Shown here: piece after piece, positions 1 through 64,000 of the stretch | How the letters are laid out: each line of letters opens with the position of its first letter | Position numbering within the stretch: the first letter of the stretch is position 1 | Assembly: GCA_963843145.1 (NCBI GenBank) | Contig: CAWJJC010000022.1 | Coordinates: 96,001-160,000 of the forward strand | DNA from: an uncultured delta proteobacterium | GTDB lineage: Bacteria; Desulfobacterota; RBG-13-43-22 | Length of the DNA: 64,000 bases | Reading direction: 5' to 3' | The notes under the pieces: model-generated | Database searches by the model: none | Told to the model about the DNA's origin: nothing | Seen by the model: only the letters and a program-made list of their open reading frames with translations | Program-made: the position numbers and the translations under genes

Positions 1-1238
1 TTTTTACTTTCCGGCGGAAGAATCTCTTTGCCATTGGCGGGACCTTTTGGTTTTACTTCTTCTTCCATATGCCGTTCCAGGTCTTTTTCCCGCAACATCC
101 GTGGTTCCTTTTCTGCGGGTTCGCCCTTTTTCAGGGGCTTCCCTTTCACCAGGATATCCGGAATGATCCCTTTGGCCTGAATGGACCGCCCGTTGGGGGT
201 ATAGTAACGTGCGGTGGTCAGTTTTAGGCCGGACCCGTCGTCCAGGGGAATGATCGTCTGGACCGAACCCTTGCCAAACGTGGGCGTACCTAAAATAATG
301 GCCCTTTTTTGGTCTTGAAGTGCTCCGGCGACAATCTCGGAGGCGCTGGCGCTGCCCCCATTGACCAAGACCACCATCGGGTATTTTTGGGGGGTTTTAT
401 TAGGATGCGCGTTGAACTTTAAGTTTTGATCTTTGAGCCGCCCTTGGGTATAAACAATCAATCCGGATTCCAGAAATTCATCGGCTATCTTCACTGCTTC
501 GTTCAATAGGCCGCCCGGATCGTTTCTCAAATCCAAAATCAACCCCTTCAATCCCCCTGGAGCGGCTTCCAACTTTTTTAAGGCCGCCTGGAAATCTTCG
601 GTGGTTTTATCCTGAAAGGTGCTAATCCGGATATAACCAAAATTTTCTTCCAAGCTTTTGGATTTAACGCTTTTTATGGGGATGACTTCCCGGGTGATAC
701 TATATTTTTTGGTTTCTTTTTCGCCTTCGTGCAAGATGGTTAGATTAACTTTTGTTCCTCTTGTTCCCCGGATCAAACGGACCGCCTCGGTCAAACTCAT
801 ATTCTTGGAGGATTTTTCGTTGATCTGAAGAATTTTATCGCCGGCCCGCAATCCGGCTTTATCCGCCGGGGTTCCTTCGATGGGTGAAACCACGGTGAGG
901 ATACCATCTTTCAAAGTGATTTCAATTCCGATGCCGCTGAAGATCCCGGTGGTTTCAATTTCCAGTTCTTTAAATTCCTCCGGGGTCAAAAAGGCCGAAT
1001 GGGGATCCAGAGTGTTGACCATCCCTTTGATGGCGCCATAAATCAGATCCTTGGAGTCCTTTTCCTCCACATATTTTTTTTGAATTTCCGAAAGGGCCTC
1101 GCCAAAAATTTTGATTTTCTGGAAGGTCTTGTCCGAATCCGCGGCAACGATCGGATCTCCATGTTGGTCGATGAAAACGAAAAAAGTAAGGAGCACGAGA
1201 ATCAGACTGGCATATTTAATCTTGGCCGTTTTAGACAT
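1..1238 (-). CDS. ctpA: S41 family carboxyl-terminal processing protease (3' end runs off the window)
   Basis: Manual translation from ATG at 1238: MSKTAKIKYASLIL...LDPHSAFLTP...GIGIEI (PDZ)...LILDLRNDPGGLL...VLVNGGSASASEIVAGALQD...TFGKGSVQ. Absent from the ORF track because the stop codon lies outside the window. Confidence 0.95.
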   Translation of the reverse strand, partial: MSKTAKIKYASLILVLLTFFVFIDQHGDPIVAADSDKTFQKIKIFGEALSEIQKKYVEEKDSKDLIYGAIKGMVNTLDPHSAFLTPEEFKELEIETTGIFSGIGIEITLKDGILTVVSPIEGTPADKAGLRAGDKILQINEKSSKNMSLTEAVRLIRGTRGTKVNLTILHEGEKETKKYSITREVIPIKSVKSKSLEENFGYIRISTFQDKTTEDFQAALKKLEAAPGGLKGLILDLRNDPGGLLNEAVKIADEFLESGLIVYTQGRLKDQNLKFNAHPNKTPQKYPMVVLVNGGSASASEIVAGALQDQKRAIILGTPTFGKGSVQTIIPLDDGSGLKLTTARYYTPNGRSIQAKGIIPDILVKGKPLKKGEPAEKEPRMLREKDLERHMEEEVKPKGPANGKEILPPESK

Positions 1239-1274
1239 AAATCCCCCAGGAAATAAGATAAGGTTAAATTAAGT

Positions 1275-1433
1275 TTGACGGACTCACAAAAAGTCCGCCC
1301 CGCCAAAGGCGGGGTTAAGCCCCGGTCTGAGGTAGGGGTGGAACCATTGGATTTCACTTCCAATGGCGGGGGAGGGGAAGCCATCCCCCGCCGAACAGAA
1401 AGTCGTTTTTTTGACTTTTTGCGAGGTTATCAA
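1275..1433. repeat. MITE-like element with ~21 bp imperfect terminal inverted repeats
   Basis: TTGACGGACTCACAAAAAGTC ... GACTTTTTGCGAGGTTATCAA; a diverged copy lies in the opposite orientation at ~45696-45841. Confidence 0.7.
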
Positions 1434-1435
1434 CT

Positions 1436-2791
1436 TCATTGACTTCCCATCGCCTTCTGCAGTCTGGCATCACCAATCTGAAACCCATATAAGGCGCGGT
1501 AATAATTCACTTTGGCCTGGGTCAGCAGAGTCTGGGCGTCAAACAATTCCAAGGTCGTGGCCACTTGTTCACGGAAGCGGACCTCACTGATTCGAAAGTT
1601 CTCTTCGGCCTGCTCGATAGCTTTGAGAGCCACGCCGATATTTTTTTCCGATTCTTTCAGGTTAATATAGGCTTCCTGCACTTCCAATTGAACGGAGTCC
1701 TGGACCTGGGTTAAGGCGGCCTTCACCTGCTCCCGCTCCCTGATTTTTTCTTGAACCAGATAATGGGTCCGACCCCATTCCCAGAAATTCCACTTTATCC
1801 CGGCACTGATTTCAAAATTATCGGCATAGGTAAAATCGTTGCCGGAGACGTTGGGGGTGTCGCCCTCTTTCTTGTATCGGCTTTGTAAATAGACCTGGGG
1901 GTAGTATTCACTCCGGGCTAATTGGATATTCTTTTGGGCTATTTCCAGTTGGGTATTCACTTCCTTTACTTCCGGACGTTTTTGCAGGGCCTCCTGCTGG
2001 CATTCGCTCAATCTCTTTTCATAGGGTTCGTACTGCTGGATATCTTGAACCGACACCCGTTGCTCCAAGGGCAGTCGTAAAAGGGTATTTAATTGAGATT
2101 GGCTCAATAAGACCAGATTCTCCGCCCGGACCAGCTTTTGCCGGGCATCGGCTAACTCGACTTCGGATTTCAACAAGTCATTTAAAGGGATCAGGCCTAC
2201 TTGAAAATAGTCCTGAGCGATGCGGACATTATCCGCGATTTGAAGGACTGTTTTCTCGGCCACCAGTTTGAGTTGCTGGTTTCCCAGCAGGTTAAAATAG
2301 GCTTCCTTGACGCGCAGGGCTAATTGGAGTTGCTCCTGCTGAAATTTTACTTTTGAGAGATCCACTCCCAATTGGGCCAAGTCATAGTTGGTAATCAGCG
2401 CCAGACCGGTAAAAATCGGCTGCTCCAAGGTGATATTGAAACTATAATTGTCTTGGGTGCCGACGGCAAAGGTGCTTTCCGGTATGGTAAACACCCCAAA
2501 GTCCTGGGCCGGGATTTTGGCCTTGGGGGGATTGTCAACATAACTATAATTATATTGGCTACTTAGCTTAGGAAAAAATCCTGTTTGCGCCCTTTTCTTT
2601 TTATAGGCAGCCGATTGGATGGCTTCTTTGGAAGCTTGCAGGGTTGGACTGACCTCAAAAGCCCGGGCGATAGCTTCTGTCAGGGTCCAGGTTTTCAAGG
2701 AGGTCTCCGAGGCCGGGGCGACTCCGGTCAAGCAGGCCAGGAGCAATCCCGGGATGAGGACCCGAAAAGACCATGTAATCAAAGGCAGCAT
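1436..2791 (-). CDS. TolC family outer membrane efflux protein
   Basis: Signal peptide, OEP repeats (LEQPIFTG, YYPQVYL, WNFWEWG), 451 aa. Confidence 0.92.
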   Translation of the reverse strand: MLPLITWSFRVLIPGLLLACLTGVAPASETSLKTWTLTEAIARAFEVSPTLQASKEAIQSAAYKKKRAQTGFFPKLSSQYNYSYVDNPPKAKIPAQDFGVFTIPESTFAVGTQDNYSFNITLEQPIFTGLALITNYDLAQLGVDLSKVKFQQEQLQLALRVKEAYFNLLGNQQLKLVAEKTVLQIADNVRIAQDYFQVGLIPLNDLLKSEVELADARQKLVRAENLVLLSQSQLNTLLRLPLEQRVSVQDIQQYEPYEKRLSECQQEALQKRPEVKEVNTQLEIAQKNIQLARSEYYPQVYLQSRYKKEGDTPNVSGNDFTYADNFEISAGIKWNFWEWGRTHYLVQEKIREREQVKAALTQVQDSVQLEVQEAYINLKESEKNIGVALKAIEQAEENFRISEVRFREQVATTLELFDAQTLLTQAKVNYYRALYGFQIGDARLQKAMGSQ

Positions 2792-2923
2792 AAATCCAGG
2801 ATCGTTTTTCTATTTATATCTAAAAAAGCATTATAATCCGAATCAGGTTAAGTCAAGTGAAAAAGCAGGGAATATCTTTATTTATTTAAAATAGTTGTCG
2901 AGGACTTGGCCGGTGGGGGAAAA

Positions 2924-2956
2924 GTGGGGAACCTTGTCGATGACAGGGTTCCCCAC
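2924..2956 (-). terminator. Intrinsic terminator downstream of the lsrF-like gene
   Basis: GTGGGGAACC-TTGTC-GAT-GACAG-GGTTCCCCAC hairpin followed by TTTT on the minus strand. Confidence 0.65.
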
Positions 2957-2992
2957 CGTTTGAACCAGCGGTATCTGAGAGAGATCCGGTGA

Positions 2993-3778
2993 TTAACCCG
3001 AATGCTTCACCGTATTAAACAATTCCAGGGCTTGCCGGGGGGTCGCTTTTTCGTGGACTACGGCCCGAACGGCCTGGATCATGGCCTTGGGGTTCTCGGA
3101 TTGAAAGATGTTCCGCCCCATATCCACGCCCACGGCCCCCCGTTGCACGGCATTGTAAGCCAACTCCAGCGCCTCGGGTTCAGGCAGTTTCTTACCACCG
3201 GCGATCACCACCGGGACCGGGCAACTGTTGACCAATTTGTCGAAATCTTCGCAATAATATGTTTTTATCAAATGGGCGCCCAGTTCAGCCGCTATTCGCG
3301 AAGCCAGGCTTAAATAGCGGACATCCCTGCCCATTTCCTTGCCGACGGCTGTGACGGCCAAAATGGGAATTCCGTATTTTTCCCCTTCATTAATCAGGTT
3401 GGACAGGGAGACCAAGGTCTGTTTTTCATATTCCGCACCGATAAAAATGGACAGGGCCAGGCCGGAAGCATTCAGCCGGATGGCGTCTTCCATAGATAGG
3501 GTGATTTCTTCATTGGACAGCTCTTTCAGGACGCTGGAGCCACCCGAGACCCTCAGGACGATAGGAACCTGGACTTCCTCGGGGATCGAACTCCTTAACA
3601 TCCCCCGGTTAAGCATCAGGCAATCCGCATAGGGAATCAACGGAACAATGGTTTCACCGGGCTTTTCCAGGCCTGAAGTAGGCCCTAAAAAATAACCATG
3701 GTCCACGGCCAGCATTACGGTCCGGCCGGTATCCGGTCTGATAATCTTCGCCAGACGATTTTTCATGCCCCAATCCAC
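2993..3778 (-). CDS. lsrF: LsrF-like class I aldolase/thiolase (DeoC/FbaB family)
   Basis: DWGMKNRL...MLAVDHGYFLGP...KTYYC...IAGGKK...DMGRNIFQ; GTG start at 3778 with AAGGAGG RBS. Confidence 0.85.
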   Translation of the reverse strand: MDWGMKNRLAKIIRPDTGRTVMLAVDHGYFLGPTSGLEKPGETIVPLIPYADCLMLNRGMLRSSIPEEVQVPIVLRVSGGSSVLKELSNEEITLSMEDAIRLNASGLALSIFIGAEYEKQTLVSLSNLINEGEKYGIPILAVTAVGKEMGRDVRYLSLASRIAAELGAHLIKTYYCEDFDKLVNSCPVPVVIAGGKKLPEPEALELAYNAVQRGAVGVDMGRNIFQSENPKAMIQAVRAVVHEKATPRQALELFNTVKHSG

Positions 3779-3919
3779 GATAATCTTCCTCCTTCCGAGT
3801 CTGATATATTGATCAAATGAACAACAGACCAATGTCCGGGCCACCCCGGATTTTGACTGAAATTACTTAGGTATCTTTGCAATTTAACAGCGCCGCCCCT
3901 ACAAAACAAGGGATTTTTT

Positions 3920-4948
3920 TCATTTTTGCGGTTCAATAATGACTTTTAGGGAGGTATCGCCTTCGACCACCAAACGAAACCCTTCCTGGGTCTGGGCTAA
4001 AGGGTAGCGGTGGGTGATCAACCGGTCCAGATCCAGGATACCGGCCTGGATGAGTTGGCTGGCCCGCCAGTGGTCGGCCGGGCTGCCGGCGTAGGAGGTG
4101 GTCAGGGTGATGTCGTTTCGGAAAAAAAGATCATTGATGGACAGCGGGATGGTCACCCCCTGGTCGGTGGGGGCAAAAAAAAGAACCGTTCCTCCACGTT
4201 CCACGGAGCCCAGGGCCTGAAGCTGGGCCTGCCGAGCACCGGTGCAGACCAGAACCCGGTCGGCCAAAAAACCGCCGTTAACTTCCTGAAGCAAGGATGG
4301 TATGAAGTGGTCGGCGGGGAAAACGAAATCGGCCCCCAGTTGTCTGGCTGCCTCCAGACGGAAGGAACTGAGATCAGTGGCCACAATCCGACCGGCTCCC
4401 AATGATCGGGCCAGTTGAATATGAAGCAAACCGGCAAGGCCGCTTCCCAGGACCAAGACTGTCTGCCCGGGACCGATCCGGGCGATCTGCTGGGCCCTTA
4501 ACACGCAGGCCAGGGGCTCGATGAAGGTGGCGGCCTCATAGGACAGGCCTTCCGGCAGCCGATAGATCCCGCGGTCGACGTTGATGGCCGGGAGACGGAC
4601 ATATTCGGCGAATCCTCCGGGGTAGAAGTTGGTTCGGCGCAAGGTGTCGCAAACGGTCGGATGACCGCTCAGGCAATAAGGACAGGTATTGCAGGGCACG
4701 TGATGGGAGGCGGCTACCCGGTCCCCGGGGTGGTATTTCTCGACTTGGGCACCCACTTCCACAATTTCGCCGCCGATTTCATGCCCCAGGACCAGGGGGG
4801 CCTTGTGAAGGCGATACCATTCCATCACGTCGCTGCCGCAGATCCCGCTGGCTTCAATGCGTATCAGGATCTCCTCGGGTCCGATTTCCGGTCGGGGCAG
4901 CTCTTCGATCCGGATATCCCGATTGTTATAGTACATGGCTACACGCAT
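3920..4948 (-). CDS. Zn-dependent medium-chain (sorbitol/threonine-type) dehydrogenase
   Basis: GICGSD, GHE, CxxCxxC-x7-C structural Zn site, GSGLAG Rossmann motif. Confidence 0.92.
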   Translation of the reverse strand: MRVAMYYNNRDIRIEELPRPEIGPEEILIRIEASGICGSDVMEWYRLHKAPLVLGHEIGGEIVEVGAQVEKYHPGDRVAASHHVPCNTCPYCLSGHPTVCDTLRRTNFYPGGFAEYVRLPAINVDRGIYRLPEGLSYEAATFIEPLACVLRAQQIARIGPGQTVLVLGSGLAGLLHIQLARSLGAGRIVATDLSSFRLEAARQLGADFVFPADHFIPSLLQEVNGGFLADRVLVCTGARQAQLQALGSVERGGTVLFFAPTDQGVTIPLSINDLFFRNDITLTTSYAGSPADHWRASQLIQAGILDLDRLITHRYPLAQTQEGFRLVVEGDTSLKVIIEPQK

Positions 4949-5153
4949 ACTTGGCTCCTGAAACCCTTCTGAGGGAGGGAAATTTAATTTTTCCCATATT
5001 ACGAATGGAGGTCAATAATATCCAGAAAAAAGGAAAACTTTCAACAGGCAGAAGCAGGAATTAATTAGGAGACATTCTTAGATTTCGGGAACGGGGAGAA
5101 GCAGCCGAGAAGGCAAGGACATCATTTAGGTCAGAAATTCACTCTATACCTTC

Positions 5154-5759
5154 TTAATTTCTTGCCACCTCTTCCTGAAAACGACAAAAATGGATTGAAA
5201 GTTTAAAGACAAATAAATAAAAACCAAAACGGCTTAAAGTGAAGACCTTAGAGTTTTCATTTTCTAGGTCTAATACTTTTGAAGGCATTGTATAAAGTTG
5301 ATCAAATAGGGCTATATAATCTTCTGGCAGGTAACTATCAGCCGGCAGGAAAAAAATACTGGTGATTCTCTGCTTCTTGATAGATTCAACCTTATTTTCA
5401 ATTTCTGGATCCTTAATTTTTTCTTTTTTGAGCAAAGCCACATACCCGGAAAGAGGAATAAGCGGAGCGAAGGTTATTTGAATTGGCAAGTCACGCTTAT
5501 TATTCGGTGAAACATCACAACTATTGGATAAAATAATTCCTAAAATTAATGCCTTATCTCCAGAATCAAAATTACGAATTTGTAATTTTTTCCAACCGTC
5601 GCCCTGTAACATTTTATCTTGGAAGTTGTTTGAAAAATAATTTGTTTTTATGGTTGAATTATTGATGAAGGCGTTTAATTCCTTTAAAAGCCCGTCTTTC
5701 TGGCCTTGGGTAAGATAGTAAGGAATTTGATCTCTAAAAGACTCAGATGTTATTTCCAT
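5154..5759 (-). CDS. Hypothetical protein, possibly PemK/MazF-like fold
   Basis: 201 aa in an AT-rich island; QGD...ILSNSCDV...ITFAPL pattern is reminiscent of PemK-fold proteins (inference). Confidence 0.6.
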   Translation of the reverse strand: MEITSESFRDQIPYYLTQGQKDGLLKELNAFINNSTIKTNYFSNNFQDKMLQGDGWKKLQIRNFDSGDKALILGIILSNSCDVSPNNKRDLPIQITFAPLIPLSGYVALLKKEKIKDPEIENKVESIKKQRITSIFFLPADSYLPEDYIALFDQLYTMPSKVLDLENENSKVFTLSRFGFYLFVFKLSIHFCRFQEEVARN

Positions 5760-5768
5760 AGTACCACT

Positions 5769-6116
5769 TCAGGTGCGAACGAGCAGATCCCAAAGATTAT
5801 CGAACAATACTTGTTCGAATTCTTTTCCAAGCGGCTCTTGCTTTGCTAAAAGTTGCGCGTAGAAGGAGGCTAATTTATCCTCAAAGCTAAGGTCCAAACT
5901 CTCATACTCTCCGGTAAATTGGTTGGAATATTGTCCAAATGTTCTTGAACTTTTTTCTATTTTGACGGGAGAGCGAACAAGGGATGCTATATCATTCTTT
6001 GAATTCGGCCCATCACCTAATATAGGTCCAAAGGATCCAAGAAGGAGACCCGCTCCTATAATTATCGCAATGGCTCCTGAGGTGTTTGTCTCCTGATTGA
6101 TAGTATAGTCATTCAT
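5769..6116 (-). CDS. Hypothetical small protein (hydrophobic N-terminal segment, acidic C-terminus)
   Basis: ATG at 6116 overlaps the stop of the upstream gene (ATGAATGA), suggesting translational coupling. Confidence 0.65.
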   Translation of the reverse strand: MNDYTINQETNTSGAIAIIIGAGLLLGSFGPILGDGPNSKNDIASLVRSPVKIEKSSRTFGQYSNQFTGEYESLDLSFEDKLASFYAQLLAKQEPLGKEFEQVLFDNLWDLLVRT

Positions 6117-6861
6117 AGACTGCCTCCAAATAAGCAAGGGTTTCTGGTTTTAGGCAATCGAAAAACGTTTTCTCGGTTTCATTATGTATTTGATCCAAGC
6201 GATCAATAAATTCCACCATAAATTCGCTCAAATCACTTGTTTGATAATTACAAACAGTATCTATGGCAACCAACACGCCTTTTCGCTCTTGGGCATTCGG
6301 TATTTTAGCTGAAGCTGGGGCAGCTATTTGTATAGCATTTATAAAATTTTCGTGCGGGATTTCGACACGAACGGTAAAATTTTCTTCCTTCAGTCTATGG
6401 GTGCCGATCAAAATATCTAAGGCGACCCTCTCGATTTGTTTAGCCAAATCTTCGCCTTCTATTATATCGACATATTTTATTGAATACCGTTCCACATTTT
6501 GAACAATATCACTATCAATAAGAATCCTAATAACTTCTACAATTTTTTCCCTAAAGTTTGTCCACCCTGGGTATGGGACAGTACATGCGATTCCAAGAGT
6601 TTTGTCCCCTATTAGAATAATAAAATTATCCCAATTTATTTTCATTAAGGGTTGATATCGCAAATTGGGATCGATATCTCTAATTTGGGGAGGAACTTGA
6701 GCAATAGGGAGAGGTTCGACGACTGTTTTTGCACCCAATTTAGCAAAGAAGAAGCCGGGGAGAACACTAGATGCCGCAAGTGCCGCAGAAAAACGAATCT
6801 CAAAAACTGCCTCGATTAGCGGTTCTTTTTTCAGTTTTTTTGGAAGCGCTTGATTTGTCAT
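6109..6861 (-). CDS. TIGR04255 family protein
   Basis: 250 aa; N-terminal LKKEPLIEAVFEIRF, YPGW..F, RYSIKYVDII, and C-terminal LDQIHNETEKTFFDCL are typical of the family. Confidence 0.8.
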   Translation of the reverse strand: MTNQALPKKLKKEPLIEAVFEIRFSAALAASSVLPGFFFAKLGAKTVVEPLPIAQVPPQIRDIDPNLRYQPLMKINWDNFIILIGDKTLGIACTVPYPGWTNFREKIVEVIRILIDSDIVQNVERYSIKYVDIIEGEDLAKQIERVALDILIGTHRLKEENFTVRVEIPHENFINAIQIAAPASAKIPNAQERKGVLVAIDTVCNYQTSDLSEFMVEFIDRLDQIHNETEKTFFDCLKPETLAYLEAVYE

Positions 6862-7151
6862 TTCTTCCCCTCTATCGAACCCGCATAGAGTGGTCGGAAA
6901 GGTAATATAATCATCTTACGAATTAATTTAAAGTCAATTCTCGAAATACCTTAGCCTCGCGGTAACCGACCATTTTTTAAATATATCAGAAAATGGCCAG
7001 GTAAGCATTAAATTTTCGGTAATTATACTTGCTAAAATATAGTTTGCAACTAGAAAAACCAATTGGAATCGCCGAATTTTTTTGTAATTATCCCAAGATA
7101 ATACAACAGTTTTTGTTTAGAGGCTTGGGCACCTCCTTCCCCCTCAAAGGG

Positions 7152-7272
7152 GGTCCAGACTATGCCCGCCAGTGTGATACTCGGGGTGGTAGATTCAGGT
7201 CCTGACGGTTCGAGAATTCGAAGCGGTCCGTCCCGGCTCCCCTCAGTGACCTGACCATCCGGGCTTAGGACC
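7152..7272. other. Unassigned rod-like folded element (~120 nt)
   Basis: Nested pairings GGTCC/GGACC, GCCCG/CGGGC, GGTGGT/ACCATC, CAGGTC/GACCTG, CTGA/TCAG and an apical TTCGA/TCGAA hairpin. Confidence 0.4.
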
Positions 7273-9000
7273 ATTCCTTTTTTTTGATTTTTTCGTGCAG
7301 GGCCTCTTTTTGCAGCCCTTGGGTTTGTTCCCATTGATGGAGCAGGTTTGTCGGGACTTCAACCAAAAAATACCCGGGCCTGATCTGGCAGGTCTCCGGT
7401 TCCTCGTCCCAGTCATAGCGGTTGGTGCTGTCCAGATCGAAAGGCGTTCCCCGAAAGGCCCCGGTCAGGGGAGAAATCCGGGAGAAGATATGGCGGTCCA
7501 GAACACCGAGGCAATTCGGTATGGCATGAGGGCTGATGCAGCGAATCAGGTGGGAGGGACTCGGGTACGCAGCCAGTAGCCGGTGGAAGCGAAATAGGCC
7601 CCTTCCCGGATGAGGGATAGGGAATCCATCTGAAAGGCATTCAGGATCAGGCCGTACCGGGGCCCAACGAGTATCGGGATATTCATTTCCTCCAATTGCT
7701 GCAGAAAGACCAGCATCCGTTCCAGGTAGGAGATAAAGGTGACCAGTTCTTCTTTTTTGAGCTCCAAACTTTCCGCTATTTGCCCAACCTGGTAAAGAAT
7801 CTCCTGAGATAATAATGGGATGGGATGTAGATCGTACAGGGCGGTCAGGTTATAGGACGCCAGTCTATCCCGAAGGGAATCTTTAAGGGGATAGGACAAG
7901 GGAGCGCGATCTTCGGAAGGCAGGCCCTGAAGGATGAGCTGGGCCGGCACCTTGCCTACCGTGATCAAGCCCATGGATTCCAAGGCCTGGGATTGCTGGC
8001 CGGAGAAGACTTGAAACAGGTCTTCCCGGACTTCCGGAGAGATGTATTTCCGCCGGAAGTCCTGCATAATGGTATAGATCTGGCGGTAAATAAAAGTAGT
8101 CAATAATAAATCGGATTTCAGATTGCTCAGTTGGATTCGGCTATGGATTAAGCGCAAAATGTCTTCATTGGTATTGCGAAGAACCAAAAAACGGCCTACC
8201 TGGAGGGCCTCTATTTCGTTCTTCCTGCGGAGGAAGTCGATAAAGCGCGTCACCAAATGAGAGAAGCTGTCTCGATATTCGAGCCGTTTCTTCAGTTCAT
8301 CATAATTCTCCCCGAACCAGTTCAGGCTGATCTGGTGCTTGTCCCCGATTTCATCCTGTAATTCCAGGAATTTTCGATAGATTGTTTGATAGGCCGACAA
8401 ACTCTGAAAGAGGATTTGTTTTTCTTCCTCCCGCAGGGAAGGATGACAGGCACAAAAAATAAAAAGCGATTCCACCTCAAAATGGGTGATTAAAACCGCG
8501 CAGGCCAGGGTTTTAACTCCCCGTTTGACCGCCGGATTTTTCCCTAAGACGATCTTGGAAAGGGGCTCGATGATAATTAAAAACTCAGGGGATAGTTTGA
8601 GCAGGAAGTTGAGTAATTCGATGAATAGTTGGGGGGACACGGGAGGGTAATTCGGGGAAAGCACCTCCAGCACTATTTTGGCAATAAGACCTTCCAGGAG
8701 GACCGAGGATTCCCCTTCCGGGAAAATATCATAAAGGGCCTGGATGTTTTCAATGATCCTTAAATCGTAGGGGGTTTCCGGGAACAGGATGGCCTTTAAA
8801 TCATCCCAGACTTCTTCATCCGTCAGATTTTCCAGGAGTGTTTCGGATTCATTCCATAGTTCCAGGAGTGTCTTCCGGTCAAGATATCCCGTTTTTTGAG
8901 GAGAAAAAAGAAAGGCCGAGCTGGAAGGGTCGGTTCGACTAATCTGGGAAGTGATCGAGGCCCTGACTTGCTCTTTGAGCGCTAATCGGGGAGGGGACAT
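7265..9000 (-). CDS. Hypothetical protein, probably ~580 aa with a 1-nt frameshift near 7552
   Basis: The 484 aa ORF stops at 7546, but a shifted frame continues HLIRCISPHAIPN...LHEKIKKKEWS to TAA at 7265; the shift falls at a C run. Confidence 0.65.
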
Positions 9001-9014
9001 GGGGACCTCCAGAA

Positions 9015-9047
9015 GGCCGTCCCCTCTAATCTCTTGGGGGGACGGCC
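9015..9047 (-). terminator. GC-rich hairpin after the carboxyltransferase gene
   Basis: GGCCGTCCCC-N13-GGGGACGGCC; no clear U-tract. Confidence 0.45.
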
Positions 9048-9060
9048 GTTGAAGGATTTT

Positions 9061-10482
9061 TTAGGAAGAAACCTGCCGGGGCTTCTCTTCCAGCCCGTAT
9101 TTCCATTTTAAAAACTGTTCGCCGGTAGTGGGATAGAGGGCATAGATGAGCAGGTCAAAGTCGTCCTTGGCCAGGTCCCCGATTTTAGCGCGGGCCTCGT
9201 CCAGTTCCGGTTCCAGGTAGTCGGCCGCCCGCCCGGTAACCGGGGTCTGGCCCCGCTTGTAGTTTTTCAGGACCAGTTTCTGCACTTCAGGGTCAATGGG
9301 GGTGGGGGTTTTACCATAGAGGCCGAAGACCAGATCTTTGACTTGATTGGTGACCATCTTGTATTTTCCTAAAAGAACATTCAGGACGGCCTGGACCCCC
9401 ACGATCTGGGAGGTGGGAGTGACCAGGGGAGGCGTGCCTAATTCCTTGCGGGTTTTGGGTACCTCGGCATAGACCTCGTTCAGCCGATCCAGGGCCTTGG
9501 CTTCCTTTAACTGGCTGACCAGGTTGGAGATCATGCCGCCCGGGACCTGGTGGACCAGGACCGCCGTGTCGATCACCGACATGCGGTTGGTGGCCAGGTA
9601 TTCCTTATACTTAGGAGCTATGGTTTCCAGATATTCATCCATCTCGATCAGGGCATTCAAGTTCATTCCGGGATCCCGGGGAGTTCCTGCCAGCGCGGCC
9701 ACAATGGGTTCAATGGCCGGCTGGGAAGTCCTTAAAGCAAAAGGGGCCAGGCAGGTATCGATGATATCGACACCGGCTTCAATGGCCTTGAGATAGGTCA
9801 TGGAGGCCATGCCGCTGGTATAATGGGTGTGCAAATGGATGGGGATGGTGATGTTCTTTTTGAGCTCCGAAATCAACCAGGCGATATCGTAAGGAGCCAT
9901 AATGCCGGCCATGTCCTTGATGCAGAGGGTATCGGCGCCCATCGCTTCCAGCTCCTTGGCCTTATTCACGTAATAGTCCATGTTGAAGACCGGACCGCCC
10001 AGGGTTTTTTCCGTCAGGGAATAACAGATGGCCGCCTGAAAATGCTTGCCGTTGGCCTTGATCCGCTCCACACAGGTCTCGAAGTTTCGAAAATCATTCA
10101 AGGCGTCGAATACTCGGAAAATATCCATGCCGGCTTCACAGGTTTTGTCCACGAAGAGACGGCAGACATCATCGGCGTAGTTGCGGTATCCCACCAAATT
10201 TTGGCCCCGCAGAAGCATGGTCAGGGGAGTCTTCTTAATATGCTTTTTTAGGGTACGCAACCGGTCAAAGGGATCTTCGGCCAAGAAGCGGTGCATGGTG
10301 TCAAAGGTCGCACCGCCCCAGACTTCCATGGCCCAAAAGCCCATTTCATCCATCCGCTCGGCAATGGGCAGCATGTCTTCGAGGCGCATTCGGGTAGCCA
10401 GCAAAGACTGGTGGCCGTCCCGCAGGGTGTTGTCCTGAATTTTAATCGGGTTCTTCGGCCCATCCATAAACATATGATGCAT
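9061..10482 (-). CDS. Pyruvate carboxylase subunit B / oxaloacetate decarboxylase alpha-like carboxyltransferase (no biotinyl domain)
   Basis: LRDGHQSLLATRM, EVWGGATFD, IKDMAG, HLHTH, QVPGGMISN, PLVTPTSQIVG; no AMKM biotin motif. Confidence 0.9.
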   Translation of the reverse strand: MHHMFMDGPKNPIKIQDNTLRDGHQSLLATRMRLEDMLPIAERMDEMGFWAMEVWGGATFDTMHRFLAEDPFDRLRTLKKHIKKTPLTMLLRGQNLVGYRNYADDVCRLFVDKTCEAGMDIFRVFDALNDFRNFETCVERIKANGKHFQAAICYSLTEKTLGGPVFNMDYYVNKAKELEAMGADTLCIKDMAGIMAPYDIAWLISELKKNITIPIHLHTHYTSGMASMTYLKAIEAGVDIIDTCLAPFALRTSQPAIEPIVAALAGTPRDPGMNLNALIEMDEYLETIAPKYKEYLATNRMSVIDTAVLVHQVPGGMISNLVSQLKEAKALDRLNEVYAEVPKTRKELGTPPLVTPTSQIVGVQAVLNVLLGKYKMVTNQVKDLVFGLYGKTPTPIDPEVQKLVLKNYKRGQTPVTGRAADYLEPELDEARAKIGDLAKDDFDLLIYALYPTTGEQFLKWKYGLEEKPRQVSS

Positions 10483-10733
10483 TCCAATATCCTCCTTTAT
10501 ATCAAGGTAACTATCCGCGAATTCCCCGATTCGCCAGTTAATCTAAATTTACTTTAAAAAAGGAATGGCGTCAAGAAAGCGATTGATTTGGTTCTTAGTA
10601 TGTCTTTTGTCAGATGACACCCTGGACCTTTCAGGTTTCATCTCCCGATCACGCCCACGAGGTTTATAACCCGCAGAAGTTTTAACTCATTATTATTACA
10701 ATAAATTTATGTTCAAGGGGCGTCCAGTGCATG

Positions 10734-10749
10734 TGGCATAGATATTGCC
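10734..10749 (+). promoter_or_regulatory. Sigma-54 -24/-12 promoter
   Basis: TGGCAT-AGATA-TTGC (GG-N10-GC) about 60 bp before the USP start. Confidence 0.8.
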
Positions 10750-10807
10750 ACTGGGTAAGATGTTCAAAAATTTCGGGCAAGCGAATCCTATAAAAAGGAG
10801 GTTTTAT

Positions 10808-11221
10808 ATGAAAGTACTCGTGGCAACCGACGGCTCGGAACATTCGATGAAGGCCGTTCAAAAAGCCCTGGAGATGGCCCAGAAGGAAGGGGTACAGGTC
10901 ACCCTGATGTCCGTGGCCTATTTCTCCAAAGATGACTTCGATGACATGCCACCCAATATCCAGGACAAGCTGGAAGCCCAGGCGGCCGCGGCCTTAAAAA
11001 AAGCCAAGTCGGTCTTTGAGGCGCAAAAGATCCCCGTGGAAGCGGTGCTCGAAGCCGGGGTGGTGCCGGCCAATAACCTCCTCAGGCGGGCCGAGGAGGG
11101 CGAGTTTGATCTTATCCTGATCGGCAGCTCCGGGTTGACCGGGATCAAACGGGCGCTCATGGGCAGCACGGCGGCCAAGGTGGTGGCCCAGGCCCCTTGC
11201 AGCGTCATGGTCATCCGTTGA
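10808..11221 (+). CDS. Universal stress protein (USP)
   Basis: MKVLVATDGS...DLILIGSSG...LMGSTAAKVV...APCSVMVIR; AGGAGG RBS. Confidence 0.93.
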   Translation: MKVLVATDGSEHSMKAVQKALEMAQKEGVQVTLMSVAYFSKDDFDDMPPNIQDKLEAQAAAALKKAKSVFEAQKIPVEAVLEAGVVPANNLLRRAEEGEFDLILIGSSGLTGIKRALMGSTAAKVVAQAPCSVMVIR

Positions 11222-11321
11222 TATTTTCAGGGACGGTGATTTCAACCCTCGACGGCCGTCGTAGAAGAAAAAAAATTAACTAGTACCTATGGAAATAAAA
11301 AAAAGACAACGGAGGATAACG

Positions 11322-11615
11322 ATGAAGATTTGGACAAAGATCACCACTCTGATCACCGGCCTGCTTATCTTGTTTCCAGGCCTGGTTCTGGCGGCGGCCG
11401 AAAAGGCGGCCCCCCTGGTCATCGTGGCCGACACCCGGAAATTTACCGGCTGGGAGGCCTGGTGGACCAATCTCTACAATGAAAGTCATTTGTATTTTAC
11501 CTTGCTCACGGTGATCATCATTCCCCTGGTGGGAGTGATTTTTGGGACCATCGCCGACCTGGCCATGAGTCGTATCGGTCTCGACTTGAAGTCCAGGGAA
11601 TTAGCCGAACATTAA
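11322..11615 (+). CDS. DVU0150-like small membrane protein
   Basis: Signal peptide, IVADTR..GWEAWW.NLYNESH, one TM helix, GLDLKSRELAEH; sits upstream of a TauE gene as in the Desulfovibrio cluster. Confidence 0.75.
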   Translation: MKIWTKITTLITGLLILFPGLVLAAAEKAAPLVIVADTRKFTGWEAWWTNLYNESHLYFTLLTVIIIPLVGVIFGTIADLAMSRIGLDLKSRELAEH

Positions 11616-11707
11616 TTGATGGCCACTTCGGCTTCCGGCTCTCAGCGGAGATCGGGGAAGCGTTTTAGTCGAACGGATTAATAACTCTATTTTTAGGAGG
11701 TCACACT

Positions 11708-12760
11708 ATGGATTGGTTATATGTTCTCATGCCTATCGCCGGGGTCCAGATTTTCTGGCCCGGACTGATTATCCTCGGCGTGGGGGTCGGTGTCATTGGC
11801 GGGTTCTTCGGAATGGGCGGCGCCTGGATGGTAACGCCGGGCCTTAATATACTCGGTTTTCCCATGGCCTTTGCCATTGGCACCGATATCGCCCACATGG
11901 CCGGAAAATCCCTCATCGCCACCATGCGGCATGGCAAGTTCGGTAATGTGGATTATAAACTGGGATTGGTCATGCTGGTGGGCACGATAGTCGGATTTGA
12001 AGTGGGCGCCCAGATGGTCATGTGGCTGGAACGATTGGGCAAGGTGGAAGCGTATGTCCGCTATATGTATCTGGTCCTTCTGGCCCTGATCGCCTGGATG
12101 GTCTTCGCCGATGTGGCCAAGAAAAGGAGGAAAGAACGGGAGGCCAAAGCGGAGGGCAAAGAGATCGATCAAATGGCCACCGGCATCGAGTGGCACAAGA
12201 CCCTTCATAAGCTCAAGATCCCCCCGATGGTCCATTTCAAAGTGGCCCAGATCTATTGCACTGCCTGGTTGCCCATTCTGGTGAGCTTCTTGACCGGCTG
12301 GCTGGCCGGGATCCTGGGCATCGGTGGTGGCTTGATCCGCATGCCGGCCTTGATCTATTTTGTCGGCTGCCCTACCCATGTGGCGGTGGGAACGGACCTG
12401 TTTGAGGTTATGATTTCCGGTCTTTACGGGGCCGCCACCTATACCTATAAGGGGCGGACGGAACTGGTGGCGGCGATTATCATGCTGGTCGGCGCAGCGA
12501 TCGGGGCCCAGGTGGGCACCGTGGCCACCAAATATATTAAAGGTTACGGGATTCGCATCATTTTCGGGTTGGCCGTTATCGGCTGCGCGGTTTCCATTGT
12601 GTTAAAGTTGATTGCCAAGGCAACTGCCGGCATGACCCAAATCATCTTTGATGACGCTTCTACGGTCCTGGTACTGGGCCTGGTGGGGGCCATGTCGCTC
12701 TATATTATTGTTAAAATGGTTCAGGGCGCCAAGCAGGAATTGGCCTCTAAAAAAAGATAA
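11708..12760 (+). CDS. TauE/SafE (TSUP) family membrane transporter
   Basis: GGFFGMGGAW...AIGTD and GILGIGGG...AVGTD repeats. Confidence 0.9.
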   Translation: MDWLYVLMPIAGVQIFWPGLIILGVGVGVIGGFFGMGGAWMVTPGLNILGFPMAFAIGTDIAHMAGKSLIATMRHGKFGNVDYKLGLVMLVGTIVGFEVGAQMVMWLERLGKVEAYVRYMYLVLLALIAWMVFADVAKKRRKEREAKAEGKEIDQMATGIEWHKTLHKLKIPPMVHFKVAQIYCTAWLPILVSFLTGWLAGILGIGGGLIRMPALIYFVGCPTHVAVGTDLFEVMISGLYGAATYTYKGRTELVAAIIMLVGAAIGAQVGTVATKYIKGYGIRIIFGLAVIGCAVSIVLKLIAKATAGMTQIIFDDASTVLVLGLVGAMSLYIIVKMVQGAKQELASKKR

Positions 12761-12799
12761 GGGTCAATTAGAAACCTAAAGCAAAAGGAGAAAAGCGTT

Positions 12800-13393
12800 A
12801 TGCTGAAAAAATATTGTGGGTTGACTCTGCTGGTGCTCCTGCCTTTGATCCTGGCCTACGGCTGCGGAGAAATGGGTAAAGTGGACCAGGGTCGGGTTAT
12901 TGAATTCGACAAAGCCAAAGGGACGGTCACCCTGATCCAGGATATGAAAGCCGATCCTAAAAACCCGGATTACAACCATCTGCCGCCCGTGACCTATGAA
13001 ATTCCCAAGGATCCGGCTGAGATGGGCCCGGAACCCAAGGCCGGGTGGCGAATGAAGCTGGATGCCAAAGCCAAACAGATCATTATTTTCGATCCGGCCT
13101 CTCAGAATTTCAAAAAAATCGACTATACCCTCATCGACCAGAAGGAAGGGGTGGATGCCGAAAACCCTTTAGTCAAGGATAAGAAATTCCCGCTGGTGGA
13201 AAAGGAGAAGAAGGCCATCACCCTCTACTCCAAGAGACAAAAGCTTTTGACCACCTTCAGCGTCCCGGATGAGTATTTCGCCCTTCCGGACGGCGCCTGG
13301 GATGCGGGCGACGAGGTGCGGATTTATTATAAGGAGACCGGGAAGGCCCGGCGTTTCATGAATATCAGCAAGACCAATATTTATAAGAAATAG
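12800..13393 (+). CDS. Lipoprotein (DUF4881-like)
   Basis: Lipobox-like LAYGC; conserved position after TauE in deltaproteobacterial clusters (family name recalled, not searched). Confidence 0.7.
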   Translation: MLKKYCGLTLLVLLPLILAYGCGEMGKVDQGRVIEFDKAKGTVTLIQDMKADPKNPDYNHLPPVTYEIPKDPAEMGPEPKAGWRMKLDAKAKQIIIFDPASQNFKKIDYTLIDQKEGVDAENPLVKDKKFPLVEKEKKAITLYSKRQKLLTTFSVPDEYFALPDGAWDAGDEVRIYYKETGKARRFMNISKTNIYKK

Positions 13394-13419
13394 CCGTCCC
13401 GGCTCCGGTAGTGCCAGAG

Positions 13420-13454
13420 GATCGCCGGGGGATCCGAGGGGCCCCCTGGCGATC
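13420..13454 (+). terminator. Hairpin / possible terminator or mRNA stabiliser
   Basis: GATCGCCGGGGG...CCCCCTGGCGATC followed by TTCTT. Confidence 0.5.
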
Positions 13455-13528
13455 TTCTTGCTTAATGACGAGTTTATTGGTTTAATGATGATTCAAATTT
13501 TTCTAGCCAGGAAGCGAACGGTCTGACG

Positions 13529-13738
13529 ATGAATATTCAACAAAAAATAGGTGTAGCCGTACTGGATGTACTGATATTGATCGATTTGGGAATCGGTATG
13601 TATCGGGCCAACAAGACCCCTGATTTATTCACTCCGATTTTTTTCAAGACCTTTTTTGTCCTGGTCATCCCCACCCTGCTCGTGGCCTGGATAGTCATTA
13701 AAATGCTCAGGACCATCGAAGCTTCACCAAGCGTATGA
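13529..13738 (+). CDS. Small two-TM membrane protein
   Basis: 69 aa with two hydrophobic segments; ATGA overlap with the next gene. Confidence 0.75.
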   Translation: MNIQQKIGVAVLDVLILIDLGIGMYRANKTPDLFTPIFFKTFFVLVIPTLLVAWIVIKMLRTIEASPSV

Positions 13739-14523
13739 CCCTGGATCGGATTTCACGGTGGAGACGAGGGGCCGGAATTGCCGGCTCAATTTTTTGTCTC
13801 CTCAGCCTGCTGGCGGTCATAGACGCCCTGGTGGCCCGATTTAAGCAGCCGCTCAGTTTATTTCAAGTGCTTCCGGGGGCCGTCCTAGAGATCCAGGGGC
13901 CTCTGCGGGAGAAGGTAGACACCCCCGATAAACTGGCTTTTCAATGCGATTCCCGGGAAATCCGGATCCTTTTTGATGGAGTTCAGACCGGCTATTGGAT
14001 GGGGGGGTATCTCTGGCGGGGGCGTCTGGTCATCGGTCCTGAAACCCGTCCCGGTCTCTATACACTTAAGATCCTCGGTCCTGGAATGGCCGCCAGCCCA
14101 CCCTTCCCTCCTTTTCAGATCCGGGTATTCGGGGATGCGGATACGTATCGCCGGGCACTGCCTTCTCTTGTTCAAAGATACACGGGGGTTGTGCCCTGGG
14201 TGGCGGCGGTCTTCGCTTTTATCCCGGCCCTGGGATGCTTTGCCCTGGTTTTCTTTTTGTCCCAAAGAATAGAAGGCCTGCTGGCCGGGGAAGGGCGGGC
14301 GGAAATCTACCGGGTCCGTCAAACGGAGCGGGGTATCGAAATCTCCTTTGGCCTGGGCAGGGATCAGGGCTTGGAAGAAGGGACCCTGTTGAACCTGTTT
14401 GATGAAAAAGGCCAATCTCTGGGTACGGTAGAGGTCCAGACCTTAACCGCCGGAGATGCCGTGGCCCTAGCCGTCGAGGAGCAGGGGGTGCGCCCCGGCT
14501 ATTGGTTGGCTAAAATTAGCTAG
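13735..14523 (+). CDS. Hypothetical membrane protein
   Basis: 262 aa with two TM segments; coupled in the operon. Confidence 0.75.
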   Translation: MTLDRISRWRRGAGIAGSIFCLLSLLAVIDALVARFKQPLSLFQVLPGAVLEIQGPLREKVDTPDKLAFQCDSREIRILFDGVQTGYWMGGYLWRGRLVIGPETRPGLYTLKILGPGMAASPPFPPFQIRVFGDADTYRRALPSLVQRYTGVVPWVAAVFAFIPALGCFALVFFLSQRIEGLLAGEGRAEIYRVRQTERGIEISFGLGRDQGLEEGTLLNLFDEKGQSLGTVEVQTLTAGDAVALAVEEQGVRPGYWLAKIS

Positions 14524-14547
14524 CTGATCAACGGATGGAATAAGCGA

Positions 14548-16200
14548 ATGAAAGAGAAGGAATATCGCACTTTATGGTGGAAGATCGTCTTTACCACCCT
14601 GGGTTTCTCTCTGATCCCCTTGTTCGGTCTGGGGTTTACCATCTATTATCAGTTCAGCGTTTCGTACACCGCCAAGGTCATGGAGAACCTGAAAACCCTG
14701 GCGGAAAACCGCCGCAGCGCCATGGACCTTTTTTTTGACGAACGGATCTCCCAGTTGGTCACCATGGCCCATACCCACTCGATCAAGCAATTGGCCGATG
14801 AAAATTACCTCAACAGAGTCTTTAATATCATGCAAACCCGATCCAAATCCTATATCGATATCGGGGTTATTGATCAGGAAGGAAACCATTTGGCCTATGT
14901 GGGTCCCTATCCTGAACTCAAGGGCGTCAATTACCAAAAGGAAGACTGGTTTCAATCGGTCATGTCGGGCGGAGTATACATCAGCGACGTTTTTTTAGGT
15001 TTTCGAAAATACCCCCATTTTATTATTGCCGTGATGACTCGCGAAGGAAATCAGACTTGGATCCTGCGGGCGACCATTAACTCCGAAATCATCGACCAAG
15101 TTGTCCGGGCCGGCCAGATCGGGAAGAAGGGGGATGCCTTCATCGTCAATAAACGGAATATCTTGCAGACCGCACCCCGCTTCAGCGGGGAAATTTTCGG
15201 CCACCCCAAGACCCCGGATTTTTCCCGGGTGATCGAGAATCAAGTGGAGGAACAGTCCCTGGAAGGGGTAAGGGCCCTCTTTGCCGCTACGGTGATCAAT
15301 AATACCAAGTGGGTCCTGGTGATCAAGGAGGATCCCCAAGAACAGCTTACTCCACTATTGCGGGCCCGCTTTCTGGCCGCTTTTCTTTTATTGGCGGGCG
15401 TCTTGCTGATTATCGTCGGGACGATTGTTACTTCCCGCTTGATGATGAAAAGGCTGATTCAAATCGACCGGGAAAAAGCGGTGAGTGAGGATTTGGTCAT
15501 TCAGTCCAGCAAAATGGCAGCCCTGGGAAAAATGGCGGCTGGGATCGCCCACGAGATTAATAATCCCTTAGCCGTCATCGGCGAGAAAGCGGGCTGGATG
15601 AAAGACCTGCTGACTGAAGAAGATATCTCGCGAAGTGAAAATTTCAAGGAGTTTGAAGATTCCATCCGCAAGATTGAGTACCACGTGGAACGGGCTAAAA
15701 AAGTCACCCATCGTCTCTTAGGGTTTGCCCGAAGAATGGAACCGCTTCAGGAAACCGTGGATGTGAACAAAACTTTGGACGAAACCATCGATTTTCTGAA
15801 AAACGAGTCCCGGTATCGCAATATCGACCTTCAAACCGACTTCTTCCCTGATTTGCCGAATATTACCAGTGATTCCTCTCAGTTACAGCAAGTCTTTTTA
15901 AACATCCTGAACAATGCCATCGATGCCATCGGCAAGAATGGGATGGTGATGATAAAAACCAGATTCCTCCCCAAAAATAGTGAACTTTCTGTTGAAATTA
16001 CGGATAATGGCCCGGGAATCCCTAAGGAGATGGTAGCCAAAATTTTTGATCCTTTTTTTACGACCAAGGAAGTGGGCAAGGGAACGGGCCTGGGTCTATC
16101 CATTGTTTTCAGCATACTGGAAAAACTGGGGGGAAGAATCATGGTGGCCAGCGAAGAGGGGAAAGGCACTACCTTTACGATTTATCTTCCGACCAAGTAA
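14548..16200 (+). CDS. Cache-domain sensor histidine kinase (NtrB-like)
   Basis: AHEINNPL H-box, [28 protein letters not shown]. Confidence 0.95.
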
Positions 16201-16223
16201 AGTGTTTCCGGGGGAGGTGACCC

Positions 16224-16625
16224 ATGGAGGAATTCAAGATACTGGTGGTAGACGATGAAGACGATTTTCGGGAGACGATTGTCAAACGGCTGCAAAAACG
16301 GAAGATGACGGCCCGGGGGGCGGAAAGCGGGGAAAAAGCGCTCGAACTCATTGAGGCCCAGCCTTTTGATGTGGTGGTTCTAGATGTCAAAATGCCCGGT
16401 CTGGATGGAATAGACACCCTGCGGGAGATCAAAAAGAGAAAACCCCTGATCGAGGTGATTTTGCTTACCGGGCATGCCTCGCTGGAATCGGGCATCGAGG
16501 GGATGAAATTAGGGGCCTACGATTACGTGATGAAACCGGCCAACCTGGAGGAGCTGATTGAAAAAATGCGCCAGGCCTATGAAAAAAAAGTGGTCTCCGA
16601 AGCCCAGGAACTGGAAGGTCGCTAA
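16224..16625 (+). CDS. Single-domain response regulator
   Basis: ILVVDDE, VLDVKMPGLDG, LLTGH, YVMKP. Confidence 0.95.
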   Translation: MEEFKILVVDDEDDFRETIVKRLQKRKMTARGAESGEKALELIEAQPFDVVVLDVKMPGLDGIDTLREIKKRKPLIEVILLTGHASLESGIEGMKLGAYDYVMKPANLEELIEKMRQAYEKKVVSEAQELEGR

Positions 16626-16637
16626 TCCCCTAGCCCC

Positions 16638-17579
16638 TCACGGGTTGATGGGGGATTTTTTGGGATCGTTAGTCCCGAACAAATTTTGGAGGGCCCTCTT
16701 CAACTCCGGGAATTCAAACTGGAAACCCAGGCCGACCAGTTTTTGCGGGAGTACCTTCTGGCCTTTCAACAGGACATTCCCAAATTCCCCCAGGATAAGT
16801 TTAAGCATAAACCCGGGGACGGCCGGGAGAAAGGCCGGTTTGCCGAGCACTTCGGCCAATATTCGGGTCAATTCTTTATTCCTCACCGGAGTGGGGCTCG
16901 TGCAGTTAATGGGACCGGCGGCTTCTTTTTGTTCCAATAAGAAAAGAAAGATTCGAGTCAGATCCTGCTGGTGGATCCAGGGAAACCACTGGTTTCCAGT
17001 GCCCAGCGGGCTTCCTAACCCTTTATTAAACAAAGGGATCATCTGATCCAGGGCGCCGCCTCTCCCGCCTAGAACAATCCCGAAGCGGCAACGAACTACC
17101 CGGACCCCGAAGACCTCGGCTTTCCGGGCCTCAGCCTCCCAGTCTTGGGCCATTAAAGCCAGGAAGTCGGACCCCGGCGGGGTGTCCTCCGTGATCTCTT
17201 CATCTTCGTGAAAGCCGTAATAGCCTACGGCCGAAGTGCTGAGCAGGACGGTCTCCAGCCCTTTTCGATCGGCTAAAGCGGAGACCAAGTTGCGGGTGGT
17301 CAGGATACGGCTGTCCCGCATTTCTTTTTTTGAAGCTTCGGTCCAGCGGCTGAAGATCGAGGCCCCCGCCAGGTTGATGAAGGCCTGGTGGTCAGCCACC
17401 GCTTTTTGCCAGGGACCCGGTTCTTTGGGATTGCCTTCCAGAAAGGCAGCCCCGGGAGGCAGGGGGCGGCCGGGTTTGATGGCCCGAGTCAAAAGGGTGA
17501 CCAGATGGCCCTGGTCGGTCAACCGGGCTGTCAAATGGCTACCGACAAAACCCGTTCCGCCAGTGATAAGAATTTTCAT
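16638..17579 (-). CDS. TIGR01777 family NAD-dependent epimerase/oxidoreductase
   Basis: ITGGTGFVG, INLAGASI, SAVGYYG, GNQWFPWIH. Confidence 0.92.
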   Translation of the reverse strand: MKILITGGTGFVGSHLTARLTDQGHLVTLLTRAIKPGRPLPPGAAFLEGNPKEPGPWQKAVADHQAFINLAGASIFSRWTEASKKEMRDSRILTTRNLVSALADRKGLETVLLSTSAVGYYGFHEDEEITEDTPPGSDFLALMAQDWEAEARKAEVFGVRVVRCRFGIVLGGRGGALDQMIPLFNKGLGSPLGTGNQWFPWIHQQDLTRIFLFLLEQKEAAGPINCTSPTPVRNKELTRILAEVLGKPAFLPAVPGFMLKLILGEFGNVLLKGQKVLPQKLVGLGFQFEFPELKRALQNLFGTNDPKKSPINP

Positions 17580-17582
17580 AAT

Positions 17583-18983
17583 TTAGATTGTATCAAAACC
17601 ATCCACTTTGGCAATATTTTTGATATCCATCCCGAATTCCCTGATCCGGTTCCAGACCGTGACCCGCGAAACCCCCAGGATTCGGGCGGCCTCGGTTTGA
17701 TTGCCACTGGATCGCTCCAGGGCTTCCCGCAGGGCTTTCTTTTTCATTTCTTTTCGATCGGAGGGAGCGTTTGGAGTCGAACTATTAAACCGTTTTCCCT
17801 GGAAAATTCCGAGAGGGAGGTGCTGGGGCTGAATCAGGGCTTCCTGACAAGTCACCAGGGCGTATTCAAAGGCGCTTTTTAATTCTCGTACATTTCCCGG
17901 CCATTCGTAGCTTATCAAGGCCTCCATGGTTTCCGGGCTGATCCCCTGGATCGGCTTGCCGGTTTTCAACTGGATTCGCTTAAAGAAAAATTCCGCCAGC
18001 AGGGGAATGTCTTCCACCCGGTCTCGCAATGGGGGTAAGACGATAGGGATGACGTTGATTCGGAAAAACAGATCCTCCCGAAACCCCCCCGAAGCGACGA
18101 GTTGTTTCAAATTTCTGTTTGTGGCCGAGATAATCCGGACATCCACCGGGACCGGCCGGTTTTCGCCCACCCGCTCAATAACTTTTTCCTCCAGGACCCG
18201 AAGCAGTTTCACCTGAGTGGAAAGCGGCAGGTCCCCGATCTCATCAAAAAAAAGGTCCCCCCCGTGGGCCGCTTCAAAGCGTCCTTTGCGACCCTCATAC
18301 GCTCCGGTGTAGGCACCCCGTACGTGTCCAAAAAGTTCGCTTTCCAGTAAAGTTTCGGTCAAAGCGGCGCTGTTGACCTTGACAAAAGGCTTTCGTTTTC
18401 GCGGACCGATCTCATGGAGGGCTTTAGCGGCCAGCTCTTTCCCGGTGCCACTCTCGCCTAAGATAATCACCGGAGCATCGGAACGGGCGGCATTGGTGAT
18501 CATATTTAAGGCCTGTTGCAGGGGAGCAGCGTGGCCCAATATTCCATGAAAGGTGTCTTCTTCCCGCAGTTCACGCCGGAAGGCCTCTATCTGGCTGTCT
18601 TTTTCCACGATCTCGGTCAGGTCGGTCAGTGTTTCCACGGCCCCAATAACCTGGTTTCCGACATCATAAAGAAGGGAAGCGTTTTTTAGGACCGGGACAG
18701 AGCTCCCGTCCTTTCGCTGGATGGCGCAACGCCGCCGACTCAGGCTGCCGAACTCAAAAACCGAACAAAACATCCGCCCCTTTTTGTCGCGCGCTTTTTT
18801 GCAAATATTACACTTCAGGACCGAACAGGACTGTCCCAAGATCCCCTCCCGGGAATAGCCGGTAATTTCTTCAAAGGCCCGATTTACCGAGACGATAAGA
18901 CCCTGTGGGTCGACAATCATCACTCCATCCTGGATCGTGTCCACTACTGTCTTCCAGTAACGACTCAACTCCTGTTCACGCAT
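17583..18983 (-). CDS. PAS-domain sigma-54-dependent transcriptional activator
   Basis: PAS with Cys cluster, GESGTGKE, ESELFGH..GAYTGA, WPGNVREL, Fis-type HTH; divergent from the tusA-hdr operon. Confidence 0.95.
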   Translation of the reverse strand: MREQELSRYWKTVVDTIQDGVMIVDPQGLIVSVNRAFEEITGYSREGILGQSCSVLKCNICKKARDKKGRMFCSVFEFGSLSRRRCAIQRKDGSSVPVLKNASLLYDVGNQVIGAVETLTDLTEIVEKDSQIEAFRRELREEDTFHGILGHAAPLQQALNMITNAARSDAPVIILGESGTGKELAAKALHEIGPRKRKPFVKVNSAALTETLLESELFGHVRGAYTGAYEGRKGRFEAAHGGDLFFDEIGDLPLSTQVKLLRVLEEKVIERVGENRPVPVDVRIISATNRNLKQLVASGGFREDLFFRINVIPIVLPPLRDRVEDIPLLAEFFFKRIQLKTGKPIQGISPETMEALISYEWPGNVRELKSAFEYALVTCQEALIQPQHLPLGIFQGKRFNSSTPNAPSDRKEMKKKALREALERSSGNQTEAARILGVSRVTVWNRIREFGMDIKNIAKVDGFDTI

Positions 18984-19174
18984 GGCTCCCCCTTCCGTTA
19001 AAATTTAACAGGGTATTAAATATATAATTTAACATTTTAACATCTTTGAGACTATAAAATTAATCCTTTCGCTCCTATTTGTTATTTCAATCAGGGTTCA
19101 AAAAAATACTTATAGCATCAAAATCAAATGGTTAATAAAAAAATGGCCGGATCGAGCAAGCCCTAGAAGGCGCT

Positions 19175-19190
19175 TGGCTGGAATCTTGCT
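19175..19190 (+). promoter_or_regulatory. Sigma-54 -24/-12 promoter of the tusA-hdr operon
   Basis: TGGCTG-GAATC-TTGCT (GG-N10-GC) next to a divergent bEBP gene. Confidence 0.7.
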
Positions 19191-19282
19191 TCTTCATTGT
19201 ATCAAGTATCAAACCAAAGTTTTCGCCTGAGGGGAAGGATTGATGTCAATTAATTTTAGTACCTATTCAAGGAGGAAAAAAA

Positions 19283-19537
19283 ATGGCTGAAACAGATTTG
19301 AACAGCATTACCGCGGCCAATACCGTCGATGCCCGGGGGAGCGCTTGCCCCGGACCACTTTTGGAAGCCAAAAAAGGGATCGGCAAGGTGAAGGTGGGAG
19401 AGATCCTGGAGGTCCTGTCCGGTGATCCCGGGACCCGAGATGACATCCCGGCCTGGGCCGACAAGGTCGGACATGAATACCTGGGTCTGCTGGAAGCGAG
19501 CGGCTATACCCGGCTTTTTGTGCGTCGGAAAAAATAA
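19283..19537 (+). CDS. tusA: TusA family sulfur carrier
   Basis: VDARGSACPGP motif, DPGTRDDIPAW..KVGHE. Confidence 0.92.
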   Translation: MAETDLNSITAANTVDARGSACPGPLLEAKKGIGKVKVGEILEVLSGDPGTRDDIPAWADKVGHEYLGLLEASGYTRLFVRRKK

Positions 19538-19548
19538 TCGGAGGAGTC

Positions 19549-20016
19549 ATGGCCGTTCAGGAACAGGAAGGGAAAATCCTCATCTTGGCAACCGAACACT
19601 GTGCCTACCCGGGGGCCAATTCCGTGGGACAGGCCCACAGTCCGTATCCGGCCAACACCTATATTCTCCGGGTGCCGGCGCCGGTGCTGTTTCCTGAAAC
19701 GTTTTACTTGAACTGTTTCAAGAAAGGGGTCAGCGGCCTGATTATTATGACCTGCGGGTCCGAATGCCCTTACGAGGGGGCTTACCAGGCCTTGGCCAAG
19801 CGGATCGACCGGGTCTACGCACTGATGAAGGCGCAGGACCTGGACCTTCGCCGGCTCCGGCTCACGGCGATCTGCACGGTCTGCAATCGGGCTTTCCTGA
19901 AGGAGGTCCAGGAGATGAATGCCCTGGTCCAGGAATTAGGACCCCCGGTTTTTGGAAAGGACTATCCGGATAAACGAGGAGGAAGCCATGGAACCCAACC
20001 AAACCCTGACGTTTGA
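19549..20016 (+). CDS. MvhD/FlpD-like [2Fe-2S] subunit
   Basis: CAYPGANSVG...YPANTYILRV, C...ECPY, RRLRLTAIC; Cys pattern differs from canonical MvhD. Confidence 0.82.
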   Translation: MAVQEQEGKILILATEHCAYPGANSVGQAHSPYPANTYILRVPAPVLFPETFYLNCFKKGVSGLIIMTCGSECPYEGAYQALAKRIDRVYALMKAQDLDLRRLRLTAICTVCNRAFLKEVQEMNALVQELGPPVFGKDYPDKRGGSHGTQPNPDV

Positions 20017-21298
20017 CGCCCTGGTGGTGGGGGGGGGTATCGCCGGCCTGCAGTCGGCGTTGGATCTGGCGGAGCAGGATTTTCGAGTGGCGGTAGTAGA
20101 GAAAGACACCACCATCGGCGGCAAGATGATCCGGCTTTCCAAGGTTTTTCCGACGCTCGATTGCGCCAGTTGCATTACCACCCCCAAGATGGCCGCGGCG
20201 GCCCATCATGAGCGGATTACGCTATTCACCTATTGTGAGCTGAACGCGCTGGATCGGACTCCGGAAGGGTTGACGGCTACCATCACTCAGAAACCCCGTT
20301 ATGTGGAGGCCCATAAGTGCATCGGCTGTCGGCAGTGCGAGTACACTTGTCCGGTTTATGTGCGGGATGAAGAGCAGGGTGGGTTTTCCGCCAGGAAAGC
20401 CATCTATATTCCTTTCTCCAACGCCATCCCTCAGACGGCCCTGCTGGATGTGGAAAATTGTTTGCTGTGCGGGAAATGTGAAAAGATCTGTCCGACACAG
20501 GCCGTGAATTTTTTTCAGGAACCCCGGGTATTCCGGGTAGAGGCCAAAACGGCTGTTTTGGCCACCGGGTTTGAACCGATCCCGCTCGCCGACAAGGTCC
20601 AGTACGGCAAGGGAGAGATCCCTAATGTCATTACCGCGTTGCAGATGGAGCGGCTCCTGGCCCCCCATGGGCCCTACGCCCGGGTCCTGCGTCCTTCGGA
20701 CGGAATGGAGCCGGATTCCATCGCTTTTATTCAATGCGTCGGCTCCCGGGACCAGAGTCTGGGTGTTCCCTACTGTTCCCGGGTCTGTTGCATGTACGCG
20801 ATCAAGCAGGCCATGCTCCTTTCCGGTGCCCTGCCTTTGGCGGATATTATTATTTATTACATAGACATCCGGGCCTTTGGAAAAGGCTATGAACAGTTCT
20901 TCCAAAATGCGCAGGCCATGGGGATCCAGTTTGTCAGAGCCAAAGTGGCCACCCTGAGCGAAGGCGAAAGCGGACGGGTCACGGTCCGCTACGAAGCCCA
21001 GGATGGAGAGGGGGTGACCACGGCGGATCATGATCTGGTGGTGCTCTCCCTGGGGATGCTTCCGGGGTGGAACCCCGAGGGCCTCTGTGCCGTGTCTCGG
21101 GATGCAGACGGTTTTATAAAGACCATTCAACCCAAAATCGCCCCGACCTTGACGGACCTGGAGGGTGTTCTGGTGACCGGAGCGGCAGCCGGTCCTAAGG
21201 ACATTGTGGACACCATAGCGGAGTCCGGCGCCGCTTCCATGGAGGCCGCGAAGTACCTGACGGTCCGAGCCGCTTCCCCCAAGGTCCAGACCGTTTGA
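19988..21298 (+). CDS. hdrA: Heterodisulfide reductase subunit A-like flavoprotein (short form with inserted 2x[4Fe-4S])
   Basis: GGGIAG FAD motif, KVFPTLDCASCI, two CxxCxxCxxxCP, QCVGSRD...YCSRVCC; RBS GGAGG before ATG 19988. Confidence 0.9.
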   Translation: MEPNQTLTFDALVVGGGIAGLQSALDLAEQDFRVAVVEKDTTIGGKMIRLSKVFPTLDCASCITTPKMAAAAHHERITLFTYCELNALDRTPEGLTATITQKPRYVEAHKCIGCRQCEYTCPVYVRDEEQGGFSARKAIYIPFSNAIPQTALLDVENCLLCGKCEKICPTQAVNFFQEPRVFRVEAKTAVLATGFEPIPLADKVQYGKGEIPNVITALQMERLLAPHGPYARVLRPSDGMEPDSIAFIQCVGSRDQSLGVPYCSRVCCMYAIKQAMLLSGALPLADIIIYYIDIRAFGKGYEQFFQNAQAMGIQFVRAKVATLSEGESGRVTVRYEAQDGEGVTTADHDLVVLSLGMLPGWNPEGLCAVSRDADGFIKTIQPKIAPTLTDLEGVLVTGAAAGPKDIVDTIAESGAASMEAAKYLTVRAASPKVQTV

Positions 21299-21335
21299 AA
21301 ACCGGCCGATTAAATCCAGTGGATCGGGAGATTGG

Positions 21336-23249
21336 ATGATGATGGAAGAAACGAAAGTGATCAACGCCACAGGGGAAAAGATCGGGGTTTACCTTTGTCA
21401 TTGCGGAGGGAACATTTCCGATCAGGTGGCCGTGGAAAAGGTCCGGGAGCGGGCCGAGAAGATCCCCGGTGTGGCCGTGGTCCGCACCAACCCTTTCATG
21501 TGTTCGGATCCCGGGCAGGAACTGATCGCCGAAGACCTGAAAATGGGAACCGTCGACCGGGTGGTGGTGGCCTCCTGCGCTCCCAGTCTTCATGAAACTA
21601 CTTTTCGGGGCGTCATGGTCCGGGCGGGCGCAAATCCCTACCTCTATGAACACGCCAACATCCGGGAGCAGGTGAGCTGGGTCCACCACGGCGACGCGGC
21701 CACGGATAAAGCGACCCGGCTGGTGGCTGCCGCGGTGGGCAAGGCCAAAAACCTAAAACCGCTGAAACCCTTGCGGGTCGAGGCCAGAAGGCATGCCACC
21801 GTGATCGGCGGGGGAGTGGCGGGGCTTCGGGCGGCCAAAGACCTGGCCGTCAGGGGATTTAAGGTGGCCCTAGTGGAACGGTCTCCTTTTTTGGGGGGGC
21901 GGTCGGCCTTATTGGACCGCATAGCCCCCACGGGAGAACCGGCCGCCGATCTGGTCTCCAACCTGGCCCGGGAGGTCCTGAGCGATCCGGCCGTCAGTCT
22001 GTACACCTGTTCCCAGGTAATCGGATTTGAAGGGACCATCGGTAATTTCAATCTTCGGATCAGGACCGCGCCTCCGGACTCGGAAGCGGACCACGAAAAA
22101 ATCCGACGACTGAGTACCTCCGGAGCCGGATTGAGAGAATTTGTCCCTTTGGTCGGGATGTATCCGGGCGGCATTCCTGAGCGGACCGAAGATCGCACGA
22201 TCGAAACCGGGGTAGTCATCCTGGCCACGGGTTTTAAACCGTACACTCCCCGCCAGGGAGAGTACGGACAGGGAGTCTTCCCGGAGAGCCTGACCCTTCC
22301 CCAGTTTATTCTGGAGACGGCCCATCAAAAAACCAATGGGGGGGTTCTGGAGTTGGGAGGACGGCCGATTCGAAGCCTGGCCCTGATCCACTGTGTAGGC
22401 AGCCGGCAGATCCCCGGTATTCATGAACCGGATAAAACGGGGGTCCTTAATGAATATTGCTCCCGCACCTGTTGCACCGCCACCATACAGGCGGCGCTCC
22501 AGGTTCGTAAAAACTATCCGGGAACGCGGGTCTATGAATTCTATCGGGATATTCGCACCTATGGCCGGGGCCAGGAGGAGCTTTATCGGCAAGCCTCCAA
22601 CAGTGGAGTCGTCTTCCTGCGCTTCCAGGCGGAAGAACCCCCCCAAGTGTCTCGATCGATCGACGGCAGCGATTTTCCTCTTCGGATCATGGTCAAGGAT
22701 ACCCTGACCTTTGGAGAAGAGGTGGAAGTTCCGGTGGATTTGTTGGTGCTGGCGGTGGGCATGGAGCCGAATCCCGTGCCCGACCTGGTGGAGATGATGA
22801 AACTTCCGGTAGGTGTCGACCGATTTCTATTGGAGGTGCATCCCAAGCTGCGCCCGGTGGAGCTTTCCGTAGCCGGAATCCTGCTGGCCGGTACCTGCCA
22901 AGCCCCCATGGATATTGGAGAAGCCTGTGCCGGAGCGGGTGCGGCAGCGGTCAAGGCCTCGGGTATCCTTTCCCGGGGCTACGTGGAGTTGGATCCCTTC
23001 GTGGCCGAAGTGGATATTCATAAGTGCCGAGGTAGGGGCGCCTGTGTGGAGGCCTGTTTGAATCCGGGTGCGCTGACGATGGTGGAGACCGAAGTCGAAG
23101 GGCGGCAGGTCCGGCAAGCCCGGGTGAATCCGGCCCTCTGCCGGGGTTGCGGCGCCTGCGTGGCGGTTTGTCCGGAGAACGCCATTCAGGTCAACGGGTG
23201 GACGCTGGGACAATACGAGGAAATGGTGGATATGATTCTGATCCGATGA
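21336..23249 (+). CDS. hdrA: Heterodisulfide reductase subunit A-like flavoprotein (N-terminal CHCGxNI domain, C-terminal ferredoxin)
   Basis: IGVYLCHCGGNI, VVASCAPSLHE, GGGVAG, HCVGSR, YCSRTCC, EVHPKLRP, C-terminal CxxCxxCxxxCP. Confidence 0.9.
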   Translation: MMMEETKVINATGEKIGVYLCHCGGNISDQVAVEKVRERAEKIPGVAVVRTNPFMCSDPGQELIAEDLKMGTVDRVVVASCAPSLHETTFRGVMVRAGANPYLYEHANIREQVSWVHHGDAATDKATRLVAAAVGKAKNLKPLKPLRVEARRHATVIGGGVAGLRAAKDLAVRGFKVALVERSPFLGGRSALLDRIAPTGEPAADLVSNLAREVLSDPAVSLYTCSQVIGFEGTIGNFNLRIRTAPPDSEADHEKIRRLSTSGAGLREFVPLVGMYPGGIPERTEDRTIETGVVILATGFKPYTPRQGEYGQGVFPESLTLPQFILETAHQKTNGGVLELGGRPIRSLALIHCVGSRQIPGIHEPDKTGVLNEYCSRTCCTATIQAALQVRKNYPGTRVYEFYRDIRTYGRGQEELYRQASNSGVVFLRFQAEEPPQVSRSIDGSDFPLRIMVKDTLTFGEEVEVPVDLLVLAVGMEPNPVPDLVEMMKLPVGVDRFLLEVHPKLRPVELSVAGILLAGTCQAPMDIGEACAGAGAAAVKASGILSRGYVELDPFVAEVDIHKCRGRGACVEACLNPGALTMVETEVEGRQVRQARVNPALCRGCGACVAVCPENAIQVNGWTLGQYEEMVDMILIR

Positions 23250-23315
23250 ACTGATCTGCTGATTTTAAATTCCGGTCTAAGCCAACGGGGAAGAAAGGAG
23301 AGGGAAAAGATTCCA

Positions 23316-23651
23316 ATGACAGCAGCCGAAACGGACAAGGAAGCACGGAATAAGCTTCGATTGGCCCGAAAAGGGATAATCGCGGGGGTTGCGGCCCGGG
23401 TAAAGGAGCAGCAGCAGGCCGTCAAGGCCCTGAAGCAGTCCCTGCAGGCGGGCGGTAAAACGGTACCGGAACTGGCTCAGGACACCGGGCTGCCCGCGGC
23501 TGAGGTCTTGTGGTACCTGGCGGCTATGAAAAAGTATGGTGAAATCGCTGAAGGGGCCAAAGCAGGAAGCTATTTTCGCTATACGCTGGCGCCCGCGCTT
23601 CCCGTTGAAGGGGCCGTAGACCAGGAGATTTCAGGAGGGGCCGCGAAATGA
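23316..23651 (+). CDS. Small winged-helix-like protein
   Basis: KTVPELAQDTGLPAAEVLWYLAAMKKYG pattern; AAGGAG RBS. Confidence 0.7.
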   Translation: MTAAETDKEARNKLRLARKGIIAGVAARVKEQQQAVKALKQSLQAGGKTVPELAQDTGLPAAEVLWYLAAMKKYGEIAEGAKAGSYFRYTLAPALPVEGAVDQEISGGAAK

Positions 23652-23950
23652 TCACGGTGAATACGTCGTTCGCGGAAGAGTTGGCCCGTTTTGGCGTGGA
23701 TACCGCCCTCGATTGTTATCATTGCGGGACCTGTGCCGCCATTTGCCCGTTGATTTACGAGCACTTTCCACGAAAGATGATTCGCTATATCCAGTTGGGC
23801 GCCAGGGAAAGGATTCTGGAAAACCCGATCGATCTGTGGCGTTGTCTGCACTGCGGACTTTGCACCCAAACCTGCCCGCGGAAAGCCGATCCCGGAGAGC
23901 TGATTCTGGGCTTAAAACGTTTTGTAGTGGACCACTGGAGGAATCATTAG
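23648..23950 (+). CDS. HdrC-like 2x[4Fe-4S] protein
   Basis: CYHCGTCAAICP and WRCLHCGLCTQTCPR. Confidence 0.88.
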   Translation: MITVNTSFAEELARFGVDTALDCYHCGTCAAICPLIYEHFPRKMIRYIQLGARERILENPIDLWRCLHCGLCTQTCPRKADPGELILGLKRFVVDHWRNH

Positions 23951-23951
23951 C

Positions 23952-24884
23952 ATGTATCACCCCAAGGATATCATCGAGATTCTGGCCGCGAATGTACGTC
24001 ATACCCGAAGCCCCTTCGGCACCCCGAAATTTTTGGTGAACAACTGGTGGAAAGAACTGGGGCTCAGAAAGCAGGGGGAGTCCCTGTTGTTTACGGGCCT
24101 GATGTACCAGTTTGTCCCTTATATTGAAAAGACCACCAGTTACCTGGAAAAATTTGAAGATCGGCCACTGGCCGAATGGCTGCGGTTTGGGCGGTATCAG
24201 CCTAAGCGATTGGCCGGCCTGGGGCTGGCCATGCTCATCCCCGGTGCGGCCAAAAAGAGCGCCCAGACCACTCTCCGGAATATTGCCCGCATCCTCACCC
24301 AATCCGGAGTGGACTTTTATTATCAACCGCGACTGGACGAATACAGTGGGATCCTGCTTTACGATCTGGGTGACCAGGAGAGCTTTGTGGCGCATGCCCG
24401 GTATGTGGCCGGCCGGCTAAAAAGAGCGGGAGTGCGAAAGATCATCACCGTGGACCCTCACACTACTTATGCCTTGAAGGTCCTCTATCCTCAATATACC
24501 GGGGAGCATTTTGAAGTGAGGACCTATTTTGAACTGGCCAAGGGTTCTCCCCAAAATGATCAAGGCCGGGTTACCCTCCATGATCCCTGTTTTTACGGGC
24601 GATATCTGGAATTGTCCGCTGCGCCGCGAAAGGCCCTGGAAAGGATAGGCATCGAATGCCTGGAGATCCGGAATTCCGGCACCTTCACCCAATGCTGCGG
24701 CGGACCGGCGGAGTCCATCTCTCCCCATCTGGCCCGGGAGGTTATGGAGCGCAGGGTGGAAGAGTTGAAAGCTACCGGTGCCCCTTTGGTGGCCATGTGC
24801 CCCATCTGCCTGGGCAACTTGAGAAAGTCCGGGGCGGAGGTGGAGGACCTGTCGACTATCCTGGCCCGCGGGCTTCCGGCTTGA
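23952..24884 (+). CDS. CCG-domain (HdrD/HdrB-like) Fe-S protein
   Basis: TLHDPCFYGR, QCCGGP, MCPICLGNL; first CCG repeat is degenerate (EYSG, VDPH). Confidence 0.85.
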   Translation: MYHPKDIIEILAANVRHTRSPFGTPKFLVNNWWKELGLRKQGESLLFTGLMYQFVPYIEKTTSYLEKFEDRPLAEWLRFGRYQPKRLAGLGLAMLIPGAAKKSAQTTLRNIARILTQSGVDFYYQPRLDEYSGILLYDLGDQESFVAHARYVAGRLKRAGVRKIITVDPHTTYALKVLYPQYTGEHFEVRTYFELAKGSPQNDQGRVTLHDPCFYGRYLELSAAPRKALERIGIECLEIRNSGTFTQCCGGPAESISPHLAREVMERRVEELKATGAPLVAMCPICLGNLRKSGAEVEDLSTILARGLPA

Positions 24885-24968
24885 GGGTAGGCAAATTCTG
24901 GATTGGCTAATGTCTTTGAACGCTATTTTTCATAAAACCCATTTCTAAGCAAAGAAAGGAGCAGTATC

Positions 24969-25343
24969 ATGACAGAAAAAGAAGAAAAGATCCTGGTGAT
25001 CGGCACCCATGCCTCAGACAATCCGGAGAAGGCGGCCATGCCCTTTGTCATGGCCAACGCGGCCCTGGCCATGGATGTCAAGGCCATGGTGGTGTTGCAG
25101 GGGGAAGGCGTCTATCTGGCCAAGAAAGGGTATATGGAAAACCTGGTCAAGCCGGGGGGCTTCAGCCCTTTCACCAAACTGATGGCCGACTTCCTGGAAC
25201 TGGGGGGGTCCCTCAGAGTTTGCGTGCCCTGCATCAAAGAGAGGAACATAGAAGAGTCCGATCTGATCGCAGGGGCACAGACCACAGCCGCCGGGCGCCT
25301 GATTACCGAAGCGCTCCAGGCGGACGCCGTTTTCACCTATTAA
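24969..25343 (+). CDS. DsrE family protein
   Basis: PEKAAMPFVMANAALAMD, QGEGV, VCVPC. Confidence 0.88.
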   Translation: MTEKEEKILVIGTHASDNPEKAAMPFVMANAALAMDVKAMVVLQGEGVYLAKKGYMENLVKPGGFSPFTKLMADFLELGGSLRVCVPCIKERNIEESDLIAGAQTTAAGRLITEALQADAVFTY

Positions 25344-25499
25344 AACCTTTTATACGAATTTCCTACAGGCTGAGTTCCTCGGGTATAAGGGGCGATCCGT
25401 TCGCCCCGCCTCCGGGATCTTTCATTCTTGTCCCGAAGGTGAGCCCGGCTCGCTAATTAAGGAATTCTAATTGATTCGGTTGATAAAAGGAGGTTTAAA

Positions 25500-26200
25500 A
25501 TGGAAGGAATCTCATTTCCAGACATCCCCAGCGTATTTCCGATCTTGTGACTCTAATAGAAAAAGGCGCCCGGGTGACTTGTCAATCCTCCTTTGCGGTC
25601 ATCCCGGTGGATTTTCGGCACCGCCGGAATCCCTATCAGGCCCATGTATTCCTGGTCTATTTTTCCGGAATGATGGACGGAGAACCCTACACCTTCCGCA
25701 AATGCTATGCTCGGGGGTGCTCCCACAACCTCTGCCCCCATGTCTCCCAGGCCGTTCTGATTGCCAATCGTTATCTCCAGCGGGATTATCGGTTACTGGA
25801 AAAAGCGGGCCTGGCGGTAGATCCCCGGTTGTTTACCCTGGAGGATATGATCGTCAAGTTTGAAGGGTATCGAGAGGAACATCCTCCCAACCAGACGATC
25901 GAGGATTACCTCCATCTGGCCCAAGAAGGGAATGAGATTTTCGTGGAAGTGGAACTGGAGTATGTCCCGGCGGTGGAACATTTCGCTAATTACCAAAACA
26001 AGCAGACCTTCCTGGTTGCTGGTTTTACCATCACCTATAGGGGAAAACCCAATTATTTGGAACGCTGCCTGGCCTGTTTTGCCTCTGAAAAGGAAAAGGA
26101 AGAAAAATCTCCAATGGTCTTGGTGGCCAATGCCCGACTGGAGGAGCTCTATCAGGTTTTCGAACAAGGCGCGATTCACTTGGTCAAACGATATTTTTAG
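25500..26200 (+). CDS. Hypothetical Cys-containing protein (probable frameshift just after the start)
   Basis: Strong AAGGAGG RBS before ATG 25500, which is out of frame with the 217 aa ORF from 25547; KCYARGCSHNLC motif. Confidence 0.65.
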
Positions 26201-26331
26201 GGGAGTATTCTGATTTCGTCGCAAATCTTAAGAAGGATCTCAATCAAAAGCGGGCTAGCAGCCGCCGGGGCGGTTTCGGCGTTCTGGTTTCCAGACCCAG
26301 TTACGGTTTGTGGCGGTCCCGAGGAGGAGTC

Positions 26332-26853
26332 ATGGAACTACAAGGGAAGAAGGTCATAATCTTTGCCGAAGAGATGTACAACGAGTTTGAACTCTGGTAC
26401 CCTTATTATCGGTTGCTGGAAGCCGGGGCGGAGGTGGCCCTGGTCGGATCCGGGAGTGCCCCCGTTTATAAGAGCAAATTAGGACTTCCGGTCAGCGTCC
26501 AGACGAGCGCCGACCAGGTTGATCCGAAAAATTTCAACGGCCTGATCATCCCGGGCGGGTATGCCCCGGATCATATGCGGCGCTACCCGGCGATGGTCGG
26601 CCTGGTGAAAGAGATCTTTGGCGCCGGGAAGGTGGTGGCGGCCATCTGCCACGCCGGTTGGATGCTGGCTTCCGCCGAGGTGGTCCGGGGGAAGAAGTTG
26701 ACCTCTTTCTTTGCCATCAAAGACGACCTGATTCACGCCGGGGCGGAATGGGTCGATCAGGAGGTGGTGGTGGACGGCAACCTGATCACTAGCCGGAAAC
26801 CGGACGACCTGCCGGCTTTCATGCGGGCCGTGATTGCCGCCCTGAAGGGTTAG
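26332..26853 (+). CDS. DJ-1/PfpI family protein
   Basis: ELWYPYYRL, IPGGYAPD, AAICHAGW, TSRKPDDL. Confidence 0.93.
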   Translation: MELQGKKVIIFAEEMYNEFELWYPYYRLLEAGAEVALVGSGSAPVYKSKLGLPVSVQTSADQVDPKNFNGLIIPGGYAPDHMRRYPAMVGLVKEIFGAGKVVAAICHAGWMLASAEVVRGKKLTSFFAIKDDLIHAGAEWVDQEVVVDGNLITSRKPDDLPAFMRAVIAALKG

Positions 26854-26897
26854 TATGTAAATAAAGTCGAACACCGCTTTCGGGGAGTTGTTCTTGC

Positions 26898-26984
26898 CGT
26901 CATGCCGGACCTGATCCGGCATCCAGGGTATTCGAAGCTCAAAGGGCTCTGGATTCCGGATCTCGCTTCTCTCGTCCGGAATGA
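26898..26984. repeat. CGTCAT-type REP-like palindromic element
   Basis: CGTCATGCCGGACCTGATCCGGCATCCAG...CTGGATTCCGGA...TCCGGAATGA; related copies at 45572, 62769 and 63030. Confidence 0.75.
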
Positions 26985-27231
26985 AGACCTTTTTCCTTGC
27001 GTAGCGAATCCTGTCAACCTGGGTAGGTTCATACAAATATTTCCTGGACCCACTATAGATCGAACTCTCCTTTTTCTGGATAGAACAGCAGCCTGGGGGG
27101 GTGGGTTACGAGTCGGCGTGAGAACTCGAAGGCAAATCAAGGCCGAAAATATGACCCTGGATGGCCTGGCCATTCGATACGGGCAGTTATAGAGAGGATG
27201 CCGGGAGATGGACGATCCTCCCGGCCAAAAG

Positions 27232-27972
27232 TTATTTTAGCAGGTTTCCGCGAACCCCGATCACTCTTTCCGCCAGGGGGATATTCTTCCCCGCCTTTTC
27301 CATGGCCTGCTTGACGATCCAGGGGAGTCCCGAGCAGCAGGGGACCTCCATGACCACGGTGGTCACGCTGTTGATCTGGGCCGTGTTAAAAATATCCGTA
27401 AACTTCTGAATATATTCCTGGACATCGTCAAACTTGGGGCAGCCCATCATGACCACTTTGCCCTGGAGAAAATCCTGGTGAAAGTTGGGATACGCCAGGG
27501 GGGCGCAGTCGGCTACCACTAAAAGGTCGGCGTTCTTGAGAAAGGGCGCTGTCGGGGGCACCAGCTTGATCTGCACCGGCCAATGGCTGAGGGCCGAACC
27601 CGAAGCGGTTTGGGCCTTCGGCTGGTTGGCTTCCTGACAGGAGGAGACAGGGGCAAAGGTCTGCAGCGTGGTGGAGGGGCAGCCGCAGGGCAGTTTGGTT
27701 TCAGGCTGGGGAACAGCCGGGGGCCTTATAGCCTTCAAATGCTCCTCGACGGCGTGTTCGTCGAAATCCTCGGACTCCCGTTCGATGATGTGCAAGGCGT
27801 CGTTGGGGCATTCCCCCAGGCAGGCCCCCAGACCGTCGCAATATTTTTCAGCCGTCAAGGTGGCCTTCCCGTCTATGATCTGGATGGCCCCTTCGGCACA
27901 GGAAGGGACGCACAGGCCGCAGCCGTCGCAGCGTTCGGGGTCGATTTCAATGATTTTGCGTTTAATTATCAT
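27232..27972 (-). CDS. 4Fe-4S ferredoxin-domain protein (Hcp-associated type)
   Basis: CDGCGLCVPSC, CDGLGACLGECP, CGCP, HWPVQ, GCPKFD, MEVPCCSG. Confidence 0.88.
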   Translation of the reverse strand: MIIKRKIIEIDPERCDGCGLCVPSCAEGAIQIIDGKATLTAEKYCDGLGACLGECPNDALHIIERESEDFDEHAVEEHLKAIRPPAVPQPETKLPCGCPSTTLQTFAPVSSCQEANQPKAQTASGSALSHWPVQIKLVPPTAPFLKNADLLVVADCAPLAYPNFHQDFLQGKVVMMGCPKFDDVQEYIQKFTDIFNTAQINSVTTVVMEVPCCSGLPWIVKQAMEKAGKNIPLAERVIGVRGNLLK

Positions 27973-28003
27973 TAGTTTTTCCTTTGGATAAAAAAGGTTC
28001 ACC

Positions 28004-28062
28004 CACCCCCCAACGTTCGGCTGAGCTCACGTCGAAGCCCCCCTTCCGTCAAGGGAGGGGGA
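28004..28062. repeat. Short composite palindromic intergenic repeat
   Basis: TTCGGCTGAGCTCACGTCGAA hairpin followed by CCCCCTTCC-GTCAA-GGGAGGGGG. Confidence 0.5.
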
Positions 28063-28088
28063 GCAGGAAGCGTTTGAGGTTAGGGGTT

Positions 28089-28822
28089 CTACGAAGTTTT
28101 TAAGAACACCTTAATGGCCAATTCCCGGCCGCTGTCGGTTAAAAAAGATCGGTCAATGATCGCGGCCAGCCGTTCCGGGGATGAGGCCTTTTCTTTCTGA
28201 TTTTCTTCCAGGTTGACGATCAGGTCCGAGTCGTAGATCGCTTTGAAGTTGGTGGTTTCCTTCTCCCGGGGATGATGGTGATGGCCGACTATATCGCAGA
28301 CTTCCTCGATCAGCTCTTCCCGGGCGCCCAGTTTGGTCAGGATCTGTCGCGCAATCGGCGGGCCTTCTTCCTCCTGGTAGCGGGCGGCCGTGCTGTGGTA
28401 TTTCCTTTCCGCCTCATGGATGCCGATGTCGTGCAGATAGGCGGCTGAGAGGATCACCGCCGGGTTCCCTTTTTCTTTTCTGGCCAACTCCTCGGCATAG
28501 CGGGCCACCCGGGTGGCATGGCCGATCCGTTTGAAATCTGTGGTGAAGTAGCGCTTCATTTCAATGGCCACCCGGTCCTTTAACAGATCCTCTTTTTGGG
28601 CCATTAGTTCCGGGGGCAGCCCCCCAGGCACTGCTCGGCATGAGGGCAGTAAGAGGCGCAGCCGAAATCCATTTGGGGATTGATGATCCGCTTCCCGCAT
28701 TTCTTGCAGAGTCGGGTGGTGTCGTCTTTAAAGAACTCGAGCTCGGCGCCGCAATGGGGGCATTGGGTCTCGAAAATTGACCCGGGCTTCCAGTAGCGGC
28801 TGTCCTGTCCAGGGCATTTCAT
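28089..28822 (-). CDS. Zn-ribbon + HD-domain phosphohydrolase (frameshift at the homopolymer run 28620-28625)
   Basis: MKCPGQD...CPHC...CKKC...CASYCPHAEQCLG joins ...LPPELMAQ...HATRV...LHDIG...HHHH...YDSD. Confidence 0.85.
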
Positions 28823-28872
28823 AAAAAATCCTTTTATCCTTGAATTCGGGTTAATCCGTGATCGGGGTCCAT

Positions 28873-28900
28873 TAGGGGCGGGTTTTGAACCCGCCCCTAC
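28873..28900. repeat. GTAG-type REP palindrome
   Basis: GTAGGGGCGGGTTCAAAACCCGCCCCTA on the minus strand. Confidence 0.7.
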
Positions 28901-28928
28901 GACAATCATTTATGAAAACAGGATTTTT

Positions 28929-30557
28929 TTAACCCAATATCGCCTTGAGATCCTCGTCCGGTGTGGTGATGGGCATGACGTTGAACGTCTTTACCAACAC
29001 ATCCAGGACATTGGGGGTGATGAAGGCCGGTAGGGAGGGCCCCAGCCGAATGTTCTTGATCCCCAGGTAAAACAAGGTCAACAAAATGGCTACGGCCTTC
29101 TGCTCATACCAGGAAAGGATCATGGACAAGGGTAGGTCATTGACCCCCACGTTAAAGGCCTTGGACAAGGCCACAGCGATCTGGATGGCCGAATAGGCAT
29201 CATTGCACTGCCCCACGTCCAGGAGGCGCGGGATCCCGCCGATATCTCCCAATTCTTTGTCAAAAAACCGGAACTTGCCGCAGGCCAGGGTGAGGATGAC
29301 CGAATCTTTGGGCGCTTTTTCCACAAACTCGGTGTAGTAGTTTCGGCCCGGTTTGGCCCCGTCGCAACCGGCTACGAGGAAGAAGTGACTGATCGCCTTG
29401 TTCTTGACCGCCTCGATCACCTGGCCGGCCACGCTCATCACGGTGTTCCGGCCGAACCCGACGGTGACCGTTTTCCCGTTGCTGTCTTCCGCAAATCCAG
29501 GCAGGGCCAAAGCCTTTTCGATAACCGGAGCAAAGTCTTTCCCGGCAATATGGGCGACGCCGGGGAAGCCCACCAATCCCGTGGTGAAAATATTGGCCTG
29601 GTAGGATTCCTTGGGCTTCTGAATGCAGTTGGTGGTCATCAGGATGGCCCCGGGAAACTCGCCGAACTCTTTGTGCTGATTCTGCCAGGCCGTCCCATAA
29701 TGGCCATAGAAATGGGCATACTTTTTCAATGCAGGATAACCGTGGGTGGGCAGCATCTCGCCGTGGGTATAAACATTAATCCCTTTGCCTTCGGTCTGTT
29801 TCAGGATCAGTTCCAGGTCTTTCAGGTCATGGCCGGAAACCAGGATGGCCTTGCCCTTTTTATGCCCTAGGGGAACCTTGGTTGGTACGGGATGTCCGTA
29901 GGTTTCCGTATTGGCTGCATCCAGGATTTCCATGGCTTTTAAATTGGCCTCGCCGCATTTCAAGGTCAGGCCCACCCAGTCGTCCAAGGTCAGGTCTTTG
30001 TTCAGGGCGGCGGCCAATCCTTCATGGATAAAGGCATAGACGGACTCATCTTCCTTGCCCAAGATCTGGGCATGGTCAGCGTAAGCGGCGACCCCCTTAA
30101 TCCCGAAAGTGACGGTCCAAATCAGCGCGTGAATATCTCTATCCGTAGTGGTATCTGATTGAATTCCAACCTTTTCTCCCTGGGCGATCATTCCCTCCAG
30201 GGTATCGGCCAGGATTAAATCCGCCGGTCCCTTCGGAAAATCCACTTTTCCGCCGGCCGCTTTCACCTTGGCTTTCAATTTTTCCCGCAGGGCCACGGTC
30301 TCTTTCAGTAAAGGAGCGAACCGCTCGGCGTCAAAATCGACATTGGTCAAAGTCGAAAACAAGGCCTTGACGGTAAAAATATTGGCCTCCGGGTCGCTGA
30401 TGCCCACCTTCCGGCCTTCCACTGCCACCTGGGACAAGCCCCGCATGGCATACACGACCAGATCCTGCAGGGCGGCTACTTCGGGTTGCTTTCCGCAGAC
30501 CCCGACTTTGGTACAGCCTTCCCCTTTGGCGGTTTGTTCACATTGATAACAAAACAT
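28929..30557 (-). CDS. hcp: Hybrid cluster protein (hydroxylamine reductase)
   Basis: MFCYQCEQT...GCTKVGVCGK, SGHDL, THGEMLP, TTNC, GCDG, LACGK, GQCNDAYS, WYEQKA. Confidence 0.97.
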   Translation of the reverse strand: MFCYQCEQTAKGEGCTKVGVCGKQPEVAALQDLVVYAMRGLSQVAVEGRKVGISDPEANIFTVKALFSTLTNVDFDAERFAPLLKETVALREKLKAKVKAAGGKVDFPKGPADLILADTLEGMIAQGEKVGIQSDTTTDRDIHALIWTVTFGIKGVAAYADHAQILGKEDESVYAFIHEGLAAALNKDLTLDDWVGLTLKCGEANLKAMEILDAANTETYGHPVPTKVPLGHKKGKAILVSGHDLKDLELILKQTEGKGINVYTHGEMLPTHGYPALKKYAHFYGHYGTAWQNQHKEFGEFPGAILMTTNCIQKPKESYQANIFTTGLVGFPGVAHIAGKDFAPVIEKALALPGFAEDSNGKTVTVGFGRNTVMSVAGQVIEAVKNKAISHFFLVAGCDGAKPGRNYYTEFVEKAPKDSVILTLACGKFRFFDKELGDIGGIPRLLDVGQCNDAYSAIQIAVALSKAFNVGVNDLPLSMILSWYEQKAVAILLTLFYLGIKNIRLGPSLPAFITPNVLDVLVKTFNVMPITTPDEDLKAILG

Positions 30558-30666
30558 GATCGATCTCCTTTCTTTGATTAAAGTTAGGTTCAATTAATTC
30601 GGAACCAACAGGGCCCGTTTAAACGTCATTTACGTTTAATAATAAGGCGACAACCGCCGAATTGCC

Positions 30667-30680
30667 TTGATTTAAGTCAA
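30667..30680. promoter_or_regulatory. FNR/CRP-family (HcpR-like) binding site at the hcp promoter
   Basis: TTGAT-TTAA-GTCAA; centred ~30 bp upstream of a minus-strand TATTAT -10 (30639-30644), i.e. class II (-41.5) geometry. Confidence 0.75.
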
Positions 30681-30833
30681 CGAACGGAAGTTAAAGTGCA
30701 AGAAAAATCGGGAAAGAGATCGATGGTTAAAATAAAACTAATAATAACAAGTTAATACATCCGGCCATGGCACGCAAGGGAAACGCGGAAAATTAAATTT
30801 TATTTTCCCCATTTTTTTCTTGATTTCTCTAGA

Positions 30834-30867
30834 AATCAACATATAAATGTTTATTTATATGTTGATT
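30834..30867. promoter_or_regulatory. ArsR/SmtB-type operator (perfect 15-4-15 palindrome)
   Basis: AATCAACATATAAAT-GTTT-ATTTATATGTTGATT directly upstream of the ArsR gene. Confidence 0.8.
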
Positions 30868-30903
30868 ATTTCAACGGTTGATTTCAAGAATCAGGAATAC
30901 CTA

Positions 30904-31284
30904 ATGATCAATAAGAGCAGAAACAAAATGAGCGGGGAAGAGGCTGAGGCTTACCCGGAGGAGATAGGAAACCAAGAGGAAGGGGAACAGTCCCTCTCCA
31001 CGGTGGCTTTTTTAGCCAAAAGCCTATCGGATGAAAACCGTTTGCGGGTGCTCCTCAGTCTGCGCCAGGGCCGGCTTTCGGTATCCAGCCTGGTGGAGGG
31101 CTTACAATTGTCCCAACCGCTGATTTCACATCATTTAAAGGAATTAAAAAGGTCGCTTCTAGTCAAGGTCGAGCGCAATGGGCCATTTATCTATTACGAA
31201 CTGGCCGATAAAAGAATCCTTCAGATCATGAAAGACCTGGGGACCGTGGCCGGGGAATTACTGGCCAACCGTCGAACTTTTTAG
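30904..31284 (+). CDS. tsoR: ArsR/SmtB family regulator (TsoR-like)
   Basis: LSDENRLRVL, LSQPLISHHLKELK, VERNGPFIYY; heads the selenoprotein operon. Symbol recalled from NCBIfam naming; start could be 30928. Confidence 0.85.
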   Translation: MINKSRNKMSGEEAEAYPEEIGNQEEGEQSLSTVAFLAKSLSDENRLRVLLSLRQGRLSVSSLVEGLQLSQPLISHHLKELKRSLLVKVERNGPFIYYELADKRILQIMKDLGTVAGELLANRRTF

Positions 31285-31299
31285 TCAGGAGAACAGCCG

Positions 31300-31755
31300 A
31301 TGCCTGGAAAAACGATACTGGAATTAATCGAGAAACTCGAGCCGGAAAAAGCCTTAAAAGAAATTTCTCTGGCGGTCAAAACCCTTTTCCCCTTGCTGGA
31401 TCAGGAGTCCCGGCTGAATTTTGTGGTCAGCCTGATCGGGGATGCCGGAGCGGACAAGGTGGCCAGCCTGGTGAACCTCTGACTGGCGGAATGCCTGGAC
31501 GAAGGTGTCGATCCAACCAAGATGTGCCAGAGTCTAGTGGATAAGGTTTTTCAATCGAAACAGTTAAGAACCGTGGCCGAACCGGATATTTTAGTGCTTT
31601 TTGAAGACTGGCTGGAGGAATTGGAAGAGGAAATCATAAAACAGGTGCAAAAAATCGGTCCCAACGATCTGGGGAAATTGGCTCGAGGGTTGGGGTTGTC
31701 CCAGGCCGGCGTAAATTTCCTGATCACCAAATTAAAGCGGGAAGAAAGGATTTGA
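31300..31755 (+). CDS. tsoA: Selenoprotein with LULAxC motif (Sec at TGA 31480-31482), 151 aa
   Basis: ORFs 31300-31482 and 31522-31755 are in frame and joined by open codons: VNL-TGA-LAECLDEGVDPTKMCQ. Confidence 0.82.
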
Positions 31756-31795
31756 AAGAAAAAGGGCCCTGAATTATTTGGCGGAGGTGTTCTTT

Positions 31796-33529
31796 ATGAA
31801 CCATAAAACCATATTTATTGCCGCCCTCTCAGTGGCTCTGGTAATCGGGGTTCTCTGGTTTACCAACCGGGCCGTAACCCCAACGGCGGCTACCTGGGAA
31901 GATGTTCTCCAGGAAGCCCAGCGCGGCGGCTATCGGATTATCAAGACGGATGAGATCTGGGAACGGGTTCAAAAAAATCCACAGAACCTGATGCTGGTGG
32001 ATACCCGTCAGGAATGGGAATATCGGACCGGACACCTCAGAGGGGCGGTGAATTTCCCCATGGAACCCACGGCCTGGTCCCGCTGGCGAAAACAAAAGGA
32101 GATGGAAACCTTTTTAGGACCCGATAAAAACCGCTTCTTCGTCTTTTACTGAGCGGGCTTGACCTGAGTCCGTAGCGACTCCGCAGCCCGGGTGGCTGTT
32201 AAACTTGGCTATAGAAATGTATATCGCGATCCCTACGGATTTCCGGAATGGCAGGCTAAAGGATATCCCATCAATAGCGCTCCGGCCGGCCTGTCCGGGG
32301 AAGCGGCCCCTCCCAAGACCCCCGGTCCTTTGTATGGCTGGGCCATGATCTGGACCCTGCTGGGCATCTTTGCCGGAGGGATCGCCCTGAACCTGACTCC
32401 ATGCGTCTATCCCATGATTCCCATTACCGTTTCCTATTTTGGGGGGCGGAGCGGACAGGGAAAGGGAAAACTATTGACCCATGGCCTGTTATACCTGGGA
32501 GGGCTGTCGGCCACCAACTCCATTTTGGGTGTCGTCGCGGCCTTGACCGGGGGGCTTATGGGGGCTATGCTTCAAAACCCGCTGGTTTTGGTGATAGTTG
32601 CCGCTATCTTGGTTTTTTTTGCCTCCAGCCTCTTCGGGTTTTGGGAATTGCGCCTTCCCGGAGGCCTTACCAACAGGGCTTCCAAATCATATGCCGGTTA
32701 TTTCGGTTCGTTATTTATGGGCTTGACCCTGGGCGTGGTAGCCGCACCCTGCATTGGTCCTTTCGTTCTCGGACTCTTAACCTGGGTGGCCAGCATGGGG
32801 TCCCCCTGGCTGGGGTTTATTGTCTTTTTTACCTTGAGCCTGGGCCTGGGCCTGCCTTTGTTCTTTCTGGCCTTGTTCTCCGGCAAGATCGAAAAATTGC
32901 CCCGGTCCGGGGAGTGGATGCTCTGGGTTCGAAAACTCATGGGTTGGATCCTGGTGGGCATGGCGGCCTATTTCATTCGGCCCCTCCTATCCGAAACCTT
33001 AGCAGTACTCCTTTTCGTTTCGGTAGCCTTGGGCGCCGGACTGCACCTTGGCTGGCTGGACAAGTCCCGGGCCGGCTTTCGGGCCTTCGCCTGGATGAAA
33101 GGCGGGGCCGGGGTTGCCGGTCTGGTGATTGCCACTTTTATCCTGGGATCCTGGATGATACGCGGTCCGGGGGTGGCCTGGAATGCCTATTCGGACAAGC
33201 TCCTGGCGGAAGCGGCCCAAAACCGGAAACCGGTCATCATCGATTTTTATGCCACCTGGTGTACCCCCTGCCGGGAACTGGAGGAAATCACCTTTCACCA
33301 TCCTGAGGTGGTCAAAAGGGGAAATCGTGATTTTATCATGGTAAAAGTGGACCTGACCCGGGCCGGCGATCCACTAAATGAACGGCTACTCCGTCAGTAT
33401 AAAATCAAAGGAGTTCCAACCGTGGTATTTATAGACTCGAGTGGGAAAGAGCATCCGGACTTAAGGCTGGTCGATTATCTCCCGCCGGATCAGTTCTTGA
33501 AGAAAATGGATACCATAAACCAAAAATAA
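31796..33529 (+). CDS. tsoB: Rhodanese-CcdA/DsbD-thioredoxin fusion selenoprotein with two Sec (TGA 32150-32152 and 32165-32167), 577 aa
   Basis: FVFY-U-AGLT-U-VRSDSAAR.A.KLGY.NVY matches the rhodanese loop VFYCxGxxCxRS; continues in frame to LTPCVYP/AAPCIGP (DsbD TM) and ATWCTPC (Trx). Confidence 0.9.
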
Positions 33530-33547
33530 GGGAGGACGGGTGAACAT

Positions 33548-34057
33548 ATGGCGTACATAGAGAAATTTTTAGGAAAACGGGTCGAGATCCCTGAGGACCG
33601 GCGGTATGTGATTAAACCGGGGCTCTGGGCCAAGGTGGAAGGGCCGGATTTTCGATTTGGTTTAACCGAACCGGAACTGGTTTTGGCCGGTGGGGTCAAT
33701 GACCTGGAATGGCTGGTCTGGGACGGCGAGGAAGTGGAACAGGGACAGTCGATCGCCATTATCATTACCGGAAAAATTAAATATATCGACGTTCCCCTGG
33801 CCGGGGTCCTGGGATTAAATCCAAAAGTGAAAGAGGTCACGGCCCTTATTGCCCAGGATCCTTATGGACAGGGATGGCTGTTTCAAATTAAAAAAGGGTC
33901 CGAAGCGAATGCCGGCTTCGAGGAACTATCATCGGCTGAAGCGTATGTGGCAAGTCTACAGAATTCAGAGGGTTGTAAGAACCCGGAAGGAATAAAGGGC
34001 GGAGTCTCCGGGATCTGCAAGGCAGTTTATACTGGGATCAAAGAACAAAAATTCTAA
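33548..34057 (+). CDS. GcvH-like (glycine cleavage H family) protein with C-terminal Cys pair
   Basis: IPEDRRY..LWAK, FGLT, PLAG, DPYGQGWL; lipoyl site degenerate (ITGKIK); tail GCKNP...GICKAVY. Confidence 0.78.
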   Translation: MAYIEKFLGKRVEIPEDRRYVIKPGLWAKVEGPDFRFGLTEPELVLAGGVNDLEWLVWDGEEVEQGQSIAIIITGKIKYIDVPLAGVLGLNPKVKEVTALIAQDPYGQGWLFQIKKGSEANAGFEELSSAEAYVASLQNSEGCKNPEGIKGGVSGICKAVYTGIKEQKF

Positions 34058-34080
34058 AAATAAGGAAAGGAGAAAATAAT

Positions 34081-34398
34081 ATGGTCAAGGTCCGGTGTTT
34101 TTATAATGAACCCAATGGGAAGCCATGAAAGCATTTTCAGGAAATGATGCCCAGGTTGGGCCAAAAGTACGAAATTGAGGTTGAAATACTATCCAAACCT
34201 ATAGCTGAATACAATACGGATGAATATTTTGAACTGGAATTGCCGGTAGCCCCGGCCATCATGGTGGATGATCAGATCATGGTGGAAGGCTCCGATGTCG
34301 CTGAAGAAAAATTGGAGAACGCCATCCGCGCCAAATTGGGTCTGGAGCCTGTGGCGTCGGAAAAGAAGGGGGTCCTGGGGCGGCTTTTTAGTCGTTAA
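34081..34398 (+). CDS. tsoC: Thioredoxin/glutaredoxin-like selenoprotein, NEPxGxxU motif (Sec at TGA 34126-34128), 105 aa
   Basis: AAGGAG RBS before ATG 34081; MVKVRCFYNEPNGKP-TGA-KHFQEMMPRL is in frame with ORF 34144-34398, which carries the cis-Pro motif PVAPAIMVDD. Confidence 0.88.
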
Positions 34399-34479
34399 AG
34401 GTCGCTTTTCCCCTTGCCTCGTTTGTTTTTTCCTTATACATTCTTAAAATTATAAAAAAAGTTAAAAAGGAGGAGATCC

Positions 34480-34809
34480 ATGAAGACCTTCGAGTATGAG
34501 GGGATGAAGATTGAGCTGGATGAAGAGGGGTATCTTCTGGACTTTGAGGCTTGGGATGAAAAAGTGGCCTGTGCCTTGGCGGAGAGGGAAGGGATAAGCC
34601 AGGACTGTCCCCTGAAACCTGAACAAATGGAAATTCTGAAATTCATCCGAGAATATTATAAGAAGTTTGAATCCGTGCCTGTGGTCCGGGCGGTCTGCAC
34701 CAATGTCCATCAACCTAAAAGTTGCGAATACCTGCAGTTTCCCGATCCACTGATCACCTGTAAAATCGCCGGGATTCCCAAACTGGAAACCGGGTATACC
34801 TTGATGTAA
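34480..34809 (+). CDS. TusE/DsrC-like protein lacking the C-terminal active-site Cys
   Basis: LDEEGYL..F..WDE..A..LA..EGI, FIREYY, CKIAGIPK then ETGYTLM-stop. Confidence 0.85.
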   Translation: MKTFEYEGMKIELDEEGYLLDFEAWDEKVACALAEREGISQDCPLKPEQMEILKFIREYYKKFESVPVVRAVCTNVHQPKSCEYLQFPDPLITCKIAGIPKLETGYTLM

Positions 34810-34833
34810 CCCGGTTCGCTTGAATGGACGCCT

Positions 34834-34859
34834 GCCGCCCCGATGCGGATCGGGGCGGC
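34834..34859. terminator. Hairpin between convergent genes
   Basis: GCCGCCCCGAT-GCGG-ATCGGGGCGGC with a downstream T-tract. Confidence 0.6.
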
Positions 34860-34899
34860 GGAACCCCGGAACGCGCAAGCGGTTTTTTTTCTTCGGCTA

Positions 34900-35877
34900 T
34901 TATAAAAAATACTGAAGGATGTACCGCAGAGCCAGGTAGGTGATGATGGCCCCCAAGAAAAATTTAATGAATTTTTGGGGGACAAATTTCTGGGCCCTGG
35001 CCCCCAAATATATACCGATGAATCCCCCGGCGCCGAAGAGAAATCCCAGGAACCAATCCGGAGCGGTGGTCAGGCCACCGGGGTGGGGTATGAGACTGTA
35101 AAAGATTACTCCCACGATGGAAGTCAGGAAGGTCCCCAGCAGGGCGGCGCCGGCCACGGTATAAACCGGCAAACGGAAGACGGCCACACAAAAGGGGGCG
35201 ATAATGGCCCCGCCGCCGATTCCGTAAGTCCCGCCGATGATCCCTACGAAAAAGGCCAGCAGGGCCATGGCCGGTGTGCTGAAAAAAAATCGTTCTCCCC
35301 AAAATTCATATTCAACCCGGGAGAGGGTAAAACGGATCGTTTTGATCACTGCTTCGGGAGGCAGTCCGGCGTTTACCCTGGCCTTCTGGGTCTGCCTTAG
35401 CTCCCGGACCCGCTGATTGAATTTGTCTTCCAGGGCCTTCAACTGTTTTTTACCCTTCTGGGACCGGGGGGTCATTTCGTAAAGGATACGAACTCCGATA
35501 TAAAGCAGCACGCAGCCCACAAATAACTTAAAGCTCCTGGGATCGGGCAAATATAGAATGCGCAGGTAGTACCCGAGAAAAACCCCGGGCAGGGTGCCCA
35601 CAATCACCACCCAGGTCAGCGGCCAGGCCATCCGCCCCTCCTTCAGGAAGCGATAGACGCCGCTGGGGATAGCCACAATATTGTAGACGAAATTGGTGGC
35701 GCTGACCGAGGGAGTCACGAAGTGCAGGTAGCTCACCTGAAAAGGCAGGAGTAAGAAGGCCCCGGAAACCCCTCCCATGGAGGTGAAGAAGGAAACCACC
35801 AGGGCCACCAGGGGAGGGAGGAAGAGATAGGTCTCAACTCCGGAAACCGAGAACGTCCAAAAAAGACTGTCCATCAT
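34900..35877 (-). CDS. TauE/SafE (TSUP) family membrane transporter
   Basis: TSMGGVSGAFLLLP and GGTYGIGGGAIIAP repeats. Confidence 0.9.
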   Translation of the reverse strand: MMDSLFWTFSVSGVETYLFLPPLVALVVSFFTSMGGVSGAFLLLPFQVSYLHFVTPSVSATNFVYNIVAIPSGVYRFLKEGRMAWPLTWVVIVGTLPGVFLGYYLRILYLPDPRSFKLFVGCVLLYIGVRILYEMTPRSQKGKKQLKALEDKFNQRVRELRQTQKARVNAGLPPEAVIKTIRFTLSRVEYEFWGERFFFSTPAMALLAFFVGIIGGTYGIGGGAIIAPFCVAVFRLPVYTVAGAALLGTFLTSIVGVIFYSLIPHPGGLTTAPDWFLGFLFGAGGFIGIYLGARAQKFVPQKFIKFFLGAIITYLALRYILQYFL

Positions 35878-35918
35878 GGGAACTCCTTATTTATGGTTTA
35901 AAGTAATAGCGAATATGC

Positions 35919-35934
35919 ATCAAAAAATATGCCA
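35919..35934 (-). promoter_or_regulatory. Sigma-54-like promoter (GG-N10-GA variant)
   Basis: TGGCAT-ATTTT-TTGAT on the minus strand, ~40 bp upstream of the TauE start. Confidence 0.55.
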
Positions 35935-36100
35935 TTAAGAACAAGGCTCCGGGGTTCATTTGACTTTTTACCCCATTCTGGTCTATTTTATAAGTTAAAT
36001 TTAGAAGAGAAGTTTTGATCTTAATTTCAAAGGGTTTCGCAGTATTCCGGGCGGGGGGAACCTTTTACCAAACGTCGCGAGGCCCAGAGGGGAAGTTTAA

Positions 36101-37330
36101 ATGCCAGGTCATCATAAAAAGGTTCAGGGATTCTTCCTTAGGTGTATCTTTTTCAGTCTTATCTGTCTCCTGCCCGGTCCATCCTGGGGAGAGAAAAAGA
36201 CCGTCAAGCTCGGTTTCGTGGCGGATATCACCGGTCCTGGGTTTCTGATTGCCCTGTCGCAGAAAAACGCCCTGGAATTGGGCCTGGAAGAGATCAATTC
36301 CTCCGGGGGTCTGCTGGGGCGCCGGGTGGAGCTGATTATCCGTGATTCCCGAATGAGACCGGACCTGGGCGCCAGGCTGACCAAGGAACTGATACTGCGG
36401 GATAAGGCGGATTTTCTCTTCGGGCCGACCAGTCCTTCGGTAGCCCTGGCCGTGTCCCAGGTCTGCAAGGAACAAAAGAAGCTGCTCTGTTTACATAGCG
36501 CCAATATTGAGCGACTGATTAATGAACTGGGCCACCGTTACGTATTTTCGGTAATCCCCAATACCTATATGGAAGGCCAGGCCCTGGCAGCTTTTTTGGC
36601 CAAAAGGGGATATAAAAAGATTTTGATTATCGGACCGGACCTGGAATACGGCCGCAGCCAGGCCGGGGCCTTTAAAAAGAAAATCACTGAAATTAATCCG
36701 GCAACGACCGTTATCAAAGAACTCTGGCCCCGGATTGGTGAACAGGATTACACGCCGTACATCGCTACCATTTTGGCGGCCAAACCGGATATGGTCTGCT
36801 CCCTTCTCTGGGGCGGCGATTTGGCCAGTTTCATGCGCCAGGCCAGTCCCCATCAATTTTTTCAAAAGATCCCCTTTACCGGTTTATTCGATTACGACCT
36901 TTTGAAGGGGTTAGGCAATGAGATGGTTCCGGGATTATACGGTTTTGACCGGGCACCCTTTTACGCCCTGAATAATCCCCAGGCTAAGTCCTTTATTGAA
37001 CGGTACAAGACCCGGACCGGGGAATACCCCTCCGCCTGGTCCATCCTGGCTTACGATGGGTTAATGGCCCTGAGGAAGGCGGTCGACAAGGCCAGGAGCC
37101 TGGAAACGGAAAAAGTGATCGAGGCCCTGGAGGGCCTGAATTGGGACTCTTTAAGGGGACCTCTTCAAATTCGCCCCCAAGATCATCTGGCCAGCGGCGG
37201 TCTATTTTTCGGGACCACCTATAAAGATCCCAAATATTCTTTTTTTATTATGCGAGAGATGGTTTACCTTCCCGGAAATGATCTTTGGCATTCTTTGGAG
37301 GAGATTAAATCCTTGAGAAAATCGCCTTAG
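36101..37330 (+). CDS. Branched-chain amino acid-type ABC substrate-binding protein (orphan)
   Basis: Signal peptide, EEINSSGGLLGRRVE..IRDS, YGRSQ, AYDG; no permease genes adjacent. Confidence 0.88.
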   Translation: MPGHHKKVQGFFLRCIFFSLICLLPGPSWGEKKTVKLGFVADITGPGFLIALSQKNALELGLEEINSSGGLLGRRVELIIRDSRMRPDLGARLTKELILRDKADFLFGPTSPSVALAVSQVCKEQKKLLCLHSANIERLINELGHRYVFSVIPNTYMEGQALAAFLAKRGYKKILIIGPDLEYGRSQAGAFKKKITEINPATTVIKELWPRIGEQDYTPYIATILAAKPDMVCSLLWGGDLASFMRQASPHQFFQKIPFTGLFDYDLLKGLGNEMVPGLYGFDRAPFYALNNPQAKSFIERYKTRTGEYPSAWSILAYDGLMALRKAVDKARSLETEKVIEALEGLNWDSLRGPLQIRPQDHLASGGLFFGTTYKDPKYSFFIMREMVYLPGNDLWHSLEEIKSLRKSP

Positions 37331-37446
37331 TCAATACCCGGCAGGCCACCCGGATGTTGATTTCCGACCAGGAGGTAACCGTGGACGCCGACCGGGGTCG
37401 GGTTTATCGAGGGCGCTTCAAATTCTCTGAAATGACTCCAGTGTAA
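37324..37446 (+). pseudogene. Remnant of a PEP-utilising enzyme swivelling (mobile) domain
   Basis: Translates as ALVNTRQATRMLISDQEVTVDADRGRVYRGR...stop, with no start codon. Confidence 0.6.
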
Positions 37447-37552
37447 CCTGGAGGAACCAGTTTCTTCTTCCCTATTTTCCTGCCCTAGTGCCATCCATTC
37501 CATAACCATTTGAATTTCAATAAGTTGGGCGCTCACCCTTTCAAATTAGGGT

Positions 37553-37568
37553 TGGCATACAAATTGAA
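37553..37568 (+). promoter_or_regulatory. Sigma-54-like promoter (GG-N10-GA variant)
   Basis: TGGCAT-ACAAA-TTGAA. Confidence 0.5.
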
Positions 37569-37690
37569 ATCAATTTAGTGAAACCAGGGGTTTCTCAAAA
37601 ACCATTCTAGTGAAATGCACTGTTTGACAAAAATTACTCGAATGGCGTGCTGCCCTGAAACTTGGTCCTTTTCAGGCAAGGAGACGGTAA

Positions 37691-38656
37691 GTGAAATTTA
37701 CTTTAAAACTGGAGGCGCTTCAAAACCTTTTCTGGCGGATCTATGTGGTTATTGCTATTGTGGCACCGATTGCCTTCCTCCTGGGTTTTTTTAAACCCCA
37801 ACAAGACGGATGGCTGTGGTTAATCTTGTTTGGAGGGGGGTATATCTTATTTTGTTTTTTCCTTTTTTTCTATCTGCAATCGGTTTTTTCTAAAGAAAAT
37901 ATTAGTAAACTGGCGGAGATCAGTTCCATCGCCGAAGACTTGCAGGCGGAAAAACTGGCCTCCCTGGAAACCTTGGTCGCCGGGATCGCCCATGAATTGA
38001 ACAATCCCATCAGTATAATATTAGGTTTCAGCGGCCTTCTCCTGGAAAAAGCGGACCCCGGTAGCCGGGGGTATAAGGATCTAAAAGCGATTGAAAGGCA
38101 AAGTTTAAATTGCCGCCAAATAGTTGAAAATCTTTTAAGTTTTTCCAGGATCCGAGAGGACGCCCGGGGTTTGGTGGATATCAACCAGGTGATTGAACGA
38201 TTGATGCTGGTGGTTGGGCCGGGTCTGAGCGGCCAGGGTATACGCTGGGAGTGTTCTTTAGCCGAAGAACTCCCTTCCGGCCCGGGCAATCCGCAGAAGT
38301 GGCAGCAAATCATCCTCAATCTGGTCAATAATGCCAAAGAGGCCATGCCTTCCGGAGGGCAATTAAAGATTTGGACCGTCCAGCGAAATCAAGAAAAGCG
38401 TATCGAGATCGGATTCCAGGATAGCGGGCGAGGGATAGCCGAACCCTATTTAGGCAGGATTTTTGACCCCTTCTTTACCACCAAAAAAGAAGGACGTGGA
38501 ATTGGTTTGGGCCTTTCCATCACTTATGGTATAATTTCCAATATGGGCGGGACGATTACCTGCCAAAGTAAAATCAAAGATGCTCCGGATCAACCTCAGG
38601 GAACTACCTTCCTTATTTCTATTCCGGTCCCTGAAGGTCATCCGCTGATAGCCTAA
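37691..38656 (+). CDS. Two-TM histidine kinase
   Basis: AHELNNP, NLVNNAKEA, DSGRGI, DPFFTTK, GIGLGL. Confidence 0.93.
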   Translation: MKFTLKLEALQNLFWRIYVVIAIVAPIAFLLGFFKPQQDGWLWLILFGGGYILFCFFLFFYLQSVFSKENISKLAEISSIAEDLQAEKLASLETLVAGIAHELNNPISIILGFSGLLLEKADPGSRGYKDLKAIERQSLNCRQIVENLLSFSRIREDARGLVDINQVIERLMLVVGPGLSGQGIRWECSLAEELPSGPGNPQKWQQIILNLVNNAKEAMPSGGQLKIWTVQRNQEKRIEIGFQDSGRGIAEPYLGRIFDPFFTTKKEGRGIGLGLSITYGIISNMGGTITCQSKIKDAPDQPQGTTFLISIPVPEGHPLIA

Positions 38657-38670
38657 ATTCAAATAACCCA

Positions 38671-40071
38671 ATGGCCGAAAAAATTCTAATCGTCGACGAT
38701 GAGGTCGATATGCTCGATCTTTTAGAGCGGATCATCGAAGATAAGACCCCCTACCAGGTGGTCACCACTGCCGATCCCCTCCAGGTTCCTCAGATCCTGG
38801 ATGAAATGTCAATCGATTTGATGATCACCGATCTGAGGATGCCCGGCCAGAACGGGATCGATCTTCTGGAAACGGTCCATAAAAAACATGAACGCCTCCC
38901 GGTGATGGTCATCACCGCTTACGGCACCATTGAAACGGCCGTCGAGGCTATGCAAAAAGGGGCTTTCAGCTTTATCACCAAACCTTTCAAACAAGAAGAA
39001 ATTTTGTTGTCCGTTGAAAAGGCGCTTGAATACCAGCGATTAAAAAAAGAAAACCTCAGCCTCCAGCGGGAACTGGGGAAAGAAATTAAATATCCCCTCA
39101 TCCTCGGCACGAGCCCGGTGATGGAAAAAGTCTTCGAGCGGATCATTCAAGTGGCCAAGACCTCGGCCACCATATTAATCACCGGGGAATCGGGCACGGG
39201 TAAGGAATTAGCGGCCAAGACCATCCACTATCACAGTTTGCGTCAGGACAACCCCTTTGTGGCCGTCAACTGTTCGGCCATCCCTGAGTCGCTGATTGAG
39301 AGCGAACTCTTTGGTCATCTGAAGGGTTCCTTCACCGGGGCCATTCGTGACAAAAAAGGTTTGGTCGAAGAGGCGGACCGGGGGACTTTTTTTTTAGATG
39401 AAATCGGGGACTTAAACCTGATTATGCAGACCAAGCTGCTCCGCCTCCTGCAGGAGGGGGAATATAAGCCCATTGGGAGTTCTAAAACTTTTACCGCCGA
39501 TATCCGCTTCATCGCCGCTACCAACCAGGATTTGGTCGAAAAAATACGGAAAAGGGAATTCCGAGAAGATTTATACTATCGGCTCAATGTCATCCAATTG
39601 AGACTTCCGCCTTTGAGGGAACGAAAGGAGGATATCCCCCTGCTCGCCAATCATTTCCTGAAGAAATTCGCCCGCCTCAATCAGAAACCCATACAGGGGA
39701 TTTCTACGGAAGGGTTGGACGCGCTGAGTGCGCGGGATTGGCCCGGCAATATTCGGGAGTTAGAAAATGTACTGGAACGGGGGGTTATCCTATCCAGTTC
39801 AGACCAATTGAAAGTCCAGGACCTTTTCCCGGCGGATCATGATTATTCTTTGCCCTTTGATATCGATAAAGATATCTTCCAAGTTCCCTTTAAAGAGGCC
39901 AGAGACAAGCTGATTACCAATTTTCAGGCCGAATATATCCGGCAGTTGTTAGCTAAACATGGGGGCAATGTCTCTTTAGCCGCTAAAGAATGCGGTATAA
40001 AGCGGCCTTACCTGCATCGCCTGATGCGTGAAAGCGCCATTCAATCCAAGTCCTACAGATCATCGGATTAG
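38671..40071 (+). CDS. NtrC-family sigma-54-dependent response regulator
   Basis: REC domain, GESGTGKE, GSFTGA, WPGNIREL, HTH. Confidence 0.95.
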   Translation: MAEKILIVDDEVDMLDLLERIIEDKTPYQVVTTADPLQVPQILDEMSIDLMITDLRMPGQNGIDLLETVHKKHERLPVMVITAYGTIETAVEAMQKGAFSFITKPFKQEEILLSVEKALEYQRLKKENLSLQRELGKEIKYPLILGTSPVMEKVFERIIQVAKTSATILITGESGTGKELAAKTIHYHSLRQDNPFVAVNCSAIPESLIESELFGHLKGSFTGAIRDKKGLVEEADRGTFFLDEIGDLNLIMQTKLLRLLQEGEYKPIGSSKTFTADIRFIAATNQDLVEKIRKREFREDLYYRLNVIQLRLPPLRERKEDIPLLANHFLKKFARLNQKPIQGISTEGLDALSARDWPGNIRELENVLERGVILSSSDQLKVQDLFPADHDYSLPFDIDKDIFQVPFKEARDKLITNFQAEYIRQLLAKHGGNVSLAAKECGIKRPYLHRLMRESAIQSKSYRSSD

Positions 40072-40250
40072 CCGATCCCCGTCACAGAGATGACTATTCC
40101 CCACCTTCGGCCACGTTTTCTAAATAAAAATAGGGTACAGTGTTTCTTCTTAGATACAGCCCCTGTAATTTATTTGGTTCCAAATTCAAAGCTCGGGCCG
40201 AATTTTATAAAAAATAATAATAAATTAAGTTAGTTAAGGTTTATTTTTTT

Positions 40251-40266
40251 TGGCATAAAACTTGAT
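40251..40266 (+). promoter_or_regulatory. Sigma-54-like promoter (GG-N10-GA variant)
   Basis: TGGCAT-AAAAC-TTGAT after an AT-rich tract, downstream of the NtrC-type gene and upstream of TauE. Confidence 0.65.
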
Positions 40267-40439
40267 ATAATACAGGCAGCTTGCCAAACCCTGATTTTTG
40301 CCCTCTTGACCGGATATCCGCCAGGGGTGAAAGGGGAGGGCAATAGGTGGGACTTTAATATTAAAAGGCGCCGATGATTGCAGTAACCGTTGACGCGTTT
40401 CGGTGACATACCTAAAGCGGAACCCAAAGGAGGAGGATC

Positions 40440-41693
40440 ATGAACGTAGGCAGGGAAGTTTTTGAATTTCTAAAGGCCGGAGCCGTCGCCCACGCCAAAT
40501 GGGACTATGAGGTCTCCATGAGTATCCTGAAAAACAGGAAAAAGCTGTTAATCATTCTATCCATGCTGCTTCCCATTTTCGCGGTGGCCATCTGTGAAGG
40601 GGCCGGATTTTTAGGGGGCAAAACGGCCTACGGCCCGGCCCATTACACCACCATGATTTTCCTGGTTTCCATCGCCATTGGTTTATGCGCCGGACTGATC
40701 ACCGGCTGCATCGGCGCCGGGGGCGGCTTCATTATCACGCCGGCCCTGATGGCCGCCGGGGTCAAGGGGATCCTGGCCGTGGGGACCGACCTCTTTCATA
40801 TCTTCGCCAAAGCCATCATGGGGACCGCGGTCCATAAAAAACTGGGAAATGTCTCGGTCAAACTGGCGGTGGCCTTTTTAGTCGGGTCCGGCGCGGGGAC
40901 TTTCATCGGCGGTTACATCAACAAAGCGCTCTATAACATCGATCCCCTGCTGAGCGATACCTTTATCAGCGTCATCTATGCCCTCCTCCTGGGGTTTTTG
41001 GGGGTTTACGCGTTGATGGATTTCATCAAGTCGACGCGCGGTCCGGCCGCTTCCGGAGGAGGCGGCCACGATGCCCACGGCGGACCGTCCGGGGTCACCG
41101 GGACGGCTATTAAGCTCCAGAATTTAAACATTCCCCCCATGATCACTTTTGACGAGGACCTGGGCGGAAGGAAGATCTCCGGGGTAATCGTGGCCCTGGG
41201 CGGGGTGATCGTCGGCATGTTGGCCGCCCTCATGGGGGTCGGCGGCGGGTTTGTGACCTTCCCCTTGTTCGTCTATATCTATGGCGTCTCCTCCATGACC
41301 ACCGTGGGGACCGATATCCTGCAGATTATTTTTACCGCCGGCCTGGCGGCCGTGGCCCAGTATGCTATTTACGGCTATGTCTTTTACACGCTGGCCATGG
41401 GCATGCTGATCGGCTCCCTGATCGGGATCCAGGTGGGGGCCCTGACCACCAAAGTGGTCAAGGGAATCCATATCCGCGGCTTTTACGCCGTATCCATCCT
41501 GGCCGGGTTTATCAACCGGGCGGCTACCCTGCCCAAGAAGCTGACGGAAATGGAAGTGATCAATATTTCCAAACCGGTAGTGAACGCCATCGATTTTGTG
41601 GGGGCCGTGGTCTTCTGGATCGTGGTGGGGGGCTTCGCCCTCTGGGTCTTAAGTAAATTTTTTGGAAATATTAAAGCGTTAAAGGAGGCCTAA
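40440..41693 (+). CDS. TauE/SafE (TSUP) family membrane transporter
   Basis: GCIGAGGGF...AVGTD and LMGVGGGF...TVGTD repeats. Confidence 0.9.
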   Translation: MNVGREVFEFLKAGAVAHAKWDYEVSMSILKNRKKLLIILSMLLPIFAVAICEGAGFLGGKTAYGPAHYTTMIFLVSIAIGLCAGLITGCIGAGGGFIITPALMAAGVKGILAVGTDLFHIFAKAIMGTAVHKKLGNVSVKLAVAFLVGSGAGTFIGGYINKALYNIDPLLSDTFISVIYALLLGFLGVYALMDFIKSTRGPAASGGGGHDAHGGPSGVTGTAIKLQNLNIPPMITFDEDLGGRKISGVIVALGGVIVGMLAALMGVGGGFVTFPLFVYIYGVSSMTTVGTDILQIIFTAGLAAVAQYAIYGYVFYTLAMGMLIGSLIGIQVGALTTKVVKGIHIRGFYAVSILAGFINRAATLPKKLTEMEVINISKPVVNAIDFVGAVVFWIVVGGFALWVLSKFFGNIKALKEA

Positions 41694-41696
41694 CCC

Positions 41697-42422
41697 ATGG
41701 CAGCATCCAAAAAAGGCGCGTTTACGATCGGCCTGCTCATGGCCGTCTCGTTTGGGGTTGTTTTGTTTTTGATGTTTTCCGAAATTTTTCCCGGTCCGGC
41801 CGGCATTAAAGTCAACGGGCTGGATTGGGCGGATGACCTTTTTAATAAACTCTCCAAGGGGTCTTCTTATTTCATCCCCAAGTTGAAGGAGGCCAATCAA
41901 AAATTCATGGGCCGACCCTTCACGGCCACCATTAAAATCCAGAACGCCGAGGAGGCGGACCAGATCAACAAGCTTTTTACCCAGGCCGGCGCCCGGGTAA
42001 ACGTCCAGGGGGAGGCGCTGACCATTGAAGGGGACCTGGGCCAGACTATGGGGGTCATCCTCCGGGATTCGGACGACATGTTCAACAATCAGGGGCAGAA
42101 ATTGGTGGCCCTATACGGTTATGACGAAAAAGAAGTACTGAAAAACTGGTGGACGGCCCTGAGCAAAATGGATAGGTTTTTTAAAAAGAACCTGAAGATC
42201 GAGGAAGCCGATCTGGTTTCGGAAATCTCCAAAAAAGGATTGGAGCCGTCCTATAACTTCTACAAGATTGAGTCCCATAGAGTCTCCGACCGGGTCGGGA
42301 TCATGACCTTTCTGTTGGTTTTTTATGTGTTTTACACCTTGTGGTGGGGCTACGCGATTTTCTACCTCTTTGAAGGGTTCGGCCTGACCATGAAGAAAGC
42401 TAAGGTAAAAAAAGAGGTTTAG
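41697..42422 (+). CDS. Hypothetical two-TM protein partnering TauE
   Basis: FNKLSKGSSYFIP, EPSYNFY, YTLWWGYAI; 3 bp after TauE. Confidence 0.8.
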   Translation: MAASKKGAFTIGLLMAVSFGVVLFLMFSEIFPGPAGIKVNGLDWADDLFNKLSKGSSYFIPKLKEANQKFMGRPFTATIKIQNAEEADQINKLFTQAGARVNVQGEALTIEGDLGQTMGVILRDSDDMFNNQGQKLVALYGYDEKEVLKNWWTALSKMDRFFKKNLKIEEADLVSEISKKGLEPSYNFYKIESHRVSDRVGIMTFLLVFYVFYTLWWGYAIFYLFEGFGLTMKKAKVKKEV

Positions 42423-42555
42423 GCCGGAGAACAGCATATCGGAGCTGGGAATTAGAAGGAAAACAATAAATCCCCTAAACTCCTCCCCCTTGATTCATTT
42501 ATCCAAGGGGGAGGAGAAACAAACCGTTACTGGAGATTACCCGAAGGAGGGAATC

Positions 42556-42984
42556 ATGAAAATATTAGTCCCTGTTGATGGTTCAATAAATTCTCAGGAG
42601 GGGACCCGACTGGCCGGGGACCTGGCTCGGGCTAAAGGGGCGCAGGTAACCCTTTTGGCCGTGGTCTCCGTTTATCCCGTTATTGATCTGGAAATATCGG
42701 CCCGGGCCAGGGAATCTTTGGACAGAAAATTGAGCGCTCAGGCCGAACAGGCCCTTGACCAGGCCAAGGGGGTCTTTGCCGGGCTGACGGTCGAAAGCAT
42801 ACTCCTCAGTTCGAACGACGTGGCCGAAGAAATTGTAACACTGGCTGAAGAGGGGAAATTCGACCTGATTGTCATGGGCAGCCGGGGCTTTAATGCCAGC
42901 GGCAGGTTTTCCGTGGGGGGGACGGCCCTTAAAGTGGCCAGCCATTCCAGGTGTTCGGTGTTGTTGGCTAAAGGGCAGGAATAG
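42556..42984 (+). CDS. Universal stress protein (USP)
   Basis: MKILVPVDGS, DLIVMGSRG, CSVLL; AAGGAGG RBS. Confidence 0.92.
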   Translation: MKILVPVDGSINSQEGTRLAGDLARAKGAQVTLLAVVSVYPVIDLEISARARESLDRKLSAQAEQALDQAKGVFAGLTVESILLSSNDVAEEIVTLAEEGKFDLIVMGSRGFNASGRFSVGGTALKVASHSRCSVLLAKGQE

Positions 42985-43003
42985 AATTTAACCCTGACTC
43001 GTT

Positions 43004-43039
43004 GAGGCGAAAAGAAACCTCGCCGTTTCTTTTCGCCTC
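43004..43039. terminator. Hairpin between convergent genes
   Basis: GAGGCGAAAAGAAAC-CTCGCC-GTTTCTTTTCGCCTC. Confidence 0.65.
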
Positions 43040-43042
43040 TTC

Positions 43043-44146
43043 TTATTGGTCGGTTTCGAAGGCATAATTGCCCCTTAAAAAGGCCTCGGCGTACCAATTC
43101 ACCGTCGATTCATTATTCATGACCATATCCCGCTGCCTGGAGCAGCCCATCAGTCGGCCGATCAAATCCAGCCGGTTTTCTATCATGGTTCGTTCGGCGT
43201 TGTTCAGCCGAGCCTCGATCAAATCTTTGTGGACATCCACCTCAAAATCCAGGCGTTCAAGGACCAGCCCGATAAAACGGGCCCTCCGGGCCCGGCGCAG
43301 GTCGTCGGCCGCCCCCCCCCTGAGCATAAACCGGATATGATTATTCCGGGGATCATCACTCAAGTAAGAAGCCACGGACGTGTAATGGTACCCCAGGCGG
43401 GAGTTATAATTCATATATTCCTTGGCGGCCAAGAGGTAGGTCTTATCCCAGAAATCCTCCTCGGGTCGACTGGAACTCTGGGCCATAATGACCATAAATC
43501 CTTTCAGGTTGACCCCGATGGGACCCGACCAACTAATCCCGGGATAATACATCCCCTGGAACATGGCCCGCACGGGGTCGGAAAGAATTTCGTCTTTTAA
43601 GACCATTTTGTTGTCGGAAGCGCAGACCCCGCCGCCCAGGTCGATCACGTGCAGCTTTATGGGAAGACCCGTCTGAACAGGAGTGGCTTTGATTTTTCTC
43701 AGGTCGTAGAGGTCCATCAGGCAAAACATCTCTTCCACGGCCAGGTCGTGGGCGTATTCCAGAAGCTCCGGCAGGGTCTGATGGTTTCCCCGGCAAAAGG
43801 AATCCGGCATGACGTGTCGGCATTGGGAAAAATCCAAATCTTTAAAAGTCTCTCGATAAATTTTTTCCACCTCTTCCCGGGTCTGGGCCTCCCGGGTTAA
43901 GGCATAGGCTTTGAAAAGCTGGGGTAACTTCTGGTCAAATAATTTACTCAGCAGGTCGATCAACTGGCTGGCCAGATCAATGAACACTCGACTGCCTGCG
44001 GGGGTGTCGGCGGCGAGCAAGTCCGATAATTTTCGACGGACTCGGAGGATTCCCTGGTAATGACCGAAAAAATTTCGAAATTCCTCGGCCAGGGGAAGCA
44101 GGGCGCAGTCTTTAGGTTTAAAAAAACTTTTTAACCAGGTTCTCAA
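43043..44146 (-). CDS. Protein with the C-terminal domain of deltaproteobacterial PEP-synthase-like proteins
   Basis: HVIDLGGG, YMNYNSRLGYHY, FMLRGGAAD..RRARRARFI, RQRDMVM; lacks nucleotide-binding and His-swivel domains. Confidence 0.75.
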   Translation of the reverse strand: MRTWLKSFFKPKDCALLPLAEEFRNFFGHYQGILRVRRKLSDLLAADTPAGSRVFIDLASQLIDLLSKLFDQKLPQLFKAYALTREAQTREEVEKIYRETFKDLDFSQCRHVMPDSFCRGNHQTLPELLEYAHDLAVEEMFCLMDLYDLRKIKATPVQTGLPIKLHVIDLGGGVCASDNKMVLKDEILSDPVRAMFQGMYYPGISWSGPIGVNLKGFMVIMAQSSSRPEEDFWDKTYLLAAKEYMNYNSRLGYHYTSVASYLSDDPRNNHIRFMLRGGAADDLRRARRARFIGLVLERLDFEVDVHKDLIEARLNNAERTMIENRLDLIGRLMGCSRQRDMVMNNESTVNWYAEAFLRGNYAFETDQ

Positions 44147-44254
44147 GGGGGATGGCTCAGATCTGTAAATAAATTATTACCTTCGGAGCTGTCAAAAATC
44201 TCTCGAATGGTATATTATATTAAATTAAACATCAAATCAAAAAAGGATGTTTCT

Positions 44255-44440
44255 ATGGACCCTTGGTCAATCTTGGCCAATCTGGCCTCAGACGGAGACC
44301 CCCGCCAACCCGGATTCCAGGCGCAGGGCTGGTATCTACTTACCAACCTCGTCCTGCCCATCCTGATGGGGGTGATTTTGATTGGTCCGGTCAAATGGCT
44401 TGAAAAAATTTTCAGCCCCAGCCGGGGGGGTCGGGGTTAG
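44255..44440 (+). CDS. Small membrane protein
   Basis: 61 aa with one TM helix; AAGGA RBS. Confidence 0.55.
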   Translation: MDPWSILANLASDGDPRQPGFQAQGWYLLTNLVLPILMGVILIGPVKWLEKIFSPSRGGRG

Positions 44441-44539
44441 ATGGTTGAAATCCGGTCAAAAGCATTATTTCTTAAAGTTTTCCAAATAAAGTCCGATAAA
44501 AGAGACAGGAAATAGGTCTAAGTTAATAAATCAAAACCT

Positions 44540-44628
44540 GTAAAGGGCAAACCATCCGAAAGGGTGGGACGCAAAGCCACTGGCCTAAATGATCTGCAAT
44601 ATGCGGAACAAAGGGTAGCAGGGTTGCC
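44540..44628 (+). ncRNA. Cyclic di-GMP-I (GEMM-I) riboswitch
   Basis: AGGGCAAACCATCCGAAAGGGTGGGACGCAAAGCCACTGGCCTAA...GGTAGCAGGGTTGCC closely matches the Vc2 aptamer. Confidence 0.93.
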
Positions 44629-44690
44629 AGGCGAAGACGGTACCTCTCGGGACTGTTCATCGCTGAACGGCAAAAACGGGAGGTACTGGC

Positions 44691-45531
44691 ATGGCTATTC
44701 AACAACAGAAGGTTCTACCGTCGTTTCCCCTTTCTTTTCCAGCCTTATTCTTAATCGGTGTTCTTTTTCTTCCTGATGCTCGTTCTAGCCGGTCAGGCCC
44801 GGGCCGAACAGGTTTCCTTAGCCTGGGACGCCAACACGGAACCCGACCTGGGTGGATATAAGCTCTATTACGGGACCGCCGCCCAGGCCTATTCCCAAGT
44901 GATTAATGTGGGCAAAAATACCCAGGTGACGGTGAGCAACCTAACCCAGGGAGTCACCTATTTTTTTGCAGTTACCGCCTACAATCTTCAAGGGGCGGAA
45001 AGTGATTATTCCAATGAAATCAATAACACGGTCCTGCGCCAGTACCGATTGACCGTCACCAAAAGAGGGTCCGGCGACGGGATTATCTCCGGGGAAGGGA
45101 TCAACTGCGGCGCGGACTGTGATAAGTGGTATGACGAGGGGACCCCCATAACCCTGACCGCAAACCCGGGACAGGGATCGGTGTTTGTCGGCTGGTCCGG
45201 AGACGACTGTAGTGGGGTGGGGGAGTGTACGATCACTCTGAACGCGGATAAGACCTTGACCGCCGGCCTGGTTTTAGACGGGTATAATTTGACCAAGAAA
45301 AATAGATATATGAAAGGAGGGACCAGGCTTGCCGGAGCCGTTCCCCAAGCTGAACCCATTAGACGGGCGGGAACGATGCTGAATGGCTCCTCAACCGGGG
45401 AGGCGCCCGCCAGTTCCTCGGTTTATGTGATTACTAAAAGAAACGGCCTTCGAGAAAAAAATTCACTTCTCACACAGGGCACACAGGGATTAAAGCAGGA
45501 AGCGGCGTTAAGATTCCGCAACAATTATTAA
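44691..45531 (+). CDS. Secreted fibronectin type III + InlB B-repeat-like protein (probable frameshift in the signal peptide)
   Basis: VSLAWDANTEPDLGGYKLYYG...TYFFAVTAYN..G.ESDYS; LTANPGQGSVFVGWSGDDCSG; GGAGG RBS before ATG 44691, out of frame with ORF 44758. Confidence 0.82.
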
Positions 45532-45533
45532 CA

Positions 45534-45687
45534 GTCTCATAATAGAACCGACTATCTCGAGGTTCTCTTATCGTCATTCCCGCAGCGCATCTGGGCGGGA
45601 ATCCAGCCCGGTCTGGTACGATTCTGGATCCCCGATAAAGACACTCGGGGATGACGGTCGGTGTTTATGTAGAGACAATTATGAGAC
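45534..45687. repeat. MITE-like element (GTCTCATAAT...ATTATGAGAC) enclosing a CGTCAT REP-like element (45572-45656)
   Basis: 10 bp terminal inverted repeat with CGTCATTCCCGC...GCGGGAATCCAG...CTGGATCCCCGA...TCGGGGATGACG inside. Confidence 0.65.
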
Positions 45688-45695
45688 CCTTAATA

Positions 45696-45841
45696 AATGC
45701 CGCGCAAAAAGACTTAAAATGACTTTCTGCTCAATAGGACTCCCCAGCCATTTGACGTGAATTCAATTAATTCTAACCCTATCCCGCGGCGGGGCTTAAT
45801 TTCACCCTTGGTCTGATGACGGCCTTTTTGCGAGTCCGTCA
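45696..45841. repeat. Diverged second copy of the 1275-1433 MITE-like element
   Basis: Colinear with the reverse complement of 1275-1433 (GCAAAAAG, GACTTTCTG, CCAT.G..GTGAA, CGGGGCTTAA, CTTTTTG.GAGTCCGTCA). Confidence 0.7.
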
Positions 45842-46129
45842 CTTTTAAAAGCCCCTTCAATCGGAGAGTTCGTCTCCTAAAGAGACGAAATAATCCCCCC
45901 AAAGAAACGATCCGCCTTTTCACCATTCCTTTACCCAAATCCCCCCCAAATGCCTTTTCACAAAAATATCGATAGAGAAGATTGATTCGGAGTCAATATT
46001 TTGCTATTCTGATGCTTCCTGAAATGGAAATGTTTCAGGTAAGGGCCTTCCTAAAAATAGAAAGAAAAAAAGCAGGCCAAATCCAGAGGTGACCGACTCG
46101 CGAACAGTCCGCGGAAAGGGAAAAGTTTC

Positions 46130-47023
46130 ATGTTTGAGCAATGTCAGCTAAAACTTTTTCCGATGACGGTGCAGGAGGTTTTGTCCGTCATTCCTTTATC
46201 CATCAACCATGCCGAACTTCTTTATCATGAAGGATTGATTTCTTTCCAACCGGAGCCGGCAAAAAAATTGCGTCCAAAGGAACAGGCGGAGCTTTTTTTC
46301 GTAGGGACTTTAGCCAAAAATCCGATCCCTTTAGAGGCGATCAAGTATCTGCTTCAATCCTTGCGACCCCCCTATGCTTATTCTTTTAAGGAAGTTTTTT
46401 TTGACTGGGTTCAAGGAACTTGGGGAGAATTTCCTTCCGGAAGGCAGCCGGAAAAGGAGAGCAAGGAGGGGCGGCTTTCCTTGGATTGGACAGCGGTTTA
46501 TCCCCTGGCCCAACGGGTCTTCACCCTCTGGCCCGGACAGCCTGAATTGATCTGGGTTCGGGAGTCCTGGGGTATGGTCCGGCAAAGCGATCTAGCGGAT
46601 TATGTCGATGATTTCGAGCGCTGGGGAGTGTTGTTTCGATTCCTGGCGCTGGCGGGGATCTATTTCGATTTTTGTCACTTGGCCTGGAATCGGGGAAACC
46701 TGCCTGATTATGAAATCCTGGGAAAGGAACTGGGACTGGGACTGCTCCCGGTGGTGATGCTGTTGGGGCAGGACGCGCTTTTGGAACAGTTCAATGAGGA
46801 GGAAGACCTTTTTCGGATGGGAATGAAATCCCTGGCCGACCAAGCTCGGGTAGAGATCGTTCCCGTCCTGATTCGGGGCTATGGTGGATTAAAGGCCCTT
46901 TACGAGGCTTTTCGCCGGAGCCGGCAGACGGAGCCCTTACCGGCGGAACATGAACAAATTATTCAACTTTCTGAACGGAACGCCTTTCGCTGGCTGGAAG
47001 ATGGCTGTCGGGCTTTCCGCTGA
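46130..47023 (+). CDS. Hypothetical protein
   Basis: 297 aa ORF with a plausible RBS; no recognised motif. Confidence 0.7.
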   Translation: MFEQCQLKLFPMTVQEVLSVIPLSINHAELLYHEGLISFQPEPAKKLRPKEQAELFFVGTLAKNPIPLEAIKYLLQSLRPPYAYSFKEVFFDWVQGTWGEFPSGRQPEKESKEGRLSLDWTAVYPLAQRVFTLWPGQPELIWVRESWGMVRQSDLADYVDDFERWGVLFRFLALAGIYFDFCHLAWNRGNLPDYEILGKELGLGLLPVVMLLGQDALLEQFNEEEDLFRMGMKSLADQARVEIVPVLIRGYGGLKALYEAFRRSRQTEPLPAEHEQIIQLSERNAFRWLEDGCRAFR

Positions 47024-47107
47024 AACAGCCGCGCGATCCAATCGGATCTTGCGGATGAATCTCTTCAGCGGCCACGACGGCCGTTCTCCCCTTCGCCCTC
47101 CTGCCTG

Positions 47108-50100
47108 GTGATGTCCGGCCTGACCCTCTATACCAGCAACCGTTTGGAAAATCTGGCGGACCGGTTGGCCGAGGTGCTGGAGACCCCGTTGCCTTCGCCC
47201 TTAACACCGGAAATTATTCTGGTCCAAAGCCTGGGGATGGAGAAATGGATCTCCTTGGAATTGGCCCGGCGCCTGAAGATCTGCGCCAATATGCACTTTC
47301 CCTTCCCCAACCATTTTATCACCGGTGTTTTCAGACAGGTCCTGCCCGAATTGGAAGAAACACCGCTTTTCAACCCTGAAATCATGGCCTGGCGGATAAT
47401 GAAAATCCTGCCACCCCTTTTAAAAGAGAAAGGGTTTGACGCCCTACTCCTCTATTTATCCGAGGGGCCTACCGACGTGAAACTTTTTCAACTTTCGCGG
47501 CGGGTGGCCGAGCTTTTTGACCAATACCTCCTTTTTCGTCCGGAGATGATCTTCCTTTGGGAAAAGGGGCAAGAGGATCATTGGCAGGCGGTTCTCTGGC
47601 GGAATATGGTTCGGGGAATCGAAAATAAGCACCGCGCCGCCTTACAAAAAACCGTCCTGGAAAAAATCAGGAGTTCAGTCGTCCGGCCGGAGATCCTGCC
47701 TAAGCGGATGGCCGTCTTCGGGATCTCAGCCCTGCCCTTCTTTCATGTGGAAATGCTGGCGGCCCTATCCCGTTTCATGGAGGTCAACCTTTTCCTGATG
47801 AATCCCTGCCGGGAATACTGGGGGAACCTGCTGACCCGAAGGGAAACGCAGCAGGTCAAGGAAAAGGCTCAGGGAAAGCAGACCCTTACGGAATTTCTGC
47901 ATCTAACGCCGGGAAACAGCCTTCTGGCTTCTCTGGGCCGACTGGGTCAGGATTTTTTTGAAATGATTCTGAATTTCGAGCCTCGAGAGGAAGATGGCCC
48001 GGTTGATCCAGGGCAAAAAACGCTTCTCAACTGCCTTCAGCAAGACATTCTTTTTCTGCGTGAACGCGGTGCGGGGGATGAAGGAAAAAAAGAAATCGAC
48101 CCCGCTGACCTTTCTATTGAAATCCATTCCTGCCATAGCCCCATGAGGGAGGTGGAGGTTCTCCAGGACCGCCTTCTTTCCCTATTTGAAGCACACCCGG
48201 GACTGCTTCCCAAAGATGTTATGGTTATGACTCCGGACATCAAAACCTATGCCCCTTATATTCAGGCGGTTTTTTCGGTGCCCCCGGAGGATCCGCGCTG
48301 GATCCCCTTCAGCCTGGCCGATCGAGGGATTCGGCAGGAAAGTCCCTTGGCCGATCTGATTCTGGGACTGCTTGACCTGCAGGGAAGCCGGTTCGGGGTT
48401 TCCCGGGTGATGGCTTTTCTGGAGTCGCCTCCGGTGCAGAGGAGATATTCCCTGGCCGAGGAGGACCTGGAGCTTATCCGTCGATGGATAGAGGATACCC
48501 GGATCCGTTGGGGCATTGACCGGGAAAGTCGGAAGACCCTGGGTCTTCCCGACTATCCGGAAAACACCTGGGGAGCGGGCCTGGAAAGAATGTTGCTGGG
48601 TTACGCCCTACCTCGCCGGGAGGATGAGCTCTTCATGGGAATCCTGCCCTATGACCGGATTGAGGGGAGCGAGGCCTCGGTCCTGGGAAATTTTGTGCAT
48701 CTGGCCAATCGTCTGTTCGCACTGGAAAAAGATCTGGGGGAACCGCGGTCCCTGGGGGCGTGGGGGGATTTTCTGACCCGAGTGCTCGACGAATTTTTTT
48801 CTTCCGACGAGGAGACCGAACGGGACCTCCTTTTTTTTCGCCGGCTATTGCGTCAGTTCGGGGAAAGACAGGAACTCTCCGGGTTTGACGAAAAAATCAA
48901 CCTGGAGGTGATCCGATCTCTACTGAAATCTACCCTGGAAAACGAGGGCTTCGGGACCGGCTTTATAACCGGGGGGGTGACTTTCTGCGCCATGTTGCCT
49001 ATGCGCAGCATCCCCTTTAAGGTGATCGGTCTCCTGGGAATGAACGATGACGCCTATCCCCGGCCGAACAAATCTCTGGGATTTGACCTGTTGGCCAAGA
49101 ATCCCCAGCCGGGAGATCGCTCGCGGAGGAACGACGACCGTTACCTTTTTCTGGAGGTCCTGCTTTCCGCCAGGGAGAGGCTCCATATTAGTTATGTGGG
49201 ACAGAGCATTCAAGATAACAGCCCGCGGCCGCCTTCGGTCCTGGTCAGCGAGCTTTTGGACTATCTGGAAGCAGGATACAGGATTTCCGGAAAAGAGATC
49301 CGCGGGCAAATCGTTCGGCGGCATCCCCTTCAGGCCTTTAGCCCGGAGTATTTCAAAAAGAATCCGGAAGGCCGGTTCTTCAGTTATTCCCAGGAGAACC
49401 TCGAGGCGGCCCGGCAGGCGCAAAACCAGCTTCCAGAGGGGAGCCCGTTTATCGCTCAAGGGCTTCCCGAGCCGCCACTGGAATGGAAAACGATCGAGGT
49501 CGGGCAGCTCATCCGGTTTTTCGGGAACCCGTCCCAATTCATCCTCAACCAGCGCTTGGGGATTTATTTAGAGGAAGGAGAGGCGATATTAGAGGAAACC
49601 GAACCCTTCGAGGTCAAAGGGCTGGATAAATATGTCCTTGAACAGGGGCTGGTCGAAAGGGGAGCGGAAAACCGCAGCCTGCCGACAGCTTTTTCAGCCG
49701 TCCGGGCGGCGGGATTGCTTCCTCACGGAAGACCCGGTGAGTGTTTTTTTCAAAAGACCTGCCGGTCCATCGATGATTTTCTGGAGATACTCAACCCTTA
49801 CCGGGAAGGAGGACCGCTGGCGCCCCTGGAAGTGGATCTGGCCCTGGGAGGGTTCCGGGTCGTGGGCCGGATTGAGGGCCTTTACCCTCAGGGGCTGATT
49901 CATTTCCGCTACGCCAAGGTGAAACCAAAAGACCGCCTGCGACTCTGGATTAGGCATCTTTTGGTGAACCGCATCGGCTTTCCGGGCTATCCGGATCAGG
50001 CCCGACTCTTCGGTCAGGATAAAGCCCGCACTTACCCGCCGATCCCAGACAGTGATGCGCTGTTACAAGAGCTACTCGAGCTTTACTGGCGGGGACTGCA

Positions 50101-50347
50101 AAAGCCCGTCCATTTCTTTCCGCACACTTCCTGGGTTTACGCCGAGGCCTTATGGAAAAAGAAAAAAAAGGAGGAGGCCTTGAAAATTTCCCGGATAGTC
50201 TGGGAAGGATCTGACTTCAACCGGGGAGAGGACCAGGACCCCTATTATCGGGTCTGCTTTGAACACTGGGACCCTTTGGATGAGGAATTCGAGACCCTGG
50301 CCGAGAATGTTTTTCTACCGGTGCTGCAGTGCGAACGGAAGAGTTGA
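47108..50347 (+). CDS. recC: Exodeoxyribonuclease V gamma subunit
   Basis: YTSNRLE, HSCHSPMREVEVL, VMTPDI, LPMRSIPF, DRYLFLE, HPLQAFS. Confidence 0.96.
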   Translation: MMSGLTLYTSNRLENLADRLAEVLETPLPSPLTPEIILVQSLGMEKWISLELARRLKICANMHFPFPNHFITGVFRQVLPELEETPLFNPEIMAWRIMKILPPLLKEKGFDALLLYLSEGPTDVKLFQLSRRVAELFDQYLLFRPEMIFLWEKGQEDHWQAVLWRNMVRGIENKHRAALQKTVLEKIRSSVVRPEILPKRMAVFGISALPFFHVEMLAALSRFMEVNLFLMNPCREYWGNLLTRRETQQVKEKAQGKQTLTEFLHLTPGNSLLASLGRLGQDFFEMILNFEPREEDGPVDPGQKTLLNCLQQDILFLRERGAGDEGKKEIDPADLSIEIHSCHSPMREVEVLQDRLLSLFEAHPGLLPKDVMVMTPDIKTYAPYIQAVFSVPPEDPRWIPFSLADRGIRQESPLADLILGLLDLQGSRFGVSRVMAFLESPPVQRRYSLAEEDLELIRRWIEDTRIRWGIDRESRKTLGLPDYPENTWGAGLERMLLGYALPRREDELFMGILPYDRIEGSEASVLGNFVHLANRLFALEKDLGEPRSLGAWGDFLTRVLDEFFSSDEETERDLLFFRRLLRQFGERQELSGFDEKINLEVIRSLLKSTLENEGFGTGFITGGVTFCAMLPMRSIPFKVIGLLGMNDDAYPRPNKSLGFDLLAKNPQPGDRSRRNDDRYLFLEVLLSARERLHISYVGQSIQDNSPRPPSVLVSELLDYLEAGYRISGKEIRGQIVRRHPLQAFSPEYFKKNPEGRFFSYSQENLEAARQAQNQLPEGSPFIAQGLPEPPLEWKTIEVGQLIRFFGNPSQFILNQRLGIYLEEGEAILEETEPFEVKGLDKYVLEQGLVERGAENRSLPTAFSAVRAAGLLPHGRPGECFFQKTCRSIDDFLEILNPYREGGPLAPLEVDLALGGFRVVGRIEGLYPQGLIHFRYAKVKPKDRLRLWIRHLLVNRIGFPGYPDQARLFGQDKARTYPPIPDSDALLQELLELYWRGLQKPVHFFPHTSWVYAEALWKKKKKEEALKISRIVWEGSDFNRGEDQDPYYRVCFEHWDPLDEEFETLAENVFLPVLQCERKS

Positions 50348-53300
50348 CCCTGATCCCTCAAGACCCCAAAACCCCCGGTTTTGATCTCTTGAATAGTCCC
50401 CTGGAGGGAACCAACCTGATTGAAGCCGGGGCCGGCACGGGAAAGACCTATACCCTCACCGGCCTATTTCTGCGACTGATCCTGGAGAGGCGGCTACCGG
50501 TAAACGAGATCCTGGTGGTGACTTATACCGTAGCCGCCACCGAGGAATTGCGCGATCGGATCCGCCGCAAAATCCGGGAAGCCCTGGAGGCTTGTTCCGG
50601 CGGAACCAGCCCGGATTCGTTTTTGCAGAGTTTGCTCCTTAAAGTCCCGGACCGGGAAGAGGCGGCCGTCCTCCTGCACGCCGCCCTCCTGGATTTCGAT
50701 GAGGCGGCCATTTTCACCATTCATGGCTTTTGCCAGCGGACGCTGCAGGAGAGCGCGTTTGAAAGCGGCAGCCTGTTTGATACGGAATTGGAACCCGAAG
50801 AGGAAACCGAGCTGATAGCGGAAATCGTCCAGGATTTCTGGCGCCGGCATTTTTATGACGCTCCCCGGGAGTGGGTCCAGTACGCCCTGAGCCTGAACCT
50901 CGGTCCGGTTACCTTCCTGGAGCTTTTGAAAAAAGGGCGGTCTCAGCCCGACTTGAAAATTATTCCCCGGACCGATCCGGTGGTTTTCACAACCCTGGAG
51001 CCTTTTCGCCGGGCCTATGTCGAATTGCGGAATGCTTGGCCGAAGGCTCGGGACGAGGTGGAACAGGCCTTCAGCGATCCGGCTTTGACCGCCGACTACA
51101 CGGAGCAGGTAGCTGCCAGACTGAGTCTGATGGATGCCTTTTTAGAGGAAAACAGCCCGGTCTTTCCCCTGCCGGAAAAATTCGAAAAATTCACTTCCAG
51201 GGGTTTGGAGAAGAAAACCAGGAAAAAGTTGAAAACCCCTCGGCATCCCTATTTTTTGTTGGGCGATGCCCTAAAACTGGCGGCCGAGGCGCTTCGCCTG
51301 GAAATGGACCGCCACTTGCTGTATCTAAAAGGGGCGGTTTTTCAGTTCCTGGGGCAGGAACTGCCGATTCGGAAGCAGCGGCGCAACATCCAATCTTTTG
51401 ATGATCTCCTGATCCGCCTGCGCCGATCTCTGGAAAAGCCTGGGGGGGACGAACTGTCCCGAGAGGTCAGGAAACGATATCGGGCCGCCCTCATTGATGA
51501 GTTCCAGGACACGGATCCCGTCCAGTACGCCATCTTCAGGAATATTTTCGGACAAGGGGGCTCCATATTATTTATAATCGGCGACCCCAAGCAGGCCATT
51601 TACAGCTTCCGGGGTGCCGACCTGTTTGCCTACCTAAAGGCTGCCGGTCGGGTGGATCGTCGCTACACCCTGGACCGGAACTGGCGATCCGAACCGGGAT
51701 TGATTGCCGCGGTCAATACGGTCTTCGGCTGCCGGGAAAACGCCTTTCTCTACCGGGAGATCCCCTTTGAACCCGCGGTAGCGGAGGAAGGGGGAGCGCA
51801 GTCCTTTTTAACCATCCGGGGGAAAAGGGAACCGCCGCTGCACTTCTGGCAGGTTAATTCGGGCGATGGAGGCCTCATCAATAAAGGGGAAGCCGAAGCC
51901 CTGATTCCCGGGGCGGTGGCCGGCGAAATCTCCCGCCTCCTGAGGCTCGGGAAAAAGGACGAAGCTCTCCTGGACAGCCGGCGGCTGCGCGAGGGAGATC
52001 TGGCGGTACTGGTGCGCACCAACCGGCAGGCCCGGATGATGCAGACGGCCCTGGGCCGATTGAAAATCGCCAGTGTCCTTCATACTACCGGAAATTTGTT
52101 TGACAGCTACGAGGCCCAGGAGGTGCAGCGGGTACTGGACGGGATGGTTCATCCCCTTCGGGAGGGTCGGATCAGGGCGGCGCTGGCCACCAACCTGCTG
52201 GGAGTGACCGGGGAAACCCTGGAAAGGCTGACCCGCGATGAAGCCGGGTGGGAGGAGTGGCTTTCCCGATTCAGGGAATATTACGAAATAGGGGAAAAGA
52301 AGGGGTTTATCCGGATGTTTCGGTATTTTCTGCTTCGGGAAAAGGTCCGTTCTCGCTCTGCTTGGCCTGCCTAACGGGGAGAGACGGCTGACGAATGTGC
52401 TCCACCTTTCCGAGGTGCTTCACCAGTGGGCGGTTGAAGAAAAACTGGGCCTGACCGGACTCTTAAAATGGCTGGCCCGGCAATGCGACCCCGGTTCCCC
52501 GCGACTGGAGGAACATCAGCTTCGGCTGGAAAGCGATGCCGAGGCCGTAAAAATAGTTACCATCCACAGGAGCAAGGGGCTGGAGTACCCCATCGTTTTT
52601 TGCCCCTTTAACTGGGATCCGTCGAAGATTAAGAAAGGGGCTTTTAGTTTCCACGACCGCGAGGAAGACTGGAGGCTCAATCTGGTGCTGGACCCGAAGG
52701 CGGGGGGGGATCGCGATTTGGCTGAATTGGCCGCAGAGGAGGAACTGGCAGAAAATCTGAGGCTGCTCTATGTGTCGCTGACCCGTGCCAAAAACCGCTG
52801 TTACCTCATCTGGGGAAGGTTTCGGGACGCGGAGACCTCCTCCCTGGCCTACCTGCTGGCTCCTCCCGGGGACACTGACGAAAATATTGTCCAAAAAGTG
52901 GGAACCCATTTTCAGGCCAAGACCGATGTCAGGCTCCGGCAGGACTTGGACGAACTGGCCCGAAAATCCGAGGGAATGATCCGAGTAACCGATCTGCCGA
53001 GAGCCCCGGGTGAGGAAGTTAGCCCGGATGAAATAGACTTGGATGAATTGAGCGGGAGGGTTTTCCGGGGGACTGTTTCCCGGGACTGGCAGATCGCCAG
53101 TTTTTCCCGACTGACCGTCGGGGTTAAAGAAACCTTTGATTCCCCGCAATCGGAAGACGCCTCCGCTGACCTGCCGGACCACGACCAGGCCCAGGACGCC
53201 GAAGAACCATTTTTGGATCCGGAGCCTTTTTCTATTTTTGCCTTTCCCCGGGGGGCCAAAGCGGGGACTCTGCTGCATGATCTCTTGGAAAACCTGGATT

Positions 53301-53983
53301 TCAGCGAAACAGACCCTCTGGTCATAATCAAATTGGTGGCGGACAAACTGGCAGAATACGGGTTTGATCCGAAGTGGCAGGATACGGTCGTCGGCTTAAT
53401 CGGCCGGGTGCTGAAGGCGCCGCTCCCCTCCCCTTTCGGTAGCTTCAGCCTGGCGCAGATTTCCCGGGCCGAGCGTCTCAGTGAGCTCGAATTTAATTTT
53501 CCCCTTCAGCGGGTAACTCCCCAGGGGCTGGCAAAAATTTTTGCCGATCACGGGGGGATAGGGCCATCGACCGGATTTTCCGCCCGGCTTGAAAACCTGG
53601 ATTTTCAACCGGCCCGAGGGTTCATGAAGGGTTTCATCGACCTGGTTTTTCAATTCCAGGGGCGCTATTACCTGGTGGACTGGAAATCAAACTTTCTGGG
53701 GGCGAGAGTGAAAGACTACCACCGGGAGAACCTGGTTCGGACCATGGAAGACCATTTTTACCGCCTGCAGTTGAATCTCTACGTGCTGGCCCTGCACCGG
53801 TATTTAAAATACCGGCTCCCCGGGTATCGCTACACGGAACATTTCGGCGGTGCCTTTTATCTTTTTCTGCGGGGCATAAACCCGGGGGAAGAAAAGGGGT
53901 TCGGGATCTACTCTGAAACGCCGCCTGAGGGACTGATTGAGGGCCTGAGCCAAAGCCTGATCGGAGCGGAGGCCGTTTCATGA
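50329..53983 (+). CDS. recB: Exodeoxyribonuclease V beta subunit (frameshift near 52355)
   Basis: EAGAGTGKT, DEFQDTD, GDPKQAIYSFRGAD; second half TIHRSKGLEY, YVSLTRA, GFIDLVF, DWKSN. Confidence 0.95.
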
Positions 53984-55823
53984 AGCCCTCCTGGACGGCC
54001 GCTTTTTTGGGGAAAAAAATCCTTTCGCCGCTGGATGTCCATTTTGCCGGAGCTGATGACTCGACTTTCCGGAACCAATAGCGAGCCCCTCTTCCTGGCC
54101 GCCGCCCTGGTCAGCCATTACCAGGGGCTGGGGCATGTCTGCTTCGATCTCTCCGGTCTGGCCGGGAAGCCGCTAGCTGGAAGGCGAACCGGATTCTCCG
54201 GTCTGTCCACCAATGGAGCGCTGGGTTCAAGGGCTGAAAAAGGAAGGGGTAGTGGGGAGGCCGGGGGAGTATAAACCTCTGATCCTGAATGGACCGCGCC
54301 TTTATTTATTCCGCTACTGGGAGTATGAAAAAAAACTGATCGATTTCCTGAAGGAACGAACTGCTGAAGAGGCTTTCCCGGCAAATGCGGCTTCCCTCCG
54401 GGCCGGCCTGGCCCGACTTTTTCCAGCCGCAGATCCCGGAGAGACGGATTGGCAAAAGGTGGCCGCCCTGGCTTCGGCCTGGAAAAGGTTCTGCGTAATC
54501 TCCGGCGGCCCGGGGACCGGGAAGACCTTTACCGTGGCCAAGATTTTGGCGCTTCTCCTGGAGCAAAATAGTCCCGGGACGCTGCGGATAGCCCTGGCGG
54601 CCCCCACCGGAAAGGCCGCCGCCCGGGTGCAGGAAGCCCTAAAAAAGGCCCGGGAGCGATTGGAGTGCACGGATGCGGTTAAAGCCGCCCTGCCCCTAGA
54701 GGCCTATACCCTTCACCGCCTGTTGAAGCCTATCCCGGCGACTCCCTATTTCCGCTACGATTCGAAAAACCCCCTGCCCTTTGAGGTAGTGGTCATCGAC
54801 GAGGCCTCGATGGTGGACCTGGCCCTGCTGTCCAAGCTGGTCCAGGCCCTTCCCCCGCTATCCAAATTGATCCTGCTGGGGGATAAGGATCAATTGGCCT
54901 CGGTCGAGGCCGGGGCCGTATTGGGAGATATTTGCGGCGTAGAGAAACATTATGGGTTTTCGAGAGATTTCCGAGATGCCTGTCAAAGAATTGCCGGGGA
55001 GAGGCTGGAGGTCGGAGCAGAGGAGGACCGCGGAACCGGGATGAGGGACGTTATCATTCCGCTCAAGAAAAGTTATCGCTTCGGGTCATCAAGCGGGATT
55101 AGGGCCGTGAGTCGGGCTGTAAATGAAGGAGACGGCGCCGGCGCCTATGACCTGCTGAGAGCCACCAACGCCGCGGATATCCGCTGGGGGGACCTTCCCA
55201 GCCCCGAAGCCCTGGGGGCGAGGCTGAAAGATCTGGCGGTAAGGGACCTTTCCGGGTATTTTCAGCCGAACCGGGCCGAGAATATTTTCGATTTGTTCAG
55301 CAGATTCCGGATCCTCTGCGCCCTGCGGGAAGGCCCTTATGGGGTCCAGGCGCTGAACCGGCTGATGGAGCAGCTTTTGCGGCAGGAAGGCCTGATTCGC
55401 CAGATAGGCCGCTGGTATCCCGGCCGGCCGGTCATGGTCACTAAAAATGACTACCAGTTAAGGCTTTTCAACGGGGATATGGGGATTACCTTGCCGGACC
55501 CTGACGGAAATCATGAGCTCAGAGTCTTTTTTCCCTCCCCGGAAGGCGGAGTTCGAAAATTTCCCCCCCGCCGGCTCCCGGAGCATGAGACCGTTTATGC
55601 CATGACGGTGCACAAAAGCCAGGGGTCGGAATTCGACCGGGTCCTCCTGATTCTGCCGGACCGAGATGCCCCGGTGTTGACCCGGGAATTGATTTACACC
55701 GGGATCACCCGGGCCCGGGAGCAGATGGAAATCTGGGGGAAGAAAACGACTTTTTTGCGGGCGGTATCCCGCCGCATCCAGCGCTCCTCCGGACTCCGCG
55801 AAGCCCTCTGGGGGGAAGATTGA
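53980..55823 (+). CDS. recD: Exodeoxyribonuclease V alpha subunit (two frameshifts near 54050 and 54180)
   Basis: ATG 53980 overlaps the recB stop; LDVHFA / GHVCFDL N-terminal pieces; GGPGTGKT, DEASMVD, TVHKSQGSEF. Confidence 0.94.
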
Positions 55824-55860
55824 GTCAATGGATGACTTTCAAAGGAAAACTTCCGCTTTT

Positions 55861-57327
55861 TTACCGTTTCCGGCCGCTGCCGAAGAGGGACCCCAGAACC
55901 CCCCGGATGATTTGCCGACCGATCTGGCTGCCGATGGCGTGGGCTGCGCTCTGGGCCATGGCCCCCAGCATTTTTGAAACCTGAGAGGATTCTCCCTGGG
56001 GACGAACTTTGGCCGCGGCCGCCTCCTGTTCCTCGTTTTGTCGCTTTACTGCCCGCTCCTTCAATTTTTCATAAGCCGATTCTCGGTCCACTTCCCGGTC
56101 ATACTGCCCGTAGAGCACGGACCCACGGATGATTTGGGACCGCTCCTCCGGGGTCAAAGGGGTTAACCGGCTTCGGGGGGGAAGAACCAGTGCCCTTTCC
56201 ACCGGCGTAGGAGCACCCTTCCGGTCCAGGACCGAAATCAGGGCCTCGCCCACTTTGAGTTCGGTGATGGACTGAAAGACGTCAAGGGGTGGATTGACCC
56301 GGAAAGTCTCGGCGGCCGCCTTGACGGTCTTCTGGTCCTTGGGGGTAAAGGCCCGGAGGGCATGCTGCACCCGATGGCCCAACTGACCCAGCACCGCTTC
56401 GGGGATATCCAGGGGGTTCTGGGTCACAAAGTAAATACCCACTCCCTTGGACCGGATCAGACGCACCACCTGTTCGATTTTGTCCTGGAGGGCTTTGGGT
56501 ATATCTTCAAAAAGCAGGTGGGCCTCGTCAAAAAAGAAAACCAGTCGGGGTTTCTCGGGATCGCCCACCTCTGGAAGCTGTTCAAAAAGTTCGGACAACA
56601 GCCAGAGCAACAGCGTGGCATACACCTTGGGGGAGCGCATCAACCGGTCGGCGCTCAAGACATTGATGACCCCTTTACCGGAACCCTCCGTTTGGATAAA
56701 GTCCTGGATGTTCAGGGTCGGCTCGCCGAAAAATCGGGCGCCGCCTTCCTGCTCCAGGGTCAGCAGGCCCCGCTGAATGGCCCCGACACTAGCCTTGGAG
56801 ATATTCCCGTATTGCGTCGTGAACTGTTCCGCCTGGTCCCCTGCGAATTGAATCATGGCCTGCAGGTCCTTTAGATCCAGGAGCAGCAGGCCGTCGTCAT
56901 CGGCGATTTTAAAGGTTATATTCAGAACGCCGCTCTGGGTTTCGTTCAGGTTCAGGATCCGGCTGAGCAGTAACGGTCCCATCTCCGAAATCGTGGTCCG
57001 GAGAGGATGGCCTTGTTCCCCGAAGACATCCCAGAAAACTACCGGGTTCCCTTCAAAGGCAAAGCCTTCGAGGCCCAACTGCTGGACCCGCTCGGCCACC
57101 TTGGGGTTTTCTCCGCCGGGCAATGGCAGTCCGGAGAGGTCGCCTTTGATATCGGCCAGAAACACGGGAACGCCGATTCGGCTGAAGGCCTCGGCCAGGA
57201 CCCGCAAAGTCACGGTCTTGCCGGTGCCCGTGGCTCCGGCGATGAGGCCGTGGCGATTAGCCATTCCGGCCAGGATGGCGATCTCCTCCCGCGCCTGGGC
57301 TACGGGCAGGGATAATGGTTCAGTCAT
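55861..57327 (-). CDS. DUF853 / YjgR-like HerA-family ATPase
   Basis: [42 protein letters not shown]; AGGAG RBS before ATG 57327. Confidence 0.92.
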
Positions 57328-57624
57328 CTCAGGTCTCCTTCTGCTATCCGGGATGAGTTCACTATAGGAAGTTGTCGGCTCTCTTGTCAACCCTCCTGAC
57401 CGGGGGATCGACAGCGCGGGACCGATAGCCGACTCGGACAAGAAACAACATTTATTCCGGCCCGGGAAAGGTGTGATCGGCGTATTTCATTTTCTCCTTG
57501 CTCATCGGTCCTTTTTCATTTTATATTTTAGGGTAATTCAATCAGCCCATTAAACAGGACGGGACCGGGGAATATGGACCGGGAGGGTTAATTAATCACT
57601 AAACACGGTATCAGGGAGAAAAAA

Positions 57625-60425
57625 ATGGCGAAATCTTCGGCCCGGAGTAAGAATGAAAGAAAGGATGAAAAACAGTGGGTATATTTGTTTGATAACCTGG
57701 AGGCGGTGGAGGCCCATCTGCAGCCCAAGAGCTGGGACGAGGTGAAGGGTCTGTTGGGCGGAAAGGGAGCCAACCTGTTTGAGATGACCCGCCTGGGCCT
57801 TCCGGTTCCGCCCGGATTTACCGTCACCACCAAGGCCTGCAACGCCTATCTGGACCACGAGCGGAAGTTCCCTCCCGGCCTCTGGGAACAGGAGATGGCC
57901 GCTCTGCGCCATCTGGAGGAAAAAACCGGTAAACGCTTTGGGGATCCAACCCGCCCGCTTTTTGTTTCCTGCCGCTCCGGCGCCAAGTTTTCCATGCCCG
58001 GCATGATGGACACAGTGCTCAATATCGGTCTCAACGATGAAACCGCCCAAGGTCTGGTGGCGTTGACCAATGACCCGCGCTTTGTGTTTGACTCCTACCG
58101 ACGGCTGGTCCAGATGTTCGGGGTCGTGGTCCTGGGCGTTCCGGATGAACCGTTTGAAGTTTTTATTGAAAAAATGAAAAAGAGCCGGGGAGTACGTTTG
58201 GATGTGGAGTTGGAGGCCGAAGACTGGCTGCGCATTACCGCGCACTTTAAAGGGCAGATCATGTCCTATACCGGCCGGGAATTCCCCCAGGACCCCAGCG
58301 AGCAATTGGAAATGGCCACCCGCGCCGTATTCAACAGTTGGTTCGGCAAGCGGGCTGTGGATTACCGCAACGCCACCGGTATCCGCCACGACCTGGGCAC
58401 CGCCGTCAATATTCAGGCGGTAGTCTTTGGCAACATGGGCGAGAGCAGCGGGACGGGCGTGGCCTTCACCCGGAATCCGGTTAACGGGAACAAGGAACTC
58501 TATGGCGATTATTTGCTCAACGCCCAGGGCGAAGATGTGGTGGCCGGCATCCGCAACACCTCGCCCATACAAAACCTCCAGCGTGACCTGCCGGAGGTTT
58601 TCGCTGAGTTCGCCGCTATTTGTGAAAAGCTGGAAAGCCATTTCCATGAAATGCAGGACGTGGAGTTCACGATTGAAAACCGCAAACTCTGGATGCTGCA
58701 GACCCGGGACGGCAAACGCACCGCCCGGGCGGCCATCAAAATTGCCGTGGATATGGTCGAGGAAGGCCTGATCGACAAGAAAAAAGCGATCCTGCGCGTC
58801 AATCCCGAACAGGTGGACATGCTGCTCCACCCGCAGTTCAGCGCCGTCGCCAAGGAGCAGGCCCGGGTCGAGGGAAAGCGGCTGGTCCAAAAGGCCGTCA
58901 ATGCCAGCCCCGGCGCTGCCGTGGGCCAGGCTGTCTTTGATGCCGATACGGCGGAAAAATGGGGTAAGGAAGGCAAGGCGGTGATCATGGTCCGGCCGGA
59001 AACCAAGCCGGACGATGTCCACGGCATGATCGCTTCCAAAGGCATTCTTACCAGCCACGGCGGGGCGACCAGTCACGCCGCCGTGGTGGCTCGTCAATTC
59101 GGGACCCCGGCGGTCTGCGGGGCCGATGTGTTGACACATCGATGTGGAGCACCGGTTATTCACGGTCAAGAAGGAATCCATCATCGAGGTGCGGGAGGGG
59201 GACTGGATCAGCATCGACGGGGGGACCGGCGAGGTCTTCCTGGGCCAATTGGAAACCCAGGACCCGGATTTCGAACGCGAAACCGACCTGAACTTGCTGC
59301 TGACCTGGGCCGATGAGGTGCGCCGCCTGGGTGTCTGGGCCAACGCCGATTATCCCAAGGACGCCGAACGGGCCCGCCGCTATGGCGCCGAGGGCATTGG
59401 CCTCTGCCGGACCGAGCATATGTTCTTCGAGGAAGACCGACTGCCTATCGTCCAGGAGATGATCATGGCCACCAGCCGGGGGCGTCGGGTCCCCGCCCTG
59501 GCCAGACTGCTGCCCATGCAACGAAGCGATTTCGAAGGACTTTTCAAAGCCATGGACGGCCATCCGGTGATCATCCGGCTGCTCGACCCGCCCCTGCACG
59601 AGTTTCTGCCTGCCTACGACACCCTGGTGCAGGATCTGGCCGATCTAAAGGTCCGCATCCAGCACTATCATACCCTGAGCGAGATCGACCAGGCCTTGGC
59701 TGAGCTGCGCCAGAAGGAAGACATCCTCAACCGGGTCGAGGCCCTGAAGGAATCCAATCCCATGCTCGGCCTGCGCGGCGACCGCTTGAGCGTGGTCATG
59801 CCGGAGATCTCCGAAATGCAGATCCGGGCCATCCTGGAAGCGGCCGTCTGGGTCAAACGCGACGGCGTGGATGTCCATCCGGAAATCATGATCCCCCTGG
59901 CCAGTCACGTCAATGAATTGAAATTTATCAGGAAAATCGTGGATGCCACCGCCAAGGCCGTCTTTGAAGAAACGGGCCTGACGCGTCGATTTCAGATACG
60001 GCACCATGATCGAGGTGCCGCGCGCCGCCCTGACGGCCGACGAAATGGCCGGGGAAGCGGAATTCTTCAGTTTCGGGACCAACGACCTGACCCAGACCAC
60101 CTTCGGCATCAGCCGGGACGACGCCGAGGCCAAATTCCTGATCAAATATGTGGAGGATGGAATCCTGCCCCAGAACCCCTTTCAGCAATTGGACATCCAG
60201 GGCGTCGGCAAGCTGATCGAGATGGCGGTGGCCGGTGGACGACGGGTGCGGCCGGACCTGCAGGTGGGCATCTGCGGTGAACACGGCGGCGATCCCCAAA
60301 GCATCGCCTTCTGCCACCGGATGGGACTGAACTATGTGAGCTGCAGTCCCTTCCGGGTACCCATCGCCCGTCTGGCGGCGGCCCACGCGGCCCTCAAAGA
60401 AGAGTACCTAAAGGATAGCCATTGA
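57625..60425 (+). CDS. ppdK: Pyruvate, phosphate dikinase (frameshifts near 59135 and 59985)
   Basis: [61 protein letters not shown] spread over three overlapping ORFs. Confidence 0.96.
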
Positions 60426-60440
60426 AAAGAGCCTACATCG

Positions 60441-60851
60441 ATGGATAAGGACAACGACACCCACCTGAAGTCCGTCGGCTACATCCTCTGGCTCTTTGGC
60501 TTTACCGGCTCGCATCGTTTTTATTTCGGCAAGCCGCTTTCGGGGACCGTCTATTTCTTTACCTTCGGACTGTTGGGAATCGGCTGGCTAATCGACCTGT
60601 TTTTGATCCCCTCCCTGGACCGAAAGGCGGATCGAAGGTTTAAGGCCGGCCCCATCGACTATACCGGGGCCTGGATAATGTTGACCTTCCTTGGCTTCTT
60701 GGGCATCCACCGGATGTATCTGGGTAAATGGGGCACCGGGATTATTTATCTCTTGACCGGTGGATTGCTTGGCCTGGGATATTTGTATGACCTCTGGACC
60801 TTGAACGACCAAGTCCACGAAATCAACAACGCTCAGGCGCAAACCTATTGA
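60441..60851 (+). CDS. TM2 domain membrane protein
   Basis: Two TM2 repeats (GSHRFYFGK, GIHRMYLGK). Confidence 0.9.
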   Translation: MDKDNDTHLKSVGYILWLFGFTGSHRFYFGKPLSGTVYFFTFGLLGIGWLIDLFLIPSLDRKADRRFKAGPIDYTGAWIMLTFLGFLGIHRMYLGKWGTGIIYLLTGGLLGLGYLYDLWTLNDQVHEINNAQAQTY

Positions 60852-60901
60852 TTTTGAAGTCACGCCTCGGCCTAATAGGCCTCGTTTTTTGCTTTAGGAA
60901 G

Positions 60902-61552
60902 TTAAAAAGCTCCCGGGGAAAAAGCTAGAAGGAATTGGCCGGCGTAATACAGGGGAAGCCCGATCAGGCGGTTGAAAAATGTCTTTCTAATGAATTGATC
61001 GCGGGCCACAAAAAGATCCGAGAGGTAAAACAGGATGGCCCCCCAGAAAAGCAAGGCCTTTCCCGTCCAGGGCAAGTCAGGCCTTTCGAAAACCGCCCAG
61101 GCCCCGAAGACCATCAGCGTAATGACCGCCACATAAGCCAGAACCGGAAGCTTCATGGCCCCCAGATGGGGCCAAAGCCAGCGGCAGATCCCCAGACTGA
61201 CAGCGAGAACAAGAACGTCCCCGGGAGAAAACCAGCCCTTGAAAGGGATCAGGAAAGTGAAGGCCAGGATATAGAGCACATGGCCGAGCAGGAAAGCCAC
61301 CAATCCTGCCCTAAACCACTTCAGCCCCGAAAAAGCTAAGCAAACATCCCCTACCAAGCAAAAGATTAACCCCAGAGTCAAATATCGGGTGAATGCTTCG
61401 TTGGCGCCCGGTTGAAGAAAAACCGTGATCACAAAAAGAAGGGACAGCAAAGACTTGGTCACGATTCGGCCAAAGGGTTGTCCCATTTTTTCATAATAAA
61501 GAAGGACGATCAGCAAAAGGACCCCTAAGCCCGGAATAAGAAAATGTCCCAT
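60902..61552 (-). CDS. YhhN family lysoplasmalogenase-like membrane protein
   Basis: GDVCL, FLLGHVLYI, FYLSDLF, YYAGQ. Confidence 0.9.
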   Translation of the reverse strand: MGHFLIPGLGVLLLIVLLYYEKMGQPFGRIVTKSLLSLLFVITVFLQPGANEAFTRYLTLGLIFCLVGDVCLAFSGLKWFRAGLVAFLLGHVLYILAFTFLIPFKGWFSPGDVLVLAVSLGICRWLWPHLGAMKLPVLAYVAVITLMVFGAWAVFERPDLPWTGKALLFWGAILFYLSDLFVARDQFIRKTFFNRLIGLPLYYAGQFLLAFSPGAF

Positions 61553-61656
61553 ACTTTCCCTTCAATGGATGCTCGCCGGTATTGGATTCAAAGGCCTAAC
61601 CAAAAATAGTAGTCAGCGTTTTGAAACAACCAGGGCTTGGAGTCCGGCGGAGGGCA

Positions 61657-62549
61657 TTATGATTCCTCTTCCAGGTCCCTGACCACCTTCCGAACAATCT
61701 CGGGCAGGTCATTCAAGTCATGGGGCCGGATAAGGCGCCGAAAAGGGACTTCTTGGGCCAGTCGGGCGGAGTGCCGGAAGTGTAGCCGGTGGTTTTCCCC
61801 GGCTTTCAGGGAACGGAGGGTATAGGTATAACGAAGCAAGGCGATAACCGCTTCCGGCCGGCTAAGCGGTAGAAGTTCGATACCTCTGCCTTTTTCAAGC
61901 AGGTAGACGCGCTTCAGAGGAAAGGGCTCGAGTCGAAAAACCCTCAGGGACCCGAGGAGTAATCTTTTCTTCCAGGGGACTTCTTGGGGAAGATTTTTCC
62001 GAATCGAACCCCAAGGAGGCGGCCGTTTCCGGATAGCAGTTTTAAATGAGGAAAAGCCGGGCAGATCAGGGGGACGGCTTCATCGGTCCGGATAACCAGG
62101 ACGTCATCGGCAATGAGGGGATATTTGTCGCTAAAGGCCGCCGCCATGGTGGACTTGCCTTCACCGGAATGACCTAAAAAAGCCACCCCCTGGCCGTCAA
62201 TAGCCACGGCACTTCCGTGCAGAACGAGAAAACCTCGCAGAAAGGCCAGGGTCCCGAGCACATTGCCCAAGAGAAAAAGACGAAGCGAACCCTCGTCTAC
62301 CCCGGGGGCCGGATCAATAAGAATCTGGTTTCCGGCACGAATTAAAAAAGAGCCGATGCCGGCATAGGAAAAATAGGCTTCCCCATCTGTCACCCGTAGG
62401 GTTGTTTCCGAAAACCGGTCCAGGGTGCCGGCTTCATCCGGCCGAGGGAAAAGAATATCCACATCATATTTCCCCGCACTCCCCTCGATCAGTTCAGGAA
62501 GCTGAAGCTCAGAACGGATGGCCAAGCCAAAGGCCTGGTAGTAATACAA
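61657..62549 (-). CDS. HPr-kinase-like kinase of the lasso cluster (frameshift near 62035)
   Basis: YQAFGL.I.SE, LHGSAV, GHSGEGKST, IADD, PAFPHLKL; continues in a shifted frame into ORF 61657-61839. Confidence 0.85.
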
Positions 62550-62590
62550 ACTTATAACCTATTGTCCTCGGATTATCTCAAAGGTGCTGG

Positions 62591-62743
62591 TTAGACTGAC
62601 GTCGCTACCCGTCGCCCCAATTTTAAAACCTCCTTGTTAATCAGACTTTGCTCGGTGATCTTTTCCACGGATCCGTGAACGACCAATTCAGGCTTTTGGT
62701 AGGGTTTCTTTTCATTCTGGATTTGAAGGTTTTTTTCTTTCAT
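62591..62743 (-). CDS. Lasso peptide precursor A2 (50 aa; absent from the ORF track)
   Basis: AGGAG RBS; MKEKNLQIQNEKKPYQKPELVVHGSVEKITE-QSLINKEVLKLGRRVATSV with YxxPxL leader motif and Thr(-2). Confidence 0.85.
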   Translation of the reverse strand: MKEKNLQIQNEKKPYQKPELVVHGSVEKITEQSLINKEVLKLGRRVATSV

Positions 62744-62849
62744 TTTCTTTCTCCTTTGTTTTTCGAAATCATCCCGGATTAGGTCCGGGATCCATGAAGT
62801 TTTCCTGTCGAAACCCCAAGGCTCTCACAGGATTAGGGAAAGCTCAGGG

Positions 62850-63005
62850 CTAAACGGTGATGGACGCAGTAACCGCGTTGGTTTTAAAACCTTCGCGGTT
62901 AATCAGACTTTGTTCGGTGATTTTTTCCACGGATCCGTGAACGACCAATTCGGGTTTTTGGTACGGCTTCTTTATCTTTTCGATCAAAATCTCTTTTTCC
63001 TTCAA
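62850..63005 (-). CDS. Lasso peptide precursor A1 (51 aa, TTG start)
   Basis: MKEKEILIEKIKKPYQKPELVVHGSVEKITE-QSLINREGFKTNAVTASITV; purine-rich RBS before TTG 63005. Confidence 0.87.
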   Translation of the reverse strand: MKEKEILIEKIKKPYQKPELVVHGSVEKITEQSLINREGFKTNAVTASITV

Positions 63006-63029
63006 CTTTTGTCCCCCCTTATTTTTCGT

Positions 63030-63106
63030 CGTCATCCCGGACTTGCTTCGGGATCCAGGAAGCTCAGCCCCGTACTGGGATCCGGCCATCGCCAGCCAGA
63101 ATGATG
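63030..63106. repeat. CGTCAT-type REP-like element (a degenerate half-copy lies at 62769-62794)
   Basis: CGTCATCCCGGACTTGCTTCGGGATCCAG...CTGGGATCC...GAATGATG. Confidence 0.6.
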
Positions 63107-63186
63107 ACCTGATTAAACCAGATAATAACCTATTTTCACGCTTCCTGGGTACCCGATGCGGATATCGGGATATTATCCAAATTGGA

Positions 63187-63624
63187 TTACCTTTTGCGAA
63201 ACTCCAGATCCCCCAGGGTTGGAAACGCGGTATATGGTTCAACCGCTCCTCCGAGCAGCACCATCCCCTGGGATTCCAGCCAGGCGTGGGCCTTCACCCG
63301 CTTTTCGGTTTCGTCCTTCAATACCCCGATGCGCAGGTCCGTCTGATGTCCATGTCGAGCCAGAAAGGCTTGCCCGGCTATGGCCCGCACCAGGCAGGTG
63401 GCCCGGGGCACATTTCTCCCGGCGGTATCCATTGCCCCGAGCAACCGATTCAGTGGAAATGAAGCCGGTCCTCGTTTGATCGGAGCCCGCTTGATCAGGG
63501 TCAGCATCGTCCGGAAAGGAAGAAGCCACAAACCGCATTTTACTCCCCAGACGAACAGCAATGCTTTTATCAAAAGTCCCTTTTCGGGTAAAGGCAGTTT
63601 TAGAAAATTATGCACCTTTTTCAT
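63187..63624 (-). CDS. Lasso peptide leader peptidase B2 (transglutaminase-like)
   Basis: ATCLVRAIA...LRIGV...AHAWLE catalytic Cys/His pattern. Confidence 0.92.
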   Translation of the reverse strand: MKKVHNFLKLPLPEKGLLIKALLFVWGVKCGLWLLPFRTMLTLIKRAPIKRGPASFPLNRLLGAMDTAGRNVPRATCLVRAIAGQAFLARHGHQTDLRIGVLKDETEKRVKAHAWLESQGMVLLGGAVEPYTAFPTLGDLEFRKR

Positions 63625-63910
63625 CGGTACACTCGATCAGGCCGTTGGCCAAAAGGGTCTTCATTAATTCGACTAAATCCCGCTCACATTGATCGGGCTT
63701 CACCTGGTATTCCTCGAGAATTCGATCCCTGAGGCTACTTACTTTAATCGGTTTTTGAATTGAATTCCAGATAAAATTTCCCAGGGAGTTCATTCCATAG
63801 TACATCCCGGCTTTCAGGGCTAGAATAACCGATTCCCCGCCCAAGTCGCACGAGACCTGGTCTTGAACAGCGACTACGGTTTGAGATATGAAGGGATCAT
63901 CCTGCAGCAT
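63608..63910 (-). CDS. PqqD-family RiPP recognition element (lasso B1)
   Basis: QVSCDLGGESVIL...YYGMNSLG.FIW...EEYQV..DQCERDL..L...GLI; overlaps B2. Confidence 0.92.
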   Translation of the reverse strand: MLQDDPFISQTVVAVQDQVSCDLGGESVILALKAGMYYGMNSLGNFIWNSIQKPIKVSSLRDRILEEYQVKPDQCERDLVELMKTLLANGLIECTDEKGA

Positions 63911-64000
63911 GGCGACGCTCCATCAAAATGTAACCTTACGTTTTCCAAAATAACCAAATGATTTTTGTATTAAACCCCCATGCCCGCGGGGGCCCCACGA

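Follow-up and report, generated by a model that had tools for sequence, protein, structure and literature searches.

A Tso (three selenoprotein operon) locus with four in-frame TGA codons in a Desulfobacterota genome

Identity and gene order of the locus

The window, a 64,000-nucleotide stretch of DNA from a Desulfobacterota genome, contains a run of genes (~30904 to 34809) in which three coding regions are interrupted by four in-frame TGA codons. This raises the question of whether these codons encode selenocysteine (Sec, U) and what the full-length products would do. Translating TGA as U fused the frames at 31480-31482 (tsoA), 32150-32152 and 32165-32167 (tsoB) and 34126-34128 (tsoC), in agreement with the original prediction. 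This placed U61 of TsoA in the motif LULAEC, the two Sec residues of TsoB in FYUAGLTUVRS and the Sec of TsoC in NEPNGKPU. The read-through products exceeded the cut-offs of five NCBIfam equivalog/exception models: TsoR (154.1 bits, cut-off 115), TsoA (224.4 bits, cut-off 170), TsoB (1024.6 bits, cut-off 805), TsoC (143.6 bits, cut-off 45) and a GcvH-related protein (246.4 bits, cut-off 150). The names TsoR/A/B/C given in the original prediction were therefore right, and profile matches confirmed its gene order of ArsR, LULAxC, rhodanese-DsbD-Trx, GcvH-like, NEPxGxxU, DsrC-like and convergent TauE. The operon order is tsoR-tsoA-tsoB-(gcvH-like)-tsoC-(dsrC-like), flanked by a palindromic operator candidate and a terminator-like hairpin (Table 1). 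The tsoR start at 30904 was chosen to match the 126-aa protein on record (P0122). For tsoB the ATG start was used; the frame can also be read from a TTG at 31778. The tsoA stop is itself a TGA, at 31753.

Table 1. Features of the Tso locus, in window coordinates
Feature	Position	Strand	Description	Model or basis
Candidate tso operator palindrome	30834..30867	.		Perfect 15-nt inverted repeat
tsoR	30904..31284	+	ArsR/SmtB-type, 126 aa	NF045707, PF01022
tsoA	31300..31755	+	LULAxC selenoprotein, 151 aa	NF045695
tsoA SECIS-like hairpin	31496..31515	+		Pairing across relatives
tsoB	31796..33529	+	Rhodanese-DsbD-Trx, 577 aa	NF045694, PF00581, PF02683, thioredoxin families
Hairpin after first tsoB UGA	32166..32181	+		Conservation only
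SECIS-like hairpin after second tsoB UGA	32183..32199	+		Compensatory changes
GcvH-related gene	33548..34057	+	169 aa	NF045810
tsoC	34081..34398	+	NEPxGxxU selenoprotein, 105 aa	NF045708
tsoC SECIS-like hairpin	34149..34161	+		Pairing across relatives
DsrC/TusE-family gene	34480..34809	+	109 aa	TIGR03342, PF04358
Terminator-like hairpin and U8 run	34832..34890	+		Folding energy
TauE/SafE (TSUP) permease	34900..35877	-	325 aa	PF01925

The Tso system has been published (Haft & Tolstoy 2025, mSystems 10:e0141724, as cited in a review) as the three selenoprotein operon, with TsoR, TsoA, TsoB and TsoC represented by NF045707, NF045695, NF045694 and NF045708. The operon is real but not new: it is already catalogued in sulfate-reducer relatives, with curated models, and is not the hidden operon that had been proposed. 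As the review presents it, the published system has the same gene order, phylum and motifs (LULAxC, UxxxxU, NEPxGxxU) and differs from the window copy in nothing essential. Additions in the window copy are a GcvH-related gene that separates tsoB from tsoC and, after tsoC, the DsrC-like and TauE genes; the VTT/DedA gene present in about half of the loci compared is missing from it. A literature search for biochemical characterisation of Tso returned nothing beyond a review from 2026 and a database paper. Both cite Haft & Tolstoy 2025, and the outcome is consistent with the original prediction, which knew of no such work. Searches for TsoX and TsoY gave no match in the genome, and the control of the same search matched nowhere either, so that the absence of these genes does not follow. 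We consider it nearly certain that this is a bona fide Tso locus with Sec at all four UGAs.

Conservation of the TGA codons and the Sec machinery

Relatives were compared using the window and the best 80 of 224 related Desulfobacterota loci, and TsoB and TsoC profiles were searched against a phylum sample of 401 genomes. Among the window and best 80 loci, TGA occupied the aligned site in every sequence (81/81 at both TsoB sites, 54/54 for TsoA and 68/68 for TsoC). In the phylum sample TsoB was over cut-off in 29 rows from 25/401 genomes; all 29 had two TGAs, and no Cys form was seen among them. TsoC had TGA in 41/43 rows (31/401 genomes). TsoA, TsoB and TsoC are, as predicted from these codons, all obligate selenoproteins in the genomes examined.

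The genome also encodes the Sec machinery, with matches to selA (609 bits), selB (369 bits), a Sec-type selD that carries its own in-frame TGA (395 bits) and a tRNA-Sec with anticodon TCA (75 bits). TGA is used as an ordinary stop, ending 16/44 long ORFs of the window, and because of this a code in which TGA encodes Trp was ruled out. Metagenome contigs aligned to the stretch had no insertions or deletions that we could see. The site at 34126 was covered by one identical contig (X2) and the other three by contigs of relatives (X3, X6), with no difference at those sites among the rows listed. The original prediction that the TGAs are unlikely to be artefacts and that they encode Sec held up on both counts, in the homologues and in the genome's own machinery.

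Hairpins downstream of the UGA codons

A hairpin follows each UGA, as had been predicted. Folded singly, the hairpins were not more stable than shuffles (z -0.77, -0.49, +0.03 and +0.29). Across relatives, however, 99.1-99.3% of cells held standard pairs compared to 9-61% with a slid partner, and three of the four hairpins had compensatory changes. At the level of sequence, the comparison with relatives is decisive over single-sequence stability. Protein constraint may explain part of the nucleotide conservation, for example at EGVDP in TsoA and MPRLG in TsoC.

The tsoA hairpin has 7 pairs and one bulged A, and its apical loop, AGGUG, occupies +24..28 counted from the U of the Sec codon. It was paired in 99.2% of 238 cells (slid partners 9-43%), and its pair 20-33 was split evenly over 34 distinct sequences, 17 with A-U and 17 with G-C. 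The first tsoB hairpin (GAGUC, loop CGUAGC, GACUC) overlaps the second UGA, whose G and A fall in its 5' arm. It was 98.9% paired in 74 distinct sequences with no compensatory changes among them, so that its support is conservation only. The second tsoB hairpin (6 pairs, loop CGGGU at +25..29 from the second UGA) was 99.5% paired and varied at pair 36-48 (GC 51, AU 15, CG 3, GU 4) and pair 39-45 (CG 66, UA 8), with the changes falling at synonymous codon positions. Across 65 distinct sequences the tsoC hairpin (GCCCA, loop GGU, UGGGC) had 99.1% of its cells paired, against 16-58% for slid partners, and its pair 24-36 was GC 54, GU 7, AU 1, UA 1 and other 2.

These results bear on the alternative that each TGA is a genuine stop, a sequencing error or a lesion in a pseudogene and that the region holds six or seven short unrelated ORFs. 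The genes are indeed split under translation table 11, public gene callers mostly list just the 86-aa TsoA tail, and the lack of single-sequence hairpin stability fits this explanation as well. It does not account for four aligned TGAs kept in every related locus examined (best 80 of 224) and in every over-cut-off TsoB of the phylum sample, for read-through products attaining curated full-length cut-offs, for downstream hairpins with compensatory changes, for a complete Sec machinery, or for metagenome contigs free of visible insertions and deletions. We regard it as barely credible and, as far as sequence goes, refuted by the conserved TGAs, full-length scores, hairpins and Sec machinery. The four UGAs, each with its own downstream SECIS-like hairpin in a genome with Sec machinery, fit Sec decoding, from which we infer Sec insertion.

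TsoB as a candidate DsbD-like relay

TsoB is ordered rhodanese, DsbD_TM, thioredoxin, with an N-terminal hydrophobic anchor or signal and 8 hydrophobic helices by hydropathy. Its Cys/Sec residues number exactly six, U119/U124, C203/C319 and C489/C492 (WCTPC). Like those of DsbD they form three pairs, and every one of them is kept in 95% or more of 81 sequences. TsoB shares with DsbD/ScsB/CcdA the DsbD_TM domain with one conserved Cys per half and 8 membrane helices, the C-terminal, in TsoB predicted periplasmic, thioredoxin domain with CxxC, and three redox pairs per chain. It differs in that the N-terminal immunoglobulin-like domain of DsbD is swapped for a rhodanese with a two-Sec redox pair, and it scores 238 bits against a DsbD cut-off of 330. 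SoxV-SoxW is a sulfur-pathway example of such transmembrane disulfide reductases.

The rhodanese domain has the fold and domain family of single-domain GlpE/PspE-type rhodaneses. Alignment to the solved relative 6mxv put the first Sec exactly at the catalytic, persulfide-forming Cys, with a 2-residue insertion in the loop, which holds the second Sec. Unlike those proteins, the domain is predicted to lie outside the membrane, joined to its own reductase in one chain. SelL-type UxxU diselenide proteins also have two close Sec in one redox motif, but in a thioredoxin-like fold with x2 spacing and in another domain of life, whereas TsoB has a rhodanese fold and x4 spacing.

The original prediction of a transmembrane thiol/selenol relay fits this DsbD-like build, and TsoB is probably such a relay, ending at a periplasmic rhodanese. 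As a DsbD-type electron conduit of predicted topology and electron flow, it would pass cytoplasmic reducing equivalents to the membrane pair C203/C319, then to the periplasmic thioredoxin domain (C489/C492) and on to the rhodanese domain, where Sec would stand in for the catalytic Cys with a second Sec five residues on in the lengthened loop. The U-x4-U would be the working part, a diselenol of low potential and high nucleophilicity that captures a periplasmic chalcogen or other soft electrophile and is reduced again afterwards. One point against a relay is that the potential of a diselenide may be too low for reduction by a CxxC domain. A thioredoxin reductase gene, which would suit a relay, lay on the same strand in 10/80 loci (best 80 of 224).

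TsoC as a putative cytoplasmic partner

TsoC has a single Sec, U16, modelled just before helix 1 of a thioredoxin fold (pLDDT 83.8, pTM 0.71), and no second conserved Cys was found in it. The best fold matches were thioredoxins, ArsD and glutaredoxin (E 4e-3 to 2e-2, prob 0.99), and neither TsoC nor TsoR has a hydrophobic segment. We propose that TsoC is a cytoplasmic thioredoxin-fold protein and the likeliest cytoplasmic partner of TsoB. Against this, TsoC with its one redox residue would be unable alone to perform thioredoxin's two-step exchange with DsbD.

TsoR, TsoA and the candidate operator

TsoR is a winged-helix protein of the ArsR/SmtB type. The window TsoR has zero Cys and no conserved Cys was found across 57 homologues; therefore the ArsR control originally predicted stands as to the type of regulator but cannot mean classical thiol-based arsenite sensing. 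The operator candidate has 15-nt arms with a 4 nt spacer, 100% complementary, ~37 nt upstream of tsoR, with a core TATAAA-N6-TTTATA at 30842-30859. The exact core was present in 13/52 tsoR upstream regions, and 36/52 had it with at most 1 change per half-site; just 15 exact matches occurred in 876,331 bases of the best 80 of 224 loci. The half-site also looks like a -10 box. BigR, a thiol-based ArsR/SmtB persulfide/sulfite sensor, shares with TsoR the winged-helix family and a palindromic operator (a candidate for TsoR) just upstream of its own gene. In contrast to BigR, TsoR lacks a conserved Cys, its score with the BigR model is 47.9 bits (cut-off 155), and the redox residues of Tso are on the separate TsoA or, in 8 variant loci, on a rhodanese domain fused to the regulator.

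Three redox residues of TsoA are invariant (U61, C65 and C76), and the protein has no hydrophobic segment. Its C-terminal region matched the winged-helix family HTH_24 in 26/32 members at E<=1 (best 1.5e-6), the window copy reaching just E 0.037, below the Pfam threshold. The structural model was mediocre (pLDDT 70.9, pTM 0.39) and gave no whole-chain fold match at E<=0.001; local matches of 45 residues (rmsd 1.2-1.6 A) were to HTH domains of Lrp/AsnC, MntR and ArsR. Public annotators label a C-terminal TsoA fragment 'predicted transcriptional regulator'. The C-terminal two-thirds are common to an unnamed family with Met-rich, Cys-rich N-termini.

In loci with enough upstream DNA (73 of the best 80 of 224), TsoA was present in 50, always with TsoR and never without it. 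TsoR occurred without full TsoA in three loci, and both were absent from 8 loci in which an ArsR-rhodanese fusion takes the place of the regulator. Five genomes had a TsoR-TsoA pair adjoining DsrE-family genes (3/5 also TauE), and TsoB and TsoC were not found there. Some TsoR-TsoA modules adjoin a DsrE-like selenoprotein.

The chances that TsoA has a regulatory role seem about even. It would then stand outside the catalytic relay and act as the sensor for TsoR, a repressor that itself lacks Cys: the U-x3-C...C head would detect the signal, redox or chalcogen, and the winged-helix tail would attach TsoA to TsoR or, if it binds DNA, to the operator. TsoA could instead be a catalytic redox carrier on the cytoplasmic side of the relay, perhaps resolving single-Sec TsoC as that protein feeds TsoB; the HTH would then be a protein-binding module only. 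Such a carrier would explain the invariant redox residues, would complete the dithiol-type exchange that TsoC alone could not, and would agree with the position of tsoA immediately before tsoB in those 50/73 loci and with the sub-threshold HTH signal of the window copy. We think it possible but rather doubtful, as TsoB and TsoC occur without TsoA in 8 fusion-regulator, 3 TsoR-only and 13 loci with neither, TsoA is never without TsoR, and TsoR-TsoA pairs exist in genomes where neither TsoB nor TsoC was found.

Possible substrates

The best overall explanation, which we moderately favor, is a Tso locus with TsoB as relay, TsoC as its partner and TsoA as sensor. The first-choice substrate of the TsoB U-x4-U would be sulfane sulfur or polysulfide, and we propose sulfane sulfur only tentatively. 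Several features share a sulfur theme: TsoB has a rhodanese head, the alternative regulator is fused to a rhodanese, the TsoR-TsoA module elsewhere adjoins DsrE-family and TauE genes, and the window itself carries DsrC-like and TauE genes. Other observations speak for metal or selenium over sulfur, namely the Met-rich heads of TsoA relatives, the VTT/DedA gene that follows tsoC on the same strand in 33/59 loci, and the ties of ArsR/SmtB and DsbD-like (Scs) systems to metals.

The same relay could serve in defence against a soft metal or metalloid (copper, mercury, arsenic, tellurium), comparable to Scs copper tolerance, with the U-x4-U head and the TsoA Sec/Cys head binding or sensing metal. 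TsoR belongs to a metalloregulator family, the family sharing the TsoA C-terminal two-thirds has N-termini of a Met-rich and Cys-rich composition typical of Cu(I) sites, ArsD is among the TsoC fold matches, and both DsbD and ScsB have links to copper tolerance. This seems unlikely given that TsoR has neither a conserved Cys (57 homologues) nor, as far as could be examined, a recognised metal site, that no metal pump or chaperone was found among recurrent neighbours (best 80 of 224 loci), and that the alternative regulator's rhodanese domain and the alternative DsrE/TauE cargo are sulfur-type proteins.

Selenium itself is a further candidate, with selenite or elemental Se captured or reduced at the periplasmic rhodanese and passed inward for SelD supply or detoxification. 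In its favor, rhodanese domains can carry selenium as perselenide, a VTT/DedA gene follows tsoC in 33/59 loci and selenite uptake has been linked to a protein of the DedA type, some TsoR-TsoA modules lie beside a DsrE-like selenoprotein, and TsoA, TsoB and TsoC are predicted obligate selenoproteins in the genomes examined. The explanation is circular, requiring selenium to acquire selenium; moreover no selD, selA or known selenium transporter was found in the window locus or among recurrent neighbours (best 80 of 224 loci), and the window locus has TauE, not DedA. We judge it quite improbable.

Accessory genes

The original prediction counted all of these genes in the locus. The core Tso genes stood, and the GcvH-like (8/80), DsrC-like (4/80) and TauE (3/80) genes are lineage-specific additions, not core Tso parts (best 80 of 224 loci). 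Most other loci have a VTT/DedA-family gene downstream in place of TauE. The TauE protein (129 bits) is convergent with the operon, and between dsrC-like and tauE lies the terminator-like hairpin, a 13-pair stem at 34832-34861 followed by the U8 run at 34883-34890 (-40.8 kcal/mol, z -1.88), which a simple scan did not list. The DsrC-like protein (66.1 bits, cut-off 53.5) keeps the inner Cys (C94) and ends ...PKLETGYTLM with no Cys near the C-terminus; its alignment to solved DsrC chains ends at AGIPK. The GcvH-related protein falls under the true-GcvH cut-off, keeps the Lys at the lipoyl position when aligned to solved GcvH and has a Cys-bearing C-terminal tail.

Four in-frame UGA codons in a three selenoprotein operon

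Using genetic code table 11 the region was split into short ORFs that ended at TGA, and when TGA was read as selenocysteine (U) these ORFs fused into three longer frames. The original prediction had described four in-frame TGAs joining the split ORFs and all four were confirmed, at the exact positions listed in the Table. TGA is otherwise a normal stop in this window, with the 44 long non-overlapping ORFs ending in TAA (20), TGA (16) and TAG (8). The read-through products were scored against the NCBIfam models and TsoR, TsoA, TsoB and TsoC each exceeded the cut-off, with the TsoA match running from residue 6 to 149 on model positions 1 to 144, so the family names given in that prediction proved correct. 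The three selenoproteins carried the expected motifs with TGA at each U, and the two TGAs in TsoB were also reported by a genome search. TsoR heads a same-strand cluster with the order R-A-B-(GcvH-like)-C. Pfam assigned HTH_5 to TsoR, Rhodanese, DsbD_TM and thioredoxin domains to TsoB, GCV_H to the GcvH-like gene, DsrC to the last gene and TauE to the convergent gene; no Pfam match was obtained for TsoA or TsoC.

Features of the Tso region and its divergent upstream neighbors
Feature	Position	Strand	Description	Model, bits (cut-off)
Ferredoxin-like Fe-S protein	27232-28002	-	divergent upstream of tsoR
HDIG-domain protein	28089-28700	-	divergent upstream of tsoR
Hydroxylamine reductase (hybrid-cluster protein)	28929-30593	-		832
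Operator candidate	30834-30867		perfect 15-nt inverted repeat, core TATAAA-N6-TTTATA
TsoR		+		NF045707, 154.1 (115)
TsoA	31300-31755	+	151 aa; LULAEC, U61; TGA 31480	NF045695, 224.4 (170)
tsoA UGA hairpin	31496-31515	+	loop AGGUG; 99.2% of cells paired
TsoB	31796-33529	+	577 aa from ATG at 31796; FYUAGLTUVRS, U119 and U124; TGAs 32150, 32165	NF045694, 1024.6 (805)
First tsoB UGA hairpin	32166-32181	+	loop CGUAGC; 98.9% paired
Second tsoB UGA hairpin	32183-32199	+	loop CGGGU; 99.5% paired
GcvH-like (GcvH-related)	33548-34057	+		NF045810, 246.4 (150)
TsoC	34081-34398	+	105 aa; NEPNGKPU, U16; TGA 34126	NF045708, 143.6 (45)
tsoC UGA hairpin	34149-34161	+	loop GGU; 99.1% paired
DsrC-like (TusE/DsrC family)	34480-34809	+		TIGR03342, 66.1 (53.5)

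The original prediction called for Sec machinery in the same genome, and the complete set was present. The genome (97.9% complete) encodes selA (609.4 bits), selB (368.8) and selD (395.3), each above its cut-off, and a tRNA-Sec (RF01852, 75.1 bits; called by ARAGORN as tRNA-SeC with anticodon tca). The selD gene of this genome (G000:C27:447576-448499) has one in-frame TGA, indicating a Sec-type selenophosphate synthetase. The locus is a textbook member of the Tso (three selenoprotein operon) type with predicted Sec codons, and both the observation and its reading in the original prediction were right.

Conservation of the Sec codons in relatives

Species-representative genomes were scanned for loci encoding a TsoB relative, and of the 224 obtained the best 80 were kept. 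Judged by record title all 80 belong to Desulfobacterota, although some carry older or broader names; among the carriers are Desulfobulbus sp. Tol-SR, Desulfoprunum benzoelyticum, Desulfomonile tiedjei and Desulfonema limicola. With the window included, the codon aligned to Sec was TGA in every sequence compared, at both sites of TsoB (81/81) and in TsoA (54/54) and TsoC (68/68), which is the pattern that the homologue comparison proposed in advance had looked for. Across an even draw of 401 genomes from the phylum TsoB was above the cut-off in 25 genomes, giving 29 matches with two TGAs in each, and no Cys form of TsoB was seen. TGA-less matches to the TsoB model in the 401 genomes began at model position 154 or later and are DsbD-like proteins of the usual kind, which lack the rhodanese head. 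TsoC was found in 31 of the 401 genomes, with one TGA in 41 of 43 matches. Retention of TGA at the Sec sites of relatives indicates that TsoA, TsoB and TsoC are obligate selenoproteins within the genomes examined. This, together with the lack of a Cys-form TsoB in the 401 genomes, argues for a genuine requirement of the chemistry for selenium.

The two TGA-less TsoC matches are adjacent pieces in one genome (G161:C87:80163-80676) that has no TsoB above the cut-off, and may represent a relative that lacks Sec or a gene that has been disrupted. Metagenome contigs over the stretch were patchy and, judged on the differences listed, were counted as weak agreement only. Among the sequencing runs listed none of RNA matched the stretch, and the best DNA run contained 0.20 of its words.

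Annotation of these genes in public records was poor. Among the best 120 TsoA relatives from 5.8 billion proteins, 116 were C-terminal fragments of 86-96 aa and the four full-length proteins each had W at the Sec position, which indicates that the gene caller read TGA as Trp. Full-length public TsoA records with Trp at this position are P0002, P0003, P0004, P0028 and P0266; on short contigs the caller had evidently changed to a code in which TGA is Trp. The remaining public TsoA records are mostly 86-aa fragments labeled either 'predicted transcriptional regulator' or 'hypothetical'. The Tso genes would be named by the current NCBI models, yet most public gene calls still break them, so that TsoA is mostly recorded with Trp in place of Sec or as a 'hypothetical protein' of 86 aa.

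A conserved hairpin follows each UGA

When the 65 nt behind each UGA were folded as single sequences the energies were unremarkable. Ungapped alignments of distinct downstream sequences (34 for tsoA, 74 for tsoB and 65 for tsoC) revealed one conserved hairpin per UGA in the relatives (Table), in agreement with the earlier claim that a hairpin follows each TGA. Slid-partner controls were 9-61% paired compared to about 99% for the real partners. Compensatory pairs were detected in three of the four hairpins: in tsoA pair 20-33 was A-U in 17 sequences and G-C in 17, in the second tsoB hairpin pair 36-48 was GC 51, AU 15, CG 3 and GU 4 and pair 39-45 was CG 66 and UA 8, and in tsoC pair 24-36 was GC 54, GU 7, AU 1, UA 1 and other 2. 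In the second tsoB hairpin these substitutions fall at synonymous sites. The first hairpin of tsoB, whose 5' arm contains the second UGA, showed conservation with no compensatory variation. GGU is present in three of the four apical loops, some 25-30 nt downstream of the UGA, and a GGU apical loop at this distance is typical of a bacterial SECIS. Rfam returned no family at E<=1 between 30500 and 35000; we know of no general bacterial SECIS family in Rfam. Outer stems drawn around the tsoA and tsoB hairpins by single-sequence folding were, judged by eye, not kept in the alignments and were rejected.

TsoB combines a DsbD-like build with a predicted two-Sec rhodanese

Hydropathy analysis of TsoB identified a hydrophobic stretch at the N-terminus (residues 5-23), followed by eight hydrophobic helices within residues 183-458. 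The protein has six Cys/Sec residues in total, U119/U124 in the rhodanese, C203/C319 in the membrane part and C489/C492 in the thioredoxin domain; C203, C319 and the WC.PC motif were kept in at least 95% of 81 TsoB sequences and U119/U124 were also conserved. This is the same three-pair plan as DsbD, with PF02683 (141.5 bits), two conserved membrane Cys and a C-terminal CxxC thioredoxin domain, but the outer domain has been swapped: the N-terminal immunoglobulin-like domain of DsbD with its Cys pair is replaced in TsoB by a rhodanese (PF00581). The DsbD model NF001419 scored 238.4 bits, under its cut-off of 330, and matched residues 184-574 only. In rhodanese sulfurtransferases the catalytic Cys starts a six-residue active-site loop. 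The first TsoB Sec aligns with the catalytic Cys of the solved rhodanese 6mxv, and compared to the loop of that protein (C-GG--FRS) the TsoB loop (U-AGLT-U-VRS) has Sec for Cys and is two residues longer. A periplasm-facing two-Sec rhodanese wired to its own membrane reductase would be an unexplored enzyme design. The same genome also has a stand-alone relative of the rhodanese head (G000:C20:618046-618495; 106.9 bits, model positions 22-169) with a TAA within the match.

The confidently predicted fold of TsoC (pLDDT 83.8) was beta-alpha-beta followed by beta-beta-alpha, with U16 just before helix 1. Its best fold matches were thioredoxins, ArsD and glutaredoxin, a uniform set with weak E-values. 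Neither a second conserved Cys, in the homologue alignment, nor a signal sequence, by hydropathy, was found in TsoC. One related locus (L059:7754-9156) has two TsoC copies, the second scoring 114.5 bits with NDPCGLTU, and an ArsR-family gene with a Cys-rich tail on the opposite strand between them.

Accessory and neighboring genes

The additional genes of the window's operon region were infrequent in the 80 loci (GcvH-like 8, DsrC-like 4, TauE 3), and a thioredoxin reductase gene was nearby in 10. In 59 loci enough DNA was available downstream of tsoC, and in 33 of these the gene was followed on its own strand by a gene for a VTT/DedA-family membrane protein (L085:3569-4264, PF09335, and 32 others); the window has the TauE permease instead. 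The GcvH-like protein scored 42.6 and 35.4 bits on true GcvH models, under their cut-offs of 117 and 115.85, and has a Lys that aligns with the lipoyl Lys of 1onl. DsrC/TusE proteins have a Cys near the flexible C-terminal end, at the penultimate residue. The window protein passes the DsrC/TusE family model but ends ...CKIAGIPKLETGYTLM, with no Cys after AGIPK, where its alignments to solved DsrC chains stop.

The hydroxylamine reductase, HDIG and Fe-S trio was found only in the loci of the closest relatives (clusters 16, 19 and 25), in a neighborhood clustering that used greedy table-11 gene calls and from which the shadow-ORF clusters 2, 4 and 15 (at tsoR, tsoC and one other gene) were dropped. 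The operon region is followed downstream by genes for an ABC binding protein and for a two-component pair.

TsoR and TsoA as a candidate control module

Of 52 regions upstream of tsoR, 13 contained the exact core of the inverted repeat and 36 contained it when one change per half-site was allowed, a count that omits four loci in which tsoR lies at the contig start (L035, L043, L048 and L090). The exact core matched only 15 times in 876 kb of loci and twice in the 64-kb window, and this candidate operator may double as a -10 box. The other end of the operon is marked by a strong hairpin and U-run, placed after the dsrC-like gene.

The structural model of TsoA was all-helical with a poorly predicted middle and three confident last helices, which gave local matches to the HTH domains of Lrp/AsnC, MntR and ArsR proteins; a whole-chain fold search gave nothing at E<=0.001. 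HTH_24 was detected in 26 of 32 TsoA members at E<=1 (best 1.5e-6, window copy 0.037). U61, C65 and C76 of TsoA are invariant. TsoR of the window has zero Cys and the 57 homologues have no conserved Cys column. An As(III)-sensing ArsR was considered for TsoR and rejected because the Cys ligands for arsenite are absent.

Synteny upstream of tsoB was assessed in 73 loci, each having 1 kb or more of DNA on that side. TsoR and TsoA occurred together in 50 loci, TsoR only in 3 and TsoA only in none; 7 had an ArsR-HTH/rhodanese fusion regulator and 13 had none of these. The fusion regulator (222 aa) joins an ArsR-type HTH to a Cys-bearing rhodanese domain and sits directly upstream of tsoB in eight loci overall (L031:5656-6321, L053, L065, L071, L076, L081, L084 and L102), all without TsoR/TsoA. 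As a single protein it seems to take the place of the TsoR-TsoA pair. At L093:3842-5795, also without TsoR/TsoA, two genes identified by eye precede tsoB, one rubrerythrin-like and the other radical-SAM-like with a Cys-rich C-terminus.

A profile search of 1.84 billion representatives showed that the C-terminal two-thirds of TsoA is common to an unnamed family, for which neither Pfam nor NCBIfam has a separate entry. Its members (P0280, P0282, P0292, P0297, P0276, P0300, P0304, P0342 and P0384) are small, with Met-/Cys-rich N-termini, a conserved NP-x-EMC motif and a C-terminal winged-helix; P0266 and L117 have a variant U/W-x3-C head. Searching one relative from this family back in the phylum located TsoR-TsoA pairs that are not beside tsoB or tsoC (L111:1107-3476, L113, L116, L118 and L119:692-2571). 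Three genomes of one genus have the order TsoR, TsoA (HLUIAKC), DsrE family, TauE, and in two other genomes the pair (TsoR 152.7 bits, TsoA 219.3 bits) adjoins DsrE-family genes. TsoB and TsoC were not found in these five genomes at the thresholds of the 401-genome searches. We take the occurrence of the pair in genomes in which TsoB and TsoC were not found as the best evidence that it is a control module and not part of the catalytic chain. At L118 and L119 the adjoining DsrE-family gene has an in-frame TGA (FYVUGVC), indicating a further selenoprotein, and at L111 alone a CGGC-domain gene was identified between the DsrE-family and TauE genes.

We tentatively propose that TsoA could be a Sec-based sensor working with the Cys-less repressor TsoR, the two forming a transcriptional switch that senses through Sec, that the pair could be a portable control module placed before sulfur/selenium trafficking genes, and that TsoA could be the Sec-bearing branch of the unnamed family with a soft-ligand head and a winged-helix tail. 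The cargo of such a module would be TsoB/TsoC here and DsrE-family and TauE genes elsewhere. Should TsoA prove to be a Sec-dependent regulator, it would introduce a novel mode of sensing for redox state or chalcogens.

Proposed mechanism and relation to known Tso loci

The mechanism that we favor, an inference that fits all of the computed data, would have TsoB act as a DsbD-like relay ending at its periplasmic two-Sec rhodanese. The supply to this relay would come from the cytoplasm, where TsoC is the most probable partner, and control would lie with the TsoR-TsoA sensor pair. For the substrate of this relay sulfane sulfur is a possible but doubtful choice, a soft metal or metalloid is unlikely and selenium is more unlikely still; general periplasmic repair or something else takes up the rest of the probability.

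A 2026 review (PMC13188914) gives the name Tso together with the motifs LULAxC, UxxxxU and NEPxGxxU and cites Haft & Tolstoy 2025; a database paper also cites that work. TsoX and TsoY were not detected in the genome of the window, but the control for this search detected them nowhere, so the result does not indicate absence. As this operon type was described in 2025 the window locus is already known and carries little weight as a finding. Our literature search, which did not extend to the full text of Haft & Tolstoy 2025, found no experimental work on Tso, consistent with the statement in the original prediction that no biochemical characterization was known. Tso is one of few systems with three selenoproteins in one operon in every genome examined. 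Two carriers, Desulfoprunum benzoelyticum DSM 28570 (L054) and Desulfobulbus sp. Tol-SR (L033), are cultured, making these questions testable.

Follow-up and report, generated by a model that had tools for sequence, protein, structure and literature searches.

The locus described here raised the question of how two stop codons placed close together in one reading frame could both be translated, and what kind of protein would result. In the window, a stretch of 64,000 nucleotides from an uncultured delta proteobacterium, the sequence TAC TGA GCG GGC TTG ACC TGA GTC CGT AGC was translated as Y-U-AGLT-U-VRS. A sequence-only reading of this DNA had proposed two selenocysteine (Sec) codons 15 nt apart in a rhodanese active-site loop; the sequence confirmed the two in-frame UGA codons, and both were TGA in nearly all of the related loci. 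Family membership, the conserved double UGA, the Sec machinery, the operon and the domain order were established by computation, and the features are collected in Table 1.

Table 1. Positions of the tso operon features in the window (numbered from its first letter)
Feature	Position	Strand	Details
tsoR, ArsR/SmtB-type regulator	30847..31284	+	NF045707 154.1 bits, cut-off 115; upstream of tsoB in 58/85 loci
tsoA, LULAxC-motif selenoprotein	31300..31755	+	UGA 31480-31482; halves match NF045695 1-55 and 70-144
tsoB coding sequence	31796..33529	+	577 aa from ATG 31796, two in-frame UGA; NF045694 and translation
N-terminal hydrophobic segment, signal or anchor	31808..31864	+	residues 5-23, Kyte-Doolittle peak 2.37; export probable
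Rhodanese domain covering both UGA codons	31949..32260	+	Pfam PF00581 52 bits, cut-off 22.2
UGA1 = putative Sec119 (counted from ATG 31796)	32150..32152	+	canonical rhodanese catalytic site; TGA in 163/165 loci
UGA2 = putative Sec124, five residues past Sec119	32165..32167	+	TGA in 163/165 loci
Hairpin 1, proposed SECIS for UGA1	32166..32181	+	5-bp stem, 6-nt loop CGNAGY
Hairpin 2, putative SECIS for UGA2	32183..32199	+	6-bp stem, 5-nt loop (C/A)G(G/U)NU
DsbD-type membrane core with Cys203, Cys319	32348..32986	+	Pfam PF02683 141.5 bits
C-terminal thioredoxin-like domain, WCTPC (Cys489, Cys492)	33179..33505	+	Pfam Thioredoxin_7, Thioredoxin_2, Thioredoxin
GcvH-related gene, between tsoB and tsoC	33548..34057	+	NF045810 246.4 bits; lineage-specific insertion, 7/85 loci
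tsoC, NEPxGxxU selenoprotein	34081..34398	+	UGA 34126-34128; NF045708 99.7 bits, cut-off 45; 72/85 loci
TusE/DsrC-family gene, downstream	34480..34809	+	TIGR03342 66.1 bits; 3/85 loci, accessory in lineage

The gene at 31796-33529 encoded TsoB, a catalogued selenoprotein family. Namely, its open reading frame scored 1024.5 bits with the NCBIfam profile NF045694 (cut-off 805) over model positions 2-571 of 572, and the genome-wide search recovered the same gene at 1012.3 bits. Searching 401 genomes of the phylum gave 29 places above the cut-off in 25 genomes, every one with exactly two TGA codons. NCBIfam names the family 'rhodanese/DsbD fusion-like selenoprotein' and already catalogued its UxxxxU motif with two Sec residues. 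The same motif and Sec number stand in a table entry for the TsoB family in a 2026 review, which credits Haft & Tolstoy 2025, mSystems (PMC13188914). This review was the sole match of our literature search on Tso selenoproteins and rhodanese/DsbD selenoproteins. Thus, the novelty implied by the sequence-only reading was too high: the gene family and the double-Sec motif were already known, and only the detail of the recoding signals was possibly new. The value of the tsoB comparison lay in that detail and not in the discovery of a family. Few bacterial proteins have two selenocysteines; TsoB is one of them, and its two are just five codons apart.

The domain organization agreed with the fusion that had been read from the sequence. 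Both the continuous open reading frame and the Pfam domains supported a single chain of 577 aa with a rhodanese domain, a CcdA/DsbD core and a WCTPC thioredoxin domain, the last of these matching PF13899, PF13098 and PF00085. Hydropathy analysis found eight hydrophobic segments at residues 183-455 besides the N-terminal one. According to this predicted topology, the rhodanese and thioredoxin domains are expected to share the outer face of the membrane in a DsbD-like arrangement, in keeping with the earlier proposal of an exported rhodanese, and the rhodanese domain was probably periplasmic. Alignments to solved structures (6mxv and 3d1p) placed Sec119 on their catalytic Cys, so that the first Sec sat at the canonical catalytic site of rhodaneses, where the active-site loop begins; the TsoB loop was two residues longer.

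The loop could be read in 165 related loci, and in 163 of them both sites were TGA. A cultured carrier of tsoB is Desulfacinum infernum DSM 9756 (locus L110). One metagenomic lineage, represented by two identical contigs, had TCA at both sites with intact hairpins, a point against the recoding reading. Among full-length protein homologues, P0004 had Gly in place of the first Sec and Cys in place of the second; the DNA of this non-Sec G-x4-C form was sought in metagenomes, as a natural control for hairpin loss where UGAs are absent, and was not recovered, as the loci found there were only 51-60% identical and 78 of 80 were TGA/TGA. The Cx4C rhodanese loops invoked by the sequence-only reading did occur: of 16 homologues retrieved, whose loops were read and aligned by eye (site 1 being also placed by structure alignment), 9 had YC-x4-C-xRS. 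Pair and codon tallies were made on 145 distinct TGA/TGA sequences. In all 145 of them the Gly between the two UGAs was invariant while its codons varied (GGC 76, GGT 33, GGG 25, GGA 11). This variation around a fixed residue, together with the rhodanese match covering both UGAs, indicated that translation proceeds between and after the two codons. Homologue comparison likewise pointed to coding constraint on the residues between and downstream of the UGAs. On this sequence conservation we infer that Sec is inserted at both of them.

The same data bore on the possibility that the locus makes two products, a truncated rhodanese ending at UGA1 and a DsbD/thioredoxin part initiated at GTG 32192. 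Standard gene calling yielded exactly these two pieces, and many database proteins have ~119 aa and FY as their last residues, which immediately precede UGA1. However, the first fragment would end too early to include any of the active-site loop or the final portion of the rhodanese fold, the double TGA was kept in 163 of 165 loci, and the coding constraint extended between and past the UGAs. Moreover, the codon at 32192 sat within hairpin 2 and was GTA, CTG, GCG or GAA in 31 of the 145 distinct homologues. Separate synthesis from this GTG, which had been named as an outcome at odds with double recoding, was thus contradicted by the absence of a start codon there in these 31 sequences, and we consider the two-product explanation highly improbable.

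The genomic context was that of a selenoprotein operon with the order tsoR-tsoA-tsoB-tsoC, containing two selenoprotein genes besides tsoB. The translation of tsoA gave L-U-LAEC, and the gene was found in 53 of 85 loci; these neighbourhood counts covered 85 loci, many of which were ended by contig ends. RNAalifold on 43 distinct homologues predicted a tsoA hairpin with an AGGUG loop that begins 20 nt past its UGA. For tsoC, 64 distinct sequences gave a hairpin with the core CCC / AGGUU / GGG and the loop 24 nt past the UGA; its outer pair, G23-C35, was read by eye. The host genome encoded SelA, SelB, SelD (with its own TGA) and a tRNA-Sec with anticodon UCA. Against this background we weighed whether tsoB might be a pseudogene, a product of TGA sequencing errors or a sign of general TGA reassignment. 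Nothing specific spoke for these explanations apart from frameshifts or extra stops in a few homologous loci (L111, L102, and tsoC of L010). On the other hand, the same two TGAs occurred in 163 loci of several lineages, Nitrospirota included, and the Sec system of the genome was complete. In addition, tsoA itself ended in TGA (31753-31755), and TGA was therefore still a stop codon in this host. The conservation data effectively refuted this group of explanations, to which we attach next to no probability.

The two hairpins drawn around UGA2 were real conserved elements. Hairpin 1 (GAGUC / CGUAGC / GACUC) began 13 nt past UGA1, took in the G and A of UGA2, and had its loop 18 nt from UGA1. Hairpin 2 had been drawn as CAGCC / CGGGU / GGCUG at 32184-32198, 16 nt past UGA2, and a G-U pair extended it to 32183-32199; its loop lay 21 nt past UGA2 and 36 nt from UGA1. 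The hairpins had been called interleaved, and hairpin 1 did overlap UGA2, but the two were adjacent, in tandem, and hairpin 2 overlapped no UGA.

Across the 145 distinct sequences, the individual pairs were intact in 135-145 for hairpin 1 and in 143-145 for hairpin 2. Overall, 97.9% of cells were paired in the hairpins, compared with 24-60% when the 3' partners were slid, and the observed covariation score was reached by none of 500 shuffles. Compensatory change was seen at two pairs of hairpin 2: pair 35-47 (G-C 90, A-U 32, C-G 18) and pair 38-44 (C-G 115, U-A 27), each having changed state 5 or more times on the tree. In hairpin 1, only one pair was swapped from C-G to G-C, in a single lineage of 3 sequences, and G-U wobbles occurred in 10; the three varying pairs of both hairpins changed state 5, 5 and 3 times. 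The proposal of a SECIS-like hairpin after each UGA, for which stem covariation had been suggested as a check, was thus borne out at the level of conservation, with two compensatory pairs in hairpin 2 and one swap in hairpin 1. RNAalifold recovered both hairpins unaided, predicting a 3-bp core for hairpin 1, which was largely broken in one homologue (L103).

Codon choice followed the stem of hairpin 1. Just 3 of 128 invariant-residue columns used a single codon, and two of these were the Val GTC and Asp GAC codons of this stem. Their synonymous variants were compatible with pairing (GTT 7, GAT 3, and GTG with CAC 3), the sole incompatible one being GTA in 1 of 145 sequences. The hairpin 1 loop was near-invariant (A24 and G25 in 145/145, C21-G22 in 142/145). 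It differed in its 6 nt from tsoA, tsoC and hairpin 2, whose loops all have 5 nt. The hairpin 2 loop resembled the tsoC and tsoA hairpin loops.

Folding of the single sequence was less informative. Hairpin 1 alone gave -5.6 kcal/mol (9/200 shuffles as good), hairpin 2 alone -8.6 kcal/mol (27/200), and both jointly -14.2 kcal/mol, while folding of the 91-nt stretch was unexceptional (z = +0.73; 152/200 shuffles folded at least as well). It was therefore conservation across homologues, and not single-sequence folding, that set the hairpins and UGAs apart from chance. Two other structures were discarded. When 32140-32230 was folded, the minimum-energy structure contained a long stem (4-11 with 34-40), which had many mismatches in 26 homologues. 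An 8-bp helix right after UGA1, from the fold of 32150-32201, was 77.8% paired in 80 homologues, near shuffle level: its pair and type counts were reached by 81-89 of 500 shuffles, and it was weakly above them in percentage paired (39/500) and covariation score (26/500). An Rfam scan of the whole window at gathering threshold gave no SECIS-family match, and a scan of 31250-34450 with E up to 10 gave four chance snoRNA/miRNA hits only, with no SECIS family.

For comparison we used a bacterial SECIS model that asks for a 3-9 nt loop with G within its first two positions, a 4-16 bp stem, a distance of 16-37 nt from the UGA and an MFE of -7.5 kcal/mol or lower; it follows the consensus of Zhang & Gladyshev as summarised in PMC13188914. 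Hairpin 2 passed on all counts (5-nt loop CGGGU, 6 bp, 21 nt from UGA2, -8.6 kcal/mol). Hairpin 1 passed in loop size (6 nt), stem length (5 bp), G placement (position 2) and distance from UGA1 (18 nt), but its energy of -5.6 kcal/mol fell short of the limit of -7.5 and left it outside the model.

We hypothesized that both UGAs are read as Sec by the SelA/SelB/SelD/tRNA-Sec system of the genome. In this mechanism, SelB with Sec-tRNA would dock on hairpin 1 for the decoding of UGA1. The ribosome would then melt hairpin 1 over five codons until UGA2 is in the A site, with hairpin 2 now at the mRNA entrance, where it would allow a second SelB delivery. That each UGA has its own hairpin as a minimal SECIS seemed to us reasonably probable. 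A single SECIS could also be used twice: only hairpin 2 would bind SelB, and hairpin 1 would be a collapsible spacer. Spacer arithmetic taken directly from the coordinates favoured such a scheme, as hairpin 2 would be ~14-15 single-stranded nt from UGA1 with hairpin 1 folded and 15-16 nt from UGA2 with hairpin 1 melted, in register with either codon. The distance of 36 nt between UGA1 and the hairpin 2 loop was inside the 16-37 nt of the model, so that, in formal terms, hairpin 2 would suffice for both UGAs. Hairpin 1 was weak, and its CGNAGY loop differed from the NG(G/U)NN loops of tsoA, tsoC and hairpin 2. Nevertheless, a pure spacer would not need a near-invariant loop, although Arg and Ser codons constrain these bases as well. 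The other hairpins of the operon had UGA-to-loop distances of 20-24 nt, with which the 18 nt between UGA1 and hairpin 1 was in line, whereas 36 nt was not. We regard double use of one SECIS as possible but unlikely. A wider version, in which tsoB is an unanalysed double-recoding module with hairpin 1 as a melted spacer, hairpin 2 offered at an equal effective distance to both UGAs, and a natural extracytoplasmic diselenide recycled by a built-in DsbD relay, appeared unlikely.

With all the evidence considered, we are confident that the best explanation is TsoB as a DsbD-type reductase with a Sec-pair rhodanese, both UGAs being recoded and each having a minimal hairpin. The gene provides a clean natural system for asking how two UGAs so close together are decoded one after the other by SelB and a bacterial ribosome, with two tandem minimal SECIS elements or with one used twice. 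The homologue data supply precise synonymous mutations to test the two models.

At the protein level, TsoB would be a DsbD-type transmembrane thiol-disulfide reductase in which a rhodanese with U119-x4-U124 stands in for the periplasmic domain usually found at the N-terminus. By analogy with DsbD, electrons of cytoplasmic origin could reach the Sec pair by way of the membrane cysteines C203/C319 and then the WCTPC domain. The latter would alternate between two states, a diselenol when reduced and a diselenide or Se-X-Se adduct when oxidised, and its substrate might be a periplasmic chalcogen or metalloid. The diselenide proposed by the sequence-only reading, and its reduction by the fused domains, are possible by analogy. 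The redox potential of a diselenide is low, and a CXXC domain may find its reduction hard. TsoB would be a good candidate in which to seek a diselenide or Se-X-Se centre of natural origin that receives electrons from a DsbD-type relay.

Several known systems can be set beside this locus. DsbD of Escherichia coli consists of alpha, beta and gamma domains with three redox pairs. TsoB was similar in its core Cys pair within hydrophobic segments, its C-terminal thioredoxin-like CXXC, its predicted N-terminal extracytoplasmic redox-pair domain, and its six redox residues in three pairs. In contrast, the N-terminus of TsoB was a rhodanese with a Sec pair separated by four residues, whereas that of DsbD is an immunoglobulin-like alpha domain with a Cys pair. 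TsoB might work like DsbD, yet it was outside the membership of the NCBIfam DsbD model NF001419, scoring 238.4 bits (cut-off 330) over residues 190-580 only. Related genomes also had paralogues (L119-L121, L124, L126 and others) whose N-terminal domain we take, by its motif, to be the classical DsbD alpha.

With the TsoB family of NF045694 all tested traits agreed (score, UxxxxU, rhodanese with DsbD core and thioredoxin, TsoR/TsoA/TsoC neighbours); no difference was found, the present locus having a GcvH-related gene between tsoB and tsoC. The rhodanese-related sulfurtransferase selenoproteins include a UxU double-Sec form from the Olavius symbionts (PMC1976440). This form and TsoB are bacterial rhodaneses with two close Sec residues from Deltaproteobacteria-type organisms; the motif was UxxxxU in TsoB, and the passages on the symbiont protein in that paper mention no DsbD fusion. 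The Cys-x4-Cys rhodaneses (P0065, P0066, P0070, P0073, P0079, P0081, P0095, P0106 and P0130) shared the Y-C-x4-C-x-R/Y-S loop, aligned to both Sec sites. Unlike TsoB, they had Cys instead of Sec, lacked the DsbD membrane core and reached ~100 bits on NF045694, being stand-alone or fused to a TlpA/ResA-like thioredoxin (thiol-disulfide oxidoreductase) domain. Finally, both tsoB hairpins had in common with the bacterial SECIS consensus a small apical loop, an early G, at least 4 bp of stem and a distance of 16-37 nt. They differed from it in standing directly side by side with 1 nt between them, hairpin 1 overlapping UGA2 and falling short of the stability limit.

The segment TAC TGA GCG GGC TTG ACC TGA GTC CGT AGC was found at positions 32147-32176 of the window, and the tsoB frame was open from 31778 to 33529 once TGA was read as Sec. 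The likely start was ATG 31796, which had GGAGG upstream and gave a product of 577 aa. When the sequence was read again, the details of the UGA codons and hairpins in the sequence-only reading were all correct except for one word: the hairpins were not interleaved but adjacent. A passage of the 2026 review PMC13188914 listed the double-Sec family with credit to its reference 64 (Haft & Tolstoy 2025), and a second Sec had been described as early as 2007 for a rhodanese-related selenoprotein (PMC1976440; motif UxU). Therefore, the TsoB family and its double-Sec loop were already known. The recoding interpretation was supported and the feature was real, and the new element may be the proof, by comparison, that two recoding hairpins stand in tandem.

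Features of the tso region (window positions; Pfam domains of TsoB in residues counted from TTG 31778)
Feature	Position	Remarks
tsoR	30847-31284	matches TsoR
tsoA	31300-31755	LULAxC selenoprotein, split by UGA 31480-31482 (L-U-LAEC); conserved hairpin follows, 5-nt loop AGGUG
UGA1 (tsoB)	32150-32152	Sec119
UGA2 (tsoB)	32165-32167	Sec124
Hairpin 1	32166-32181	GAGUC, loop CGUAGC, GACUC; starts 13 nt past UGA1; includes G and A of UGA2
Hairpin 2	32183-32199	loop CGGGU
Rhodanese domain	residues 58-161	Pfam
DsbD_TM domain	residues 191-403	Pfam
Thioredoxin-like domain	residues 468-576	Pfam
GcvH-related gene	33548-34057	NF045810; between tsoB and tsoC
tsoC	34081-34398	NEPxGxxU selenoprotein, UGA 34126-34128 (NEPNGKP-U); conserved hairpin follows, 5-nt loop AGGUU
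TusE/DsrC-family gene		downstream of tsoC

The genome of the window encoded SelA, SelB (368.8 bits), a tRNA-Sec with anticodon UCA, and SelD (contig C27, 447576-448499; locus L047), whose gene had one in-frame TGA, so that SelD itself was a selenoprotein here. The phylum of the window was represented by 401 genomes; 25 of them had matches above the TsoB cut-off, and exactly two TGA codons were present in all 29 places above it. Matches below the cut-off began past model position 150 and had no stops, except in three genomes: G384 and G336 had TsoB copies that were split, and G107 had a partial match with a single TGA. Three genomes (G051, G121, and G148) carried two full-length tsoB copies with two TGA codons apiece.

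A species-level scan with one genome per species yielded 80 loci. The rhodanese loop was found in 59 of them, including Nitrospirota, Desulfacinum infernum, and the Olavius Delta-1 symbiont, and both sites were TGA in 59/59. The rhodanese domain was absent from the other 21 loci: most of these (e.g., L119-L121, L124, and L126) had an N-terminal domain that contained a conserved pair of Cys residues and that, by its motif, we took to be the classical alpha domain of DsbD, four short forms (L123, L125, L127, and L129) lacked an N-terminal domain altogether, and L118 and L122 were left unclassified. A metagenome scan added 80 loci, 78 of them TGA/TGA and two, on identical contigs, TCA/TCA. Overall, TGA occupied both sites in 163 of the 165 loci with a readable loop. 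The two TCA/TCA loci (L205 and L215) were identical 4677-nt stretches with Ser codons at both tsoB Sec sites (loop near nt 1798); both tsoB hairpins were intact in them, and TGA was retained in the tsoA and tsoC genes of that contig. The Ser/Ser form could be natural variation or an artefact. Error or decay was possible in three other loci, namely L102 (a further TGA, in place of a Trp codon early in the membrane core), L111 (a frameshift 5' of the loop), and L010 (a tsoC frameshift). The Gly between the UGA codons was invariant in all 145 distinct sequences and used all four third bases (GGC 76, GGT 33, GGG 25, GGA 11). Thus, the residues between the two codons were under coding constraint, and UGA1 must be read through.

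Single-sequence folding of the hairpin region gave nothing remarkable, and the support for the structure was comparative. In 26 TsoB genes, 128 columns combined an invariant residue with a degenerate codon; only three of them used one codon throughout, and two of these, Val GTC and Asp GAC, formed the hairpin 1 stem. When 80 distinct sequences were aligned without gaps, 97.9% of cells were paired in the two-hairpin structure, compared with 24-60% when the 3' partners were slid, and none of 500 shuffles reached the observed percentage paired or covariation score. Moreover, RNAalifold predicted both hairpins without guidance. Two other helices, proposed by energy minimisation, were rejected because they were not conserved in homologues.

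A larger tally covered 145 distinct TGA/TGA sequences. In hairpin 2, the pair 35-47 was G-C in 90, A-U in 32, C-G in 18, wobble in 3, and mismatched in 2, and the pair 38-44 was C-G in 115, U-A in 27, U-G in 2, and mismatched in 1; the remaining four pairs were kept in 144-145. The hairpin 1 pairs were kept in 141, 135, 145, 143, and 144 sequences. Its Val codon was GTC in 132, GTT (wobble) in 7, GTG in 3, GTA in 1, and GCC in 2. The three GTG sequences belonged to Nitrospirota, where Asp GAC was changed to His CAC, restoring a G-C pair at the price of an amino-acid change. On a FastTree phylogeny of the downstream protein (76 of the 80 rows; L034, L102, L103, and L111 were excluded as short or with broken frames), the minimum number of state changes was five for pair 35-47, five for pair 38-44, and three for pair 20-27 of hairpin 1. 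These repeated changes indicated that the covariation was not a single inherited event. Accordingly, covariation of both stems, named as a check in the sequence-only reading, was seen in the counts, the shuffles, and the tree.

Separate synthesis from GTG 32192 was contradicted by the same homologues, since this codon was GTA, CTG, GCG, or GAA in 31/145; it also sat inside hairpin 2. Such a start was the stated counter-evidence to the earlier proposal of a single fused chain.

The bacterial SECIS model described in PMC13188914 asks for 3-9 nt in the loop and 4-16 bp in the stem, with G among the first two loop positions, a UGA-to-loop distance of 16-37 nt, and an MFE no higher than -7.5 kcal/mol. 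Hairpin 2 agreed with the model on every point: its 5-nt loop, CGGGU, lay 21 nt past UGA2 on a 6-bp stem, and its energy was -8.6 kcal/mol. In hairpin 1, the 6-nt loop CGUAGC lay 18 nt past UGA1 on a 5-bp stem, and only the energy, -5.6 kcal/mol, fell outside the model. The tsoC hairpin read CCC / AGGUU / GGG in 37 of the 64 distinct sequences; AGGCU, GGUCU, and GUGCU were loop variants. Its loop began 24 nt past the UGA, and the tsoA loop (AGGUG) began 20 nt past its own. The hairpin 2 loops were of the same form (CGGGU 85, CGUGU 43, AGGGU 6, AGGUU 3, AGUUU 3, and AGGCU 2 of 145), whereas the hairpin 1 loop differed. This atypical loop would fit a model in which hairpin 2 served both UGA codons, at 36 nt and thus within the 16-37 nt rule, and hairpin 1 was a collapsible spacer, which we considered rather unlikely. 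The best-supported reading, and a reasonably probable one, was one minimal SECIS per UGA, because the two UGA-to-loop distances were alike and close to those of tsoA and tsoC. With one SECIS per UGA, Sec119 would be inserted first; the ribosome would then melt hairpin 1, together with its part of UGA2, over five codons, which would bring hairpin 2 to the ribosome entrance, ready for the next delivery.

Non-Sec loops were compared in 16 fetched homologues. Nine had Y-C-x4-C-x-(R/Y)-S, two had D-x4-C (P0113 and P0140), and one had C-x4-W. A full-length TsoB-like protein of 591 aa without Sec from the representative library (P0004) carried G at the first site and C at the second, and scored 802.9 bits, slightly below the cut-off of 805. 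The partial P0037 had G and D at these sites, P0003 had tandem rhodanese domains whose loops were short and canonical, and P0044 was a fragment ending right after the site-1 Cys. Judged from these alignments, both Sec sites had Cys counterparts, and P0004 suggested that the second site was the one kept in non-Sec forms.

In a tblastn survey of 85 TsoB loci, many of which ended early at contig ends, TsoC was found downstream in 72, and TsoR and TsoA upstream in 58 and 53, respectively. The GcvH-related gene was present in seven loci, as an insertion in the lineage of the window only, a TauE-like gene in four, and a DsrC-like gene in three. The GcvH-related gene, the TusE/DsrC-family gene, and the TauE-like permease hinted at a sulfur-relay context here. 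Divergently upstream of the tso operon lay the gene of a hybrid-cluster protein (hydroxylamine reductase; 28929-30593, minus strand, 832 bits), which was found beside tsoB in only 2/85 loci. Additionally, the window contained a c-di-GMP-I-GGC riboswitch aptamer (RF03167; 44537-44632, plus strand), whose 66.8 bits exceeded the gathering score of 59.

Hydropathy, the topology check named in the earlier reading, placed an N-terminal hydrophobic segment at residues 5-23 of TsoB and eight membrane segments within residues 183-455, with Cys203 after segment 1 and Cys319 within segment 4; WCTPC was at 489-492. The even number of core helices would put the rhodanese and thioredoxin domains on the same membrane side. 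Cys-x4-Cys rhodanese domains were also fused to TlpA/ResA-like thioredoxin domains (P0095 and P0130), which fits a redox-partner relationship. Electrons might pass from C203/C319 to C489/C492 and then to U119/U124, the oxidised Sec pair would be a diselenide or Se-X-Se state, and the substrate may be a periplasmic chalcogen or metalloid. U119 aligned with the catalytic Cys of the solved rhodaneses 6mxv, 3d1p, and 6k6r, and the active-site loop of TsoB was two residues longer than theirs. In DsbD, the alpha and gamma domains share one side of the membrane. Compared with DsbD, TsoB had the rhodanese domain in place of the alpha domain, and U119/U124 in place of its Cys pair.

Follow-up and report, generated by a model that had tools for sequence, protein, structure and literature searches.

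A lasso-type gene cluster without a detected macrolactam cyclase in an uncultured delta proteobacterium, and its probably linear peptide product

The locus, its genes, and its precursor family

The window, meaning the whole 64,000-nucleotide stretch of DNA that was analyzed, carries on its minus strand genes for B1, B2, two precursors (A1 and A2), and an HPr-kinase-like protein (K), at the positions where a first-pass annotation made from the sequence alone had placed them. The cluster is flanked by YhhN and infA, and between these flanks only B1, B2, A1, A2, and K are found. The features are as follows.

63608..63910, minus strand: B1, a discrete PqqD-type RiPP recognition element (RRE), 100 aa (PF05402, E = 5.3e-16)
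63187..63624, minus strand: B2, a transglutaminase-like Cys-His leader peptidase, 145 aa (PF13471, Transglut_core3, E = 6.4e-18)
63032..63056, minus strand: palindromic hairpin, copy 1, 26 nt upstream of the A1 start codon
62850..63005, minus strand: precursor A1, 51 codons with a TTG start; leader ...KKPYQKPELVVHGSVEKITE, core QSLINREGFKTNAVTASITV
62769..62793, minus strand: palindromic hairpin, copy 2, 25 nt upstream of the A2 start codon
62591..62743, minus strand: precursor A2, 50 codons; leader as in A1, core QSLINKEVLKLGRRVATSV
61657..62549, minus strand: HPr-kinase-like peptide kinase with a broken frame; an N-terminal piece of 201 aa lies at 61944-62549, followed by two other frames

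B1 scored 73.3 bits on the NCBIfam model lasso_PqqD_Bac (NF033536), slightly under the cut-off of 80, and B2 scored 71.6 bits on lasso_biosyn_B2 (NF033537) against a cut-off of 33. The B2 gene overlaps the B1 stop by 17 nt, and when 12 B2 proteins were aligned, all of them had Cys77 and His113. The gene identities first proposed, namely B1, B2, twin precursors, and a kinase, are borne out. The source genome (G000) is a metagenome-assembled genome (MAG) that is 97.9% complete, and the congeners G003 and G004 are MAGs of 90 and 94% completeness, with contamination of 3 to 7%. Their B1 orthologs showed 85% (G003) and 72% (G004) identity over the alignment. The genus, of the "delta proteobacterium" lineage, comes from soil and sediment. 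The hairpin corresponds to part of a REP-like repeat found across the genome, with 30 copies in G000; a search of 61400-64000, hairpin included, gave no Rfam match at E values up to 1. Scans for promoters and terminators did not rise above shuffled sequence (2 against a mean of 2.0, and 7 against a mean of 4.5).

The TTG start codon of A1 is preceded by a ribosome-binding site, AAGGGGGG. Both leaders share PYQKPELVVHGSVEKITE, after which A1 continues with QSLINREGFKTNAVTASITV and A2 with QSLINKEVLKLGRRVATSV, and both follow the pattern Y(-17)xxP(-14)xL(-12)xxxG(-8)xxxxxT(-2)x. A2 scored 19.8 bits on lasso_leader_L3 (NF033521), for which the cut-off is 19. The expression [YFW]xxPx[LIVM]xxxGxxxxxTx fits both window precursors and all 41 family members, and the leader is common to 39 database proteins (E = 1e-18 to 2e-7). 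The combination of leader and gene set is not due to chance, because the leader recurs in these 39 proteins and two congeners have the same gene set at the same locus. The cleavage site predicted earlier, which follows Glu(-1) and lies two residues beyond Thr(-2), matches the lasso leader register.

At least 41 short precursors are served by this machinery, in a set that is diversifying fast around a layout of Gln1, Ser or Thr at position 2 or 3, and a C-terminal S-x-x-V. Gln1 occurs in 36 of the 41 cores, Ser or Thr at position 2 or 3 in 37, and a C-terminal Val in 35; of the 36 cores ending in Val or Ala, 35 have Ser, Thr, or Tyr at -4 or -5. Both window cores have Glu7, and Glu7 together with the REGF motif is kept in 35 of the 41. 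An acidic residue at positions 7 to 9 is absent from six of the 41 distinct cores, two of which hold no acidic residue at all, and the core of P0004 has neither Ser nor Thr, such that neither of the conserved Ser positions is universal in the family. At L053, an acceptor-less precursor has as neighbors an intact kinase and what is left of a precursor of the main type, on a contig of 1.8 kb that is too short to judge the presence of a cyclase. A2 is an outlier: it reads VLK at a place where G[FLIS][KR] occurs in 34 relatives, and it lacks a Ser at -4 or -5.

The kinase gene is indeed present on the minus strand, but it is not the single open reading frame of the first-pass annotation. It lies in three frames, the 201-aa N-terminal piece (61944-62549) and two frames down to 61657, and the pieces match residues 1-180, 165-209, and 179-295 of the G003 kinase. 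The break is caused by two 1-bp insertions, near 62037 and 61932, compared with the intact 296-aa genes of G003 and G004, and the extra bases (at about 61934 and 62036) were absent from relatives in sequencing runs X4 and X5. The run holding the most of the locus, X1 (word share, 0.18), was 99+% identical and covers only 62846-63119 and 63218-63480; runs X2, X4, and X5 hold relatives that are mostly 88 to 99% alike, and same-strain coverage of the kinase insertions was found in no run. The nearby PPDK gene of G000 contains three similar 1-bp insertions, which suggests a local assembly error, and the kinase break may be such an error or a strain-specific loss. The motif H-x14-GxxGxGKS-x14-DD is intact in the N-terminal piece, from His111, and agrees with the catalytic motif listed for BsfK (PMC10368454); the kinases of G003 and G004 have the same residues unchanged. 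PF07475 matched the window kinase at an E value of 1.8e-5, below the gathering score. Hpr_kinase_C matches reached 21 to 26 bits, short of the required 33.3. A length of 294 to 296 aa was found for 16 of 23 kinases at ≥70% identity.

Search for a lasso cyclase

The missing cyclase had been expected beyond position 64000. The 12 kb that follow encode infA, an RRM protein, and the dcw cluster (mraZ, rsmH, ftsL, ftsI, murE, murF, mraY, murD, and ftsW), and no cyclase was found there. PF00733 matched G000 in two places, a 630-aa enzyme on contig C21 and, weakly, a QueC-type domain on C22 outside the window. The C21 enzyme begins with MCGICGF, has GATase_7 and GATase_6 domains, and scored 517.7 bits on TIGR01536 (cut-off, 267.1) versus 301.6 bits on the lasso cyclase model NF033535 (cut-off, 525). 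Three true cyclases of the same phylum, used as positive controls, scored 731, 767, and 633 bits on NF033535. A tblastn search of G000 with 10 phylum cyclases matched only the C21 enzyme, at 22 to 31% identity. By sequence, the one Asn-synthase-family enzyme in each of G000, G003, and G004 is of the ordinary glutamine-dependent AsnB type. A fourth member of the genus, G002, has an extra Asn synthase (L013/L016) with an in-frame TGA.

A lasso cyclase was thus not found with PF00733 or NF033535 in the three MAGs, which are 90 to 98% complete. By its own account, the first-pass annotation's proposal of a Gln1-Glu7 macrolactam for this locus would fall if the genome had no lasso cyclase, and that is what the three MAGs show as far as their completeness allows. 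The six of 41 cores without an acceptor give it no support either; the proposal should not be carried forward for this locus. It fares better among relatives that have a cyclase, where the complete L055 cluster of the same phylum contains a core with Gln1 and Glu7 and a Gln1-Glu7 lasso is therefore plausible.

A genuine lasso cluster whose Asn-synthetase-like cyclase is encoded elsewhere in the genome, or was left unassembled or unbinned, would still yield the Gln1-Glu7 ring. Such an arrangement would account for the lasso-type leader, B1, and B2, for Glu7 in both window cores and in 35 of the 41 family cores, and for the Gln1/Glu7 core of the cyclase-bearing L055, and since all genomes are MAGs, a cyclase on an unbinned element is possible. 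We nevertheless consider it quite improbable. No cyclase lies beyond 64000 or was detected in G000, G003, or G004 by PF00733, NF033535, or tblastn with the 10 phylum cyclases, and in related loci the cyclase is not remote: a cyclase of 610 to 648 aa adjoins the kinase in 10 of the 12 best-scoring kinase loci of the same phylum, which were drawn from 11 of the 41 further phylum genomes that matched the kinase. The acceptor residue is also absent from six of the 41 cores.

Ring closure might instead be carried out by a nonhomologous enzyme, for instance by the P-loop HPr-kinase-like protein activating Glu7 as an acyl phosphate that is then attacked by the amine of Gln1. P-loop ligases that form acyl phosphates exist, which counts for this proposal, as does the conservation of Glu7 and Gln1 without a cyclase; moreover, no ATP-using enzyme remains besides the kinase, whose catalytic motif is intact. 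Against it, six of 41 cores have no acceptor at positions 7 to 9, one of them (L053) beside an intact kinase, and all characterized homologs phosphorylate Ser hydroxyls (PMC8498205; PMC10368454; PMC13381572). A nonhomologous ring-forming enzyme is hence very unlikely in our estimate, and slightly more so the specific version in which the kinase takes over the role of the cyclase through a Glu7 acyl phosphate, at a minimum for the 35 of 41 precursors in which Glu7 is retained. If true, this version would represent a second, nonhomologous route to lasso-like macrolactams. A transglutaminase-type cross-link between Gln1 and Lys10, made by B2, was considered and dropped, as position 10 is Arg in 10 of the 41 cores and the homologs of B2 are proteases.

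Conservation of the cluster and its proposed product

The cyclase-less cluster is syntenic in three species, that is, in all three congeners in which the locus was assembled. A search of G002, a genome of the same genus with 77% completeness, located neither the cluster nor the infA-mraZ DNA next to it, and this genome stands outside the count. A search of genome contigs with the kinase gave two loci, in G003 and in a Bacteroidetes MAG at 24% identity, and a search of metagenome contigs gave a single 1.8-kb contig. Trees of 16 kinases and 13 B1 proteins were mostly unresolved, in 7 of 13 inner branches for the kinases and 8 of 10 for B1, and so make no statement on a single loss versus several losses of the cyclase, beyond pairing L056 with L059.

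The dN/dS ratios were 0.26 to 0.31 for B1, 0.28 for B2 (versus G004), and 0.19 to 0.27 for the kinase, at dS values of 0.25 to 0.55. The neighboring YhhN gene gave 0.22 to 0.26, as for the cluster genes, and A1 gave 0.11 to 0.14. Because dN/dS is 0.19 to 0.31, we conclude that B1, B2, and the kinase are maintained. In the five gene copies compared, leader residues were kept through synonymous changes and the leader is nearly invariant at the protein level.

These values bear on the reading that the locus is a decaying relic, a former lasso cluster that lost its cyclase and whose remaining genes are drifting into pseudogenes, with no product at least in this strain. Several observations point that way: the G000 kinase is interrupted by its two 1-bp insertions, A2 differs from the family consensus at two places, the B2 gene of G003 is frameshifted, seven of the 23 close kinases are shorter than 294 aa, and five of 41 precursors extend beyond the Val that is usual at the C terminus. 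We judge decay unlikely, given purifying selection equal to that on YhhN at appreciable dS and a leader that stays almost invariant despite synonymous changes. The broken gene is also not the same across genomes, every cluster gene is intact in G004, and the insertions in the G000 PPDK gene suggest a local assembly error there.

The reading that we favor, with a probability of about 60%, is that a lasso-derived pathway has been retained without its macrolactam cyclase and that its product is a linear, probably phosphorylated peptide. Since no cyclase was found in G000 or in its relatives G003 and G004, the product is probably linear rather than a lasso. In the proposed sequence of steps, B1 would bind the YxxPxL leader motif, and the HPr-kinase-like enzyme would phosphorylate a precursor Ser before the leader comes off, with core Ser2/3 or the conserved Ser of the C-terminal S-x-x-V as candidate sites. 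B1 would then offer the Thr(-2)-Glu(-1) site to B2, and this Cys-His peptidase would release a linear core of 17 to 21 residues with Gln first. No ring would be closed, and the free N-terminal Gln could cyclize to pyroglutamate. The monoisotopic mass computed for the A1 core is 2148.154 when linear, 2131.127 as the pyroglutamyl form, and 2130.143 as a lasso (-H2O), and each phosphate would add 79.966. Some observations count against the favored reading. All three genomes are MAGs, in which a cyclase on an unbinned element could have been missed, and neither candidate Ser occurs throughout the family. Glu7 and REGF are kept in 35 of the 41 cores, for which a linear peptide has no obvious need, and an exporter and a nucleotidyltransferase are absent from the cluster, unlike in the LPP and Bsf systems discussed below. 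The broken kinase of G000, the aberrant A2, and the frameshifted B2 of G003 could, furthermore, reflect ongoing decay rather than assembly error.

Comparison with known systems

Lasso peptides are defined by their cyclase, and the first cyclase-less derivatives, the LPPs (lppA/K/B/S/D/N) of Bacillota, were described in 2026 (Popov et al., Nat Commun, PMC13381572), having been found via a signal-peptidase-like leader protease. LPP clusters, with an RRE, an HprK-like kinase, and a leader peptidase but no cyclase, yield linear peptides polyphosphorylated on core Ser3 and are called restricted to Bacillota (PMC13381572). The window locus would represent a second way for lasso machinery to survive loss of the cyclase, with a canonical B1/B2 pair and a kinase under purifying selection. 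No description of a B2-type cyclase-less cluster was found in our literature search, although the supplementary tables of PMC13381572 might list other forms. If confirmed, linear phosphopeptide RiPPs would extend beyond Bacillota, the locus would be a natural test of B1/B2 working without a cyclase in vivo, and mining rules that call a lasso peptide from B1, B2, and leader alone would mislabel such loci.

The locus resembles the LPP clusters in its descent from lasso machinery without a macrolactam cyclase, its discrete RRE, its HprK-like kinase, its conserved YxxP leader, and its hypervariable C termini, and the number of precursors falls within the one to three per LPP cluster (PMC13381572). 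When the published leader YxxPxVLxHQxIxFETxxS was lined up by eye with the window sequence YQKPELVVHGSVEKITEQS, the same columns held Y, P, H, T, and the final S, the last being the phosphorylated Ser3 of LPPs. The 37 of 41 cores with Ser or Thr at position 2 or 3 are only compatible with LPP-type Ser3 phosphorylation. The window peptidase is a lasso-type Cys-His B2, whereas LPP clusters are defined by the SipW-like LppS, and no archaeal-type signal peptidase I (LppS) was found between YhhN and infA. The core LPP set holds an NTP transferase together with an MsbA-like exporter, and neither was found between YhhN and infA in G000, G003, or G004. Cores of the window family are 17 to 21 residues long, compared with 45 in the LppA studied, and the host is of an uncultured "delta proteobacterium" lineage rather than Bacillota.

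Among kinase-associated lasso peptide clusters of Gram-negative lineages, the Bsf cluster of Bradymonas sediminis (PMC10368454) and loci L054, L055, and L062 of the window's phylum have in common with the window both B1 and B2, a K of the HPr-kinase-like type in which the motif H...GxxGxGKS...DD is present, and the YxxPxL leader, which in L054, one of the 12 kinase loci, agrees nearly letter for letter (KKPYVTPELVVHGSVEKITE); L055 also shares Gln1/Glu7 with the window cores. BsfK was reported to phosphorylate core Ser3 with the help of B1, and BsfB1 and BsfB2 together to remove the leader in vitro without a cyclase (PMC10368454). Unlike the window, these loci encode a lasso cyclase (633 to 767 bits on NF033535 for the three tested), and the reported Bsf cluster also encodes an ABC exporter and a nucleotidyltransferase (PMC10368454), both absent here. 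In the paeninodin-type clusters of Firmicutes, an HPr-kinase homolog likewise modifies the linear precursor before leader removal, but its target is a Ser at the C terminus and there is a cyclase (PMC8498205), and the leaders are of the WxxP type (PMC13381572). In the window family 35 of 41 cores end in Val, and none of the 36 cores ending in Val or Ala has Ser or Thr at C-terminal position -1.

A further B2 cluster lacking a cyclase is L056 (G330:C6), a locus of the same phylum with a precursor, a kinase, B1, and B2 and with no cyclase within 10 kb. Its B1 is the closest found, 49% identical to the window B1, and all three Asn-synthase genes of its genome (99% complete) are AsnB type, with 150 to 203 bits on NF033535 and 394 to 466 on TIGR01536. 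L056 differs in having an MsbA-like ABC exporter, a 425-aa gene without an NCBIfam match, and a core that ends in Ser, and in the kinase tree it pairs with the cyclase-bearing L059 (support, 89/82) and not with the genus studied here, the rest of the tree being unresolved. On the favored reading, the window locus would parallel the LPP clusters of Bacillota, with B2 in place of the signal-peptidase-like enzyme.

The cluster and the search for a cyclase

The five minus-strand elements that the first-pass annotation had read as a lasso peptide cluster were borne out by their coordinates, by Pfam and NCBIfam scans, and by the leader register.

Cluster genes in the window
63608-63910, minus: PqqD-family protein (B1), 100 aa; Pfam PqqD, E = 5.3e-16
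63187-63624, minus: transglutaminase-like protein (B2), 145 aa, overlapping the B1 stop; Pfam Transglut_core3, E = 6.4e-18
62850-63005, minus: precursor A1, small ORF of 51 codons, TTG start
62591-62743, minus: precursor A2, small ORF of 50 codons
61657-62549, minus: HPr-kinase-like gene, three frames matching a congener kinase

B2 scored 71.6 bits with NCBIfam lasso_biosyn_B2 (cut-off, 33), A2 scored 19.8 bits with the lasso leader domain (cut-off, 19), and B1, at 73.3 bits, remained under the cut-off of 80 for lasso_PqqD_Bac. Both precursors contain KKPYQKPELVVHGSVEKITE, the lasso register Y(-17)xxP(-14)xL(-12)xxxG(-8)xxxxxT(-2)x. The kinase is HPr-kinase-like, as annotated, but it is not a single ORF: its three frames correspond to residues 1 to 180, 165 to 209, and 179 to 295 of a congener's intact 296-aa kinase, the frame being broken by two 1-bp insertions, near positions 62037 and 61932. 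The catalytic motif H-x14-GxxGxGKS-x14-DD is retained in the N-terminal fragment, and its H...GxxGxGKS...DD residues are those given as essential for BsfK, the kinase of the Bradymonas sediminis lasso cluster Bsf (PMC10368454).

The cyclase had been expected beyond position 64000. The window covers 96001-160000 of C22, a 502-kb contig, so this sequence could be read, and it holds infA, an RRM-type RNA-binding protein gene, mraZ, rsmH, ftsL, ftsI, murE, murF, mraY, murD, and ftsW instead; the opposite flank carries genes for YhhN, a TM2-domain protein, and pyruvate phosphate dikinase. The whole genome, a MAG with 97.9% completeness and 6.9% contamination, was searched with PF00733, NCBIfam models, and tblastn. 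PF00733 matched at two places, weakly on the same contig outside the window and in a 630-aa enzyme on contig C21. The latter starts with MCGICGF, has both GATase domains, and is encoded among glycosyltransferase-like, radical-SAM, and methyltransferase-like genes. Its 517.7 bits on TIGR01536, the model for asparagine synthase, exceed the cut-off of 267.1, and its 301.6 bits on NF033535, the model for lasso cyclases, fall short of 525; on NF033535, three kinase-adjacent cyclases from other genomes of the phylum, used as controls, scored 731, 767, and 633 bits. All ten kinase-adjacent phylum cyclases have Ser, Ala, or Gly at the start in place of the AsnB nucleophile Cys, and tblastn of these ten against the genome matched the C21 gene only, at 22 to 31% identity. 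Within the limits of this MAG, the genome contains no lasso cyclase, and because the cyclase test fails, the window cluster is not a lasso cluster. The same family search in two congeners, G003 and G004, gave only an AsnB orthologue and a QueC-like match.

The weak PF00733 match is the C-terminal part of an ORF of 445 aa (862-2199 of locus L002, G000:C22:19392-22586) whose start shows the radical-SAM motif CxxxCxxC; judged by eye, it is a putative QueE-QueC fusion, which could be real or a frameshift artefact. A second Asn-synthase-family gene (L013/L016, G002:C6:126145-127258), interrupted by an in-frame TGA, is present in the fourth congener, G002, and absent from the other three genus genomes.

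Precursors and kinase loci

With the G003 precursor as query, 39 proteins were found, and these together with the G004 precursor and the query itself gave 41 distinct cores. Residue -1 is Glu in 40 of the 41, core position 1 is Gln in 36 (Glu in 3, Lys in 2), Ser or Thr occupies position 2 or 3 in 37, Asp or Glu is present at positions 7 to 9 in 35, and the C-terminal residue is Val in 35; the six that lack an acidic residue at positions 7 to 9 are unable to form the ring, and two cores contain no acidic residue at all. The five with other ends are read-throughs of greater length. In the 36 cores ending in Val or Ala, position -4 is Ser in 29, Thr in 1, and Tyr in 1, with Ser at -5 in four more, counts that point to a C-terminal S-x-x-V motif within an otherwise hypervariable tail. 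The sole exception is the window's A2; two 1-base differences, separated by nine bases and compensating each other, also give it VLK in place of the G[FLIS][KR] seen in 34 relatives. Locus L053 encodes an intact 296-aa kinase and, next to it, both an acceptor-less core (QISTNPGG...) and what remains of a main-type precursor; acceptor-less and Glu7 precursors therefore use one enzyme set.

The source genome has 30 copies, mostly intergenic, of a REP-like palindrome with the sequence GGATCCCGG-N-CCGGGATGA and an A-rich tail behind it. Two partial copies are in the window (63032-63056 and 62769-62793, minus), one ahead of each precursor start codon at a distance of 25 to 26 nt, and the other 28 copies are elsewhere. 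The element had no match in Rfam, and its copies account for the depth spike at 63022-63100 in the public sequencing runs X4 and X5.

The kinase was matched in 44 of 401 sampled phylum genomes, and 12 loci from among those with the best scores, spread over 11 genomes, were examined. A 610- to 648-aa Asn-synthase-like gene adjoins B1, B2, and the kinase (K) in 10 of these 12; one other locus is cut by a contig edge and one, L056, has no cyclase. Two cyclase-bearing loci, L054, with the leader KKPYVTPELVVHGSVEKITE and a core beginning with Glu, and L055, with the Gln1/Glu7 core start QAIPQKE, indicate that the window cluster descends from ordinary kinase-associated lasso clusters through loss of the cyclase. 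The Gln1-Glu7 rings once predicted for the window are plausible in such relatives. L055 (G212:C1:390500-407899, at 9322-13177) is a complete B1-B2-kinase-cyclase-precursor cluster whose cyclase scores 767 bits on NF033535 and whose predicted core has Gln1, Glu7, and a C-terminal Ser; it is a better candidate than the window for that lasso peptide. L056 (G330:C6:167000-186999, at 9357-14603) is a second B2 cluster without a cyclase, in a 99% complete genome, ordered precursor, kinase, MsbA-like ABC exporter, a 425-aa gene with no NCBIfam match, B1, and B2; all three Asn synthases of that genome pass TIGR01536 and fail NF033535, and are AsnB-type. The kinase and B1 trees were largely without resolved branching.

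Conservation and gene integrity in the genus

Searches with B2 and with the kinase across the complete set of 21 genomes from the GTDB class found the cluster in the source genome, G003, and G004, each time between YhhN and infA. In G004 there is one precursor and every cluster gene is intact; G003 has two precursors, an intact kinase, and a frameshifted B2. G002, which is 77% complete, was uninformative, as neither the cluster nor its flanking DNA was found in it. Precursor number varies, with one in G004 and in the run X4 relatives and two in G000 (the source genome) and G003.

dN/dS among the three genomes (Nei-Gojobori, own script; the genomes are kin and the pairs not independent)
B1: 0.26-0.31 (dS 0.25-0.51)
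B2: 0.28 (dS 0.47)
Kinase: 0.19-0.27 (dS 0.31-0.55)
Precursor: 0.11-0.14
YhhN (neighbor): 0.22-0.26
infA (neighbor): 0.03-0.05

The cyclase-less state is older than the split of these three genomes, and purifying selection has acted on the genes from then on; leader residues are kept despite synonymous changes across five precursor gene copies. Counting against a clean picture, the broken gene differs by genome, being the kinase in G000 and B2 in G003. Of 23 kinases at 70% identity or more, 16 have 294 to 296 aa and seven, including the window's own, are shorter. A near-identical public run covers A1 and B2 only, not the kinase insertions, and the extra bases are absent from relatives in two other runs. 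Compared with G003, the gene for pyruvate phosphate dikinase (57625-60425, plus) has three 1-bp insertions, at 59136, 59982, and 60405, that likewise split it, into ORFs of 563, 378, and 139 aa. Either the gene is a real pseudogene or the assembly is locally in error; in the 8.4 kb of dcw genes beyond 64000, all intact, there were no 1-bp insertions relative to G003.

Cluster identity between G000 and G003 (locus L003 against L009) is 87.8%, and both flanks are at about 97%; dS is 0.25 to 0.75 in cluster genes versus 0.11 to 0.12 in YhhN and infA. The cluster seems to have been exchanged, or to be diverging faster than the surrounding DNA.

Proposed pathway and relation to known systems

By analogy with characterised systems, B1 would bind the leader, the kinase would phosphorylate the leader-bearing precursor, and B1/B2 would then cut after Glu(-1). 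Candidate phosphosites are the two conserved hydroxyls, Ser2/3 or the Ser of S-x-x-V. The released peptide would begin with Gln, and an N-terminal Gln can cyclise to pyroglutamate. The sequences themselves show the set of genes, the absence of a cyclase, purifying selection, intact catalytic motifs, and precursors unable to close the ring; the pathway built on them is inferred.

Precedents for this scheme have been published. BsfK is described as phosphorylating core Ser3 with stimulation by BsfB1, and BsfB1/BsfB2 as removing the leader in vitro from both unmodified and phosphorylated precursor (PMC10368454). For the linear polyphosphorylated peptides (LPPs) of Bacillota, LppK is reported to polyphosphorylate core Ser3 of a peptide that, for lack of a cyclase in the cluster, stays linear (PMC13381572). 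The target reported for paeninodin-type kinases is a C-terminal Ser (PMC8498205).

In the literature searched, we found no published description of a B2-type cyclase-less cluster. The window cluster would work like the LPP system, yet it is not a member of the LPP family as that was defined: it lacks the defining SipW-like peptidase, NTP transferase, and exporter, its leader peptidase is B2, and its host stands outside Bacillota, to which LPPs are restricted according to the main text of PMC13381572.
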